DNA from: Calcarisporiella thermophila CBS 279.70
Taxonomy: Eukaryota; Fungi; Calcarisporiellomycota
Length of the DNA: 64,000 nucleotides
Direction of reading: 5' to 3'
NCBI RefSeq assembly: GCF_041956535.1
Contig: NW_027192206.1
Location: 461,488 to 525,487, forward strand
Positions 1-64,000 of this stretch are shown one piece after another (position 1 is the stretch's first letter; each line of letters begins with the position of its first letter). The notes beneath the pieces are model-generated. The model made no database searches, was not told the DNA's origin, and saw only the letters and a list, made by a program, of their open reading frames with translations. The position numbers were made by a program, and so were the translations under genes.

Positions 1-1105
1 GCAGACCATCCCCATCAAGGTCCTGCCGCTGGATCGCGACCCGGAATTCGACCTGGTGCTGCTTGATCAGCGCCGGCTCGGGGTCATTTTCCGACGGTTT
101 GCCGGCCCCTCCCCCAACAACTCAAAGGCCCCCGATGACGGCGACGACTCGGGCTCGGTGGCCAGTGGGGAGGCCGATAGAAGCCGCGGCATCCAGGTCA
201 AGGACCGGCAGTACTTCTTCAAGCAGTACAAAAACACGTTCCACGGCCAGGGCGCGGTCGACTGGCTGCGCGACTTCACCACCACCATCTCGCGCGACGA
301 GGCGAACGAGATTGCCAACGAGTTTGTTCGTGCGGGCCTGGTGGAGGAGCTGATCGACCTCAACGAGTTGCCCGGCTCCGGCGCGGGCGAGCTCGTCTAC
401 ACACGCACCATCCTCTACCACTTGACCGAGTTTGGCGAGCAGGTGGCGGGGTGGCGGCCGGATGCGGACAGGGACCGCGACAGCGTCTTCTCCGCCAGCA
501 CCAGCACGCCCTTTAGACACGACGCCGACGGCGGCGAGGTGGTGGACCTGCGCGACATGCTGTCGTATAGCCCCTCCCTTCGCGGGAATGGCCACGACCG
601 CATCTCGGCCAACAAGGGCGCCGATGGCCTCGACTCGAAAGAGTCGAACGCCACGCGCCTGCAGCAGATCCTAGGGGATGAGCGCCTGCTCCCGCTCTTC
701 CACGAGTTTTTGCGCACCAACTTCTGCGAGGAGAACCTCTCCTTCTGGTCCGATTGCCAGGACTTTTTGAGCCGATACAACCGGGGCGGGGAGAACCACC
801 GTGACAATGCCGCCAAGGCCTACGCCATCTACTCCACCTATCTGGCCCCCGCCTCGCCGTCCGAGCTTAACATCGACTACAGCCTTCGGCAAGAGATCCT
901 GAGGTTCATGAATACGGCCGTGGGCAAGGGGAATGGCGCAGACGTGGCGGACCCCGACGTCGTCATTGGACCCGAGGTGCTTGAGACCATTGTGCAGCTG
1001 TACGGAAAGGTGCAAACCCATATCTTTCGCCTCATGTCCACCGACTCGGTGCCCAAGTTTGTAAAAACCCGCAAGTATCGCCAAGCTCTCCAGGAGCAGG
1101 ATTAG
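1..1105 (+). CDS. SST2: Regulator of G-protein signalling, Sst2/FlbA family (DEP + RGS domains), 5'-truncated by the window edge
   Basis: Frame is open from the window start to TAG at 1103-1105. DEP motif (KNTFHGQGAVDWL) and RGS motifs (FHEFLRTNFCEENLSFW, IYSTYLAPASPSELNID, LMSTDSVPKF) are present. Confidence 0.9.
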   Translation, partial: QTIPIKVLPLDRDPEFDLVLLDQRRLGVIFRRFAGPSPNNSKAPDDGDDSGSVASGEADRSRGIQVKDRQYFFKQYKNTFHGQGAVDWLRDFTTTISRDEANEIANEFVRAGLVEELIDLNELPGSGAGELVYTRTILYHLTEFGEQVAGWRPDADRDRDSVFSASTSTPFRHDADGGEVVDLRDMLSYSPSLRGNGHDRISANKGADGLDSKESNATRLQQILGDERLLPLFHEFLRTNFCEENLSFWSDCQDFLSRYNRGGENHRDNAAKAYAIYSTYLAPASPSELNIDYSLRQEILRFMNTAVGKGNGADVADPDVVIGPEVLETIVQLYGKVQTHIFRLMSTDSVPKFVKTRKYRQALQEQD

Positions 1106-1419
1106 ATTTCAAGGCATGCCCCCATCCCCAACTGTGTTTTCTCCCCTTTTCCTCTTTTTTTCCTCCTCCGCCTCCGCCTCCTCCTCTTCTTCTTCTTCCG
1201 AACTAGATATACTCTTTCATATATACTTTCACATCTTCTAATTTCAATAATCACTATTTAATTCTCTCTCTCTAGTCTGGTTATTATGCCTATTTCTATT
1301 CGCTTGCATTGATACATATATCTGTTGTCGCATTGTGGAACTTTTACCTTTTTTTAATTTGAAAAACAAGAAAAAAATGAGGTTGGTTGAGACAAAGAGA
1401 GATTCCATGTGTTGTTGTA

Positions 1420-1779
1420 NNNNNNNNNNNNNNNNNNNNNNNNNNNNNNNNNNNNNNNNNNNNNNNNNNNNNNNNNNNNNNNNNNNNNNNNNNNNNNNNN
1501 NNNNNNNNNNNNNNNNNNNNNNNNNNNNNNNNNNNNNNNNNNNNNNNNNNNNNNNNNNNNNNNNNNNNNNNNNNNNNNNNNNNNNNNNNNNNNNNNNNNN
1601 NNNNNNNNNNNNNNNNNNNNNNNNNNNNNNNNNNNNNNNNNNNNNNNNNNNNNNNNNNNNNNNNNNNNNNNNNNNNNNNNNNNNNNNNNNNNNNNNNNNN
1701 NNNNNNNNNNNNNNNNNNNNNNNNNNNNNNNNNNNNNNNNNNNNNNNNNNNNNNNNNNNNNNNNNNNNNNNNNNNNNNN
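1420..1779. other. Assembly gap (run of N) followed by a poly-T tract
   Basis: About 360 N bases. ORFs called across it are artefacts. Confidence 1.
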
Positions 1780-1973
1780 TTTTTTTTTTTTTTTTTTTTT
1801 TTCTTTTTATACTCTTTTGTCATGTTATTGAATCTGTTGTTTCATCATTGTGTTCATCTTAAAAAATTAAATTTAGTAAAGCTGTTGTTTATCCTCCATG
1901 GATCTCCTCAAGTTGTATTGAATTCTTTTATTAGAGTCGACGATACCCAATCTTTTTTTTCCAAAAAAACACT

Positions 1974-2758
1974 TTACGCACGAGAACGGAGACGCGAAGC
2001 CCTTGCGAGTTGACGAGCGTTGAGTTTGGCTACCTTCTTTGAGTCGTCGGCACGCTCGACGGTGGCATCCTCCTCGGCAACGATGATCTCGATGTGCGAG
2101 GGAGAGCTCTGGTAGGGGTTGATGCGACCGTGGGCGCGGTAGGTGCGACGGCGCATTTTAGGGGCCTAACACAGCCCAAATAAAAAGGGAATCAGTCAAT
2201 ATTATATCCATCGAGATAGATCATATCTGTACGCACCTGGTTGACCTGGATATGCTTGATAACCAAGGAATCGACATTCAAGCCTTTGGCCTACACGAGG
2301 CAGAAACAGAATCGAAAACAAGGATTGAGCATGAACATCTTCATTGGCCATATTGCAAGTAGCTTACCTCAGCGTTAGATTCGGCATTCTTGAGCAGACC
2401 CTCCACAAACTCGCACGACTTCACAGGCCATCTGCCTTGGGTCGTTCCGAATTCCTTAGCCTGAGCGGTACGGCCAACACCGCCATTGAACCGACGGAAA
2501 GGAATGGCACGCTTGTGCTCTTTCACGGCAGCGAGGTAGGAAAGGGCTTTCTTGAGGTTCATGCCCGAGATGGCGGCGGCAACCTCACGGGTGTTCTTGA
2601 AGTGAACGCGGAGGTAAGATCCACGAGCCTTAGCAACTTTGGAAAGTGAATACAAGAGCAATCGGTCAATATGAATGATGAAGAGAAGCCGATCTAAGTT
2701 TAAATAGGGCAAACCTACTTTTGGCGGGGTTAGCCGGAGTAGCAGCGTATCTGACCAT
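1974..2758 (-). CDS. RPL17: 60S ribosomal protein L17 (uL22), multi-exon; probable additional 5'UTR intron at about 2770-2976
   Basis: Exons read [13 protein letters not shown] | [23 protein letters not shown]...[10 protein letters not shown] | ...[22 protein letters not shown], with GT-AG introns. Confidence 0.97.
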
Positions 2759-3122
2759 GGCAATGCTACTGATGAAAAAAGATCATGCAAAAAAGGTGTT
2801 AGCATAGCAGTAGGAAGAAGCCATTCAATTCCGCATCGCCATTTCCCATATTCATGGTATCGTGTTCCCAACTGATTTCCGGCTTCAGCTCCCATTTCTC
2901 AATCACACTCAAAGAATCACCACACACCCACGGGGTGGTCCATCCCTCCCTACAATCCATCCATCCTTCTCCTTACCTTTTGCTTTTCTCACAGATGAAT
3001 ATGAAATCCTTTACGCTGGATGCGTCTAGAGGAAGAGAAGGAGGGAATCGGCTATGGGGGGAAGCCTCGGTAGCAAAATGCCGCTCGACGAATTTCACGC
3101 TTCAGAGGAATCTGAAACCAAT

Positions 3123-3141
3123 AGTCACACGGGGAGTCACA
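3123..3141. promoter_or_regulatory. Tandem AGTCACA (Homol-D-like) elements in the RPL17/epsin divergent promoter
   Basis: AGTCACA at 3123-3129 and 3135-3141. Homol-D (CAGTCACA) is a known fungal ribosomal-protein promoter motif. Confidence 0.5.
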
Positions 3142-3411
3142 TTCGGGTTCGAGGGCAGGAAGTGATTTGCGGCAAAAAAAGTTCGCCCGTTTTTTAATCT
3201 TCCTCTTTTTTTCAAGTCTTTGCCTTTTTATTTCTCCTTTGTCTGAGAAAATCTTTGGACATACTAACCCCTCGTCACTGAAGAGCTACAAGAGACGGAC
3301 CCGGAACTTGAACAATCCTTTTCCCTATTTGCAATCTCAAAGAAGTCAGTCATTATACTCAGCAGGCAGCTCCGAATTTAGTGGAGATTAGTTTTATCTA
3401 CGATCGGTGCA

Positions 3412-5799
3412 ATGTCAAAATATACGGCAAAAGGTGCTCTTCGCACAGTGTGAGTGTCCCTTGCTGTTCTTTGAAATGCTTGGAAATGCTGCTGGCATGT
3501 CCTATTTGGATGGCCTGGAGGCGAGATGGGAGTACAGGGTGTTTCCTGTCACTTTGGCTTTGACTTCTTTGTTCAACCAAGATTTAGGTTCAGTGCCAGT
3601 TGAATTAATTCATTGCCTTTGTTTCCTATTATTTTTCCTGGATGATAGAAAAAACTACACAAAGGGCTATTCGAACATCCAGGCCAAAGTTCGAGAGGCC
3701 ACTTCGAACGATCCTTGGGGACCATCGGGAACCTTGATGAATGAGATCGCTCAAGCCACCTATCATCAGTGAGCCCTCTTTCTTCGATGGAGAAAAAGGT
3801 CCGACTGCTCTAATTCAACATCTATATCTTAGGCATTTATTTATGGAGGTGATGGAGATTATTGACAAGCGGCTTAACGACAAAGGCAAAAATTGGAGAC
3901 ATGTATATAAGGTGAGATGTCGGTCATTTTCCCTCTCGGCTGGTTCCATTCCAAGATGGACCGTGATTAACCTGACGGCTGCGTTCTTCTTTTTCCACCC
4001 ATCCTTATTAATAGGCTTTGACATTACTGGATTACTGTTTGCATGTTGGATCAGAATCTGTAATAGGATATGCAAGGGAAAATCTCTACATTATAAAAAC
4101 ACTCAAGGAATTTCAACATTGGGACGAGGATGGCAAGGATGTGGGGGCCAATGGTGAATCTCACGGCATTTTACCACCCAGCATCTTATCTAAACTCTTT
4201 ATCTTTGACTATTCCAGTGCGCCAGAAGGCCAAAGAAATCACGAATCTTCTATTGGACGACTCTCGGCTTCAAGAGGAGCGCCGTGCGCGACTGGGCATG
4301 CACAATCGGCTAATCGGCTCGAATTCACAGACCTCTTTGGGCCCCGATCGGCCTTCCCGCTCTCCGCACTATGAACGCCCCGGCTACGTCGATGATGACT
4401 CGGAGTTGCAGCGGGCTATTGAGGAGAGCAAGCGAACCGCACAAGAGCACGAGCTCCAAATGAGAGAGAGGTTTGTGGTTTCGCATAAGGTATCGATGCA
4501 CAACTTTTCTAATATGCCTATATGTGGTAGCAGTGAGCAGCTACAGCAAGCCTTAGAGTTGAGTGAAAGAGAGGCAAGAGAAAAGGAGGAAGAGAGACGC
4601 CGCCAGGAAGAGGAAATGCGCCGAATGCAGTTAATGCAACAACAGCAACAGCAGCAACAGCAATTTAACATGCTTGGTGCCGGCGGGCAGCCATATCCAC
4701 AACAACAGCCGATGCCGCCGCAGCAGCTTGGATTCGATTTCTTCGATCCCCTAGGGACAAGCTCAAATCCCAATGCTTATGGACAGGGGCAGGGTGGGAT
4801 GGCGTATAATGGCGGCGGAGGATACAACTTTCAGCAGGGCCAAAACTACTTGCAGCGACCTCAAATAACGGGCTCCTCACAGGATGGTTTTCAGTCCATG
4901 TCTGTTGGCCCTGCCATGCCGGGGATGCACATGTCGTCGCTTGGAGATTCGATGGGATCCAACAATCCTTTTGGCCAGATGGGCGGAGGTTTTGGAGCTT
5001 CGCAGCCCCAACCACAGCAGCAGCAGCAGCAGCAACAACTGTCGTTTAGCGGTCTTGGTGGGACAAACGGGTTTGCGGGATCCGCGGCATATCCATCCCA
5101 GGGTAATGGTTTAGCGTCGGCCCCCGCATCATCCACATCATTTACGCCCTCGATCCCACCAAGTACGTCTGTTTCGATGGCGGGATCCGCTTCGACTCCA
5201 ACGAAAGATGACGGCAAATATTCGAAACTCGCCAATTTGATCGGCAATCGAGGCGATGGTGTCGACACGTTCGGCAATGTAGGCAATATGCGTATACCTT
5301 AGTAAGTGTTCTTGTCGCCACCATTGGCACTAGCGCCAGACTCTTTTGATAACCCGATATTTTCTGTGTGCCTTACAGTGGCTCCGGTTTCAGCTCGAGT
5401 ATAGGCTATCAGAGCTCTCAAAATTCAACCTCTCAGGCTGCAAACAACCCTTTTGCCCCTGCTCAGGCGACCGGCTCGGACCTCCTCGGCCTGAACAACG
5501 ACTCTTCCTCCTTCTCTACCTTTTCTTCCACCTCTCAACCCTTTGCTACCTCCACCTCTTCGTCCACCAGTTCGGCGTTCGGCAACCAGCCAAGCCGGAA
5601 TCCTTTCCAACCGGCATCCTCTCAACCATCCAATAACCCGTGGGCTAACACCGGCGCAAGCATGAGCCTCAATGATTTATATATGGAGCAGCAAAGACAA
5701 AAACAGTTGCAACAGCAGCAGCAATTACAGCAGCAGAGCATGGGAACGGGGCAAGGATACTTTGGTGGTGGGGGAGCGCAAGCATTTGGAGGATTTTAG
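3412..5799 (+). CDS. ENT1: Epsin (ENTH domain, two UIMs, polyQ, NPF motifs), multi-exon
   Basis: MSKYTAKGALRTV|KNYTKGYSNIQAKVREATSNDPWGP; KRLNDKGKNWRHVYK; UIMs ELQRAIEESK and QLQQALELSE; several NPF/NPW motifs; TAG at 5799. Confidence 0.93.
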
Positions 5800-6434
5800 G
5801 CGCCCACTCTCCCATATTCTTGTTTATCCTCTACTCATATATTTATCCTGTGTTTTGCAATCCCCTCCTATTTTTTTTTTCTTTTCCTTCCCTTTTACTT
5901 TTTATTGCCTCTCTCTCATCTCATGATTACTTTCATTGATAATCTTCAACCCTCTATTCTTTTTTTTTTTTCAATCATATTTCTCTCATTATGATCACAC
6001 TATTTCCTGGATATTCTTTTTTTCTTGTTATGATACGTCTCCCTTTTTTATTACTCTTGAATTTTTTTTTATTTTACTCATTTACACGCTTACACCTCGA
6101 TAATTCATTTTAACAATCAAATATTCTTGTGTGCCTCTGTGATACAAGAGGATGTGTTAATATTTTTCTTTTATTTCTATTCTCTGCTTCGCTTTGATCT
6201 GCTCCCTACACTGATAGAATTAGCGCTTTGGAGAAAGCGCTCCAGTGCCAAGAACTCGGGGGAGAGAGAGAGGGAATAATAAAAAATAAAGCCATTCAAA
6301 GACATGATTGGGGTGTGTAGTCCGGCAAGTCAGATATATTAAAAAAAAGACAAAAGTTTCTTATAAAAGAGTCGAGCTGGAACTAATACAAAGAAACAGG
6401 GTGGGAGATTAAGGGGAAGGGAGAGGCACCTCCA

Positions 6435-7809
6435 TTAGAGATCTCGCTTGTCGTTCAACCACTTGTAGACGCTCGAAAAGTCCTTGGTCTTGAACTCTTT
6501 CGTGTTGGAGAGTTGGTTGTAGATCTGCTGCGAGAGGGCCCCGAGGGGGATGCTTGCTTGGCAGTCGTTGGCCGCATTCACGGCGAGTCGCAGATCCTTG
6601 GCCATGAGCGCGCTCCCAAAGCCGCCCTCATATCCCTTCGATGCGGGCACGGTCTCCATCACCCCTGGGCAGGGGTTGTAGGTGTCGCTGCTCCAGCACC
6701 TCCCGGTGGAGGTGTTGATGATCCCCGCCAGCAGGTGAGGGTCCATCCCCAGCCGCACGCCCAGGTTCATTGTCTCGGACACCCCAATCATGGAAATTCC
6801 AAGCAGCATGTTGTTGCAGATCTTAGCGATTTGGCCACTGCCGTTCGCGCCACAGTAGACGATGTTGCGGCCCATCCTGGCAAGAATGGGGCGAACCACC
6901 TCGAAATGGTCCGGGAGTGCGGCGCCGACCATGAACGTGAGCGTGGCGGCCTCCGCGCCGGGAACACCGCCGGAGACGGGAGCGTCTACCGCGATAGCGC
7001 CTTTAGAACCGACCTATTAACCAGAAGAAAAGTATGAGGGGTGCGTAGGGAAAAGAAAATTGAATGGAGGTGGAGACGGGGACACAGGGATATGGAGGTT
7101 AGGAATTTGTTAGGTTCACACGTACCGCCTTTGCCATCTCTTTGGCAACCGCCTGATCGATTGTGCTTGAATCAATCACTACACTGTCCTGATCCAGACC
7201 GGGCAACAGAGCCTCCGTCGATTCCACATATACGTCCTTTACGTGCGGAGATGCAGGAAGCATCGTGATGACGGTACCCGCCTTCTCGGCCACCTCTACC
7301 GGGCAGCGCGCGATGACCACTTCCTTCTCGAGCTTGAGCTGCTTAACGAAGCGCTCTGCAGTTGCCTTATTGACGTCGTACACGATAAAGGGGACATTGG
7401 ATTTCTTGTAAAGATTGTTGGCCATGTGGAAGCCCTGAGGTCGAGAGAGCGCACGCGAGAGAAAAAGGTAAGTCACAGCATAAAAAATCGAGATGCGCAT
7501 TTCGACTCTTACCATTTGGCCAAGGCCAATGAAGCCGATGGTTTCTTTCCTCGTAACCTAATGCAAAATGTATTCTATGTTTAACGTCTTATGCATCCCA
7601 TCGAAGAGAATGCAAATGCAAATGACTCACCTCGTCTTTAGCTACGCGTTCGGAGAAGAATCCAATAAGAGTTAGCTTATTTCTCCACACTTGAAATAGA
7701 GTAATTGCTTACAGGTAGAGTAGTTTCTTCTTGCCGCCAATGATGGCATCAAGCGAGGAGCAGTGACCAGTGGTCTCACGGAGAGCAAATGAGCAGCGGG
7801 TTTCATCAT
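6435..7809 (-). CDS. HIBADH: 3-hydroxyisobutyrate dehydrogenase, mitochondrial precursor, multi-exon
   Basis: Presequence-like MMKPAAHLLSVRPL; Rossmann IGFIGLGQMG; DAPVSGG; catalytic GQIAKICNNML; SSDTYNPCPGV. Confidence 0.93.
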
Positions 7810-9276
7810 CTTCTAATCTTGAGTGAAATAAAAGTAAGAGCAGGAAATAAAACGACTCGAAGCGCGTGGGAAATAGGACTAAATTTCAGAAATCTAATAA
7901 AGTTTTATATAGAAATAAGCTATCGAGAGCAGAGAAAACTCAGATTGAGATCGAGGAGAATTGGAGGAGCGTCCCCGCCGGGGCCATCCTACAGCTAACC
8001 CCCATCCCAAGTATTCACGCCGTACTTAAGGGCCACGGAGCTCTGCGTCCAAGTGTAAATAGGAACAAGTACGCCCAAAAGGAGCACTCGGCGTCACGTT
8101 TGTTAGGGCGGAGGAGTATCGAGAATATGGGTTTATTACCATGGGGCTGGTCTATCTGGATCTCGAAGTTGATTTTGCAAATATAATCATGGTCACGCTT
8201 TGCACCTTCAAAGGCGCGTGTGCTCATAGCAAGGATTGCGGGGAGAAAAATAAGTTTACTTTTGCAACCCATCGCCGGCACCCTGATTCGCTCTATGTCA
8301 CTCTCCCAAGCATCCCTCTTTCCCACTGTTGACTGCAGTAGGCTGCAACCATTTCTAATCCTGCCTCCACACGAGCCTAGGCTAAATTATTTTCCCAACC
8401 TGCTCTCCCATATCCTGTCGTGCAATATATTAAGCAAGCCTCGTCCCTCCCACCCTTTCTGGTTGATTACATCGGCTCTGAGATTTTCCTTGCTTCAATC
8501 GGATTCCATCAAAAAATATTCATTCTGCACCGAAACCTGACCGAGGACCTTGTGCTGTTATGGCACAAGGTGCAGGAAGAGCATGGGGGATATTTAGCCA
8601 TTCTTAGACATAGACATGTTTGTTGCTGTGCTGAGGGATCATGAGATGGGCCGACTCTTCCAGGCTGAACTCTTTATCATGGTGTATAAATTCGCGTTTA
8701 ACGGAGGAAACAACCTTCAGGATTCTGTTCTCTGCCCTGGAAGCACTCCCAGAAGATCCGCCCAACTGCGGAGAGAGTCGCTCGCAACCACTTCATGCCC
8801 TACCATAAGGCACTGCGCATACACTTGCGTCACTTGCTGAATCAAGCTTTCTAGGTCGAAAGGGCTCGATTATTTAAGCACCGCGCAACTGGCGTGGCTT
8901 TGACGTTGAGCCCCATTTAATGATCCCAATTGGCACACCGAATATAGAAGTTTATTTTGCTATTTGATCTTGGGCCGTTTTGCTGTTCCATCGGCCATCA
9001 TTTGCATCCTAGTACCCCTGGTCATCTTACGCCGAGGCGCGTTCATTATTTGGGCGCGACAGTAGAACGCTTAGGGTCCTGTTGCTCATTCCATTGGATA
9101 GTGTTATCATCTGGCCGGGTTTTGCATAAATAGCATCGCGCAGCATCCTTTTTTGTACGAGTAAATTGATCCCTCACGCCTACACGAGCGTTTGTTCTAT
9201 TCATCCCGCAATTAACGCCTCCATCCTATGTATATAGCAAGCACTTGTTTTTTTTTCGTGATTTTAACTGGATAAT

Positions 9277-10700
9277 ATGATCAAAAGTGGACTGGATTTC
9301 CTATTAAGAGGAGACTATCTGTCATTGGCGCCCGGCCAATTGGTGACGCGATTTGACACCTACATCCAGTGGTTGATATTGATATGGTATGGTATCACGC
9401 TGGTTGTGAGTCTTACCGGACTTGCAGTCACGTAAGTTGAACTCGTTGCTTCCCTGTTTTGCCCCAACTCCCTGCTCATGCAGTTGTTCTACGTAGATTT
9501 CTGAGATATCGGCGGGGAAGAGCCACTCAGCACATTCCGCCGAGTAGCACCAATGAATTACCTGGGGTGACAATATTCCGCCCCATCTGCGGCCTGGATT
9601 TTCAGCTGCGCGAGAACCTTATATCCTCTCTGGAGCAGCAATATCCCAAATTCGAGGTTATATTCTCGTTCAACAAAGCAGACGATCCGGCGATACCCTT
9701 GGTGCGAGAGCTGATCGACGAATATCCTCATGTAGACGCTCGATTGATAATAGGTAGGTGTTTGGTGGGAAACAGCGATTAACACACCAACTGACTCTTA
9801 TTTCCAGAGGAGCGCAGTGTGGCGGTGAATCCCAAGATTAACAACCTCGTCGAGCCCTATCGGGTGGCCAAGCACGAAGTGATGTGGATCTGGGACTCAA
9901 ACGTTCGCCTTCCGCCGGGATGTCTGCACCGCTCCGTCCAAAAATTGCTCTCTCCTCAATATGGGCTCGTGCACCATCTCCCCTTGGGAGCCGACGCGCT
10001 TTCGCTTGGCGCAGACATGGAGGCCGCGTTTCTCAACACCACCCACGCGCGGGTCTACCTGGGGCTTAACCAGCTTTCAATTGGCTCGTGTGTGATTGGC
10101 AAATCGAACTTGTACCTCCGCAAAACGCTGCAGCAGATTGGGGGTCTGGAGAAGTTCCTAGACATTATTGCCGAGGATACCGCAATAGCAACCGCCATCT
10201 GGAACGTCGGCTATTGGCATGCTATGACCTGCGACGTGGCCCGGCATCCGCTAGGATCCATGTCGGTTTGGGAGCATTTTGCGCGGAGAGCCAGATGGGC
10301 CCGCATCCGCCGCACGACCGTCACCTTCGCCACTCTGATTGAGCCCTTCTCTGAGTCCATCTTGCTGGGGCTGTTGGTTGGGTGGTCGGTCCACTCTCTC
10401 TTCAACTTGTCGGGCAAGTGGTTTTTCGTCGCGCACATGCTCGCCTGGTTCCTCATGGACATGACCATCGCACGGAATATAGCAGGCAATGAGATAGTGT
10501 GGCCGCGACTCATTTTGGGGTGGGTGCTGCGGGAGTTGTCTGCACTCCCCCTCTTTATCTATGCCATGGTGGGAAGTCGGTTTGGGAGCCGGCTGAAATG
10601 GCGGGGAAGAGAGTATCGCATCAGATATGGAGGAAAGGGGCAGGTGGTGACGCAGGCCAATGGATGGAGGAACAATCACCATCAAAAGAAGGCATTATGA
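9277..10700 (+). CDS. HSX11: Ceramide glucosyltransferase (GT21), 3 exons
   Basis: N-terminal TM helix; PGVTIFRPICGLD; NPKINNL; WIWDSNV; IAED; RRARW (R/QxxRW); KWRGREY; C-terminal KKAL. Confidence 0.9.
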
Positions 10701-11400
10701 TGATGCCCATTATTTTATCCCGATAGATATATCTCTCTGATTCCTTTTATATATACACTTACATATTGTTCCTTAATTAACTAATAGTAAATATGTGCCT
10801 AGTTCCATGTGGTCTCACTATTTTCAAAGTTTCTGTGGTAAAATAGCCAATGGGGTGTCGTGTATTTATCACTCTAATGACGATAAATGAATAGTCTGTA
10901 AGGAGCTGTGGATATTGGTTGCCAAAGATCTATTGACACCATGGATTAGATTGTTGGTGGCGCCTAATAGTTGGGGGCGAGTATTTTGATACAATATAAA
11001 AGTGGGAAACACGGCCCGAATTGGTACCGATTTGACCATATTGTCTCCCTTTCTAAATGAATCGATGCTGATTGATTGCGAGATAGTAAGCTGCCTACTC
11101 TCTATATCAGATATTAAATGTGGCAAAAAAAAGTAGCTAAATATTGAGCTTAATCTAGTTGAGGGTCAGAATTTTTCAATTTCAATAATACTATATTCCC
11201 TCATTCCAAGAGTACCATGAATACCATATGCTCTACTTCTGCGAACCATACAGCAGAGTTGTAAGGAACCGACGTTTTTGTGTATTTCATGGCCAATGAA
11301 CATAAGTGGAATAATATTCATATGTCTTGCCTTAGATAATGTTTTAGTTTCGTAACATTTACTTATATTTTTGCAATTGCATAATATTCCATTCTAACTT

Positions 11401-12474
11401 CTATAAATAAGTATGGTCGGCATTCTTGGATGCTTGCTTCTTCCTTCGCCATCTATACCAAGGGCGGGAGTCTTGTTTCTCGTTGTTTTTTAAGTCCAGT
11501 TCGAGTTCTTCCTCCGCGCTGCTCGCCTTTGCATCCTTCAGCTCTTGTAATCGGGGGAAGATTTTTAGCTGCCATAACCCCCCCAGAACGGCAACGATGA
11601 GGGCAAACGAGGCCATCACCAGGGCAGGCAAGGTGAAGTTGTAGATAACGCGTGGATTGAGGATAGCTCTGTAGCCGTCGTGATAGCCAGTGGCGAAGAA
11701 TACATCAAAGCCATTAAACATCCTAGATAATCGCATTGCACAAAGTCAGAGTTCCCGAGGATTGTGCCCGAGATGGACAGGATAGGGATACGAAGAGGAA
11801 GAACCCTCTCACTTACGCATAGCTTCCTGAAAACGCAAAAGCGAACAGCCACCCTGCGCTCCTATACTTCTTTATCATCGCAATCGCCGCCCCACTTACC
11901 GTGAAGGCCGCGACTACTCCATATCGTGCAGCAGGTGACGGGAGAACAGTGTCAGATCGCAGAGAAAGCACCATTAGTATCAGCGCGAATCCGCCGAATA
12001 ATCCCGTGACAATGCGATTGAGAGTCTCATGTTTACCCTTGATGTGGAAGGCTATAGCGCCCACGATTCCAGAACCCACCCAGGTCAAAAGGGCAGTCCA
12101 AAGGTCGACCTCGCTTGGGGTCTGTGAACTGACAAAGGCCGAAATAAAAAATCCCGCAATCCATGCTACCACCGTAAAGAGGGTACAGGGAAGAAAGATA
12201 GGAGTAATAGGGATGAGTATAAAAAACCCATAATATTTAAGGGGCGGCATACGGAAAGCGATAGTACCTGAGAAGTAAAACCCTACGAAGGCAGGAGAAT
12301 AAGTGTAAGCGCGATATCCCGAGGAGCACTGGACACCCCCACAAAGGATGAGGATAACTCCGAGAGTGAGATAGGGTGCGGTTGCAAAGTGGATCTCTAT
12401 GGCAAGGTAGGGGATTCAATACTCAAGTGGCTCTACCATCTTTCTGCCATTCTCCTTACCATTCTTGGCGCCAT
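11401..12474 (-). CDS. Multi-pass membrane protein, DUF4203 / TMEM198-TM7S3-like
   Basis: Exons contain LTLGVILILCGGVQCSSGYRAY..FVGFY, TGLFGGFAL and AFSGSYA...GFDVFFATGY, then a final TM helix and basic tail. The first small exon (MAPRM) is tentative. Confidence 0.65.
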
Positions 12475-12969
12475 CGTGAGATTGAGCCAGGACATGCGCA
12501 CCGAACAAACTGAATAGGATAAATAAGAGCATTATCTGAAAGAGAGCGGGGAGAGGGCTGGTACATATTCGGCTGAAATGAGCAGCATGAAGCGAACGCG
12601 CGTTTAATAAGAACTTCCCAATTCATAGCGCAAATTTGGTGGTAACTCGATATGGCAAGCACGACAATGCACGAATGAATTTTTGACCTGTGCACCGATC
12701 TTCTACTGTTAGGAGGCAAGTGAGAGCAAAATTCTCCTGCAGAGAGAGGGGATGGGGTTTGACCCAAACCTTTATTGTTAAGCTAGATATGAAAAAAAAA
12801 ATATCACGGACCATAAAACAGGATGTGCTATTGTCCCCTCGCTCGACTCGTTAAATATATAATATAAAATATAAATAGTAAAATGAATGTATGTACTAAT
12901 AAATAGAACACAAGAGCATATCAGAATGGAAGAAAGAAAGCAATAGAAACACAACCCCAACCTCCCCAT

Positions 12970-14915
12970 TCATTTAGCAGGCGAGTGCAAGGAAGCTAGA
13001 TACGTCCCCCACTCCTGATCCTCCTGCTCTCGGGAGACGACTTCGAAGCCAGATGTTCTCAGTCGGATTAACCTTCCAAACACCCTAATGCTGGTCACCT
13101 CTCCCGGAACACGAGGCAGCAGGCGATCCCTAATGCCAGTGCGGATCAGAAGAACAAAAAGGAACCCAATCAGGGTCACACCGAAAATCCACCACAGATT
13201 CGGGCTATAGACCTCAACCGACTTCACACTCAGGCCGGAAGCAACGAGGCTATTGAAGATCGCGGTGAAGATTAAGCCACCGCCCACGCCTGCGGATGCC
13301 CAAGCAGTGAGGATGATGCCGTGCAGGGCACCGATATTGGACGGGCCAAACATGTCGGTGAGGAAGGCTGGAATGATGCCGAACCCGGCTCCATAGCACG
13401 CGGTGAGCACCCAAATCATGATATTGTGGACCCAATAGGCCTGCGCTTGCATGACGGTGGTAAGCGAGCCAAGAATGACAACCTGGGTGGCCAACATGAT
13501 GATAAAGCAAGCCTTTCTTCCGGTGTAGTCGGACAGCGTGCTGAAAAACAAACGCCCCGCAAGGTTGAAACCACCATTGATCGAAACAATCGTGGCGGCA
13601 GTATCGGGGGTCATTCCGAAAATGTCCGTGATGATGTTGGCTATAATGGAGAGTGCATATGGAGTCAATGGTTAGAGGGTCCAGGATCATAGGTAAGTAA
13701 AACTTATTGGTGAGAGCACCAAGTACATACAGAGGCGAGAAATGAATACTAAGCCAGCGATCTTTGATGAGCAAAAACAACCAGTATCCAACATTTTCTA
13801 TTAACATCTGCATCGGTTGCAATTTTGAAGGGTATCACATACCGAGTTTCCAAAGAACATCACGTACATAAAGCGATAGTCGCGGCTGAATATCGACTCG
13901 ATCAACGTCATATTTATCGTCGGCTCTGAGACCACCGTCGTCACCTGGGATTCCAGTTCGAACTTCTCACTAGAGCGAGTTAGCGGAAGGGCTGTGGAGC
14001 TAACAGATTGACCGCGCACATCCAGCCCATTCACCGTGTAGTTGGGCGGAGGGACCCGGAAGACAGCGCTGCACGCAAGCATCACCCCAAAGTACACTGC
14101 TCCGAGAATAACAAAGGTGAGGGGAAGGCCAACGGCCGCCTGGAGTGGGAGGGGAACTTTGGCAAGGGCAATGGACCCTGCCCCGAAACCGCACACCGCT
14201 AGACCACTAGCAAGTCCACGGTGATCGGGAAACCACTTCTGCAATGGGGAGACCGGTGATATGTAACAGATTCCGAGCCCAATACCGCCCACCACTCCGT
14301 ATCCAAAGTACACCAGGCCAATCAGTTTGAGATAGACCCCGAGACCAGCCAGCATGTTGCCCGACATAAACAAGATAGAGCCAGTCAGCGCTCCAACACG
14401 GGGACCTTTGCGCTCCAGCCAGGGTCCGGCGATGGCGGCGGAAAGACCTATATCATTCAAAAGTGTTAAGTGGGAATATTTCTCAGCTGATACGATAAAA
14501 GGAGGTGCAATAGTTACCGAAGCAGCCGACCGCAATGTAAAAGGTAGAGGGAGCCATATTTGCCTAAGGGTGGAGTAGGTTCTTTTTCAGGCTTGTGTTG
14601 ATATCGGCAGGATACAAGGGCACTTACCGTTGGGGTGCCAAAAATAGCCTGATCGATGGGCTTGTTGAAAACGGACCAAGCGTAGAGAGAACCTACCAGG
14701 AGTGAGGATTTATAAAAAGTTCATGAGAGGGTATGTCTACCTTCATACATACCGCAGATCAGTTGGAAGAGGACGGCAGCGGGCATCATCAGCCAACGGT
14801 TAAAGGGGAGAAATCCAAGGATATATTTTTCCTTTTCGAGCTGTTCGGCCGAACGAGGATAGGTGGTATCGCCCCAATGCCACTGAATAAAACGTATGAT
14901 AGGATTTGTCGACAT
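12970..14915 (-). CDS. MFS transporter, oxalate/formate antiporter (OFA)-like
   Basis: RWLMMPAAVLFQLICG|SLYAWSVFNKPID; GPWLERKGPR; YISPVSPLQKWFPDHRGLASGLAVCGFGAG; LSDYTGRK; YGAGFGIIPAFLTDMFG. Confidence 0.9.
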
Positions 14916-15455
14916 GTCTATTTCGAAGGCTCTTCTTAAGGGCAAAATCAGTGCTTGGGTCTTGCCAATTTTATTTCCGATCTCTTGGCTGGTTAGAATG
15001 GTACAGAGAAATTATCTAAGGGAAGGTGTGCGGATCCCTAAAGAGGGAAACCAAACGTTTTTGATATATGGAGGGAGGAGGGGGAGAAGAATATACTGTC
15101 TATAATATTACAAGGTAATTGACGGTTTTTGAAAAGGAAAGTAGAGGTAAGCAGTTTTCTGGCCAAACTCGAATGTTGAAAATTCAAGGGAAGACGGGTA
15201 GAGTAAAAAGAAGACATGTCCTTTCTCGAGTATTTATCAGTGTCTTGAGCGCCTCAAAGAGGCGTTATATTTGTTTATCGCTTAGAGTTCAACCACTTCG
15301 CCTTTTCTCTGCCATCCTCGGTAATGGCCTTCAAAAATAGAACGGCGGCTGCAAGCGTCCTTTCCCGTTTCCTTCAAAAAATAAGTACTCGCGCTTTCCC
15401 GTTTGGATTAATGAAGCTCGTGGTTGACCTCTTTCGGTGCACCATGAATCCTCAG

Positions 15456-15952
15456 CTAAGCCTTCTTGCACCACTCTCCAATACTGTATTGGATACCCAG
15501 CTTTATTCGGGGGAGGATAGCATCAGCTCTATTCACCAATCCCTCCATTTCATTGGTGATGGCTGCCTTCACCGGGCTTGGCTGTAAACCGATCAGCACC
15601 CTCTTGTTTTCAATAAATAAACTCTCTTCTTGTCATACCTGAGGATATGCAACCTCAGCGACTTTGCCCTCCAAGAAGTGATAGACATAGCAGCTACCCT
15701 CTGTTGCTAAATGATGCACAAAGTGAAATTTTATTATATCTCATCCTCCGTAGGATTGCTAGGAATCCTGGAAAGTGCCACACTATTTGCGTATGTCATG
15801 GTTGAAAATTGATTCTGCCAAGTAGGCGACGAAGCACCCTCATTTGAGAAGTGGCCCATGTTGGCCGAGTCTTGTTTATTAGAGCCATCGAAGTTTATTT
15901 GTCCGCCATCCATTTTTAAAAACATTTCTATGTTTGCGAGATTCTTCACCAT
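15456..15952 (-). CDS. Hypothetical ~120-aa orphan (3-exon model 15952-15784, 15706-15639, 15581-15456) or gene relic
   Basis: Intron 15582-15638 has a GTATGA donor, GCTGAT branch and ACAG acceptor. The three exons join in frame. No family recognised. Confidence 0.3.
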
Positions 15953-16126
15953 CACAATGGCATCGTGATTGACGGGAATCAGTCATGGAGTCTATTGTCT
16001 ACTCACCACTACCAAATACGACAAAGAATGATATAGGTGGTGTATGATATAAATATACGATAATCCACTTTCCGTGCGGCATGTACTCGCGAACCTCGTT
16101 TTTTCCCCGGCCTACTTTGCGCAGTG

Positions 16127-16979
16127 TTAAAAACTCTTGGCTAGCCATCCGTTCAATGCATCCAACAGCTGTCGCGCTTCTTCTTCCGTACGGAACATAT
16201 GATCTGCACCGGGCACCACTTGCAGCTCACTGTTCTCAATCATTTCCTGGAACTTATATGCATCCTTCACGGGTATAGTTTTGTCGCATTCGCCGTGGAT
16301 TATCAACACTCTCGTACGTCCCCCATCTATTCTCGCCACAATGGACATGTCCAAACTGCACCGCTTCTCCATATCCTCTCTCGTCACCACATAGTCTCGA
16401 CCGTTAATGGGCATGGGACACCACACAAACGAGCCCTGCTCGGCAAGGCTCTTGCGCTGTTCGTCAGAAAAACGGAAGGAGGGAGCCTGGGAGTGATCGT
16501 AACGCCCTGCAATATTGACGATGAGGGGGACGTCATTATGCTTGCTAGCATGGCGAAGAACAACAGCGCCGCCACGAGAATGTCCCATGAGGCATCTTAC
16601 ATTCCATTGATGCGAGCGAAGGAAGCCGACAACGTCGTGGAGATTCTCGACCTCCTCATCATAATTGCCATACTTTGCCACCCCGCCTATGTATTCAAAG
16701 AGGCCGGATGAGTGTCATCCGAAGAAAAATGAAATGCAACGGTTATTGGATATTACCTGAATCACCGTTTCCTTCAAAATCGAATGCGAAAACATTGTAT
16801 GGCAATCCACCACAGAGCCCTCGAATAATTTTCGATCGACGAGTGTTGAGAATCCCATGGCAGATGACGATGAGATCGCGAGTGGAATCGCGCACGAAAA
16901 GAGTGCCAACCAGATTGTATCCGTGGGAGCACGGAATGGTCAAGGTTTCTTCGCCTGGTGAGGGTGCAGCAATGGTCAT
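16127..16979 (-). CDS. Alpha/beta-fold hydrolase (esterase/serine aminopeptidase S33-like), 2 exons
   Basis: VICHG, FDFEGNGDSG, nucleophile elbow GHSRGG, IIHGECD (Asp), PGADHMF (His). Confidence 0.9.
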
Positions 16980-17482
16980 TTTCACGAGGATGGGACCTGG
17001 AGTTCGAGGCAAGACTGCCTTTTTATTTCCTGGGCCGTTAATATGTGATTGGATAGAATGTATCTCCCGATTTCAGGGAGAATAAGTAGTCTTATTGAGG
17101 GGGAAATTTTCTCTCTCAAAATGACACTTTGGAACACAAAAAATTTGGGTTTGAGCATTTATTTTGGTTTTGCTGAAAATTAGAACTATTTATTTGAATA
17201 CAGTATTGACATTTGTTAGACTATATATAACGATATCCGATAAAAAATGATTTACTTACAATTTCTACAGTAAATTCCTCTCCCATCGCGTCTAAAGCAA
17301 TGGCGTGTATTTCTTTTTTTTTTTGCCTTTACTATTTTGAATTCCACAAGGTACCAAATTTATGAGGTTGTTATTCCAAAGACAAAAATATTACAAAACC
17401 AACACAGATATAAAACGGAATAATCAAGAATATCGTATCATTCGAAGTATGTAAGCTACAAGGGACAAAACCGGCCACTACA

Positions 17483-19888
17483 TCAGAAAGGTGGCGGAGT
17501 CATGGCTGCCCAAGAGAGAACACCGGAATCATTGCGCCAGTAGGCCTTATACGTGGCCCCAGAACGGGCAATGACTTCAAAGTTACCCCTCAAAGGCGAG
17601 CCAAAGTTGCTTTGAATCAGAGTTACGTCGTCGAAATGGAGAGGATCGCCGAAGGAAGCAGGCCCATGCCAAGGTAGCCCTGCCGCATCGTTTTCTCGCC
17701 ACCAGAGGCCGAGGCCACCACTGGCTAGTGGAGCAATTACCTCGAAATTGCCACGATTACCGAATCGACTCTGAATAAACGCGGGTTCTCCGCGTACCCC
17801 TGTGGCAAAGGCCACGCCTTGATGCCAACCAGTTTCATCGCGATAGAAATGGTGTAATGCGTTTCCAATACGAGCAACCACTTCAAGGTTGCCTGGATTG
17901 CCGTAGTTGCTCTGAATGAGAGCCACTGATGACACTACACCAACATTCGTGGCGAAGACAGTACCACCACTCCACGGGTTGCCAGGGGCATCGTTATTAC
18001 GCCACCAGTGTGCTATTCCTCCGCTGGAGAGTGGAGCAACCAGTTCGAAGTTACCTCTTCCTCCGTAGATGCCTTGGATTAGGGCGGGAGATCCGGACAC
18101 ATTATTAGCAAAGGTAGGACCAATATGCCAGGCAACATTAGAATCACGCCAGAGATGTACAAGATGCGAGCCCACACGCCCAACCACTTCGAAATTGCCG
18201 TGCGAACCGTAGTTACCTTGTAACAACGAGACTCGTCCAATGAAAGTACCGGCATCAGAGGCGAAAGTAGTCGGTCCATGCCAGGGAAGTCCTGTGGTGT
18301 TGTTATCTCGCCAACAGTGGCGGAGCCCTCCACCGGGCGTGGGCACAACCACTTCGAAATTGCCCTGAGAGCCATAGTTACTCTGGATCAACCATCCGCT
18401 GGAATTTGCCGCTGGAGCCAATCGCACAAACTTGCCCACCGAAGGGACGCCGCTTTGGTTCAGCAAGAAAGCAAGATAGTAACCAGGTGGAGCAATCGCA
18501 GGAGTTGGAGGGGCGGTCACTGCGAGTGCTCTTCCACCTTTGCGGTGGAAAGTCACTTCCACGTAGCGCTGATCTGAGTTAAAGGCGTGGGTTACAGATC
18601 CCGCCTTCACCAATACCACCCGGGCAATGTTTGGAGCATCTTGTGTCTCGATATCAAACTGGCGGCCCCACCCGGTAGATCTCTGTACGCGCCCGATCCT
18701 CGGTCGATTTTGATGGACGTAAGATGGCTCGTAGATCTCGATCCTCAGCTCTCGGTTGTCTTGTCCAGGGGGTTGATAGCTTTGGCTCCCATTCTTATTC
18801 GAACCACAGGTCCAGACCCGACCATCGGGCATGAGAAGAGCAACCGAATGGTAATTGCGTGTCACTGTGGCGGTTTCCAGGACGGACCAAGAGTTGGTGG
18901 TGGGATTATACAGCTCGGCAGTGCGGACTGCAGTATTGTCATTCCCTTGATTAACCACACCTCCACAGACGAAAACCATTCCAGTGGGAAGGATGATTGA
19001 GCTGCAGTTGAGTCGCACTGGGCCTCCTGCCAAAGCTCTTGGCCCAGTAGGCTGCCAGCCGGCCGAAGGGTTACCCATATCTAGCAGGTAGGGGATATGC
19101 CCGCCGCAAACCAGCACACGAGCACGATATCCATCGCTGGGACGCAGCGGGAGCAAGACGGAGTTAACGTTCAGGCTTCCATAAATTCCATCTGGAGGAG
19201 CGGGACACAGGTCGTGATAGGCCCCAGTGTTTGGATCCAACGTTAAGGTTCGTTGATTTACTTGAGTAGTGAAGAGAACTTGCCCATTGGGCAGGACATG
19301 CAACCGAGGATAGAAGCCCACCGCATGTGCAGGGTCGGGACCAGTAAGTAGGCGCCAAGTTCCTCGCGAGCGTGGTGACGGAGAAAACTTCTCAGGAGAA
19401 TCATTGTTGTGCCGACTATCCTCGACCATAGGGTGACCGGAGACAGTGAGGATTTGACCGTTGGGTAGAGTAAGTAGTGTAGGGTACCAACGCCCTCCCC
19501 CCACGGTGCGTCCGGGTTCCGGATTCATGTCCGCAACACGAGTCCAGGTATGAGTGGCAGGATCGTACACCCAGGCATCACGTAACCCTGGAAAATGGGT
19601 CGCATGTTGACCTTCGTCCCTTGGAAATGCGCTTGTCCCCCCTGCGACCAAGAGTCGTCCGTCGATAAGGAAGGCATGCCCGCTGCAAAAGACGTCGCTT
19701 CCTGGGGAGGGGGCTCTTCGCACACTCAGCGAGTTGGTGTCGAACAGCCTGGTGTGATCGATCTGGTGCCTCGAATTTTGATCTTTGTCATGCTCATCAC
19801 CACTAAAGTAAAGAATTTCTCCCGTATGTAATAGGGCAGCATGAATTGCCAGCACTTCAGATTTATTTCTAAGGACAATCCAACCCAT
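17483..19888 (-). CDS. Copper-radical oxidase (AA5; Kelch propeller + Ig-like DUF1929 domain) fused to a six-repeat lectin-like beta-propeller; intronless
   Basis: Cofactor motifs FCSGH, RWYPT, RNYHS and SVTHAFN, followed by six LIQSxYG..GNFEV..H.WR..W repeats. First AUG is at 19888 (MGWIVL); the ORF track starts at an upstream TTG. Confidence 0.9.
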   Translation of the reverse strand: MGWIVLRNKSEVLAIHAALLHTGEILYFSGDEHDKDQNSRHQIDHTRLFDTNSLSVRRAPSPGSDVFCSGHAFLIDGRLLVAGGTSAFPRDEGQHATHFPGLRDAWVYDPATHTWTRVADMNPEPGRTVGGGRWYPTLLTLPNGQILTVSGHPMVEDSRHNNDSPEKFSPSPRSRGTWRLLTGPDPAHAVGFYPRLHVLPNGQVLFTTQVNQRTLTLDPNTGAYHDLCPAPPDGIYGSLNVNSVLLPLRPSDGYRARVLVCGGHIPYLLDMGNPSAGWQPTGPRALAGGPVRLNCSSIILPTGMVFVCGGVVNQGNDNTAVRTAELYNPTTNSWSVLETATVTRNYHSVALLMPDGRVWTCGSNKNGSQSYQPPGQDNRELRIEIYEPSYVHQNRPRIGRVQRSTGWGRQFDIETQDAPNIARVVLVKAGSVTHAFNSDQRYVEVTFHRKGGRALAVTAPPTPAIAPPGYYLAFLLNQSGVPSVGKFVRLAPAANSSGWLIQSNYGSQGNFEVVVPTPGGGLRHCWRDNNTTGLPWHGPTTFASDAGTFIGRVSLLQGNYGSHGNFEVVGRVGSHLVHLWRDSNVAWHIGPTFANNVSGSPALIQGIYGGRGNFELVAPLSSGGIAHWWRNNDAPGNPWSGGTVFATNVGVVSSVALIQSNYGNPGNLEVVARIGNALHHFYRDETGWHQGVAFATGVRGEPAFIQSRFGNRGNFEVIAPLASGGLGLWWRENDAAGLPWHGPASFGDPLHFDDVTLIQSNFGSPLRGNFEVIARSGATYKAYWRNDSGVLSWAAMTPPPF

Positions 19889-22808
19889 GATAATGATCAG
19901 GAGAACCGGATGAAATGGGTGAGAAAAAGGTTGCAAGGCTAATTAGACTCAAGATTAGGCCGTTTATATCCTGTTTAAATAAATTTCTTTTTAATGCTAT
20001 TTTAACGGAAGTGGTCTTAAGGCAAAAAGCAATACCTCCATGAAATATCTGTTTTTAGAATAGGAGGGTGCTGTAATATATCCTTGTATGGTCGGAGACA
20101 ATTCATAGCTTAGACTAAAGCTTCTGTCGGTTTTAGACTGGTTGTTTTTTGTCAGTGGAGTATACTTGTCCACCGTCCTTTAAAATAATGTAAGTAGACG
20201 CAGCCCAAACTGCCCTTAGTTATGCAGACATGGCTCGTGATTAACACAATCATGAGCCACTGAAAAATTTCAAATATCTATTGTTATTTTGGACCAATCT
20301 GGTTTCACACATTGGTCGCAGCGCCACGAGGAGCATGGAAAGCCGATCGAACCATAAAGAGACCCTAAAGGGGCCCTCGCTTCGTTATCCTCGTGGGTCG
20401 GATGCTATTCAAACATCGCCCATCCTGCTTTACTACGTTCTAAGGCGCGAAAGGAGTATTACATACTAGATAAAGAAACACAATTTAAGCATGCATCTGT
20501 AAGAAGACATATACCAGGCATTAGGGGGTAAACCCACTGTTTTGTTTGTTCTGTTGATCATTTGTAGGCGATATCCCACCCCCTCGAATTATTTTTCCAA
20601 ACGACGCCGTATGCTGAAGAAAGTGCCAACTCTTGGCGAATTACTACGCTCACAACTAGGCTGTTCTCTCGATTCCGTATGCTCCCCCACAAGGAACATC
20701 TTTTTCCAATAACTATTTACTCCTCATCTCCCTATCAAATGGCCACGGTTTTAGATAAACCTGTTCATGCATTGTGAGCCATTAGCGCTAATACTCGCTC
20801 TCTTTTCTATTAGCTCGGGTGACAATTCTCAAATCCATAATGAGACAGGGTCTTTGATCATTTTAGCTGCGGTTCTCAATTGTTTCCCTGGCAATCTTTG
20901 CTTGCCTTTTGTATGAGCCGGAATAGGAGGGTGTAAAGCCACCTTTACCCCAAAATTTTGCGAATGGATTGAAATTCTATCTCTTAAGAGGTCTATTTCT
21001 TGGGACGCGAATATGAAGATATAGGAATTTCGTACAGGCGATATGAAGTGCGTTTTTAATTTCACAAGGCTCATAAATCATTTCAGCAGTTTTGTTTTTG
21101 GAGAATATCAAGAAAAATGTGTGCGTATCTCCTCGTTTTTTAAACCCCAATTAGAAAGCAGTCGACAAACACGTTGCTTCTCTCCCATTTACCAAAAGCA
21201 ACGATATTGGTATGTATTAGTTGAAGTTAGCAATTGCGAACGTGTATGGATTATTTTCCCATACCTTTGAAGAAATGACAATCAAGAAATCCACAGAAGT
21301 CAGCCAAGAGCGTGAGTAGTTCCGACCTAAACCAAACCTTCTTGGGTACAAAAACGTAAATATCTTTGGCTTCATTTCTTTTTGACTCCTCTCTCCAATA
21401 CCCTCCAACCCCATCCTCCAAATCAAATAAACTATATTATCATAGGATTCACTGCATAAATTGTCTACCCAATCTCACAATATCCAGCTCTCCAAGGCGA
21501 CACAGATCCTCGACATGCGCTTTTGACCATAGATGTTTTTTAACCACGTTGTGTCCCAGAGTTCGCTTCGTCATTCTTTCTTTCTCTCCCTTGGCCATTC
21601 CTAACTAGCATAGATCTCTCCTCCACAAAGCACTGGTGGAGAGGATATATTGCAATACTTCCCTTCAATTTCTCAAATGGGTCTTGGCCATTTCTCCTTC
21701 TTCCTATTACACAAAATGGCAAATCTTCGGCGAAGCATTTTCTAGAATAATCGCAATGGATATATCTCTGAAGAGGACACGGATTATCGAGATTCTTTCC
21801 AGATACATGTCTTGCACATGTCGGTTATATTTTTAAAAAACAATCTAATTCGCTTTCTTAAAATATGGTGGAGTAAGAGAAAAAAATTTTGCTGTTGAGA
21901 TATTAAAATCAGGGTGAGATTTTTCGAACTTTTTGAATATATTCAACCTCATATCCTACAGATATTAGGTCGGATGCATCTCTCACCATCACACTCCACG
22001 TCAGTCTCCTCCTTGATCCCCTCCCACTCTCCCTTTTAGACATCTGTTTGCTGCCATCAAAGATGCTCTGAAAATTGGAAGAGGCGGAGTGGATGGGTGG
22101 TCAATTCGCTCTATTTCATATCAAGATGCATTGTAGAGTACCATCGAGGTTATGCATCTGCCACGCATATTCAAGTCGTCCAGTTCGAAATGAAACATGG
22201 CATGTTCATTGTTCGGAGTTCTTTGAGTCGATGGAGGGGTGCTCCGCCGTTCCCGGTTTTTCCATTCCCATCCGATCAAGTTTGAGCTTGACCGGCTGCT
22301 AGAATATAACCAAAAACTATTAAGGGTAGGGCCTATTCTACTTCATTAAACCATAGCCATAGGACAAGGGAAAGGGGCGAGACACAATCTAACTCCGCTA
22401 CCCCCTCCTGCCTCCCCCTGTCCGTCCCTTTGTTCGCGGATAATGGATCCGTCTTTCCGAAAATTAGCTTTATTTCTCCTTTTTGGCCAGTTTGGCCAAG
22501 GGACAATTAGAGCCATTTTCATTTTTAGTAAGGATTACCCGGGCTTTCCAGCTTTTGTTCTTCATTAAAAAGAAAAAACACCCCCCTCACTGAAGGCGTG
22601 TTTGTTATCTTGGTGTAGTCAGGGCTGTGGATTAGAATTATTGGTCCAAGGACTCGGCGAAAATATCCAGTCGTCTCAGTCCAACGAAGCCTATTTCCCT
22701 CGTGTCATAAGGGTCTTTCGTTGCTCTCCCAATGTGGTTCCGGGGATGGGGAAAAGTAATCTAAAAAACAGAGTTCCAACATCCAATGAAGGCTACCGAA
22801 ATGGTAAT

Positions 22809-23015
22809 ATGAAGGACGGGATCGTTTCTGTTCATTTTTGCTTGTTATTGCAAGCTGCTTGTTTGTTTTATGTGGCGGTAGCTTTGCCTACAGGGTTACT
22901 TGGTAGCATGCAAGGTTGTTTGTTAGGCTGCATGATTACTTGCATGGCCATCTTCTGCACTAGTTTATTGTTTGCTACGGTTGGCTTTATTTGTTCTCCC
23001 ATATGCATTGTTTGA
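22809..23015 (+). CDS. Candidate 68-aa small secreted cysteine-rich peptide
   Basis: Hydrophobic leader ending VAVA|LP, with six Cys in the putative mature part. No homology recognised. Confidence 0.25.
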   Translation: MKDGIVSVHFCLLLQAACLFYVAVALPTGLLGSMQGCLLGCMITCMAIFCTSLLFATVGFICSPICIV

Positions 23016-23541
23016 TAACATTGTCTGCTTTGTGCATCCAAAGTTTCGTTGACGCACAAAACAGACAAGGTGTGTAAACTCTCTGCCCATGGGGCTTCCT
23101 CTGCGTCCTCTCCATTTCTCCCATACCACACCTGGTTCAACCCAACAAAGTGGACCGCGAAGGAGGTTCAAAATTGGGGTTGCTTTTCGTCAGCTGACCT
23201 AGTTTGACAAACAAGCTGGTTGCAAATACTTCCGACTGAGATCATGTTGCGCGAAAAAAAAACAAGCTGTCGTTTGTTACCATGTCAACTCTGATCTAGG
23301 TGGAACATGCATACAAACAAAAGGTTTGGATTGAGGAGGAGGGGGGGGGGGGCAATGAGCCGCCTGTCTTTGCAACAGGAATAAAGTCATGTTGGATTGT
23401 ATCTGACACATGGATGTTGTTTACAAGAGAAATGGTTCGCTATCGTTGCCATATCGAAGCGAAGAAAAAGAAAGAGGAAAAAAATGAGGTGAGGGAAATG
23501 GGTGAATGCAAGCGTCGATCCATTAGAATCGCTTCTTTCCA

Positions 23542-24793
23542 TCACAGGTTCAAATCCTTACTGAAGCAAGCAAATTCACGCTTCACCATGTCCGGCTTCA
23601 TGATGAGGCGGAGGTCTTTAGCGATGTATTGGTAGCCCTGTTAAGCAAAGCAGGTTGATTAGGAGGCAGAGATCCCCTCCGAAAGAGCCGCGGATCCTAC
23701 CTTGGCACTGAAAAATCGGCCATTTGCGTCGTAGAGGTCGCGGCGGTTGTACTCGTAATTCTTCAGGTCGATGCGGGGGCCAGCCAACACGCCTTGCGGC
23801 CCGCTGTTCTCCAAAAAAGCACCATTAGTGTGGCAGGCCTTGCAATGGGGGGGGAGGGGGAGACTGGTCTGCCGAGCGGAGCCCTTACCTCTCAAGATAC
23901 TCGGCCAGCAGACGATTGCGCTCCTCATTCGCTGCGCATTGGTCGGGGGTCAACTCCTCCACGTCCCCGGCGGTGGGGATGGAGAGAATATAGACGGACC
24001 GATTGGTCCCTGTCTTGCGGATATGCTCCGAAATGGCACGGAGATTGTGGATTGTCTGTACAGGCGAAATGGCCTCTTTTGTGGTTCTAATGAAGAGCCC
24101 TATGGTCAGCAACAAGGATTGAGTTGAAGGAGAGGCCAGCTGGAGCGCTTACCGGGCATCTTCGGATCCTAGCACAATAACAAAGATCTCTGCCTCGAGT
24201 AACTTGGGCTCTCGAAGTACCGAGTCCAAGAGCTTGGGTTTTTGCAGTCGTTTCTGAAGAAGCAGACCAATAGCCGGCGAGGCCAATTAGCATTCATAAT
24301 GTAGGGAGGGGGGATAAACAAATCATTGACAAACAAACCGATTCCGACTCTGGCAGCCAGTCTTCAGAGGTGGTGCCAAACTGGCCGCGATTGTAGACTA
24401 GCCATTTCTGGCGGATGGTAGGCTCTTGAGCAAAGGATGAGGGCAAACGGCCGGCAATGCCTGAGAAGAATGAGGGGAAGCCGCAAAAGTTAGCACTCCA
24501 TTAAAAAAGACAAGCGCCACAAGGTACCGGTCGCGATCTGGGCCCTGGCCCATTCTCCGTCGCCATAGCCTAATGCGAAGCCATCGCCCAACACGACCAT
24601 TGTGTGCTCGTAGCGCTCTCCCTTGGAGATGGGCTCGAAAATCCACTACCATAGAATGCAAGATTAGGCATTCGAATGCATTCTCGAATTCCGGAATTCC
24701 AAGAATACAGACTCGCTTGTAGAGAAGAATGCAGAGCCGGGCGTAAACCCAGAGGAGAGAGTAGAGGCGACAAAGCCCCTCCAGCGGTTCCAT
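23542..24793 (-). CDS. SGNH/GDSL hydrolase-fold protein with degenerate catalytic motifs, multi-exon
   Basis: Spliced model gives MVVLGDGFALG (block I), VYNRGQFGTTSEDW (block II), IVLGSEDA (block III), YDANGRFFSAK|GYQYIAKDL (block V). Confidence 0.7.
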
Positions 24794-24889
24794 AGGGGTG
24801 CAGAAGGACGGGACGCGCGCGGATAATGTAAGGGCGAGGTTGGGCCGAGCATGCAAAGGCAATGAAGGATTCCGCAGGTCGGGCATAAG

Positions 24890-25540
24890 CCACCAAGCGG
24901 ATGACGCCGCCCGCGCGGGGGGGCAAGGAGTTTCTGTTTTCGCGGGCGGCGAGGGCCCTGGTTCGCACACCGGGGGGGGGGGGGAAGCCCAGCGGGGATC
25001 AGCACGAGGAGGAGCGTGTGAGGGCGTGGGGCGGCTTGGAGCGCTGCAGCACAATAAAATAGATAAATGAAATGAAATAAAAAAGAAATTATTTGATTTC
25101 CTGCCTTGACTAATCAGGCGCGGGTATGCGGGTGTGCCTAAGGTTTGGCTGGTTGCCGCGGGCGGCTGAAGGGCTCGCGCGGATTGCTGCAAGGCCGCGC
25201 GGCGCCATTGGTCCACCGCGGCCTCCGGGAATGGGGGATGGGTTTGCGCGCTTGCCCAATCCGGGCCGCCCCCAAGCTGACACTTACGCCAAAAGGGCGG
25301 GCTGCAGCGCATCCCAAACTTTCGGGCCATGCACCTGAGGAGGACAGCAGCCGCGCTGGCTGCAGGCCAGAACAATAATTTCCAAAAGCTGCGCGCCCGG
25401 GGGCGGGTTGTTTGTGTGGGAAGAATTTTGACAGCGTCAAGTCAAATTTCAAATGCCGGGCCCGCGTCATTCCTGCCACCGGCGGCCCTCCCAGCCTGGC
25501 CGCCGGGCCGCCCGCCTGCCCTCGCGCCCATGCCCTTATC
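24890..25540. promoter_or_regulatory. GC/CpG-rich divergent promoter region with G-runs between the SGNH-like and homeobox genes
   Basis: Dense CG/GCGC and a G13 run near 24972-24984. ORFs here are Pro/Arg/Ala low-complexity. Confidence 0.5.
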
Positions 25541-25845
25541 AATGGCTTGCAGATTGCACCGAAAAAATAGAGCACTAATTAACGAAAACGTGCACCGAAA
25601 ATCCTCTTCACACGCACGCCCACATCCCCTATCGCCGCCCTTTCTCTTTTTTTTTTCACACTACGAGCTTTTTAGAGTTATCTCCCCGTGAAATCTACTC
25701 CCCCTTGCGTTGGCCGCCCTGCGTTTGAGATATTTAAATTACTGCCTCTATATCTCCCCTTTCTTCTCTCCTCATTTCCTCTCCCAATTGGCCTCTCCCC
25801 CCCACCCCGCGCCTCCATGTGTATACTTGCCGTGCCGTCTTCGCC

Positions 25846-26758
25846 ATGATGTATCACCACGACCAGCAGGTAGGCTCCCCTCAATGCCCTCTTTCATGGC
25901 CACAGGCCCTTACTGATGGAGGCCGCCTCTCCCATCTCCCCCTACAACAGTTGCGCATTCGCCAGTTTGCCCCCGTAATTCTGTACCATGACGCCCTCAT
26001 GCTCCCTCCGCTTCATCACCTGCACAAGCAGCGCATCAGCGACATGCTGCGGGAGCATTCAAAACAATGGGAGGGCATAATTCGGGACTACCAAGGTAGT
26101 CATCCATTCCGCTTTCTAATGCGGACCAATGTTGGGCGGCGAGTAGGACCGCCTCTCGCATGGCCAGCAATGCCGCCCATGGCCCCTCCCGATATTCCTC
26201 CATGATCCGCTAACATGCCCTCCTATTTTCCCTCTAGGTAGCATTGGCCTGCTGCCGAGGAAGCGCGACGTGCCCCACTCTCCATCCCTGACCTCCGACT
26301 CTGCTTATGCCTCATCATCGGATACCAGCGTCTCGCCCCCCTTACCCCCCCATCCCGCCCAGGACCCATACAGCTCCATCCATGCGCCCTCTCCCAATTC
26401 CCCCCCATCCCTCCCATCCCTCCCAAAGCGCCGCCGAGGAAACCTCCCAAAATCAACCACCGCCATTCTGCGCGCTTGGTTGGCCCAGCACGAGCGGCAT
26501 CCCTACCCCACGGAGGAGGAGAAGTCCGAGCTCGCGCAGCAGACCCGCCTGACCCTGAATCAAATCTCCAACTGGTTCATTAATGCACGGCGGAGATACC
26601 TGGTGCGCGGCAAGGTGGGCGGGTACGGGCTGCGGTCGATGCGGGATCGGGGCCAGAGCGAGGTTGATTACGCGGAGGAGGAGAGCTCCAGCGGGGGGGA
26701 GGAGTTCCGTCGCGGCGTGGACCCCAATCGGTATCCTAAGCGCCCGAGAGCACGCTAG
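25846..26758 (+). CDS. TALE-class homeodomain transcription factor (Homeobox_KN; Cup9/Tos8/TGIF-like), 3 exons
   Basis: [33 protein letters not shown]...[12 protein letters not shown] with the PYP loop and I50. Confidence 0.9.
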
Positions 26759-27225
26759 CCCGCGCACATGCGCCCATCCCCCTCTCCATTGTGATGTGAA
26801 AGTAACCGAGTATTTTTATTGTTATCTCTTGTTCCTCATTGTCCTCGCTACCGTTTCCACCCCCACCCCTCCTCTTCCTCCTCCTCGCCTCCTGTTTGTA
26901 ACTATTCCATTTGGTTGTGCTTGATTTTCATAAAGGATTTCGTTTGTTTATTATTGTTTTTCGCTTTGTCTCTTATGAAAATGAACAAAAAAAAAGTATG
27001 GATAATTATCATAATAATAATAAATTCACAAACATGGTGCTTGATTCTAAATCCTACGTCGGCCAGCAGTTGCAAAGTTTTGCCAAATATTGGACAACAT
27101 AATATGTATATATATAGACTTCGGAGTTCACATTTCAACGCTACGGAATTAAGCAGTAGATTGGGTTCGAACGAACGGAATCCATCCTCCAAGGTCCGTC
27201 CTCCCCCAAGCCCTCTCAGCCCTGC

Positions 27226-29529
27226 TTACGCATGCTGGATCATCTTGCGCCATACTCCATCGGCAACCCTCACCACATCCACCATCTCCCTCACATCATG
27301 CACCCGCAGAATGTCGGACCCGCCCGCAACCGCCGCCGTCACGGCCGCCGCAGTGCCCCATCCCCGCTTCTTCGGATCGGGCTGATCCGTCGCCCGCCCG
27401 ATGAATGCCTTCTTGGATGGGCCCACCAGGCACGGGAACCCCACTAGAGGCGACCGTGGCGAGGCGATCAGCTCCGGAAGCCGGCGCAACACCTCGAAAT
27501 TGTGCTCCGCCCCCTTGGCGAACCCAATCCCCGGATCCACGATGATGTTCCATCGCGCGATGCCACTGCGGATCGCGCTCTGAACGCGCTTGGCAAGATG
27601 CTCGCGCACATCCACAATCACATCGTCGTACTGCGTCAGCGACATCATCGTGCGCGCAGTGCCGCGCGTGTGCATCAGGCAGATCGGCACCTGCAGCTTG
27701 GCCACGGTGGGCAACATGTCGGGATCCGCATGGCCCGCGTGCACATCATTCACCAGATTGGCCCCCGCCTCAATGGCACTGCGTGCAACGCGAGCGCGGA
27801 ACGTATCCACCGAGATGGGCACCTTGACTCCTCGCTCCCGGAGCTTCCTAATCACCGGCACCACCCGCTGCTCCTCCACCTCCTCCGGGACATCTTCCGC
27901 ATCGGGCCGAGTGGACATCCCGCCGATATCCAGAATGTCGGCTCCATCGGCCACCAGCTGCTCAGCGTACTGCACCGCAGCGTCTACCGTGGAGTACGAG
28001 CCCCCGTCGCTGAAGGAGTCGGGCGTGACGTTCAGAATGCCCATGATATAGGTCTGGCGGCCCCATTCCCAAAGCAGGTTGTTTCCAAGAGGCATCACAC
28101 GCGAGATGGGCATCGTCTGGGAGGGCGAGTCGCTCTGAGCCTTGAGAAGCTGCGAGAGCAGCTGTCCACACGTGCGGAAGAGTTTGGGATGTTCGAGATT
28201 TTTCGCGATGCTAAAGGGGGAGAGGGGGGGGGGGAGGGGAAGCAAAAGAGGGAGAAACGCGCTATTAGTCAAGACCTCCATCCGCCATGCAACTCCACCC
28301 GGAACTTACTCGCAAAGCGGTCGCAGCACAAACTCGCGGTCCTGGATTCTCGGATGGGGAATTTGGAGCGTCTCTGAATGATGCTCCACATCATCATAAA
28401 ACAAAATGTCCAAGTCGATGGGGCGCGGCCCATAGCGCACCGTCTTCACCCTTCCCATGTTTTCCTCCACTTGCTTCATCCGCGCCAGCAAATCTTCGGG
28501 GGCGAGTCGTGTCATTACCTGGCACACCGCATTCAGGAAGGGCGGCTGGTCGGTGACATACATGGGCGGCGTTTTGTACAGGAAAGAGGTGTCGACGACA
28601 CGGCACTCGCACGTGTTCTCGAGCTCCTCAAGCGCTTTGTAGAGGTTCTGGGCTAGCGATCCGATGTTGGTGCCGAGGGCAATGTAGGCGGAGTGGTTGT
28701 ATCCATCCGACATGTCGGGCAGCCGCGCTCTTCCCGGCAGACTCTTCGCCGAGTCGATCGAGGCGCGGCGCTCGCTCTGCCTGATTTCGTTGAGCCAAGC
28801 CCGATCGCGCGTGACCTCCACCCCGGCCGTATCGGCAAACAGCAGGGCGCTGGGCTTCTCGGCGCGAACAGTAATGCGAGGTACATGGCACTGCTCGATC
28901 GCAACGCGTGCAACCGAGGTGACCAGGGCCTCCACCGTCTTGTAGGAGGAGGCCTCCACGTGTCGCGTAATGGTGCGCACAATGGTCCGGTAGTTGTACA
29001 TTTTGGGGACGCGGTCCTCTCTATGCACGTTCAGTGACGTCGGGAAGATTTGCAAATTGATGATCACCACCTGCGTTTCCTCTCTTTCCCAGGGATTCAC
29101 ACCAATGACCGTGGAAAGTCGCAGATCCCTCACGAAGATCGTGTCCTGCCCGTCTAGCTTGACTTCCTCTCCGTCGCGTAGACGACTGATCTCAATCCCG
29201 GCGGCGGCGGCGTGTAGCAGCGCACGGGGTTTCTCTACTCGCACAATAGCCTTCTCGGCTCCACACGAAATGCAAACTTTGGCTATCCCCTCAGCAAGGG
29301 CCTCGACGCTGCGGAAGTGGCTGTCCTCCGCGAATTTCGTGACCGCTTTGGTGGTGAGCCCGTAGTGAAGTGAGGTGCCTAGATGATCGGTGGCGCCGAC
29401 CTGCGAAATAGGGTGATGAAGGGTTAAGTCGAGGTGGACGGGCTGCTTTTTGACGCGTTCCCAAGAGTCGACGCCGAGGATGGTGCGGACCTTGAGATTT
29501 CGAATAAGGATTTTGTCGGGTTCCTGCAT
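27226..29529 (-). CDS. FOL1: Trifunctional folate synthesis protein (2x DHNA, HPPK, DHPS), one intron at about 28210-28310
   Basis: Two DHNA repeats (ILGVDSWER, VIGVNPWER); HPPK AYIALGTN and GPRPIDLDILFY; DHPS MGILNVTPDSFSDGG and ILRVHDV. Confidence 0.97.
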
Positions 29530-29839
29530 GGAGCAACAAGGAAACCAAACGAATGGTTACGGTAGGAGAGAAGAAGCGGCTTTTGATTTCCCTTTCTTGT
29601 CTCCCTTTGCTTGAATGGAGAAGGTCGAGCGAATTAAAATAAAACAGATGGAATGCGTGAATCTCCCCCCCCCCGGTGGTTGTACTTTATTTCCTTTTGG
29701 TCTCGAGTTCGTGCCATACAAAAAAATACACACCAGAAACAGCAGTCACCGCTGTCACCCTGTTGCTCTACTCGTGGAAACATCGATATTATTTTTTTCC
29801 ATTTTCACCACGCCTGTATAAACCCATACCAATAGAGCC

Positions 29840-30699
29840 ATGAGCTGTCTGAGAAGATTTAAAGCAACCGATCTCTTTCGGTTTAATAACATGTAGGCTC
29901 GGCGAATACGTTGAAACGGCGGTTTCGATGACTTACCTCTCCCTCTTCCCCTCTCCTTATCCGCATTTTAGCAATCTCGACGTGCTAACCGAGACATACA
30001 ACATCTCATTCTACCTACAGTACCTTGCACGCTGGCCGGACTTGTTCTGTGTACAGGAATCACCCAACGGAAAGCTCATGGGCTACTGTGTGTTTTATTT
30101 CTTTTTTTTTTTCATTCGCAGTGAAGTGTTCAATTGTTAACGGGTCCCTTTTCAATGCCTCTTTACAGTCATGGGTAAAGCAGAAGGCCACGGCAAAGAA
30201 TGGCATGGGCACGTCACTGCCATTACGGTGGCACCGGAGTACCGTCGCTTGGGGTTAGCCGAGGGAATGATGAGACTCCTCGAGGAAGTTTCAGAAAAAA
30301 TGTAAGTCGCCTCTTTGGACTCGCGCCTGATACAAAACGGAACGTCAGGGCTGAGCCCTCTCTCCCTTCTAGATATAACGGATATTTCGTGGACCTGTTT
30401 GTAAGAGTCTCGAACTCGGTAGCCATAGGCATGTACCACAAGTTCGGCTACTCGGTGTATAGGCGAGTGCTGAAATATTATTGTGGGGGGGCCGCCGAAG
30501 AGGATGCATTCGGTGAGTCCGAGATGCCGTGCATTTTTGTCTTCTCAACTAACCAGCCCCTTGTTATTGACCTTGTTTCTTGAACGCAATTTCTACCCCT
30601 ATCCATCCAGATATGAGAAAGCCGCTAGCCAGAGACGTCAACCGGGAGAGTGTCATTGTAAATGGAGAAAATAATCTTGTTCGACCGGAGGATCTCTAG
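29840..30699 (+). CDS. NAT3: NatB N-terminal acetyltransferase catalytic subunit (NAA20), multi-exon
   Basis: MSCLRRFKATDLFRFNN|NLDVLTETY; WHGHVTAITVAPEYRRLGLA; FVDLFVRVSN; EEDAF|DMRKPL. Confidence 0.95.
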
Positions 30700-30956
30700 C
30701 TAGAACATGGAAGAGAACTTGTAGATTTATATGTACACAGTGACTGTCAAGATAACAAATGGCGAGGAAAAAAATAAAATGAAATAAGGATAAGAATAGA
30801 ATTATAAACAAAACTGAGCAAGAGCGAGCAAGCGATGGAAAAAAAAAAGGGGAAAAGAAAGTAGGAGAATAGGAGAGGAGGAAAGCTAATCCTTTGGATA
30901 TGTTTGACGAGAGTAGCGAAAAAAAAAGTCCCGGACTCTAAATCAGTAAACTAGAT

Positions 30957-32222
30957 CTAGACAATATTATCGCCCACACACCCCTTCTCCCTCTCGATCC
31001 CGATGGTTGTCCAATCGAAGCCGTAGTCGTGGCCCGGAAGCACCACCACCCGATCCTCCAAAGCCCCCAGCACATGGCTCAGCGAGTGCCGCATCGACTC
31101 CGACGAGCCCCCCGGTAAGTCGGTCCGCCCGCAGATACCCCCCAATAGGGTGTCCCCTGCCAGTAATCGACACCCGTTCACCAGCACACATTGGGAGCCG
31201 GGCGTGTGGCCGGGCGTGTGCAAGAACTTCAGCACGGTGCCGCCCATCCGGATCTGTTCGGGGGATGGCACGAGTCGGTGGGGCTGGATGGAGGGATTGG
31301 CGGAGAGCACCGGCTGGATGTCCAGAGGGTGCACATAGGCGGGGATGTGGGGGAACTTTTTGAGGAGGGTCGCGAGACCCGAGACCTTGATCGGGATCGA
31401 GTCGTAGGGCGGGGGAGGGCTTCCGCCCACATGGTCAAAATGGTGGTGCGTAACAATGCAGGCCACCAGGGTATAGTTCTCTTCGCGTATAAACCGCACA
31501 ATGCCCTCCACGTCCCAGCAGGCGTCGACAGCAATGCACTCGCGCGTTGCGAGATCGGCAACTATGTAAATGAGATTTTTCATCATTTCTGCATACTCGA
31601 AGACGCGATTCTGCACCGGGGAAGTGAAGCTGCGCTCTAGCGCAATGTCTCTCCCCGGCAGCAAAGCCTCGATCGCGAATCCCATTCTCCTGTTGTCTCT
31701 CTGCATCAGCGCTTTTGACAATCTATTCTTTATGTCGGTCCCGTTCTCTGTGTCGAGTTTAATGGCGCACTTATAGTCCTCTATGGCTGCATCGAACTGA
31801 TGCTGGCGAAGCAGTGCCTCTGCGCGACGCAGATAACCTTTGGCCCAATTCGGTCGCAAGCGCACCACCTGATCTGCATCCTGCTTTGCCTGGGTATACT
31901 GGCGCAGCATAAAGTAGCTTGCGCTGCGGTTGGAGTAAAGGAGAGCTAGAAAATCGCTTGGCTCTGGAGACACTACTTCCACTGCTTGGATAGCCTTGAA
32001 ATACTCAGTGATGGCATCCTTATAATACCGGCGCTGAAACTAGATGAAATGGAAGGAATCTCCGTGAGAATAAGCGCAGATGTAGATAAAGAATGGTATA
32101 CGTACATTATCGTTCGCTCGGCATACGTATTTGTACGTGCGATCATCAGGTGCCTCTGGATGAAAGGCAGCCTTCGGCCCGGATGCGATGGATGGGGGTT
32201 TCCTTGAATCCGAACGCGACAT
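30957..32222 (-). CDS. TPR-repeat / metallo-beta-lactamase (glyoxalase II-like) fusion protein, 2 exons
   Basis: TPRs (LYSNRSASYF, PNWAKGYLRRAEAL) followed in the same exon by THHHFDH, HTPGHTPGSQC, AGDTL and PGHDY. Confidence 0.88.
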
Positions 32223-32677
32223 AATCCACACGCAACTTGTTAAAGAGTGACCAAATGGCTAATTGAAACAAGTGCAGACAGTGGAGGGGGGCGGGGGCGG
32301 TAATGATGGAAATAAGAGACGGGCAACACAGACCAAGATTGCGACCGAAGAGGTGGAAAAGCAATGAGAAACTATATTAATTCGTACTACTTTATCTAGC
32401 AGTCACAACACTGGCTCAATCATAATGGGTCTTGTTTTCGGTGTTATGCTCTGCCCGACTTTGGCGAATGGACGGCGGACCCGCCTTGCCATTCGGCTTG
32501 TGATGTCTTGTTGGAGAAAGTGAATTGCATATACAGCATAACACAAATAAACAAATAAATGTAAAATAAATATTAGAAGCAACCTTGATGAAACTATAAA
32601 GCAGTACTCTATTTACATGAACGAATCAAATGGTATATGTAACAAGCATAGGCTGTGGAATTAAATGGTAGAGGATT

Positions 32678-33554
32678 CTACTCGTTGTGTCCAAACTCGG
32701 CCAGCATATGTGCCAAAGCCATTCGAACCCTGTCGTCATTCTCGTCGTCTTCGTCCCAATCCCCTCCTTCTTCCTCGTCCTCATCCTCTTCATCTTCTTC
32801 TTCTTCCTCCTCCTCCTCCTCCTCCCCTCCCTCATCTTCCCCTTCTTGCTCACCCTTCTCCCCTCCCTCTCCTAAATTTACCTGGGCAACTCCCGTTTCA
32901 TGGGCCTCTATCTCTTCGGATAGCCTTGGATCCAGGATGGCTGAGGGAGTATTTACAATAGATGCGTCTGCAGAGCCGGAGGCCGACGTCCAATTAGAGC
33001 CCAACATATCGAGGGGAAGCGGGGTGAAAGGGGTATGTTCAGGCTGAAAGAATTCTGGTAGGAAAAAAAATGAGACCATGTCGCAAAACTTCATAAAAAT
33101 TGTATCATTGATCGCTTACCTCTGCTAGTGATAGGCGCAGAAAATGTCAGATCTAGAGGTTCTTCGGGTGGGGGCGGGAGGCGATCGATAATCTGTCGCA
33201 GGTGAGCTGCTTCTTTCTAGAATATCAAATAAAAAAATGTTCGCTCAGCCAGAGGTACCAAAGTGAGCAAATAAAAAGAATTTGGACCTTGAGTTCGGCT
33301 GTCTTATATTGCGTTAACTTACGCAATCGTTCTGCTTGCTTGAGCTCATTATCGAGTAGATTGATCATAATTTCCTCAAGATTACGGTCTTCCCGAGGCG
33401 GGAGATTGTTGATGTGCTCGAGAAGCTCGATGATGTCGCCGTCTATAATCTCATTCGGATCTTGCGGCTTTTGTGAGTCGGGTTGCGGAGGTTGCTGCAT
33501 GGATGGGAGGGAATAGGCGTGATAATCATGGTAAATCTCCTCTCGAGTGGGCAT
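32678..33554 (-). CDS. Uncharacterised protein with coiled coil and acidic tail, 3 exons
   Basis: Exons join through GT-AG introns (MPTREEIY..KTAELK|KEAAHLRQII..|EFFQPEH..E/D tract). Head-to-head with GLO3. Confidence 0.7.
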
Positions 33555-33726
33555 TCTTTTGTTTTTCTCTGGGCCGAAGCATCCTCAAATTTTTTTTCTC
33601 CGAAACTGAGCGGCTCAGTCCACCTAGAAAAATTTCCCACTTTAATCCTCTTAGTTCCACTCCGTGGTGGAAAAAGCAAAAAGCAGACCCCGCACTTCCT
33701 TGGCTCCTCATTTCCTACTAGCGGCC

Positions 33727-35218
33727 ATGGCTGAACCAACCAAGGATCAGATTCAGGAGATTTTCAAGAAGCTTTTCGCCATTCGCTCAAATAAAGTAGG
33801 TCCCCTCTCCTTATCAGCATGTTGAGTCATCTGAATTGAATTAATCATGTCCAAAACTCTAGTCGTGTTTCGACTGTAAAGCTCAAAATCCTACATGGGC
33901 CTCCATCACCTATGGCGTCTATCTCTGCCTCGACTGCTCTTCTGTACATCGCAATCTCGGTGTCCATATAAGCTTTGTCAGGTGGATTGGCTCTTCAACC
34001 TGCCACTCTTTGTCTTCTAATGTGATTAATCGTTTGATTTTTAGATCATGCGTACTTGACACGTGGACATGGGATCAATTGCGCGTCATGAAAGTGGGCG
34101 GCAACGCTGCTGCCACGGAATTTTTCACAAAACACGGCGGCAGTACCCTCAACCGAAAGGATGCCAAGGCGAAATATACGTCGCGTGCCGCAACCCTCTA
34201 TCGTGAAAAACTGGCCCAGCGGGTGAAAGAGGATGCAGCGGAGTTAGTATTGATTCAGCTTCCCGTATTCGTACAAAATACTTGACACCATGCTGACCAT
34301 GATTTGCTTTCCATGAACAGACATCCTGACGCCGTGATGATTGTCGATGAGGTCGCTCACAACGCCCCCAAAAAGGAGGCGGAGGAGGACGAGTTCTTCG
34401 CTTCGTTTGAGAACAAATCGCCCCCAACTGCGCACAAATCCCCCAGTCACCAAACCTCAACTCTGCGCACTGCCAAAAAACCGCTTGGTGCGCGCAAGCC
34501 GAACACAACGAAGCCGGGGATGAAGCTTGGCGCGAAGAAGGTCGCCAACTTTGATTTTGAGGCCGCGCAGGCGCGTGCTCGAGAGGAGGAGGAGCGCGCA
34601 AAGGTGCTCGGCTACGATCGAGAGGAGGAAGAGCGGGAGGAGAGAGAGAAGGAGGACAGCTTTGTAGCGAGGAAAAAGGATCGGCCCACATCGCTGCGGA
34701 TGGAGCCGCAGGCGATGCCTCCGGTCGTGGACGAAGCACGGCGGGGAGAAATGGAGCGTCTTGGGATGGCGATGGGGCGGCTTGGGTTTGGAGCAGTGGG
34801 ACCGAGCCAGCCTTCAAAAGCCTCCTCCAAGTATGCCGACACGAGCAAAGAGGACGATTCCACCTATGCGCGGGAAAAGTTCTCCAACCAAAAATCCATC
34901 TCCTCGGATCAGTACTTTGGGCGAAATGAATACGACCCTAACATCCAGGAAGAGGCCCAGCAGCGGTTGCGACAGTTCCAGGGTGCGAACGCAATATCTT
35001 CAGCACAGTACTTTGGACGGGACGAAGAGGAAATGGCGCCCCGCGGCAACTACGGCGGCCCAGGCGGGTTTGCTCTGCCTACCTCGGCCCGCGATATAGG
35101 CCAGCGGCTACTGGACCAAGCGGGCGCGGACTTGGACGCAGTTCGCACAATGATGCAATCGGGCGCCGCCAAGCTCCAGGATGTGCTCCAGGATTTACAA
35201 CACCGGTACAACTATTAG
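33727..35218 (+). CDS. GLO3: ARF GTPase-activating protein Glo3/ArfGAP2-3, multi-exon
   Basis: [38 protein letters not shown] zinc finger; LGAKK; two Glo3 motifs ([16 protein letters not shown]). Confidence 0.95.
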
Positions 35219-35479
35219 TGAGTAGCCCCTGCCTCTGCTCTTGTGTGTTTCTACTGTTATTATTATGCCATATTATATTCTAGCTTGAATGTTTCGTTTT
35301 ATTATTTTGATGACACGGGATCCTCCTCCTTTCTTTATTTGTTTCTGTTAAAATCCACAAAATATGTTTTTAATAAATGCACGTTTGTCAAAAGTGGGCG
35401 TGCTGGATTTCAAGGAAAAACCTCATGTGTATGAGAAGGTTGAGCAATGAGCAAGCTTTGAATCAATGAATGTTGACAC

Positions 35480-37520
35480 AAATGCCCCTCCATAGTATAC
35501 GTTTCCGAGTGTTCAACTAAACGACTTTAACCCGATTTTATTATAAGTGCTTTCCTTTTGTGTTTAGACATGCCGTCTTTTGATAAAATTCTAGCTTCAT
35601 CCACCGTTTTGACTCGAGCAAGCCCATTTTGCAAGTCTTCAATTTTAGGTTGATAGATTAATCTTACATGTAACAAAGGAATTTGTAGAAGTGAGATATT
35701 TATATCATTTTCAGCACTATAATAAATAGGATTCAGTCTTCATGGTGATAACGATTATTATACTTCCATATAATGAAAATACAATAATCGCCAAATCGCA
35801 AATCTAATTATTAGAATAGCGGCCTGTTCGGAATTGAATAGTTAGCTTTAATATAAACTTTCTCGTTAATGAAGACTATCGTGTGTAACATGTCAAGTGT
35901 TAACGCTTATCTTTCCATATTTTAGAGAACCCCTATTAATAGATTACTTATAAACGGAGGTGCAAGTGCTTGGATCATGCTACAGCTAGACAAGCTCCTT
36001 GTTACTTATCGATTACGAATTGAATTAAATGTTAGGACGGCATTATTCAAAACATGAGCTGTTGATACTTTACTTTAGAAGAACGCTTTTAAAGCTCTCC
36101 TTTTGGAATTATAGCATATAAATCAAATGATTTGGCTACAAGATAAAACGAAAGCGGTTGAGACCCTTATTTAACAGAATCGCAACTCTACATCCCACTC
36201 TATCCAAGAATCATAAGTGGAAATAGAGGAAAAATCATGAGGTAGGGAGGCAGAAATGCAGTTATTTCTTTGCATGTAGCGTTGATTGCATCATCAGAGC
36301 TGGTTTACTCTGATGTCAATCCAGGAAAGGAGTTTCATTTGATTAAAAATACAAATACGAGTGGAATATTAACATTGTTCGGGCAGGGGGTATTGGGAGA
36401 CATTCGAAAACCATTTTGCACAATTGATCGGGGTTGATAGCGATCCTCCTTGTACCGTTGAAGATGCAAAATATATGCATAAAATGCCGATAGATCCGAT
36501 CCGCTGTCGCTTCGATCAAAGCAAAGTTAGCATTCTTCTTGAACATGGCGCCAAGAAAGAAGATACTATTCAGAGAGTTGGACATTCTAGCCGACACTAC
36601 CGACGAGATGTAGGTGTAAGAAGCCTGGTAGACCGGTATATGAATTGCCACGTGATTATGCTTTAGCCTTCAAATCATAGTTTGCGGGGATTGATATTGA
36701 TAAAAAAATTTATACTTGAAGGGTATTGCACCGATTCCTTCGAATTTGACTCAGATAAGCTAGAGTTAATATTATACCCCCCCACGGAATCGAGATTGCG
36801 TTGACCGTCAACCACTTATGTACCAAATACTGGAGGGATATGGCCTTGAAAATCATCATCTAGAGTACTCCGATGTCTAGTAGGAATGAGTAAAACCCAT
36901 CTTAGGCTCAAATATTGCTACAATCACCGTGTCGATACAAGTTTGTGCTCTGGCTAAAAGACGACAGCTGGACCAATATAGTCGAATTGTTTTACAGAGT
37001 TGCGAGCATGTTGAAGTACAAAGGAGTAATAAAAGAGGAAAAGGGGAGCAAAGATGATTAAAAAATTAGTTGCGTCTTGGTTAGATATTCAAGGATTTGG
37101 GTGATTAAATCATTTCGAAAGAATCCAAAAACCAGAGAGAATATATTCTTATTTCGGACATATTAATATGTCCGAATGATATCAGTCGTGCATAAAGCTA
37201 GTTTGGAGACCTGTAATCCTGATGAAGTCGACAAACGGTAATCGCTTCTTTAACGATTTCTCTTCGCAATAATAGTCGTCAATCATAATAAGAATTAAAT
37301 TGATACCATAGATCCGAAATGACCGTTATTTAAAGTCTCAAGTAAATAGTCCACAGTAGCGTGCAGGTTAATTCTAGTTCCTGAAGAATGGTTTTTTTTA
37401 TTGTATAGTCGTCTAACCTGGAGGCATTTCTGGCAGGGCAATCTGAAGAGAAGATCAAGTGCATTTATATGAATAGATAGAGATCTATTAATAGAGGTGG
37501 ATGACTGCAACAACTCAGCG
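35480..37520. pseudogene. AT-rich interval with broken coding-like fragments (gene or TE relic)
   Basis: Short protein-like frames interrupted by stops and a frameshift near 36430. No intact ORF and no family identified. Confidence 0.3.
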
Positions 37521-37912
37521 CTAAATGTATCTTCCGATTCAACCAGGGACGGCTTTTGCTCTATTCATACGGCTTAATGAAACTTAATTAGAGAGTTCTT
37601 CCGTAAAACACTAATAAAACATGGGTTGGGCAAATAAGCATGTGTTTGAGGTTAGATTAAAACTGGTGATGGAGTCGCACTCATAGTTCTCCGTAGATTT
37701 CTATTGACAAAACTAAACTGCAGACTCGGAGACAAGATTGGCCAACTATCAATATGCGACTCATCCCAAAAACAAGGCCACTGGGAAAACATCATGGGGT
37801 TGTCAAGCCATTTTTGTCTCCTTATTCCGTCCCTTTATAGCCGATGGAATATAAAAAAAGTTTTTCCATATAGAGCAAACCAAGCTGGAGAACTCTGAAT
37901 TATTTGCTAGAT

Positions 37913-38331
37913 CCATGGAAGCTGATGACTCAATTCCATGGCTGTTTCGGGGCGCCCTCGACCGCGTTGGAGCGCCTTATCGCTGTATATTTTCCTACAA
38001 TGATCTCTTTCGGAACCAATCATATCCACATGGACCCCATATCTCGGCTGAGATCATGGTACGCCCATCCTTCGCCATTCGCATCTCGCAGCACGGGTGC
38101 GCATGTGTTGTTTTGCTTGCAATATTCCCTCTGTAGTCCTCCTCGGAGGCGAAATTGACGCAAGCATTCTATCTGCCTCGGGTTGCCACCGCACTGAGTT
38201 CCGTGACTTCGAATTTGGAGGATCAAATTCCATCTTGATTTTGCTGCCCATTCACAATGAATAAAGTTCAGATTCAATTATCTCGTAATAACGAGCCAAT
38301 AAAAATGGTTTCCTTTTTCATTCTTTATAAA
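37913..38331 (+). promoter_or_regulatory. MET17 promoter: Gcn4/CpcA site, bZIP-like site, CCAAT and TATA
   Basis: ATGACTCA 37925-37932; TTGACGCAA 38155-38163; CCAAT 38296-38300; TATAAA 38326-38331. Confidence 0.5.
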
Positions 38332-38459
38332 TGGGGGCCTTTCCGGAGTTTATTTATTTTTCTTCCCACTTAACCTTCTTTCTTCTTAATTCCTTAGGAG
38401 TCTTCCTCCACGGCAAGACCGTTTCCTCACCATCTGGTTCACCATAAAATACTCTTTAG

Positions 38460-40049
<1,590 letters not shown>

Positions 40050-40452
40050 ACAAATGAACTACAAAGCTAGAGAGGTGCCTTTGAAAATATATACATCTCT
40101 ACACAACTTCATACACAAACCCATATATATTTAATGCTTTTTTTTAGGATGCTTGGACTTTTACTGTTTACGTCTGTTTCTTTTTTATGTACTTTTCCCC
40201 TACCTGGTAACCCCTTCTATATCTATTCATTTTTATGGCTTTTTTTTGTGCTAGCTCTGAGAATGGAATGATAATTAAACATGACTTGTGACGTTTGCAT
40301 ATGACTTCGATCGGTCCCAATCTGCACCTTGTTCAAGGCCAAAATCTACTCTTTGTAGAAAATAGTTTCTTTTCCCTGTTCTAATTCGACATCGGTCCAC
40401 TCTAGAATTTGCCACTTGAAGAATGCTGGGATCGAGGCTTATATAATACAGA

Positions 40453-41954
40453 ATGACAAATAATGAGCCACACCTGTTAGCTTTCTTTAGTGGTAATCTA
40501 ACGGGCAATTGACTATGACTTTACTATTTTTGATAATGATCTTTCATTAATGAATAGAGTTGGATGATATACTGAAGCAACCATGTAATGAGAACAATAT
40601 TCAGCGTGTTGTAGACCAAAGTGTGGACTGTGCTGTTGCTGCTCATGGTACTAAAACTATATACTTAGGATTCTTCACTGTAGAATTTCACTAATGTTTA
40701 TCTCATTTTATTTATGGATAGATCAATTTCTCCAGTTGCCCCACGAACTAGCGGAATGTTGTTATCATTTTTTGGATTCACCATTGTGCCTTCATCACAA
40801 AGAACTGATGATGAAGCAAATTAGCCAAAGGGCTTTGGAAGTATGTTCTATGTATATGCCTTTAGTAAATGGGCTGAGTTTAACGGTAATTAACTGCGCG
40901 TTTTTCGGGTGGATAGAGTGAGAACAGTCGGGAACTTTGGGTAATGTATCATATCCTCATCCATGCTGGTCTTGAAGACCCACAAGTGTTTCGATGGATG
41001 AAAGCACAAGGGTATCTCTCACGCCTACATTATCAGGCGTTAAATCTTCAAGAAACTCGTTTACAGCTGCCGGTAATCCAGCTATTATACGAGGTCTGTC
41101 GGGTCCATCGCCTCACACGATCAGAACTAGAGATGATGAATCAGCATTTTATTGTCTACCTCCTCGAAATCGTCGAGCACACGAGGAACGATGAGATGGA
41201 GGAGTTGAACTTTTCGGTGACGAAACTCCTTCTTGCGCTCAATGAGCAATACATGCTTTTTCAGGCTTCAAGCGTTGCGTCGGAGAACGAGGATGAGGAG
41301 GAGGAGATCAACCCAATATTGGATGTGTTGGCCGCACGTCCGGGTAGATACAAGACATTCAGCGAGAGTCTCGTTTTTTTGCTCAATCGTGCTTCCGGTG
41401 AGGATCCCTCTCTCCAGGTGCTTATTCTCAAGCTCCTCTACCTGCTCTTTACGACCCCAGACACCTACGACTATTTTTACACCAACGATCTCCACGTCCT
41501 CGTGGACGTCGTCATCCGAGCCCTCCACGACTTGTCTGCAGAGGCTGAAAATCTTCGCTCTACCTATCTCCGCGTTCTGGGACCATTATTGGCAAACACA
41601 CCGTTGCGTAACTTATCCTATAAGCGCGAGGAGATTCGCCGGCTACTCGACGATCTGGTGAGCCCAGGAAAAAACTACGGAGGGATCGTGTCGGCGACGA
41701 CTCAGCGTCTCGTGGAGCGTGTGAGGAATGCCCTTGATGTAAGTGGACGTAGAATCTCTCCCTCAGGATCCATGGTTGGATTGGCCGAGGCGTCACGCAA
41801 GGTGCTGGTGAGAAGAACAACGAGCACTCATTTGTCCGTGCCAAAAGTAGTACTGCTACCCTCGGATACGAGTGCAAAGGACGAGGGTGCAGGAGCTGCT
41901 TCGGAGTTAGGGGGGTCAGATAATGGGAGGTATTCGAATTCACTTGTGGTGTAA
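40453..41954 (+). CDS. LDB17: SPIN90/Ldb17/Dip1 (DUF2013) Arp2/3 activator family, multi-exon
   Basis: LLLALNEQYM, KTFSESLVFLLNR, LILKLLYLLFT..TYDYFYTNDLHVLVDVVIR. First exon is tentative. Confidence 0.85.
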
Positions 41955-42513
41955 AGCGATGGCGAGTTCGACAGCGTGTTCTGCTACCCATCTAATGAAG
42001 CGAGTTTTTTCTTCTCTTTATTTTGTATTTAAGCATTTACCCTGTCTGAAACTTTATTGTAACTTTAATTGCTTATCCTTGTTCTTTGATTCGCCTTTTG
42101 TTTCCACTTCTATTTCTATATGCATTTATATCTTTTTTCGCAAAATCAGAGTACGCGCCCATCATTTAACCCCATTCATCCAAAGATCTCTCCTGCAAAG
42201 TTTGGACTACTCGGTACCAGACAAATTCGGGTGATAATTTAATTATGCAGCTAGGTAAAAGAAAAAAAAAATGGAGGTAGAAAAGTTCTACTTAAGGATA
42301 ATCAACACACATTTACATCTAAAGGGGATATAGTCGAGAAGAGGAATATAGTACCGAAACTCAACACAGTTAAAGTCAACGGTAAAGATAAGCAAATTTT
42401 AAAGTTCAAAAAGGTATTCGAAGTATCCAATAATAATGAAAATAACAACAATCATAACCATGATAACAACAACAAAATAATAAGTATGCTCAAGGTCTGG
42501 ATTAACCTTGTGA

Positions 42514-44198
42514 TCAACTTCCATATCGGTAATCTCTTCTCAGTAATCTCACCGTTTTCTCGGCCTTGGCCTTCTCATACATCTTTCGGACCCATCGCAT
42601 CAATCTATCCTCTTCGTAGCTCCTAGCCAGAAACTGGGACCCCAAGAATTCAAGCATCGCTTCTGAATTCCGTATTCTCATCAGACGCAGATACCGCAGT
42701 TTCAAGAGTGCTACCGCCACGAAGAACAGCACATCGAAGCCCTCCAGCATAAACACATCCCAGACACGAAGAAGCGTGGAATGTGGAACAACTCCTGCAA
42801 AAATGGTGATGAACCAACGCGTTGTATAAGCACTTGGTGTTATATTTAATTCACTCTAATAAATAATAAAGGATATAAAAAGAGAGGTCATTCAGGAGAC
42901 ATGGGTATCAGAAAAGTAGTTTTGGCATTACTAATCGGTTCGCCACCCTGGGAAGGTGGATTTTCAGAAGTCTTTCAAACACGTAATAACCCTCGATAAG
43001 TACCGGGAAGCCAGGAATGAGTAGATGGTGAAGATCGTATTTACGAAAGAGGTGAGTGAGCATTGCAAAGGCTCGCTATATATGAATATTTAGCCGTGAT
43101 GTGGTTGCTCATACATAAGGGTGACTTATTACCTCTTCGTCATAATAGAATAAAAGCACACACACTATAGATGATATACCTCGACAGTACCCAATCTCTG
43201 GATCAAAATTCGAGAAAGATTTTAATATCCTAGTCAAACTTTGCGTTATGTCTCGCTGTCTATATAGAAAAATTCATTATGAAAAATGTAGAAAAACTGT
43301 ATTAGACAAAAGGATCTATTTGGTCAAGGGTACACAAGCAGAAGAACTCACTCATTCCGGTGAACCTTTTGCGGATCTTCATACTGCCTCTTGCATTCCC
43401 TTAAGATATCTAATTCAATCTCGTGCTCGTGGCAGGAGGGAAATCGAAGCAACATCTGTTTCAAACAAAGAGATTAGGACGTTGAAGAGAAGATGGCTAG
43501 ATAGAGCTTACGTGATAGGTTCCAAACAATGCTATCTCAGCGTCCTCTGACTCGTCTTGCACCACCATATTCCACCAAGCTTCAGCTCTCCAACAATTCG
43601 GTATTCCCTTGTATACTCGCGACACAAACTTTTGCATTGACAGTTGAGTCGGAAACAAGAAGCTATGAGCTTGGAAGCCTTCATCAAGTGAATGCCCGGC
43701 CATGCTTTCCCATTTTCCGGCACGTCTTATTTCTCTATTGTGCATCCTGGTTCGCCACAGATTGAGATTCATCCCAACCCACGGCATCGCGACATAGGAG
43801 GAATTTGGAGTATGCGATTTTTCCGATCGAGATCCATCCTCCTCAATTTCACCTTTCCCCTCATTTTCTCGGCTGATTCCGTGCATCTCGCCCACTTCTG
43901 CACCACGATCTACATCGGCCGAGTAATCTATACATCCTTTCTCTGATTCATCACGAAAAAATGGATCTGGGGTTAAACTTGCAGGAGACACGGGCGGATC
44001 GACCCAAAGTAGAATGGAGGATGTGTGATCTCTGTTCAATTCGACACTCTCCCATGGAGACTGAGATGAAATCGAGATGGAACGGGCTGTGGAGCGGGAG
44101 GATGCGAGAGGGATTCGCGTAGGGGTGCTCTGCTGGAGAGAGCAGTAGAAGTTGGGCGTGAAGAGCGAAGTGCATGTTCGATGCAATGATGAGTCCAT
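42514..44198 (-). CDS. Rab-GAP TBC domain protein, multi-exon
   Basis: RVYKGIPNCWRAEAW, IELDILR, FDPEIGYCRG, YTTRWFITIF, TLLRVWDVFMLEG. Confidence 0.88.
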
Positions 44199-44636
44199 TG
44201 TTAGGATCAACAATGTATTCTAGCAGGTTTCAGGAGAAGCAGCAAAGGACCCGGTGGAAGGAAGATTGCTAAGAGGGGTATCCGAACAAAATGGGTAATG
44301 GGGACATAGAGATTGGCAAGCTATCGCATGTATTTCTTAGTCAAAGAGAAAATCTTAAAAATTTTGTACCATCTCAGTCACACTCCGCCTCACCAATATT
44401 ACTATATAAGAGTGAACCAGCAACTCGGGATCAAAACAAAAGATGGGAAAACAGAAATTTCCAAGGAACAAAAACGAAAAGAGATTGAAGGGCAAAAGGC
44501 GGGGGACAAGATATAAGTGCAGCGCATCAATTTAGAGGAATCAGCAAGGGAAGTAGAGGGGAAGGGGAAAAATGCAAGCCCCATGTATATATATTTATAT
44601 GAATGTCAGCTTTGCAGCTTAGAAATTGGGAAGTGC

Positions 44637-46641
44637 CTAGTGTTTATGGAAACAGTTGTTACAGCTGCCAGGCTTGAATAGATTCGCTTGATAGTCTTCG
44701 CAGCCACATTCACGACACGTGCTCGAACTGGCGCCTTGATCGCCCGGCTTGCCCACATTCACTCCCGTAAAATACCCACCCCGCGCCGCAGCTGCTACAG
44801 CCGCTCCCGGCGAAGGCGTTGACGTATACGATCTTGGGGTCCCCGGCAAGGCGACTGCATCGGCAAATGGTGACGACGCAGAATCCTCTACATACTCTAT
44901 GCCGGCATTTGACCTCTGGTTATGAGAGGAGCCTGTGGAGCTGATGCTGGTGGAAGAAGGCTTGCGCTCAGGTAAGGGGGGTCTAGAAATTTCCTCTGTG
45001 TAATTGACTGGAAACATCCCCGCGCGCCGCGTTCCGCCTGACGTAATTTCACCCACCCACCAACCGTCGTCAATCTTCTCGAGCACTGTGATGACGTCGC
45101 CCCTTTTCATGGAGAGTTCCTCCTCACTCTCGCCCTGGAAGTCGTATGTCGCACGCACTTGAGCTTTTTGAGGGGCGGGTCGGGGAGGGGCGGGGGCGGC
45201 TAAAAATGCAGAGGCCAAAATATTTATGTCCAGACCAACGAGGGCCTCAAGAGATTACAAATACTTACATCGCGCTGTAGGAGGAGGAGGGGCCGGCCTC
45301 CTGTCCACTGTCACGCCACCTCCAGTAGGCGTTAGGCTTCTCGCGGTGGGTGAGGGGGTAGTCAGCTCTCTACTCGATGCACGCTCCATAGTTTTACCCG
45401 CAAACAGAGAGCGTGATCGGCCCAAGGTTGAGTCATTAGCACTGTCGAGCGAAGTTTCGCTGTTGTTGCGTGACGAAGCTGGACGAGATGACTCGTCGGT
45501 AGCGCGGCGAGCGAGTATATTGGGCGCAGAAGGTGTCCGTGAGAGAGGGGCCACGGATTCACGCGTTTGAGCCCTAAATGCAAACCATCTCTTTAGTCTA
45601 GCCTTAAACCAATCTTTTCGCAGCCAAAGCGAATTGCATACGGTTCTCCCCAGGATTCGCTCACAGAGCGCATTATCTCTTCACTCTGTCGAAAGTACTC
45701 GAGCTGCGCTTGCATAAAACCAACAAGCTGTCTTTGATGCTCTTCCTCTGCTTCGAGAATCGCAACCATTTTTTCACGGCACTGAGCTTCGGTTTCCTCG
45801 AACTTGTGTCGAGCTTGCATGACTTCCTCCTCAAGCTCGGGTTTTTCTTTCTTTGCTTTTTGAAGTCGGCCCAACTTGCCATCATAGTCGAGCCGCCGCG
45901 ACTCCAATTTCTTTCTAATTTGCTAAAAAAAAAAAAACATAGCGCAGAACAACAGAAGGCATCAGCAAGGTTTCTTGGATCCAAAGCGAAAAGATAGTCT
46001 ACCTGGTACTCTTTTATTTCAGCGTAGGTTCTGTCCAATGATGCGAGGAACCCCTCTTTCACATTGGTAATGAACTCCATCTGAGCCAAGCCAAGTCGCT
46101 CTTGTGCTTCTCCGAAATGCTTTAATGTGTTGGCTAAGTGATTACCGCAAAAGTGAAAAAAGGATCTTTCCATTGCTAAAAATAGATTCTGATGCTTACT
46201 ATAGGGAGATTCAGGGAGAGCGAAACCGCATGCAATCATCGATGCTCCCATTGCCTCGATGGGCATCGCCTTGTCACGTTTATCCTCGATGGTCTCCTTT
46301 TTTTTCCCTAGGGTCCTTAAGTAGAGTGAGACCGCGCTGTGCAATTTTTCGACACATTCACGGACGCGCTCGGTCTCCTGCTCCAAGTGCTTGAAGTCAT
46401 CGCTAGCATGAGAATGACGCAACCAATCCAAAAAGCAATCCAAAAGTAATCATCAGCCTAAAAGAAAGGAAATCGTGCCGAAAAGACACAAACCTGTGAT
46501 GGGTAGCTTTTGCCTGGCCTAGTTTTTCACCCGTCCACTAGATTTATAGGAGAGAGAAACCATGGTTAGGAGGGAAAATACAACAGGCGACAAGTCTCTT
46601 GCAAAACTTGCCTGCTTTAGCTTGTTAATATTCTTAATCAT
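44637..46641 (-). CDS. N-BAR + SH3 (endophilin-like) protein with C-terminal Cys/His motif; first intron is GC-AG
   Basis: MIKNINKLKQ|WTGEKLG, LESRRLDYD, QLVGFMQAQLEYF; SH3 VRATYDF..EELS..DDGWW..GMFPVNY. Confidence 0.9.
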
Positions 46642-47956
46642 CTTCTAGTAGGGAGATTGGCAAGAATCTTCTGGGATAAAGGAAAGATTCGCTGCGAACA
46701 AAGAATGTAAAATTAAGATAGCTGTACAAAATGGGAAAGCCTAAAGTAAAATTGCCAATCCGTAATTGGCAATTGGGATCAACTTGTTAAGGAGGGATTC
46801 GATTTTCCCTATTTTCGTTATCCAAAAAGATCGAGCGCGTTGGAACCACCAGAGGGGCTCCTGCCGCTGTGGAGCTTTTGAAATTCTAAAATAATTTTCA
46901 CCAGAAACAGGGTGTAACCATAAAGAGTCGGGGCACACTTCCTTGAGCTTTTTAGAGGGTTAATGATGAGAAGGTTAGATGAGATAGGATCAAGTCCCAG
47001 AAAGTAGAATGAAAAGAGCTTCGTAATTCTCCAATAATTTCTGGCTTTGGAGTTGATCGGGTGCTCGTAACAGACCCAATCTCCTTTATCAGCTGGTTAG
47101 GCTCTAGCTCTCCGGCATTACACACGAGCTATGGAGCGGTATGCAGGGCATGTTGGCTAATTGCAGGTGACATACGCTGTAGGTTTAGCGATGCCTATTG
47201 TGTCTAGTTAGAGAAAAAGGCGTAGTTAATATTGGTTTATGATCATCCTTTCATATTCAGAGAGCTATTTAACCTTTCTTTTCTCTAATGTAAGCAAATA
47301 TTTCTAGCGCTTATAAACACTACTAGGTATCTGCCCGAGATTAATCGTAGAAGTGCAGAGATACACTTGATGGGGAGATGCTCAACATGGTAAGGGCACC
47401 GGGATAAATCGAGGCTGGCTTGAGCTTGAATTAGTGATGTATAGATTGGCTTTACTCATATGCATATGGAGTATATTTAAAAGCCCATATATGCATATAC
47501 CCTGACTTGCCACCAACTCACATTTATTTAAAGGGTTGCGAGTTGAGATTTTGCACGCGATGCAGTGGTACATGAGAACTCGATTTATGGAACAGGATCG
47601 AAAATACACCGTTAAATTTGCATGCAAGTAAAGCAAACTACGATACAGAAGTATCCAGTCGAATGGATTTGTCATAATGCTTTACTCTATTTGTGTGTGT
47701 ACACATTGACGGGATCCAACGTGATGCTAGATGATTGTAAAGGCTTGCAGCCAAAGTATCTGAGCTTTATTGATCCTCTGCCACTAGTGGCTTATGACAA
47801 AAGAACAATCTATTGTAATTCTACGACTCGAGTACCATATTAATAAATGTTCGTCAACCCTTACCCAAAAGTATTAGCATTTTACATCCGTAAAAAAGAA
47901 TTCATCAGGCATTTTCCCCCTCTCTACATTTATACATTAATATAGCCTTCAAAGCC

Positions 47957-50814
47957 ATGAGTGAGCCAAAATCTCCCCTAGTTGGCATCCCCGTCTCACG
48001 CACATCCTCCACCGGTTCAATAAAAGACACGCTCTCACGTAATAGTAGCTTCATTAACAAACTCGGCCAAAACACGGCTAAACGTAGCTTTGTTGACGTG
48101 GAGAGCGGAAGCTACTCACTTAATTTTGAAGATTATGAGATAAAATCACCTATTGGTAGATTATCGACCTTTCTCCATTTGAGCGAGTCACCCTGATGCC
48201 AATTCGATCTTTTTTGTTCGTTTAGGATTCGGCTCTTCTGCAGTCGTATACCATGCGATCTATAAACCAACCAACAAAAAGGTTGCTATTAAGATGATTG
48301 ATTTAGATTTATTCGAGCGCAATCAAATTGATGAATTACGAGTAAAATTTTCATATCTGATATGTTATTGGAGTCCAATTTAAATTAATGGTCCTTCTTC
48401 TTTGATAGAGAGAGACACAGGTGATGGCTCTCTGTAAGCATTGCAATCTTCTTAGCGTTCATGGTGCATTCGTGCACGATTCTAAACTTTATCTTGTAAC
48501 GCCGTACCTTTCTGGAGGTGAACATAAATACTTAATTCACCTTGTATGTATAATGTTAATTTTGCAAAAAAAAAGGATCGTGCCTGGATATCATGCGGAA
48601 CGCATTTCCAGAGGGGTTCGATGAGATTTCAATAGCCACTATTTTGAAGCAAGCATTGCAAGGATTAGAGTATTTGCATAAGAATGGGCACATTCATAGG
48701 TGCGTGAAGATGCTTTGATTGAATTGTAACACGTCCTGTAGTGAACTAGTATCTATTTGTAGAGATATCAAGTCTGGTAACTTGCTTATGGATGAAGATG
48801 GCTCGGTTATGCTTGCCGATTTTGGCGTGAGCTCATCTCTTATGGAGAGTGGAGAACGTAGAGGCAAACGAAAAACCTTTGTAGGAACACCATGCTGGCT
48901 TGCCCCAGAAGTGGTGCGTTTTTTATTTTCCCATCATTTTCGCCGATTTAGAGTATTCGCTCTAACTAGCGTATATCTTCTCAGATCGAACAAAGTGGTG
49001 GGTATGACTACAAAGCCGATATCTGGTCATTTGGAATTACAGCCATCGAATTAGCTACGGGGCATGCTCCTTTCTCGAAATATCCGCCATTGAAGGTGAG
49101 CGCTAAGAGGGTATATGGGTGGGTGGTTTTGATCCAAGCTTAACTCTTACAGGTACTAATGATGACGATCTCGAACGATCCACCCACGCTGGATCGAGAA
49201 ACGACTAAGCACAAGTACTCAAAAACATTCAAGGATATGATTGACACGTGTCTGCAAAAAGACCCCCAAAAGCGGTATGCTCTATCCGCTGTGTTCTTCT
49301 TCTTAATTAAGCGTTTAACTCTTCCCTTGGATAGACCTGCCGCTGAAAAGTTACTTCTGCATCCTTTCTTTAAACAAGCCAAGAAGCGCGATTTTTTGGT
49401 TAAATCCCTCCTTTCCAATTTACCACCATTAGAACATCGACAACATAAGAGTATATAAAATATTGACACGCTCAATGATGCCTTATTAATTTTGAAATTA
49501 TATGAGAACAGAGGTGCAACATAAACGACATGTGTATCAGAAGGGTGTCTCTTGGGATTTCGACGGTGCGACCTCCGAGGGCTTAGGTCCTTCGCTGAGC
49601 ACTGAGGACGAGAGCAACGCCGATAATATGAAAATAGAAGTCAAAAAACCTGTGGAAAATGTCCCTCCGTCTGCCATCATCAAGGATGATCAAAAGTCGG
49701 CATTTCCCGAGCAGCAGAGTAAACATATAGCGTTCGTTCCTGGGGACGTGGTTGCAGTGAACAAGAGCCCTGTGGTATCGCCTGGAGAATGGTCAAAAAA
49801 TGAAGTGGGGAGCGAATTTTTGGCTGATGGAACAGGCATAGGTGCTGGGGCCCAAGAGCAAAAATTCAAACCAGGAGTAAAGGATAAAGACGAGGGCTTT
49901 AATCAAGTACATGAAGGGGAAATCCCACCGAGAAAAGGTATGTAAAATAAAATAAATTTGGAATGGAACTCTAGGGCGAACCGGTTCTTTTTCTATGATA
50001 GCTCGCGAGATTCGGTTGAAGCAACCTCTCCCTTATCCACTTTCCATTCCAAAACACTTTTCACCAGCTCCGATCCACTCTGCACCTTCTCATGGATCTA
50101 CCTTTAGTTCTCCTCCACTCTCAGCTCAGCCCTTGTCAAGGGAATCTTCTACTTCTCGTGATGAAGGCTGCAGGTGCGGTCGCTTCACAATAGAGCGGCC
50201 GGAGTACGTAGAGTGTATGGGTATCGGGCGAAGGGGCCGTTTCGAAGTCTCGACGGAGGACACAAAAAGAGGAGGTATGGGGCACTCCACGGGGGGCGGT
50301 TCCGAGTCTTCGGAACGCGATTCAGTAAATGGCTCGCCCTCATTGAGTCCATACTCTTCGATTTCGCGGGGGCAGCAGTCACATGCTTCAAAATTGGATC
50401 CTGCAGCTATAGGACCTCGATTAGAGTTTCTAGTGCGGCAGAATGAGTTACAAAAACAAATGCTTACAGAGCTGATAGCGGGAATAAGTAGCGGCGGAAA
50501 GTCATTGGGTAACATGGAGGACGAAAGCCTAGAGAGGTGAATTAAACTTGGTGAGATGCTTAGCTGGGAATAATGACTTACTTTATCCCAAACTTTTGTA
50601 TAGGTTGACCCATATAGGTGGACAACCCTACAGTGAATCTTCAGCCCATTCGTCTATGCTTTACCGCCAGCTACGTTCTCTAATAGGAGAGAACGAAAAG
50701 CTTCGCCAGGAAAATGCGCGTTTGCATAGTGAAGTGGACCGGCTCACCCGGAATATTAATGGTAACGACGAAGCGACAAAACCTTTGGGTACCGAAAATG
50801 AGCGGGACAAATAA
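47957..50814 (+). CDS. Ste20-family kinase, OSR1/SPAK (Fray)-like, multi-exon
   Basis: IG|[20 protein letters not shown]|[42 protein letters not shown]; C-terminal coiled coils. Confidence 0.92.
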
Positions 50815-51347
50815 GCAGTGGTAAAGCCAAATGGACAAGAAGGGAGGTAGCAAAAAGCGTGGGTCAGCGCTGGGATACATGCCTCGAAGAAGCATACGGT
50901 GGATGTTTAAAATATTTGTATTTCAACCCTATCTTAAATGTAATTTTAATGTAATCAGCACTCACACTTGACTCTTCTCCCAAGACCAATGAAGATCCAA
51001 ACAAGAAACATCTTCGCTGAATCGATATTAAGAAATGCCTTACAATATAATCATTTCTCTATTTAACCTAAAAATACAAGACTAACGCAAAGGTGAATAA
51101 CCATACCAATAAGATAGCCACCTTATAAGCACTTTGTCGTTAAACGAAGGATATAATTTATATTCAAAAAGAGAATAAAAAAAATCCAATACAAGTTATA
51201 TAAAAGTATCTAGTTGCACACCACAGAAGGATAAAAAATCATAAATAATATTAAGATAGCAAGGGAGAAAAGAGCCCGACGAAGAAAAAAAATCCACGGA
51301 ACATAAGGAAATAACCAAGGTAACGTACAAAACAGTGGTTTTAAAAA

Positions 51348-52787
51348 TTAACGTCCTCCCAATAGCTCCATTTTGCGATTCTTTTCCTTGAACTCTAGCA
51401 TGGTGTACCAGGCTCCCCCCATAAGAGTCAAGACAATGCCAAAACCGCCTAGGGCCGTCACAGTCTCTCCAAACAGCGGCACCACCACCAGGATGGTTAA
51501 GACTTGCTTGACGTTTCCGGCCACCGTCATCATCAGTGCGCTAGTCTTACCGTTTGAAGTGAAGCTCACCACGTTCAGGAAAAACGCCATCACGCCATTA
51601 AGAGCAATCAACAAGAATACGGAGGGAGTCATTTGCGTGTACCAGAAATCGGACACTTGGGTCAATTCGCCAGTAAGGCGGGCGTACATGAGGGATTGTA
51701 TAAAGGCAAGCGGCGACATGCGATAAAGCACATCCATGGGGTGGAGCTTTAGCTTGCCCACTTGTACACGATTGGTGACCACGGTTTTGAGGGCTGCAAG
51801 GAACGCACTTAAAACGGTTAGGAAAAGGCCTATATGCAGTAAGGTTGTAGTGGGATTATCAAGTTTGAAAATTCGGAGACTTTCATAGGTTTCATCAGGA
51901 TGCATACCAAATGAGGACTTGTATCCAAGATCGCCCAGCGAAGTGAAAGTGACCCCAGCTACAATCTAACGTTATAGCGATGTTGATACAGTTAGCTAAG
52001 CCCGTCTGAAATAAATAATGGAGGTACCCTTATCTAACTTACTGGTATAAGAGAGATATAGATTGCAGAGGGGTATTGCTTTTTCAATACCATTACAGAC
52101 AGTCCAATCGTGAACAAGGGTGTCATTGCGCGAATGATTTGATGAAGCTGATATAACAGAAAAAAATGACGGTAGGTAAAATCCGGTTAGAGTATAGGTC
52201 AAAAACATTATCCCAATCATCAAAGTATATCTACCGATATTTTTACTAGTTGTCTATTCCGCCAAAAAAAAATCATAAATTTTGTTAGTAGCCGAATTGT
52301 CGATAGCGCACCTAATAATAACTTACAGGGCCACGTTGCTTACTGCAATATTAAGGGTGTACAGAAGCGAGAACATCAGCATCACCATATTCTCCTGGTG
52401 ACTCAAGCGTGTTGGCTTGAAATGACCCATCTTAGCCGCAAACAATGTTCCCACTGCACCACATAATGTGTGGATGGCCGTAACGGTAAATGGAAACTTA
52501 AATCCTAGACTTTCAAAGACCGCTTTGTTGTAGATGGTTAAGACGAGGTTGAAGAAGAAGTAGAGGCCAAGCCATATATATGAATCAATGACGTTCGATT
52601 TTGCGGTAGGGGCGGTTGTTAAAGGAGTCGGTAAGGATTGGCCAGACTTAAGGCTAGACTGATGAAGCGGTGATGAAGTGGTCTGTGTAGTGATGATGGA
52701 AGGAGGAGCAAAGGGACTGAGCTTTAAGCGCGAGAAGGACGATTTGCGCTCGGTAATTGGCGATGGGGGAGAGGCTACATCGATCAG
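51348..52787 (-). CDS. Nucleotide-sugar / triose-phosphate transporter family (TPT, SLC35E-like); start codon uncertain
   Basis: WLGLYFFFNLVLTIYNKAV, FKFPFTVTAIH, LHQIIRAMTPLF, KTSALMMTVAGNVKQVL. Confidence 0.85.
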
Positions 52788-53195
52788 ATTAGAGTACGGT
52801 AGGGAGACTGATGTGCTCCGCGGCCGTGAGGCGAAAGGGAATCTTGATGGTGGAATTTTGGGTGGATATTAATATGGCTGAGAACGGCGGGCCAGAGAGG
52901 GGGGAGGGGGAGAGGACGGGGATGGTGATGCTCTTCAAAAGCAATATGCAGTTTGTTAAAAATAGAACAACCAAGAATAGTTGGAAATAGAACAGACGTT
53001 GGCCGCGCCTCGCAAAATCAAAATAAGTTAAAGTAAGACTGATTGGTTCGAATGATTCGATGTAAAGCAAGGGACCGCTCGAAAAGGGAAATCTCTGCTT
53101 CCATTAACCAAATCGGATTTATTTCAAGGAAAAAAGGAACAGGAACACTATTGCTAATTCACTACCCTATAAGTTATATTCTCTAGAATTGTCCT

Positions 53196-56055
53196 CTAGA
53201 TCTGGTTCTTTATTGCCTTGCTCTCCTTAAGCTTGACCAATCTCTCCACGACCTCCTTGAGAGGCACCGTCTCCGTCTTGCCCTTCGTTCCAACATCGTC
53301 ACGATTGCGCACATTGACAGACTGGGTGCTCTCTTCCTCAGCGCCCACCACTAGATGATGAAATGGCAAAGAGGGCGATCAGTTATTCAAAGCATTGAGA
53401 AACTCGAATTGTTCGAGAAAGAAGCAATTAGGGTTTAGACAATGTTCTACATACCGAAGATAAAGTTATATTGTGCAAGCTCTCCATTGCGAATCTTCTT
53501 ATTAAGTGTATTGTCGCCCAGATCTGCATCTGCAAACAAGCCAGCATCATGCAAAGCCTGTCTTACACGCTCAGCATAGGCGAAAAATGGTGCGGAAACG
53601 GGAACGACAAGGACCTGGCGAGGACTGATCCAGAACGGCCACTTTCCTCCATAGTGCTCAGTGAGAATAGCGATCATCCGCTCCACAGATCCGAGGACGG
53701 CACGGTGGATAATCACCGGTCGAGAGTATTGTTCTCCCTCCGAGTTCTCATTGCGATACTGGAGATCGAACCGCTCCGGAAGCATGAAATCAAGCTGAAT
53801 CGTGGCACACTGGTGCTTCCTCCTAAGTGCATCCGAAATCTTCACATCAATCTTCGGCCCATAGAAGGCACCATCTCCAGGATTGAGTTCCCAGGGCTCT
53901 CCAAGCTTGTTCAAAGCGCCCTCTAATCTTCTCTCAGCATCATTCCAGACTTCCACGCTTCCAAGATATTTCTCCGGTCTCGTGGAGAGCTTCAACGAAA
54001 ATTCAAATCCGAAAATTCCATACACCCGCTTCAAAAAGTCAAATACTCCTTCCATTTCGGTATCAAGTTGATCTTGACGGCAGAAGATGTGAGCATCATC
54101 TTGCTGGAAACGGCGCACACGGGTAAGACCAGTGAGGGCTCCAGAGAATTCATTGCGGTGAAGCACACCGAAATCGGCTAAGCGTAGAGGAAGTTCGCGA
54201 TAGGACCGCTCGCGGTGGGCGAACATCAGACAGTGACCCGGGCAGTTCATAGGTTTAAGCGCAAACTTTTCCTTTTCAACTTCGAATGCAAACATATTTT
54301 CCTAGCGATTCGGAAGAGTCGGCGATAAATGAAAATAATTATTCCAGTTAATAAAGTATAACACTCACCGAATAGTTTTGCCAGTGGCCGGACGTCTCCC
54401 ATAATTTAGTGTTGTAGATGTTGGGCGAAACAACTTCATTGAATCCACGGTTGCGATACTCCCCCTATCAGTTGAAGAATAATGGAAACCAGTTTAGCAT
54501 ATGGTTTATCTATCCACCTTAAAAGATTCTTTCGCACTTTAATGAAGTTCATGAGCGTGTTATATATCCGTGCGCCATGGGGGAGGAAGAAACAGCTACC
54601 AGGGCTCAATTCATGGAAGAAGAAAAGCTCTTGTTCCTATAGACAAAGGAGAATGAAAAGAATTAGAGCATGCAAATAGCAGATTCCTACGAAATTTTAG
54701 TCCTATACCTTGCCAATCTTGCGATGGTCGCGTTTTGCCGCCTCTTCAATGAAATGTTTGTATTCTTTCATCTGCTTTGCATCAGGGAAAGAAATACCGT
54801 AAATGCGTTGAAGTGAGTCATTTTCAGAATTTCCAAGGAAGTAGGAGGAGGAGTTCTAGGATCAGAGACAAAAATAATGAGTTATCACGGCCCTTATTTA
54901 TTATGTGCTAATTTTCCCATTTTATCCTCTTAATAAACATACCTTCATAACGGAGAATGCTTTTATACGGCCGGTATTGGGAACGTGCGGACCGCGGCAC
55001 AAATCAATCAGAGGCCCACAACGGTACACAGTCGTTGAGGTACCATCGGGAATCTTATCATTGATAATATGGACTTTATAAGGATTATGCTAAACATCGA
55101 AAATAAAAAATTGGATATTAAAAAAGAGTTCGGGAGAATATATAAGTATAGGGCAGAAGTACCTTGAACATCTCTAAAAGTTCCTCCTTTGTCATTTCAA
55201 GTCGCTCGAATGGTTGCTTCTCCTTCACAATATTTTTTGCGATGGTCTCGAGCGATGGATAATCCTGCGGCGAAACAACTCTAAAAATCGTTGATTTTAG
55301 TCAACAACTCTTTTGATACCACAGTACAAATAATCTGATGAGCTTACCGTTCATTTAATCCGAATTCATAATAAAAGCCATCCTCCAAGGGCGGGCCGAT
55401 GCAGAGGTGACAACCATAGTGTCTTTCTGCTGCCTCACCCAATACGTGAGCGCTTGAGTGCCAGAATACCATCTTGCCCTCATCATGTTCGAAATCCAAA
55501 AGCTCCAATTTGCAGGACGCTTCAAAAGGACGGGTAAGGTCCCAGAGTTGACCATTCACCTTTGCGATGACTACTCTTTCAGCAAGCGATTTAGAAATAT
55601 CGCGGGCAATATCCATTGGGGAGGTTTCCCACGAGGTAGCAGGCTTTTCGGAACCATCGGGTAACGTAATCGTAATAGCCTCGCGGGGTTTAGCTATTAT
55701 ACTCTGGTCATTAAATAAATGGTAATAAAAATAAAATGAGAAAAATTTACCCTTAATTTGCTCATCGTACTTTTTCTTCAGGTCATCGAACATCTTGATA
55801 CGATGCGAAAAATATTCGGGCGGTGGGGTGATCTAAAATTGGTGTTCTTAGCTTTTCAGACAAATGCCTTCACGAATATCCTATTAAAATTCTCCTAACC
55901 TCAAGCGGATATGAACCTTCATTGGCTCCTTCTTTCTTCGCTTTCTTGTCTGCTTTTTTATGTGCTGGGGCAGGCTTTGAAACCGGGGCATTGTTATGAT
56001 GGTGAACAGAAATATCCTCCATTTTTTCGGTAATATTATCGACTATGGTGTCCAT
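53196..56055 (-). CDS. THS1: Threonyl-tRNA synthetase, cytosolic, multi-exon
   Basis: TGS domain (ITITLPDG), [57 protein letters not shown]. Confidence 0.98.
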
Positions 56056-56295
56056 TTTGTCTCTTTTTATCCTAAAAAAAAGGAAGTTCGAGATAAGTCA
56101 GGATGAATTATTTATGAATTAGGCGCGTCAAATTTTGACTCGTTTGGTGGCTTAGTATTTATGTGGTCCAAGGTCGGAAGTTAAAAATGAGCCCATTGAT
56201 GAAAGGTGGCCAAGTTCTATTCGCAATTTTAATTAAATTCTTTCTCTTTACTCTTTCATATCTCCTATTTACTTATATCATCATTATAGATACCC

Positions 56296-57481
56296 ATGGC
56301 ACATATTGATACAGAACAACCGATACCAGAGCAGAATACCACAATAATACCCAAATTCATCCTTGCTCTTCTCCAAATTTCCTTTGTTGAACTACTACTT
56401 ATGGGTTCGTTTATTTTTGGGGGATGCTGTACGAATGTGTATACACTTGAGGTGCTCGTCAGGTAGAATGCAGTATGAATGATCTCTGTAGAATCTAGCT
56501 AACGCCTACTTTTATGAAAAATAGCTCAGAACCTTCAACGGGACATCTCATAACGTTCTTGCAATTTCTTTTTGTTTCTCTCGTGTCCTTCCCCATTCAT
56601 TTAATCCCCACCTCCTTTAGCTCTATTTTCCGCCACCAAATACCCCACATCCCTCTTTGGCGCTGGGCCGTTCAAACACTCCTATTTTTCTCTGCAAGTT
56701 TGCTTAACAACTGGGCACTCGCTTTTAATATCGGCGTTCCCTTGCACATTGTTTTTAGGAGTGGTGGTCTCGCATTTTGCATGGTGGTTGGATGGATCAA
56801 TGGAAGAAATTATACCAAAGGGGAGGTAATAGGCGTTGGGTTTGTAAGTCTTGGGGTTATTGTTGCAACTCTAGGGTGTGTAAACTCACAAGAAAAGGTA
56901 ATTTTGTGTATTCATTTTTGATAGAGTCGTGATTTACTATTTATTTTAACAAATGTTTCTAACAGATCAATCAGTCGCCAACCGATACTTTCGAGGTTAT
57001 GAAAGGTGTCACTATCCTGTCAGCTGCCCTATTATTGACGACCGCAATGTCTTATTTTCAAGAAAACACTGTCCGTATTCACGGTCAACAACAATGGCGT
57101 GAAGGCCTTTTTTACTTACATTTTTTCGGGCTCCCTCTCTTCCTTCCTTTCCGCCGCCAAATACTGCACCAGCTTCACCTTCTTCTTACCAATCAATCGC
57201 CTTACCTATGGCATTTCCTTTTACTCAATGTAGTTACACAATATATTTGCTTGTTGGGCGTCCATCGATTGACGGCTATGGCCAGCGCGCTTACACTGCA
57301 TGTTGTATTGAGCGTGAGAAAGGTGCTCTCGCTGGGCATATCATTGTTGGTTTTTCGAGGGAGAAATAAGGCAACTGGGGAAATGGCTGTCTTATGGGGA
57401 ACATTGCTAGTTTGCTGTGGCACGATATTTTATTCATGGAGTCATATACGTTGTGACACTGCAAAGAAGAAGCTAGCTTAA
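56296..57481 (+). CDS. YEA4: UDP-GlcNAc/UDP-xylose transporter (UAA family, SLC35B4/Yea4), 3 exons
   Basis: IFGGCCTNVYTLE, GHLITFLQF, LNNWALAFNIGVPLHIVFRSG, WREGLFYLH, SVRKVLSL; C-terminal KKLA. Confidence 0.9.
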
Positions 57482-58464
57482 TTGTAATTGTTTAGTCTTG
57501 TTCATTTCTGTAATTATAGAGTCGATATCTATATATATATGTTGCTCTTCTAGTTTCATCTTACTCTCCCCCCATTTTTTCACCACGCTAATTCTATATC
57601 CTTGTATATAGCTCATTCTTTTGCAATAATGTTAAGATTTTGAACTCGTATTTTATTTTTTGAAATAGCCTCTTTTTACATTTTCCTTATTTCAATATCG
57701 AAACAGCTTACAGATTGTATCATGATAAATGGGCGTCAGCCCGGACTTTCAATAACAGGCTTAGATTTCCGCATGCATGCTTATCAGAGTGTCCGCATAC
57801 ACCATTCGATTTTGGATGAGTGCATGTGGGTATCCATCTCATCAAGTTTCCATTTTTGGAAGCCAATAATCACAATAAATGGCTAGAGTTATAGATATTA
57901 TCCTTCTCTTGTAATTATTAGTTGGGTCGATTTGCCAAGAGCGTGAACGAGAATGGTTCCCAGAACAACAAACATTGATTCACCCTGGGATGGTTAGGCG
58001 CAAGAGGGGAGGAGGGATGCATGGTAATAGATTACAGGATAATTAGTCCTAAGTTCGTGTATTTTAAAAAGAACTCTCGCCAAGCCACTTCGCCGTCAGT
58101 TGCACAGAAAACTTTCGGTGGTTATTCTGCATTTCTTATTCTTTTTGTTCTTTTGAACACTGGAAATCCATAGGACTCATCCGTCAAACTCATTCCTTTC
58201 CTTTTTCATATTTTGGGAGGAGAAAACCACATCATCAGCTTTACACATATTTATTTTTTTGGCACTTTTATGCTATTGATGGAATTTTATTAGTGGACAA
58301 TTTACGCACCTCAGAATCACCTCAGTAAGCCCTGAGATGTGTATTTTACTCTCGCCCTATTTTATCCTTTAATTAGCCCCTCCTTTTTTTCATCCTTCAT
58401 TTTCTCCTATTAAATAACCTCTCCTCTTGAACTACTTGTTAGCTCTAAGGCTTCTCATCATTGC

Positions 58465-60458
58465 ATGATTGGCATAATGGCCAACACGCGTAACACTGTT
58501 AGCCCTACTCCTAACGTTAAGCCAGCCCAGCGTACCTATTCAAGTCGTACTATCTACACGCCTCATAAGCTCTCAGAATCGTTTTCACTCAAGGACAAAG
58601 CTCACACACTTCCGACACATCACATTCCAAGTAATCGCAAGATAGACGCAGTATCGACTCGACTAAGTTTTGAGGTTAAGCAGCAGGAGGCAGCGGCGGT
58701 GCATAAAGAACAGAAGCAACGTGATGAACCAGTATTGGCGACGATTCCACGGTTATCGCACGACTCAACACAGCGTCAGCCTATTTCGCATCCAACTAAA
58801 GAAGTAAAGGTCAATGGGTATAATCCTAATATACAACGCTCTGCTACGTACGTCGCTCCACGCCGCACAACTACAGCTGTATCAAGCGCCATTCCGCGTC
58901 GTAATTCCTACGTTCATGGGAATGATGGGAAAGAACTACTTGAACTTCAGGAAGAGCTCGCACGGCGAAAGGCTCGCCGCTTGTCAAAACTCAAGCGCTC
59001 TGATGATGAAGTCTTAGTCGGGACTCGCATTGATGAGGGCCATGTTAATTATGTGCTGATGTATAATATGCTGACGGGTATTCGAGTCTCCGTTTCACGA
59101 TGCACGGCGAAACCCCAGCAAACTTTAACAGATATGGATTTTTCCGCCGCACATAAGATGACATTCGATATGTTAGTGCCAACTCGAAACTATTTGAATA
59201 GCAAGCTAATTGCTTTTTTGTTTGACTTAGTAATGGAAATGAGCTCACTCCTTCTGCGAAATACGATTTCAAGTTCAAAGATTATGCCCCTTGGGTCTTC
59301 CGCCATCTGCGTGAATTATTCGGCATAAATCCGGCAGATTATCTTATGTCACTGACGAACAAGTACGTTTTGTCTGAGCTCAGCTCGTCTGGCAAAAGCG
59401 GTGCTTTCTTTTACTACTCGCAAGATTATCGGTTCATCATCAAAACAATACACCATTCAGAACACAAATGGATGCGAAGAATTTTAAAGCGATATTATGA
59501 GGTGATTATTCTTAGATGGACACTCGCCAGACATTTTATCAATTTTCTTTTTTTTTTTGTTCCATAACAGCACGTAAAAGAAAATCCTAACACGCTCCTT
59601 TGCCGGTTTTATGGACTTCACCGTGTTAAACTACCCCACGGGAGGAAGATTCATTTCGTCGTAATGCAGAATGTATTCCCAGCCGACAAGGATATCCACG
59701 AGACTTTTGACTTGAAGGGGTCAACTATCGGGCGTTCAATTTCTGAAGAGGAAGCTCGCACGAATCCTCGTGCTGTGATGAAAGATTTAAATTGGCTGGA
59801 ACGCGAAAAACATCTTGAATTAGGACCTGAAAAAAGACAGATGTTTATCAACCAGCTGGAGCGAGATGTACGTTTGCTCCAGGAACTGAACATTATGGAT
59901 TATTCGCTCTTGGTTGGAATCCATGACCGCTCCAGAGGGAACAAAGATAACTTACGCGAGAATAGTCTATGGGTTTTTCAGGTAAATAGTCAGATGGAAT
60001 CAGTCTAATACCAATTATATTAAAGGCGGTTGCTAAATATATTTTTGACGTAGCCTGATGCTGTGAAAGAGGAGCGTGGTCTCCAGCGGATACCCTCCAA
60101 ACGTTCTGGTACAGTTGGTGCACTTCGTAAAGCTGTGGTGGAGTCCGATCCGGTTCGAGTTTCCTCATCATCCAATAAGCTTCCGAATGAAGCGGCTCCT
60201 GAGCGGTTTAAATGCGCTTTCTATGCTGACGAGGGTGGCTTTATGTCCACAAACGAACAAAACCAGGCCTCGAAGGAGCTGTACTACTTGGGGATTATCG
60301 ATATTCTAACCCCCTACAATTTAACAAAAAAGGCCGAGCATTTCTTTAAATCCCTGACTCAGGATAAATGTGGGATTTCAGCCGTTCACCCGCAAGAATA
60401 TGGTCAACGTTTCCTGAGATTTATTAAAGGAGCTGTTAAACGAGACAAACAAGAATAG
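58465..60458 (+). CDS. MSS4: 1-phosphatidylinositol-4-phosphate 5-kinase (Mss4/Its3), multi-exon
   Basis: [66 protein letters not shown]. Confidence 0.96.
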
Positions 60459-60936
60459 TATGAATCAGTTAAGATCGTACGGGTCATGGAGTTTTTGGTA
60501 TACCTATTTGTATCTTATACTTTCTTCTAAGGAATTGTAATTTCTGCAGCCCTTCCTTTTATATTCCCCCTTCCACTCCTTTTTATATCTCCACTATCCT
60601 CAAGCGTCCCCACTACCCGTTGTTTGGGGATTTGGGACTATTCACGACCTACTTTCCCATCCCGACCAATACCCTCTGATATTCTTTCCTCAACCTACTC
60701 TTTTGACTCATTCCGTTCCTTTTATCGACCTTTTTAGTATTTCCTCTTCTCTATTCCTGCTAGCACTATCTCAACCATGAAACGTGTAAGTGCATACCAC
60801 CCTTTTCAGAGATTGTCTTTTTTTGTAGAGTTTTTGTTCTTTGTTCTTTTTTTTTTGTTCTCTTTCGTTTTCAGACTCTATTCTCAAAAATAAAAAAAAA
60901 TTATATTACACTACTCGGCATTTTAATTTCGTACTT

Positions 60937-62881
60937 TCATGCGAAATTATTCCCCAATCTTGATTTCTTAAATAAAGATATCTTTTTTTGCTCCTCCTCT
61001 TCCTCTTCATTATCGTCCGCTTCATGCCCAGGTATTGGTAAAAGGTCGTCGATGACAGGAATATCCGGTTTAGTTCCATCAAAAGAAAAACCTCCACTAG
61101 CAGCTATCATATCATGCCGACGTCGATAATAATCCCTTGAAATCTGGTTGGGATAGTATAAGTGCTTGCAATCAGAAATAGGATAATATTGCATAGGATT
61201 TTACCTCTTTCATTTGCATTTTATACTCGAATTCCTCATCGTCAAATTGCTCTGACTCACGTTCTACCACAACGGACTTCATTAAATCTTCACTCTGCTT
61301 ATTCTTGGCAGCGGACGCAAGTTTTTTAGGATTTGAGGAGGATGCAGATGACGAGGATTGCATCGATTGCTTAAATCTCGACATTTTCCGAGGGGCAGTT
61401 GCAATCTCAGGTGGAGCGGGAGATGAGGAGGACTCAGACACAGAGATAGAATTTGTTTTAATAGTTTGATGTATAGGGTCAGTTTGCTGTATCTGTTGCT
61501 GCAGCTTCTGTTGCTTGAAAACGGATACTTTCGGCTGGGAACTCTGTACTCTAGTGGAATTAGCAGGTTTAGAAGGCGGGGCAACAGCCGTATTGACATT
61601 CCTTTCCTTCACAACCCCAATTGCGTCCGAAGAAGCCTGTTGTCTTTGTTGCATAAACCGAGACAGTTTTTTCTTCTCTGTCCCCGTATCCGATAGCCCG
61701 CGTTCCTTTACTTCTTTTATCTCCTTTCGTACCTCACCAGGTCCTCTCATTGTTTGTAGAGACCGAACTAATTGCGCAGCCAGTAGCTCATCTCCCTCCT
61801 CTATCACATCCATATCATCCTCGTCCCCCCCTTCACTATCATCTGATAATTCTTCGCGGAATCTTACTTGTTTCCTAGTCGGACTGGTGCTACTTTGTCG
61901 AAGTGCGCTCTTAATTGATGGCTCTTCCACACTTGTAGGTGTGGACGAATACGGCAGGAAATCATTTGGCTCCTCGTCATTTACTTCTAATTCATCTTGC
62001 TCTTCTTCGAGTTCAAGTTGGCGTAGTCGGGCGAGAATATCCTCGTCTTCCTTTTGCTCCTCTAAAGATTTCTCTTGTACAATAACTACAAGAGACAAAA
62101 TAGGTGAATTACAGAGCTATCAGAAAAAAAAATATTCTACTGAAATATTACCTCGAGCCTGCTCTCTTCCTTTACCCTTTTCAACCTTTTTGGGTGTTTG
62201 TTCTTCATCAGAATGATATTCTTCCATAATTTCAACTATCGGCAAGCCTTCTTCATTAGTCTAATAGAAGTTTAATAAGTATAGGCTCTAATGCAAAATA
62301 AGTGAAGCTTATTCAAAGAATTTCACGCATACCCCTCTAGTAAACGTTCCTGATTTCGTAGCTGCTCCAGGTGCTACTTCCAACTTGATCTTTATCTCTT
62401 CAACATTTTTGCGAAGATTTTCGATTTGCTCCTGAGTATCTGTTGAGAAGAAAGAGATAAATTAAGTAATTCGCAGTTTCGTTAAAACACCAATTAAACT
62501 AGGTAGTAACCATTCAATCTGCGGTCAATAATATCGCAAGCCTGAGATGCGCTTCGTTCAGCGAAATATTCTTCACCTAGCCTCACCATAACCTCATTGG
62601 TGTGTATGAGTTTGCCAGGAACAAAAGCACACTTGCCTAGTGGTACCTTTGTGAACATGATTTGTAATAATCAGGCTTAGTTACGATCTAAGGACTACAA
62701 GTCAACGGCTCTTTACCATAACCTGATGTGAGGTTTTTGAAGGCAAATCAGAGAGCAATGCTTTAAGAGATTGATATCCCTGGTGGACAGAGATGGCCTC
62801 TTGAAGCGTCCGTTCTGAAGCATGGAGAGAATCTTGCATAAGCTGCAGATATCTTCTCGTTTCTTCCTCTGAAATTTCCAT
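60937..62881 (-). CDS. BUD27: Unconventional prefoldin RPB5 interactor (URI1/Bud27), multi-exon
   Basis: VPLGKCAFVPGKLIHTNEVMVRLGEEYFAERSASQA, NEEGLPIVEIME, repeated K(L/V/M/I)S(R/V/L)FK motifs. Confidence 0.85.
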
Positions 62882-63048
62882 GGTCGCTACGGGATTTTAG
62901 TCACCACGTTAACTAAGTTCGCGTTTTTGACTGCTCAATAATCGAGGTCACAAAATAGGTCGCAGTGTTAATTTGTCTGTAAACAAGGAATTCAAAGTCA
63001 CTTTTTTGTCTTGACCTTCTCTTCTGCAACCGAGAGAATCCGACAACC

Positions 63049-64000
63049 ATGGTGGCTAAAAAAGATGACGATTTTGTAATGACAATAGACGAGGAGGAAG
63101 ATATCCCCTATCTTGAGGAGGAAAACGAAGATCTAGAAGAGGACGAAGAAGCTAACCAGAAGAAGTCGAATAAAAAGAAGAAAGAGTCAAAAGCCGCCAA
63201 AAAGAAGGGCGAGGATGCAGACGGGCTAGATCCAAACTTTACATTTGATATTGGTGGCGGCGCACATGCTGGTCCATTGCATGCATGGGATTTCAAAGAG
63301 GCTAGGGCCTTATTAAAGGAAAAAGCAACTGTAGGTTCTCCTTTGACTCTATTGTAGGTTTAAATTATCTTTGACATTCAATACTTTGCTAGACTTCCGC
63401 ATTAGATATCGACGAAATTATTGAAAGAAAGAGAACTTCTAATAAGTCTAAGGGAAAAAATGATAAAAAGAAACAGGATAAAACAGCAACCAAAGAGCCC
63501 ACTATTGATGACGACGATGAGGATATTGCGGCGGATGGATTTGGTGGAGGTGCCTCTGATGAAGAATTGGAAGAAGCTCATGAATTCGTTGATTTAGATA
63601 GTGAAGAGGATGAAGAGGAAGGATCAGCGGGAGAAGATGAAAATTTAGAAGGTGACGAAGAAGAGGAAAACGACGAAGTCGAGGATGAGGACGAAGACGA
63701 GGACGAAGAAGATGATGAAGAGGATGACGATGAAGATGACGAAGAGAATGAAGATGACGATGACGATGACGACGAAAATGAGGAGGAAGATGAATATGAA
63801 AAAGAGGTGCGTTAATTTCGATTAAATGCGTTTCGAACGATTTTATTTATTTTGCAATTTTAGCGTAAAAAAGAATACTTCGCACCGGAAGCCGAGAACC
63901 CTGACGAAATACACGAATCCTTCGCCTCCATGAATCTCTCACGTCCCATTATGAAGGGGCTTACGCAAGTCGGTTTTGTTCAGCCCACTTCCATTCAAGC
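63049..64000 (+). CDS. DRS1: DEAD-box RNA helicase Drs1/DDX27, 3'-truncated by the window edge
   Basis: N-terminal [18 protein letters not shown]; long acidic tract; Q-motif [27 protein letters not shown]. Confidence 0.9.

Follow-up and report, generated by a model that had tools for sequence, protein, structure and literature searches.

A leaderless copper radical oxidase with a PLL-related propeller in the fungus Calcarisporiella thermophila, and its probable bacterial origin

The locus and its genes

The window, a stretch of 64,000 nucleotides of Calcarisporiella thermophila DNA, carries on its reverse strand an intron-less gene for a predicted copper radical oxidase that ends in a PLL-related propeller (17483..19888, -). 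The open reading frame of about 801 residues recorded by the first-pass annotation is intact: it translates as an uninterrupted single frame of 801 codons, and the exact 801-aa sequence is present in NCBI and UniRef. Within the 64-kb window, no second copy was found. Pfam assigns the Kelch and Glyoxal_oxid_N families to the first ~390 residues, followed by GO-like_E_set at residues 395-489. The Kelch propeller catalytic domain comprises residues 1-393 (18710..19888, -), as delimited by Pfam, the AlphaFold2 model and Foldseek, and the Ig-like E-set domain, which holds H434, comprises residues 395-489 (18422..18706, -; PF09118, E 7e-25). Residues 490-801 have no Pfam family at E<=0.01. This part contains six GN[FL]E repeats at alternating long and short spacings (55, 48, 54, 47, 55), so the six-repeat tail of about 300 residues proposed after the Ig-like domain was borne out by the count and by a model with six blades. 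The model of the whole protein has high confidence (pLDDT 93.2, pTM 0.92).

The surroundings are those of a fungal chromosome. Pfam identifies segments of trifunctional FOL1, RGS, ENTH, Met17-type, SPIN90/Ldb17 and threonyl-tRNA-synthetase genes. The fungal-type FOL1 (27226..29529, -) serves as a host marker; beyond the species itself, its next named matches come from Endogone, Mortierella and further early-diverging lineages of fungi and reach 57% identity at most. The downstream neighbour, an alpha/beta-hydrolase gene (16127..17072, -), lies about 400 bp from the oxidase stop, occupies two reading frames, has a GT donor at 16756 and is likely a spliced eukaryotic gene. A scan of 29 further ORFs of the window showed no neighbour of bacterial type, and there was no tandem repeat near the oxidase gene and no tRNA in the window. 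Elsewhere in the window, a TPR repeat is fused to a metallo-beta-lactamase-fold domain (30957-31910, -; Pfam), and a homeobox-like segment, which we take to be of the TALE type, is present at 26147-26755 (+). A short hydrophobic Cys-rich ORF at 22810-23015 (+) resembles a secreted peptide, but is more likely the antisense shadow of the open frame at 22871-23167 (-).

A gene that is intron-less, has only bacterial relatives and occurs in a single fungus could be a bacterial fragment misjoined into a fungal assembly. This explanation is highly improbable, as the flanks are AT-rich and non-coding, no bacterial-type gene adjoins and the downstream gene, about 400 bp off, is probably spliced. The AUG is not preceded by a ribosome-binding motif, and codon use is host-like, an argument that a donor of moderate GC would weaken (a 44%-identical relative has a GC3 of 0.55).

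The start site and the question of a leader

The product was proposed to begin directly at the first Kelch blade, and this holds: the model places residues 3-9 in a strand of the oxidase, so that the protein starting at AUG-19888 has neither a signal peptide nor a CBM32. The context of this AUG is of the eukaryotic type, with A at -3 and G at +4. The only route found to a leader is the pyrimidine-rich 5' flank (19889..19942, -), which stays open in frame for 18 codons. Within it are a TTG that could serve as a near-cognate start (19934-19936, -) and an AG that may be a splice acceptor (19939-19940, -), with a branch-like motif, and its 18 codons together with the start would give a 12-residue hydrophobic run. 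A leader added by the fungus, through the near-cognate start or an upstream exon, would lead the protein into the secretory pathway, as happens with other AA5 enzymes of fungi. The protein has nine N-glycosylation sequons, whereas 13 bacterial relatives have 0-4, which seemed to agree with secretion; but the number does not exceed chance, as 5.8 would be expected from the composition (p=0.12), and sequon enrichment was rejected as a sign of it. The upstream-exon check also upheld the leaderless claim: a strong donor site was present in none of 15 in-frame one-intron models. Moreover, the AUG stands in a good context and coincides with the start of the bacterial relatives, the databases contain precisely the 801-aa form, and cleavage past the hydrophobic run would, according to the model, cost the propeller a strand. 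A fungal leader is therefore very unlikely.

The oxidase domain and its likely substrates

Pfam, the model and Foldseek all show the layout of the AA5 family, a Kelch propeller followed by an Ig-like domain. The positions at which the first-pass annotation had placed the cofactor residues correspond to C68, Y135, Y346-H347 and H434, and all are kept. The predicted cysteine of the Cys-Tyr cofactor, C68 (19685..19687, -), is Cys in 118 of the 119 aligned relatives; W134-Y135, the second-shell tryptophan next to the cofactor tyrosine (19484..19489, -), are each invariant in all 119 rows; the same alignment of 119 rows identifies Y346-H347 as the axial tyrosine and the first histidine ligand of copper (18848..18853, -), and H434 as the second (18587..18589, -). 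Each of these six residues is kept in 118-119 of the 119. One relative, P0104, is without the second histidine, and Leu is found at the H434 position in 1 of the 119 rows. In L004 (4977-6482), a relative lacking the propeller, Arg-Ser replaces the conserved Tyr-Tyr before the YP motif.

Streptomyces GlxA (4UNM) aligns across the ligand motifs in the sequence search (E 2e-46) and is the top Foldseek match to the catalytic domain (E 4e-34). PMC13094651 describes an adjacent Trp-Tyr pair that GlxA has in common with the AA5_1 aldehyde oxidases of fungi but not with galactose oxidase, and ties the pair tentatively to aldehyde activity. The residues of the active site point to a predicted enzyme of the aldehyde type (GlxA/AA5_1-like), not a galactose oxidase, and small aldehydes would be the likelier substrates since the W134-Y135 pair is an aldehyde-type second shell. 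This second shell speaks for aldehyde substrates rather than for action of the oxidase on a glycan held by the propeller. The substrate range of copper radical oxidases is broad (PMC11611005 and PMC11267884).

The propeller domain

The C-terminal domain (17486..18394, -) is a PLL-related propeller of six blades arranged as three long/short pairs, according to the repeats, the model, Foldseek and family profiles. From the N-terminal side, the blades occupy 18230-18394, 18086-18229, 17924-18085, 17783-17923, 17618-17782 and 17486-17617, all on the reverse strand. In the AlphaFold2 prediction (pLDDT 93.5, pTM 0.91), residues 495-801 make up an all-beta domain that matches six-bladed propellers. 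In Foldseek, the best 21 listed rows for the propeller are PLL-type seven-bladed lectins, and its Atlas neighbours are labelled Beta-prop_PLL (0.95). A family profile matches PLL5 (E 2.6e-14), a profile built on 14 rows that were chosen for their PF26607/FG-GAP labels, so that the selection is biased. A propeller profile of 120 rows had no match among PDB chains, and with the blade profile PLL2 was the only PLL match in the PDB (E 7.4), among four weak matches. Taken singly, the propeller sequence escapes detection by Pfam, and the 801-aa protein carries no PF26607 label. By its blade sequence, the propeller is homologous to the Photorhabdus PLL lectins, and not demonstrably to AAL.

A lectin-like propeller had been proposed with AAL among its models. 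The six blades and the kinship with PLL lectins stand; AAL and RSL are matched by the six-bladed fold only, tied with sialidases and at 8-16% identity, and no AAL/RSL chain matched any of three profiles at E<=10. Glu and His occupy the places where we would expect the Arg/Glu pocket of AAL, the AAL motif and register being those we presume. The tryptophans of the PLL fucose pocket (the hydrophobic site) are found in none of the six blades at either of two positions, which were inferred by mapping PLL3 residue numbers onto PLL2/PLL5 alignments. At the polar-site position, for which the tryptophan alone was mapped, five blades have Trp and one has Tyr. The invariant residues of the propeller family (Q, N, E, R, D and one W) differ from those of PLL.

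Bacterial relatives and the mobile propeller module

The homology search gave 1,688 matches, the best 120 of which were examined. Among these, P0002-P0020 share the full architecture of the fungal protein at 49-60% identity, and mostly start with M-x-W in register with the fungal start; an M-x(1-3)-W start is present in 73 of the 119 relatives, and 82 of 95 begin directly at the oxidase, without a leader. All 10 organism-named matches among the best 120 are bacterial, the remainder being mostly metagenomic proteins. The propeller follows the oxidase in 28 of the 119 rows, the fungal one included, precedes it in 22 and is absent from 69; oxidases with the propeller after and before fall in separate clades. 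FG-GAP repeats fill the propeller slot in eight of the 119 relatives, and four relatives are short of one two-blade unit. Crystallin-type or FG-GAP tails also sit in this slot of other oxidases. A clade of stand-alone bacterial copper radical oxidases of ~498 aa (P0023-P0060) is leaderless and starts at the first blade.

The two closest loci, L002 and L003, are bacterial; in both, a purine-rich ribosome-binding motif precedes the start. Among 79 metagenome loci, they alone carry the propeller. At L002 (2255-12416), the closest bacterial homologue is flanked on one side by a methyltransferase-like gene and on the other by what we take to be sigma-factor, S8-peptidase and TPR genes. A scan of GTDB by exact peptides yielded one relative among 34 pattern matches. 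An oxidase on a conjugative plasmid of Burkholderia ambifaria (L081:7806-11155) has the propeller first and an export/lipoprotein-type leader, overlaps an SCO copper-chaperone gene and adjoins a sigma-54 regulator pair. An exported version of this kind suggests that the oxidase-propeller pairing can work outside the cell. Loci L001-L004 have no neighbours in common, and an SCO gene, sought across 81 loci, was found in L081 only; hence no conserved operon is claimed.

Among representatives clustered at 50% identity, 1,391 are relatives of the propeller domain itself at E<=0.001, and 361 at 1e-30; the domain occurs in Frankia, Streptomyces, Ktedonosporobacter and Methanotrichaceae. Partner domains were sought in 135 longer propeller-bearing proteins (72 + 63), many of which had no Pfam match. 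The redox partners were tyrosinases and a multicopper oxidase, the proteases were subtilase, astacin, M14, M43, A4 and trypsin types, and further partners were GH18, fucosidase, amidase, patatin, cytolysin, kinase and DUF4185. A hydrophobic N-terminus was present in 30 of 255 propeller carriers, by a crude test that included fragments. Varied partners and a slot swapped with FG-GAP repeats are as expected of a binding tag, which the propeller may be. The six-blade module (P0172-P0426) forms a large mobile family, mostly unannotated in Pfam, that merits a family description of its own.

Origin of the fungal gene

A maximum-likelihood tree of oxidase domains joins the fungal domain to the pair P0002/P0147 as its sister, with support of 100/99; P0147 clusters with a Mycobacteriales protein. 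The tree comprises 33 of the 119 domains under LG+G4 without a mixture, and the fungal gene is the only fungal AA5 in it. A topology in which the other 29 ingroup rows form a group that excludes the fungal one was rejected (AU p=0.004). Compared with L002 and L003, codon positions 1 and 2 are 67% and 72-76% identical, whereas fourfold sites are 28-29% identical and thus saturated, which argues for long divergence under purifying selection. The codon-use value of 1.05 falls inside the host spread (0.74-1.34 across 15 host ORFs). GC3 is 0.51 in the fungal gene against 0.89 and 0.73 in L002 and L003; since the 44%-identical relative shows that a donor of moderate GC is possible, GC drift is not proven.

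An old transfer from a soil bacterium to the fungus is very probable, because the fungal copy nests among bacterial ones, adjoins spliced genes and has saturated silent sites. With the listed relatives mostly metagenomic, other fungal copies may exist. Frequent intron-less bacterial xenologs in early-diverging fungi have been described in PMC11291939, the main text of which names neither Calcarisporiella nor galactose oxidase; its supplements and those of CAZy/AA5 surveys could list relatives. Judged from the homologues, both the fusion and the lack of a leader are of bacterial origin and older than the transfer. As the same leaderless fusion exists in bacteria, the missing leader would be inherited, and the earlier view of architecture and leaderlessness as a fungal adaptation resembling AAL or MOA is contradicted by bacterial proteins with the same fusion and the same start.

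Possible functions

The preferred reading, given about an even chance, is that of a surface-tethered, leaderless oxidase of the aldehyde type making H2O2 on a carbohydrate surface. After a fusion and a leaderless start that homologues place in bacteria, a single transfer into the fungal lineage would have been followed by long purifying selection, as the tree, the genomic context and the codon positions suggest. The absent leader implies synthesis in the cytosol. The Cys-Tyr cofactor, whose self-maturation with copper is established for the family and predicted here, would most plausibly mature after release by lysis or non-classical export. PLL lectins have no signal peptides, yet are detected extracellularly, as stated in section 10 of PMC12203525. 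Binding would be multivalent and probably weak, through polar-type sites between blades and not through the PLL fucose pocket, and substrates such as methylglyoxal or glyceraldehyde would be oxidised locally to the acid, with H2O2 released at the surface. That surface could be the fungus's own wall, a substrate or an antagonist; antagonism makes up about one third of the surface-tethered reading.

Somewhat unlikely, in our estimate, is a cytosolic scavenger of aldehydes (methylglyoxal/glyoxal), in which the propeller would be a scaffold or a binder of proteins or small ligands and not of glycans. Such a role would suit a fungal copy and relatives that mostly lack a leader (82 of 95 beginning at the oxidase), the aldehyde-type W-Y second shell, the absence of the propeller from 69 of 119 relatives, the loss of the fucose-pocket tryptophans and invariant residues unlike those of PLL. 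However, it would set H2O2 free in the cytosol and require copper in a compartment where free copper is scarce; exported relatives exist, and the module's partners are mostly enzyme types normally active outside cells. A bolder proposal, which we consider unlikely, sees in the large six-bladed PLL offshoot a label by which bacterial enzymes without a leader are directed to foreign cell surfaces; this early-diverging fungus would have captured one such device whole, a glycan-guided peroxide generator against bacteria or grazers. Rather doubtful, too, is a stored cytoplasmic defence chimerolectin that would bind fungivore gut glycans after feeding and be toxic through H2O2. A leaderless, intron-less protein of likely bacterial origin has traits listed for fungal defence proteins in PMC6272156, and PLL lectins attach to the surfaces of insects and nematodes (PMC6943638). 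These traits were inherited from bacteria and so are no evidence of a defence role in the fungus; moreover, the pocket with which PLL takes up fucose and O-methyl sugars is not preserved, and the enzyme would need a supply of copper and aldehyde.

Novelty and meaning

The copper radical oxidases of the cited literature are secreted or surface-bound, whereas the bacterial clade of the candidate starts at the catalytic domain. The gene points to a sizeable bacterial clade that swaps binding modules, together with the rare fungal capture of one member. The literature searched, by titles and the beginnings of abstracts, gave no description of the oxidase-propeller fusion or of its six-bladed module. 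The concept of a redox chimerolectin and bacterial xenologs in early-diverging fungi are already known; by its bacterial homologues, the leaderless fusion is not a fungal invention. An intron-less copy hosted by a thermophile should be easy to express, so that three questions can be tested together: the substrates of leaderless oxidases, the source of their copper and the ligand of the PLL-derived propeller. Should the propeller prove to bind foreign glycans, its lectin specificity would be new, as would this kind of targeted oxidant, and the peroxide generator, if real, would bring a redox-type chimerolectin into fungal defence.

Comparison with known systems

By sequence and fold, the best solved relative of the fungal oxidase is GlxA (4UNM, NF052501), which has the same ligands and the same adjacent Trp-Tyr second shell. 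Orthology was ruled out: the fungal protein scores 225.4 bits against the NF052501 equivalog cut-off of 800, and the inserted beta domain of about 110 residues in GlxA is missing (the alignment jumps from 117 to 230). GlxA also has a signal peptide, which the fungal protein lacks, and is without the C-terminal propeller; no cslA-type locus surrounds the fungal gene. The fungal AA5_1 (FgrAldOx, 9N3U) and AA5_2 enzymes share the Kelch and Ig-like domains and the first-shell residues, and AA5_1 the W-Y pair as well, but in fold alignments they reach only ~20-24% identity, against 60% between the candidate and bacterial proteins. Their accessory modules are N-terminal CBM32, WSC or PAN domains, according to PMC11611005, whereas the candidate has no signal peptide and carries its propeller at the C-terminus.

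AAL, RSL and FleA (PropLec6A) share with the candidate propeller 8-16% identity, tied with sialidases, and no profile match. MOA and LSL have the same leaderless design of a binding and an effector part, and LSL has likewise been reported as a bacterial transfer (PMC6272156). They differ in having a ricin-B lectin fold, a protease or pore effector and proven toxicity. Galactose oxidase with CBM32 has already been classed as a chimerolectin (PMC12355970). The Photorhabdus PLL/PHL lectins (PF26607) are also leaderless, with a blade, G-x-[FL]-E-V...L-x-H-x-W...W, homologous to that of the candidate. They have seven blades against six in long/short pairs, and the candidate blades have lost two of the four PLL tryptophans, those inferred to form the fucose pocket. 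PLL/PHL are free lectins, whereas the related six-blade propeller is a module on enzymes.

Follow-up and report, generated by a model that had tools for sequence, protein, structure and literature searches.

The window analysed here, a 64,000-nucleotide stretch of the genome of the fungus Calcarisporiella thermophila, carries on its minus strand an uninterrupted gene predicted to encode a copper radical oxidase joined to a six-bladed β-propeller, with a spliced host gene on either side:

16127..16979, minus strand: α/β-hydrolase, the downstream host gene, with one 70-nt GT-AG intron (16756-16687).
17483..19888, minus strand: copper radical oxidase plus six-bladed β-propeller, 801 aa; intronless open reading frame, no signal peptide.
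19963..19968, minus strand: TATAAA box, lying 75-80 nt 5′ of the ATG, read from the sequence; a putative eukaryotic promoter.
23542..24600, minus strand: upstream host gene, SGNH-like by motifs only, with five predicted GT-AG introns.

The oxidase reading frame (17483-19888) runs unbroken through 801 codons and a stop. Measured between stops, its frame extends over 819 codons, longer than any other in the window, the runner-up having 416. Inside it no stretch resembles an intron with a strong donor, which bears out the preliminary description of the gene as intronless; that its neighbours are spliced also holds, since both flanking genes need GT-AG introns, one in the hydrolase and five in the upstream gene. 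Removal of the hydrolase intron yields an open frame of 260 aa. The SGNH label of the upstream gene comes from motifs recognized by eye, and Pfam returned nothing for any of its four exon pieces. The motifs quoted from the oxidase in that description are all present (AIHAALL at residues 14-20, FCSGH at 67-71, GRWYPTL at 132-138, and VSG at 149-151). NCBI and UniRef both list the identical 801-aa protein, with Met1 as the deposited start, and its UniRef cluster has a single member; no paralogue was found. Farther along the same contig, which is 736,877 bases long, lies a spliced fungal ThrRS gene recovered as seven tblastn pieces, one exon of which has fungal matches that include Jimgerdemannia at 78%. 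The host is a Mucoromycota fungus.

The gene is richer in GC (0.541) than its flanks (0.340 and 0.422), as had been pointed out, but this is no evidence of transfer. In a hand-picked set of 21 host exons (4599 codons, ends trimmed) the pooled GC is 0.555, with a range of 0.447-0.645, and the difference between the gene and its flanks is therefore merely that between coding and noncoding DNA. GC content was accordingly rejected as a sign of transfer: the gene equals the host exons and lies far below its bacterial relatives. The GC3 of the gene is 0.507 and that of the host exons 0.641 when pooled (range 0.40-0.86). A published entry for the species lists 0.50/0.12 and 54.89/5.53 under headings that seem to have been swapped, and may describe a different assembly (PMC11393059); we read the 0.50 of that entry as an average GC3, a value with which the gene would agree. 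The gene-poor region said to lie upstream does exist, as a gap of 3.65 kb, but it is not clearly unusual because the unannotated stretch at 35.2-38.6 kb also lacks reading frames of at least 120 aa. Duplication of a promoter, considered on account of a 12-mer common to the regions upstream of the oxidase and hydrolase genes, was discarded as a chance-level match: equally good matches occur in 10% of 300 random intergenic 200-mers, and there are 8 loose matches against 8.5 expected. A search for transposon or target-site repeats between 14500 and 26300 gave only short chance repeats.

The encoded protein divides into three domains, the first two of which contain a complete putative active site:

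18707..19888, minus strand: catalytic Kelch β-propeller, residues 1-394 (Pfam PF07250 at 54 bits; Kelch motifs).
18422..18706, minus strand: Ig-like early-set domain (PF09118, the former DUF1929), residues 395-489, which holds His434.
17486..18406, minus strand: six-repeat β-propeller, residues 495-801, lectin-like by fold (repeats and AlphaFold).
19685..19687, minus strand: Cys68, cysteine of the Tyr-Cys radical cofactor cross-link, by alignment with FCTGH of GlxA.
19484..19489, minus strand: Trp134-Tyr135, stacking tryptophan and radical tyrosine, by alignment with the W288-Y289 arrangement of GlxA.
18848..18853, minus strand: Tyr346-His347, copper ligands, by alignment.
18587..18589, minus strand: His434, distal copper ligand, by alignment.

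PF09118 matches the oxidase at 87.7 bits against a cut-off of 25, and PF07250 likewise exceeds its cut-off. Among 253 nonredundant family rows, Tyr135, Tyr346, and His347 are each kept in all 253, Trp134 and His434 in 252, and Cys68 in 251. The closest folds to the AlphaFold model (pLDDT 92; 66 rows) are GlxA and then the fungal AA5 enzymes, all at 20-24% identity, and GlxA and galactose oxidase are the top Foldseek matches to the catalytic Kelch domain. The oxidase part is thus predicted to be an AA5-type copper radical oxidase equipped with the full set of cofactor and copper residues. Enzymes described as AA5 oxidize primary alcohols or aldehydes and release H2O2 (PMC11267884, PMC11611005).

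Of the solved structures, Streptomyces GlxA (SCO2837 family, PDB 4UNM) matches best in both sequence (161 bits) and fold; at ~22% structural identity it shares the Cys, Trp-Tyr, Tyr-His, and His set, with the Trp directly preceding the radical Tyr in both proteins. The initial GlxA-type reading nevertheless needs correction. The protein scores 225 bits with the NCBIfam GlxA model NF052501, the cut-off of which is 800, and it lacks the ~110-residue insert that follows the first blade of GlxA and lies over its active site (GlxA 117-230, corresponding to residues 94-98 here); together these rule out identity with GlxA proper. Moreover, unlike GlxA, it has neither a signal nor a membrane anchor and begins at the first propeller strand, and the C-terminal propeller is a feature of this protein and not of GlxA. 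The fungal AA5_2 galactose/alcohol oxidases and AA5_1 glyoxal oxidases have the same Kelch plus Ig-like layout and the same copper ligands; these enzymes are secreted. The module appended in the present protein is a C-terminal six-bladed propeller. Galactose oxidase is also described as joining its oxidase to a sugar-binding module, CBM32 (PMC12355970).

The C-terminal propeller (residues 495-801) consists of six repeats in which long and short blades alternate, and AlphaFold models it as six blades with a pLDDT of 93. Pfam gave nothing for this region, and a search of its profile against the PDB returned no solved relative by sequence. By structure, an exhaustive aligner places RSL (Z 27.3) and AAL (Z 26.7), followed by AofleA and SapL1, at the top; the six-bladed fucose lectins of the RSL/AAL/AFL group match at Z 26-27, with rmsd values of 2.7-2.9 over 262-283 residues, and RSL, the closest, is itself six-bladed and superimposes at an rmsd of 2.7 over 262 aligned residues. 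These lectins are built, like the present propeller, from an alternating two-blade unit repeated three times, at an identity of just 9-16%. The fucose site of RSL and AAL is made up of Arg, Glu, and Trp. The Photorhabdus PLL-family lectins (PF26607) have a similar tryptophan-rich repeat; Foldseek places these seven-bladed lectins first, at a TM score of about 0.7, and PLL-like clusters come up in the Atlas at 0.95, but with a low recognition score. In the propeller analysed here the blades have invariant Trp, Arg, and Asn, with W536, W587, W639, and W740 unchanged in 69 rows. The precomputed PF26607 assignment found on P0002 and other relatives is absent from this protein, and in contrast to the PLL proteins, described as seven-bladed (PMC6943638), its propeller has six blades and is fused to an enzyme. 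Taken together, the models suggest that the propeller is likely a sugar-binding lectin.

No signal peptide was found when N-termini were compared by offset and hydrophobicity. The same holds for much of the family: 14 of 17 oxidase-first fusions begin at the oxidase with no leader, their starts aligning with Met1, and 129 of 211 family protein records begin at the oxidase. The propeller and the N-terminus are the two points at which function might differ from this picture even if the origin proposed below is correct, either because the propeller has a structural, peptide-binding, or other role in place of sugar binding or because an overlooked upstream exon leads to export. The first possibility gains from the scores of sialidase and Kelch propellers, which come close to those of the lectins (sialidases reach Z 26.3 and below, nearly a tie with 27.3), and loses from the ranking of lectins first by three independent tools and from the invariant Trp, Arg, and Asn of the blades. 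As to the second, in-frame splicing to an upstream start can be drawn in three ways, but just one of them (ATG at 20106, acceptor at 19939) supplies a hydrophobic stretch, within 19 added residues; this one would require the nonconsensus donor GTCTCC, and Met1 is the start both of the bacterial relatives and of the deposited protein. We regard these departures as unlikely, although they deserve real weight. Fungal defense lectins such as AAL are described as lacking a signal sequence and being stored in the cytoplasm (PMC6272156), a parallel that suggests a possible defense role after release.

The relatives of the protein are bacterial. A protein search scored 7999 candidates, of which 1666 passed 1e-10, and the best 119 nonself rows were examined: 14 of these match over 98-100% of the length at 49-60% identity with the same two-domain layout, and all 10 rows that carry an organism name are bacterial. 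The propeller used alone gave, among its best 120 rows, 10 named organisms, all prokaryotes (6 bacteria and 4 archaea). In both searches the remaining rows are mostly metagenomic. The best full-length relative, from a bacterial contig, scores 1111 bits and an oxidase-only relative 645, as opposed to 77-105 bits for the solved fungal AA5 enzymes. A search of 50% representatives returned 24,236 matches, and a GTDB scan with the single protein returned one locus, a propeller-first Longimicrobium gene. The nearest Atlas cluster (789 aa) is 100% bacterial and mostly Actinomycetota. Among the best 80 of 364 loci in a metagenome scan, the closest (L002, L003, and L004) show 59-61% identity and 67-71% GC. 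Six of the 21 neighboring genes tested at these three loci gave matches, all below curated cut-offs, to LuxR- and LysR-like regulators, cytochrome b, and an ATP-grasp-maturase methyltransferase. The L004 protein falls into one 90% cluster together with a protein of a Mycobacteriales bacterium MAG, and a neighbor of L004 is identical to another such protein. These three fusions, together with HSV64377.1 (Mycobacteriales MAG) and HEV2070756.1 (Acidimicrobiales MAG), have the length, domain order, and signal-less start of the fungal protein at 50-61% identity and lie on high-GC bacterial contigs (GC3 0.73-0.95). The family includes both domain orders, with 45 oxidase-first and 27 propeller-first records, duplicates included; no characterized member of the bacterial oxidase-propeller fusions was found in the searches made.

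Trees of the oxidase were inferred from 253 rows with FastTree and from 75 of the 253 with IQ-TREE (the top 45 together with the named rows and one in nine of the others). In both, built from rows that exclude fungal AA5, the protein groups with L002 and L004, with a support of 99 in the former and 100/100 in the latter, where the bootstrap had not fully settled. The same grouping is recovered for 20 oxidase-first fusions, again excluding fungal AA5, whether both domains (100/99) or the propeller alone (95/99) are used. Separate trees of the two domains, which the preliminary description had proposed, thus both place the protein among bacterial-type fusions, within row sets that exclude fungal AA5. 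Only a wider propeller tree (67 of 170 rows) sets the propeller apart from L002 and L004, the sisters of its oxidase. The separate origin of the two domains hinted at by this tree was set aside, as the L002/L004 grouping is not rejected by an AU test on the wider propeller set (p 0.165) and the 20-row trees do not support such a separation. Since the oxidase and the propeller each fall with the same pair of bacterial lineages, the fusion would have arrived in one piece, and the simplest reading of these sequences is that it formed in bacteria and moved whole.

Could the gene instead descend from an ancient fungal AA5 lineage that survives in this species alone, or have passed from fungi to bacteria? 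As the trees hold no fungal AA5 rows, its exclusion from the fungal clades rests on the score gaps given above. AA5 genes are reported in Mucoromycota (PMC8778642), a fungus-to-Streptomyces transfer has been proposed for glxA (PMC3543389), and an automated clustering restricted to fungi assigns one C. thermophila protein to an AA5_2 orthogroup (PMC11393059). However, such a placement is to be expected of an alien oxidase because that analysis, as described, contained no bacteria, and in the orthogroup table six other early-diverging fungi, given as portal-code species, have 0 members (PMC11393059). Neither query has a named eukaryotic match among its best 120 rows, although the collection includes many Mucoromycota proteomes, and the protein is a single tip inside a diverse bacterial family that spans several phyla and several domain orders. 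We consider vertical descent or reverse transfer extremely improbable. Conversely, the full-length bacterial homologs of the same architecture, at up to 61% identity, and the trees of both domains support the acquisition from bacteria put forward in the preliminary description; a full-length identity of ~60% to bacterial proteins makes such uptake likely.

A rival explanation is that a bacterial fragment was joined into the fungal contig by contamination or chimeric assembly. Contaminants are reported to be ~20 times commoner than xenologs in early-diverging fungal proteomes (PMC11291939), one published assembly of the species, which may not be the present one, is short-read (PMC11393059), and the family is carried by moderate-GC bacteria (19 of the best 80 of 364 metagenome loci lie under 58% GC). 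The surroundings of the gene argue otherwise. Between 11000 and 26000, blastn similarity to the bacterial loci is limited to 17600-19892, and no flanking reading frame near the gene matches any of these loci. The flanks, at 34% and 42% GC, include the TATAAA box and no adjoining bacterial genes, whereas a bacterium of 54% GC would be gene-dense. The only run of N in the window is at 1420-1779, leaving no N-gap within 15 kb of the gene, and the same contig encodes the spliced fungal ThrRS. The GC3 of the gene is far from that of its nearest relatives. The view that contamination is unlikely, advanced earlier from the spliced fungal flanks and the absence of a gap, therefore holds, and we judge a contaminant very improbable. 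The setting is also that of the xenologs surveyed in PMC11291939, which are likewise intron-poor, of bacterial origin, and located on contigs with fungal genes.

The 5′ side of the gene has a pyrimidine-rich leader after the TATAAA box and an A at −3. A Shine-Dalgarno-like purine-rich run is absent before the ATG; a GGAG/GAGG run precedes the ATG, in part only, in seven of nine full-length bacterial relatives and is clear in L004-L007 and L009. Bacterial sigma-70 sites number 2 against 3.7 expected, and terminator-like sites 7 against 3.7, none of them at the 3′ end of the gene on its own strand.

Silent sites bear on the age of the event. When compared with five bacterial relatives at 56-61% protein identity, the gene differs at 0.71-0.75 of four-fold sites (0.76-0.77 if unrelated) and at 0.24-0.28 of second codon positions. 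Its four-fold GC is 0.45-0.47, as against 0.75-0.89 in these relatives, and its GC3 of 0.507 compares with 0.78-0.89 in L002-L004. In neutral simulations at 10% change, none of 2000 replicates kept the frame open. Codon choice scores −1.25 per codon with low-GC host exons, −1.28 with all host exons, −1.255 with uniform usage, and far worse, at −1.51, with the bacterial relatives. Since GC3 is far from that of the relatives, silent sites are saturated, and the frame is nonetheless open, an old, selected, and integrated gene is favored over a contaminant, although near-uniform codon use and the presence of the family in moderate-GC bacteria do not pin down when the transfer took place. A genuine but recent transfer from a moderate-GC bacterium not yet sampled, the gene being possibly silent or decaying, would accommodate the near-uniform codon use, the lack of a gained intron, and the lack of a detected paralogue, and the yardstick for silent-site saturation is the relatives and not the donor. 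Against it, 801 codons contain no stop or frameshift, all six site residues are retained, the ribosome-binding context has been lost, and no cotransferred bacterial DNA lies on either side; we think a recent arrival quite unlikely. Collectively, our analyses indicate that this intronless gene, nested among bacterial fusions, is probably an old, one-piece acquisition that encodes a predicted oxidase and a likely sugar-binding propeller and has no classical export signal.

The donor may have been an actinobacterium or another bacterium of comparably high GC. In the model we propose, the gene would have come under a fungal TATA promoter, its silent sites drifting until they matched the host and the protein meanwhile being preserved by selection. 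The enzyme would bind one copper, form a Tyr135-Cys68 radical, and, like all AA5 members, use O2 to oxidize a primary alcohol or an aldehyde, giving off H2O2. The propeller could dock it on glycans in the manner of the CBM32 and WSC modules of fungal AA5 enzymes, and such docking would make both oxidation and peroxide release local. CBM32 is described as docking galactose oxidase on glycans (PMC12355970). The protein would be made in the cytoplasm and most likely act after nonclassical release or cell damage. The species is listed with six AA5_1 genes, no AA5_2 gene, and two unassigned AA5 genes (PMC11393059); given those six, the gene would add to the host AA5_1 oxidases and not replace them. 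A bolder and rather doubtful extension is that a peroxide generator steered by a lectin, taken over from bacteria, serves the fungus as a cytoplasmic chimerolectin: stored without a signal, probably copper-free, and freed on grazing or lysis, it would bind predator or competitor glycans through six sugar sites and produce H2O2 at their surface, its bacterial relatives forming a large, hitherto uncharacterized, signal-less branch of the copper radical oxidases.

Early-diverging fungi are amply documented as carrying bacterial xenologs, with Actinobacteria among the common donors and Mucoromycota reported as having the fewest transfers (PMC11291939). That survey does not name the genus, nor do its tables have a row for PF09118, PF07250, or DUF1929, and among open-access papers neither this gene nor an AA5-propeller fusion was found described. 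Because lone bacterial genes in such fungi are familiar, the transfer in itself is of modest interest, even though transfer of AA5 genes has so far been argued in the opposite direction, from fungi to Streptomyces (PMC3543389). What we describe is a well-supported single-gene transfer of an uncharacterized, signal-less oxidase-lectin architecture, and the protein is of more use than the transfer, since it points to a wide, signal-less bacterial branch of copper radical oxidases with a lectin-like propeller at either end. The copy from this thermophilic fungus is a single exon and directly expressible, and it therefore makes testable the substrate range of the oxidase, the idea of a radical copper enzyme that may work from the cytoplasm, and that of a propeller lectin that may aim its peroxide.

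Among relatives of the oxidase domain, oxidase-only, signal-less bacterial copper radical oxidases of about 498 aa (P0029-P0054) form a tight clade and are 54-57% identical to the window's oxidase domain. The Longimicrobium genome represented by locus L001 has three genes with PF09118, the Ig-like early-set domain of copper radical oxidases; in the L001 gene (5974-8376, plus strand) the order is reversed, propeller then oxidase. The six-bladed propeller also occurs as a stand-alone protein of 373-399 aa in Methanotrichaceae archaea (P0315, P0384, P0389, and P0393), and these four records form a single clade in the propeller-domain tree (67 of 170 rows).

Several features lie in the 5′ region of the oxidase gene, one of them with a counterpart upstream of the downstream hydrolase gene:
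19869-20106, minus strand: region with intron-like GT-AG pairs
20099 to 19939, minus strand: possible splice that would place an in-frame 19-residue hydrophobic leader on the oxidase
20054-19872, minus strand: alternative frame resembling a short signal-type peptide
19958-19969 and 17033-17044, minus strand: a 12-mer found in both places with one mismatch

The GT-AG pairs, the leader-adding splice among them, and the signal-like frame are probably chance occurrences in a pyrimidine-rich leader. The 12-mer lies 70 nt 5′ of the oxidase start and 54 nt 5′ of the hydrolase start, a match between upstream regions with a chance level of about 10%.

Elsewhere in the window, a single 360-codon frame encodes TPR repeats fused to a metallo-β-lactamase-fold domain:
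30957-32039, minus strand: TPR/metallo-β-lactamase-fold frame

One metagenome locus, L051, matches this frame, at 28%. Across the window, host exons differ widely in third-position GC, from 0.72-0.86 near 0-7 kb and near 26-32 kb to 0.40-0.60 beyond 38 kb. Base composition is therefore of little use in this region for recognising foreign genes.

The best 119 non-self matches of the protein search included no close paralogue of the oxidase. The PMC11393059 supplement gives two AA5 genes of C. thermophila without subfamily assignment, the second of which may be another bacterial-type oxidase.
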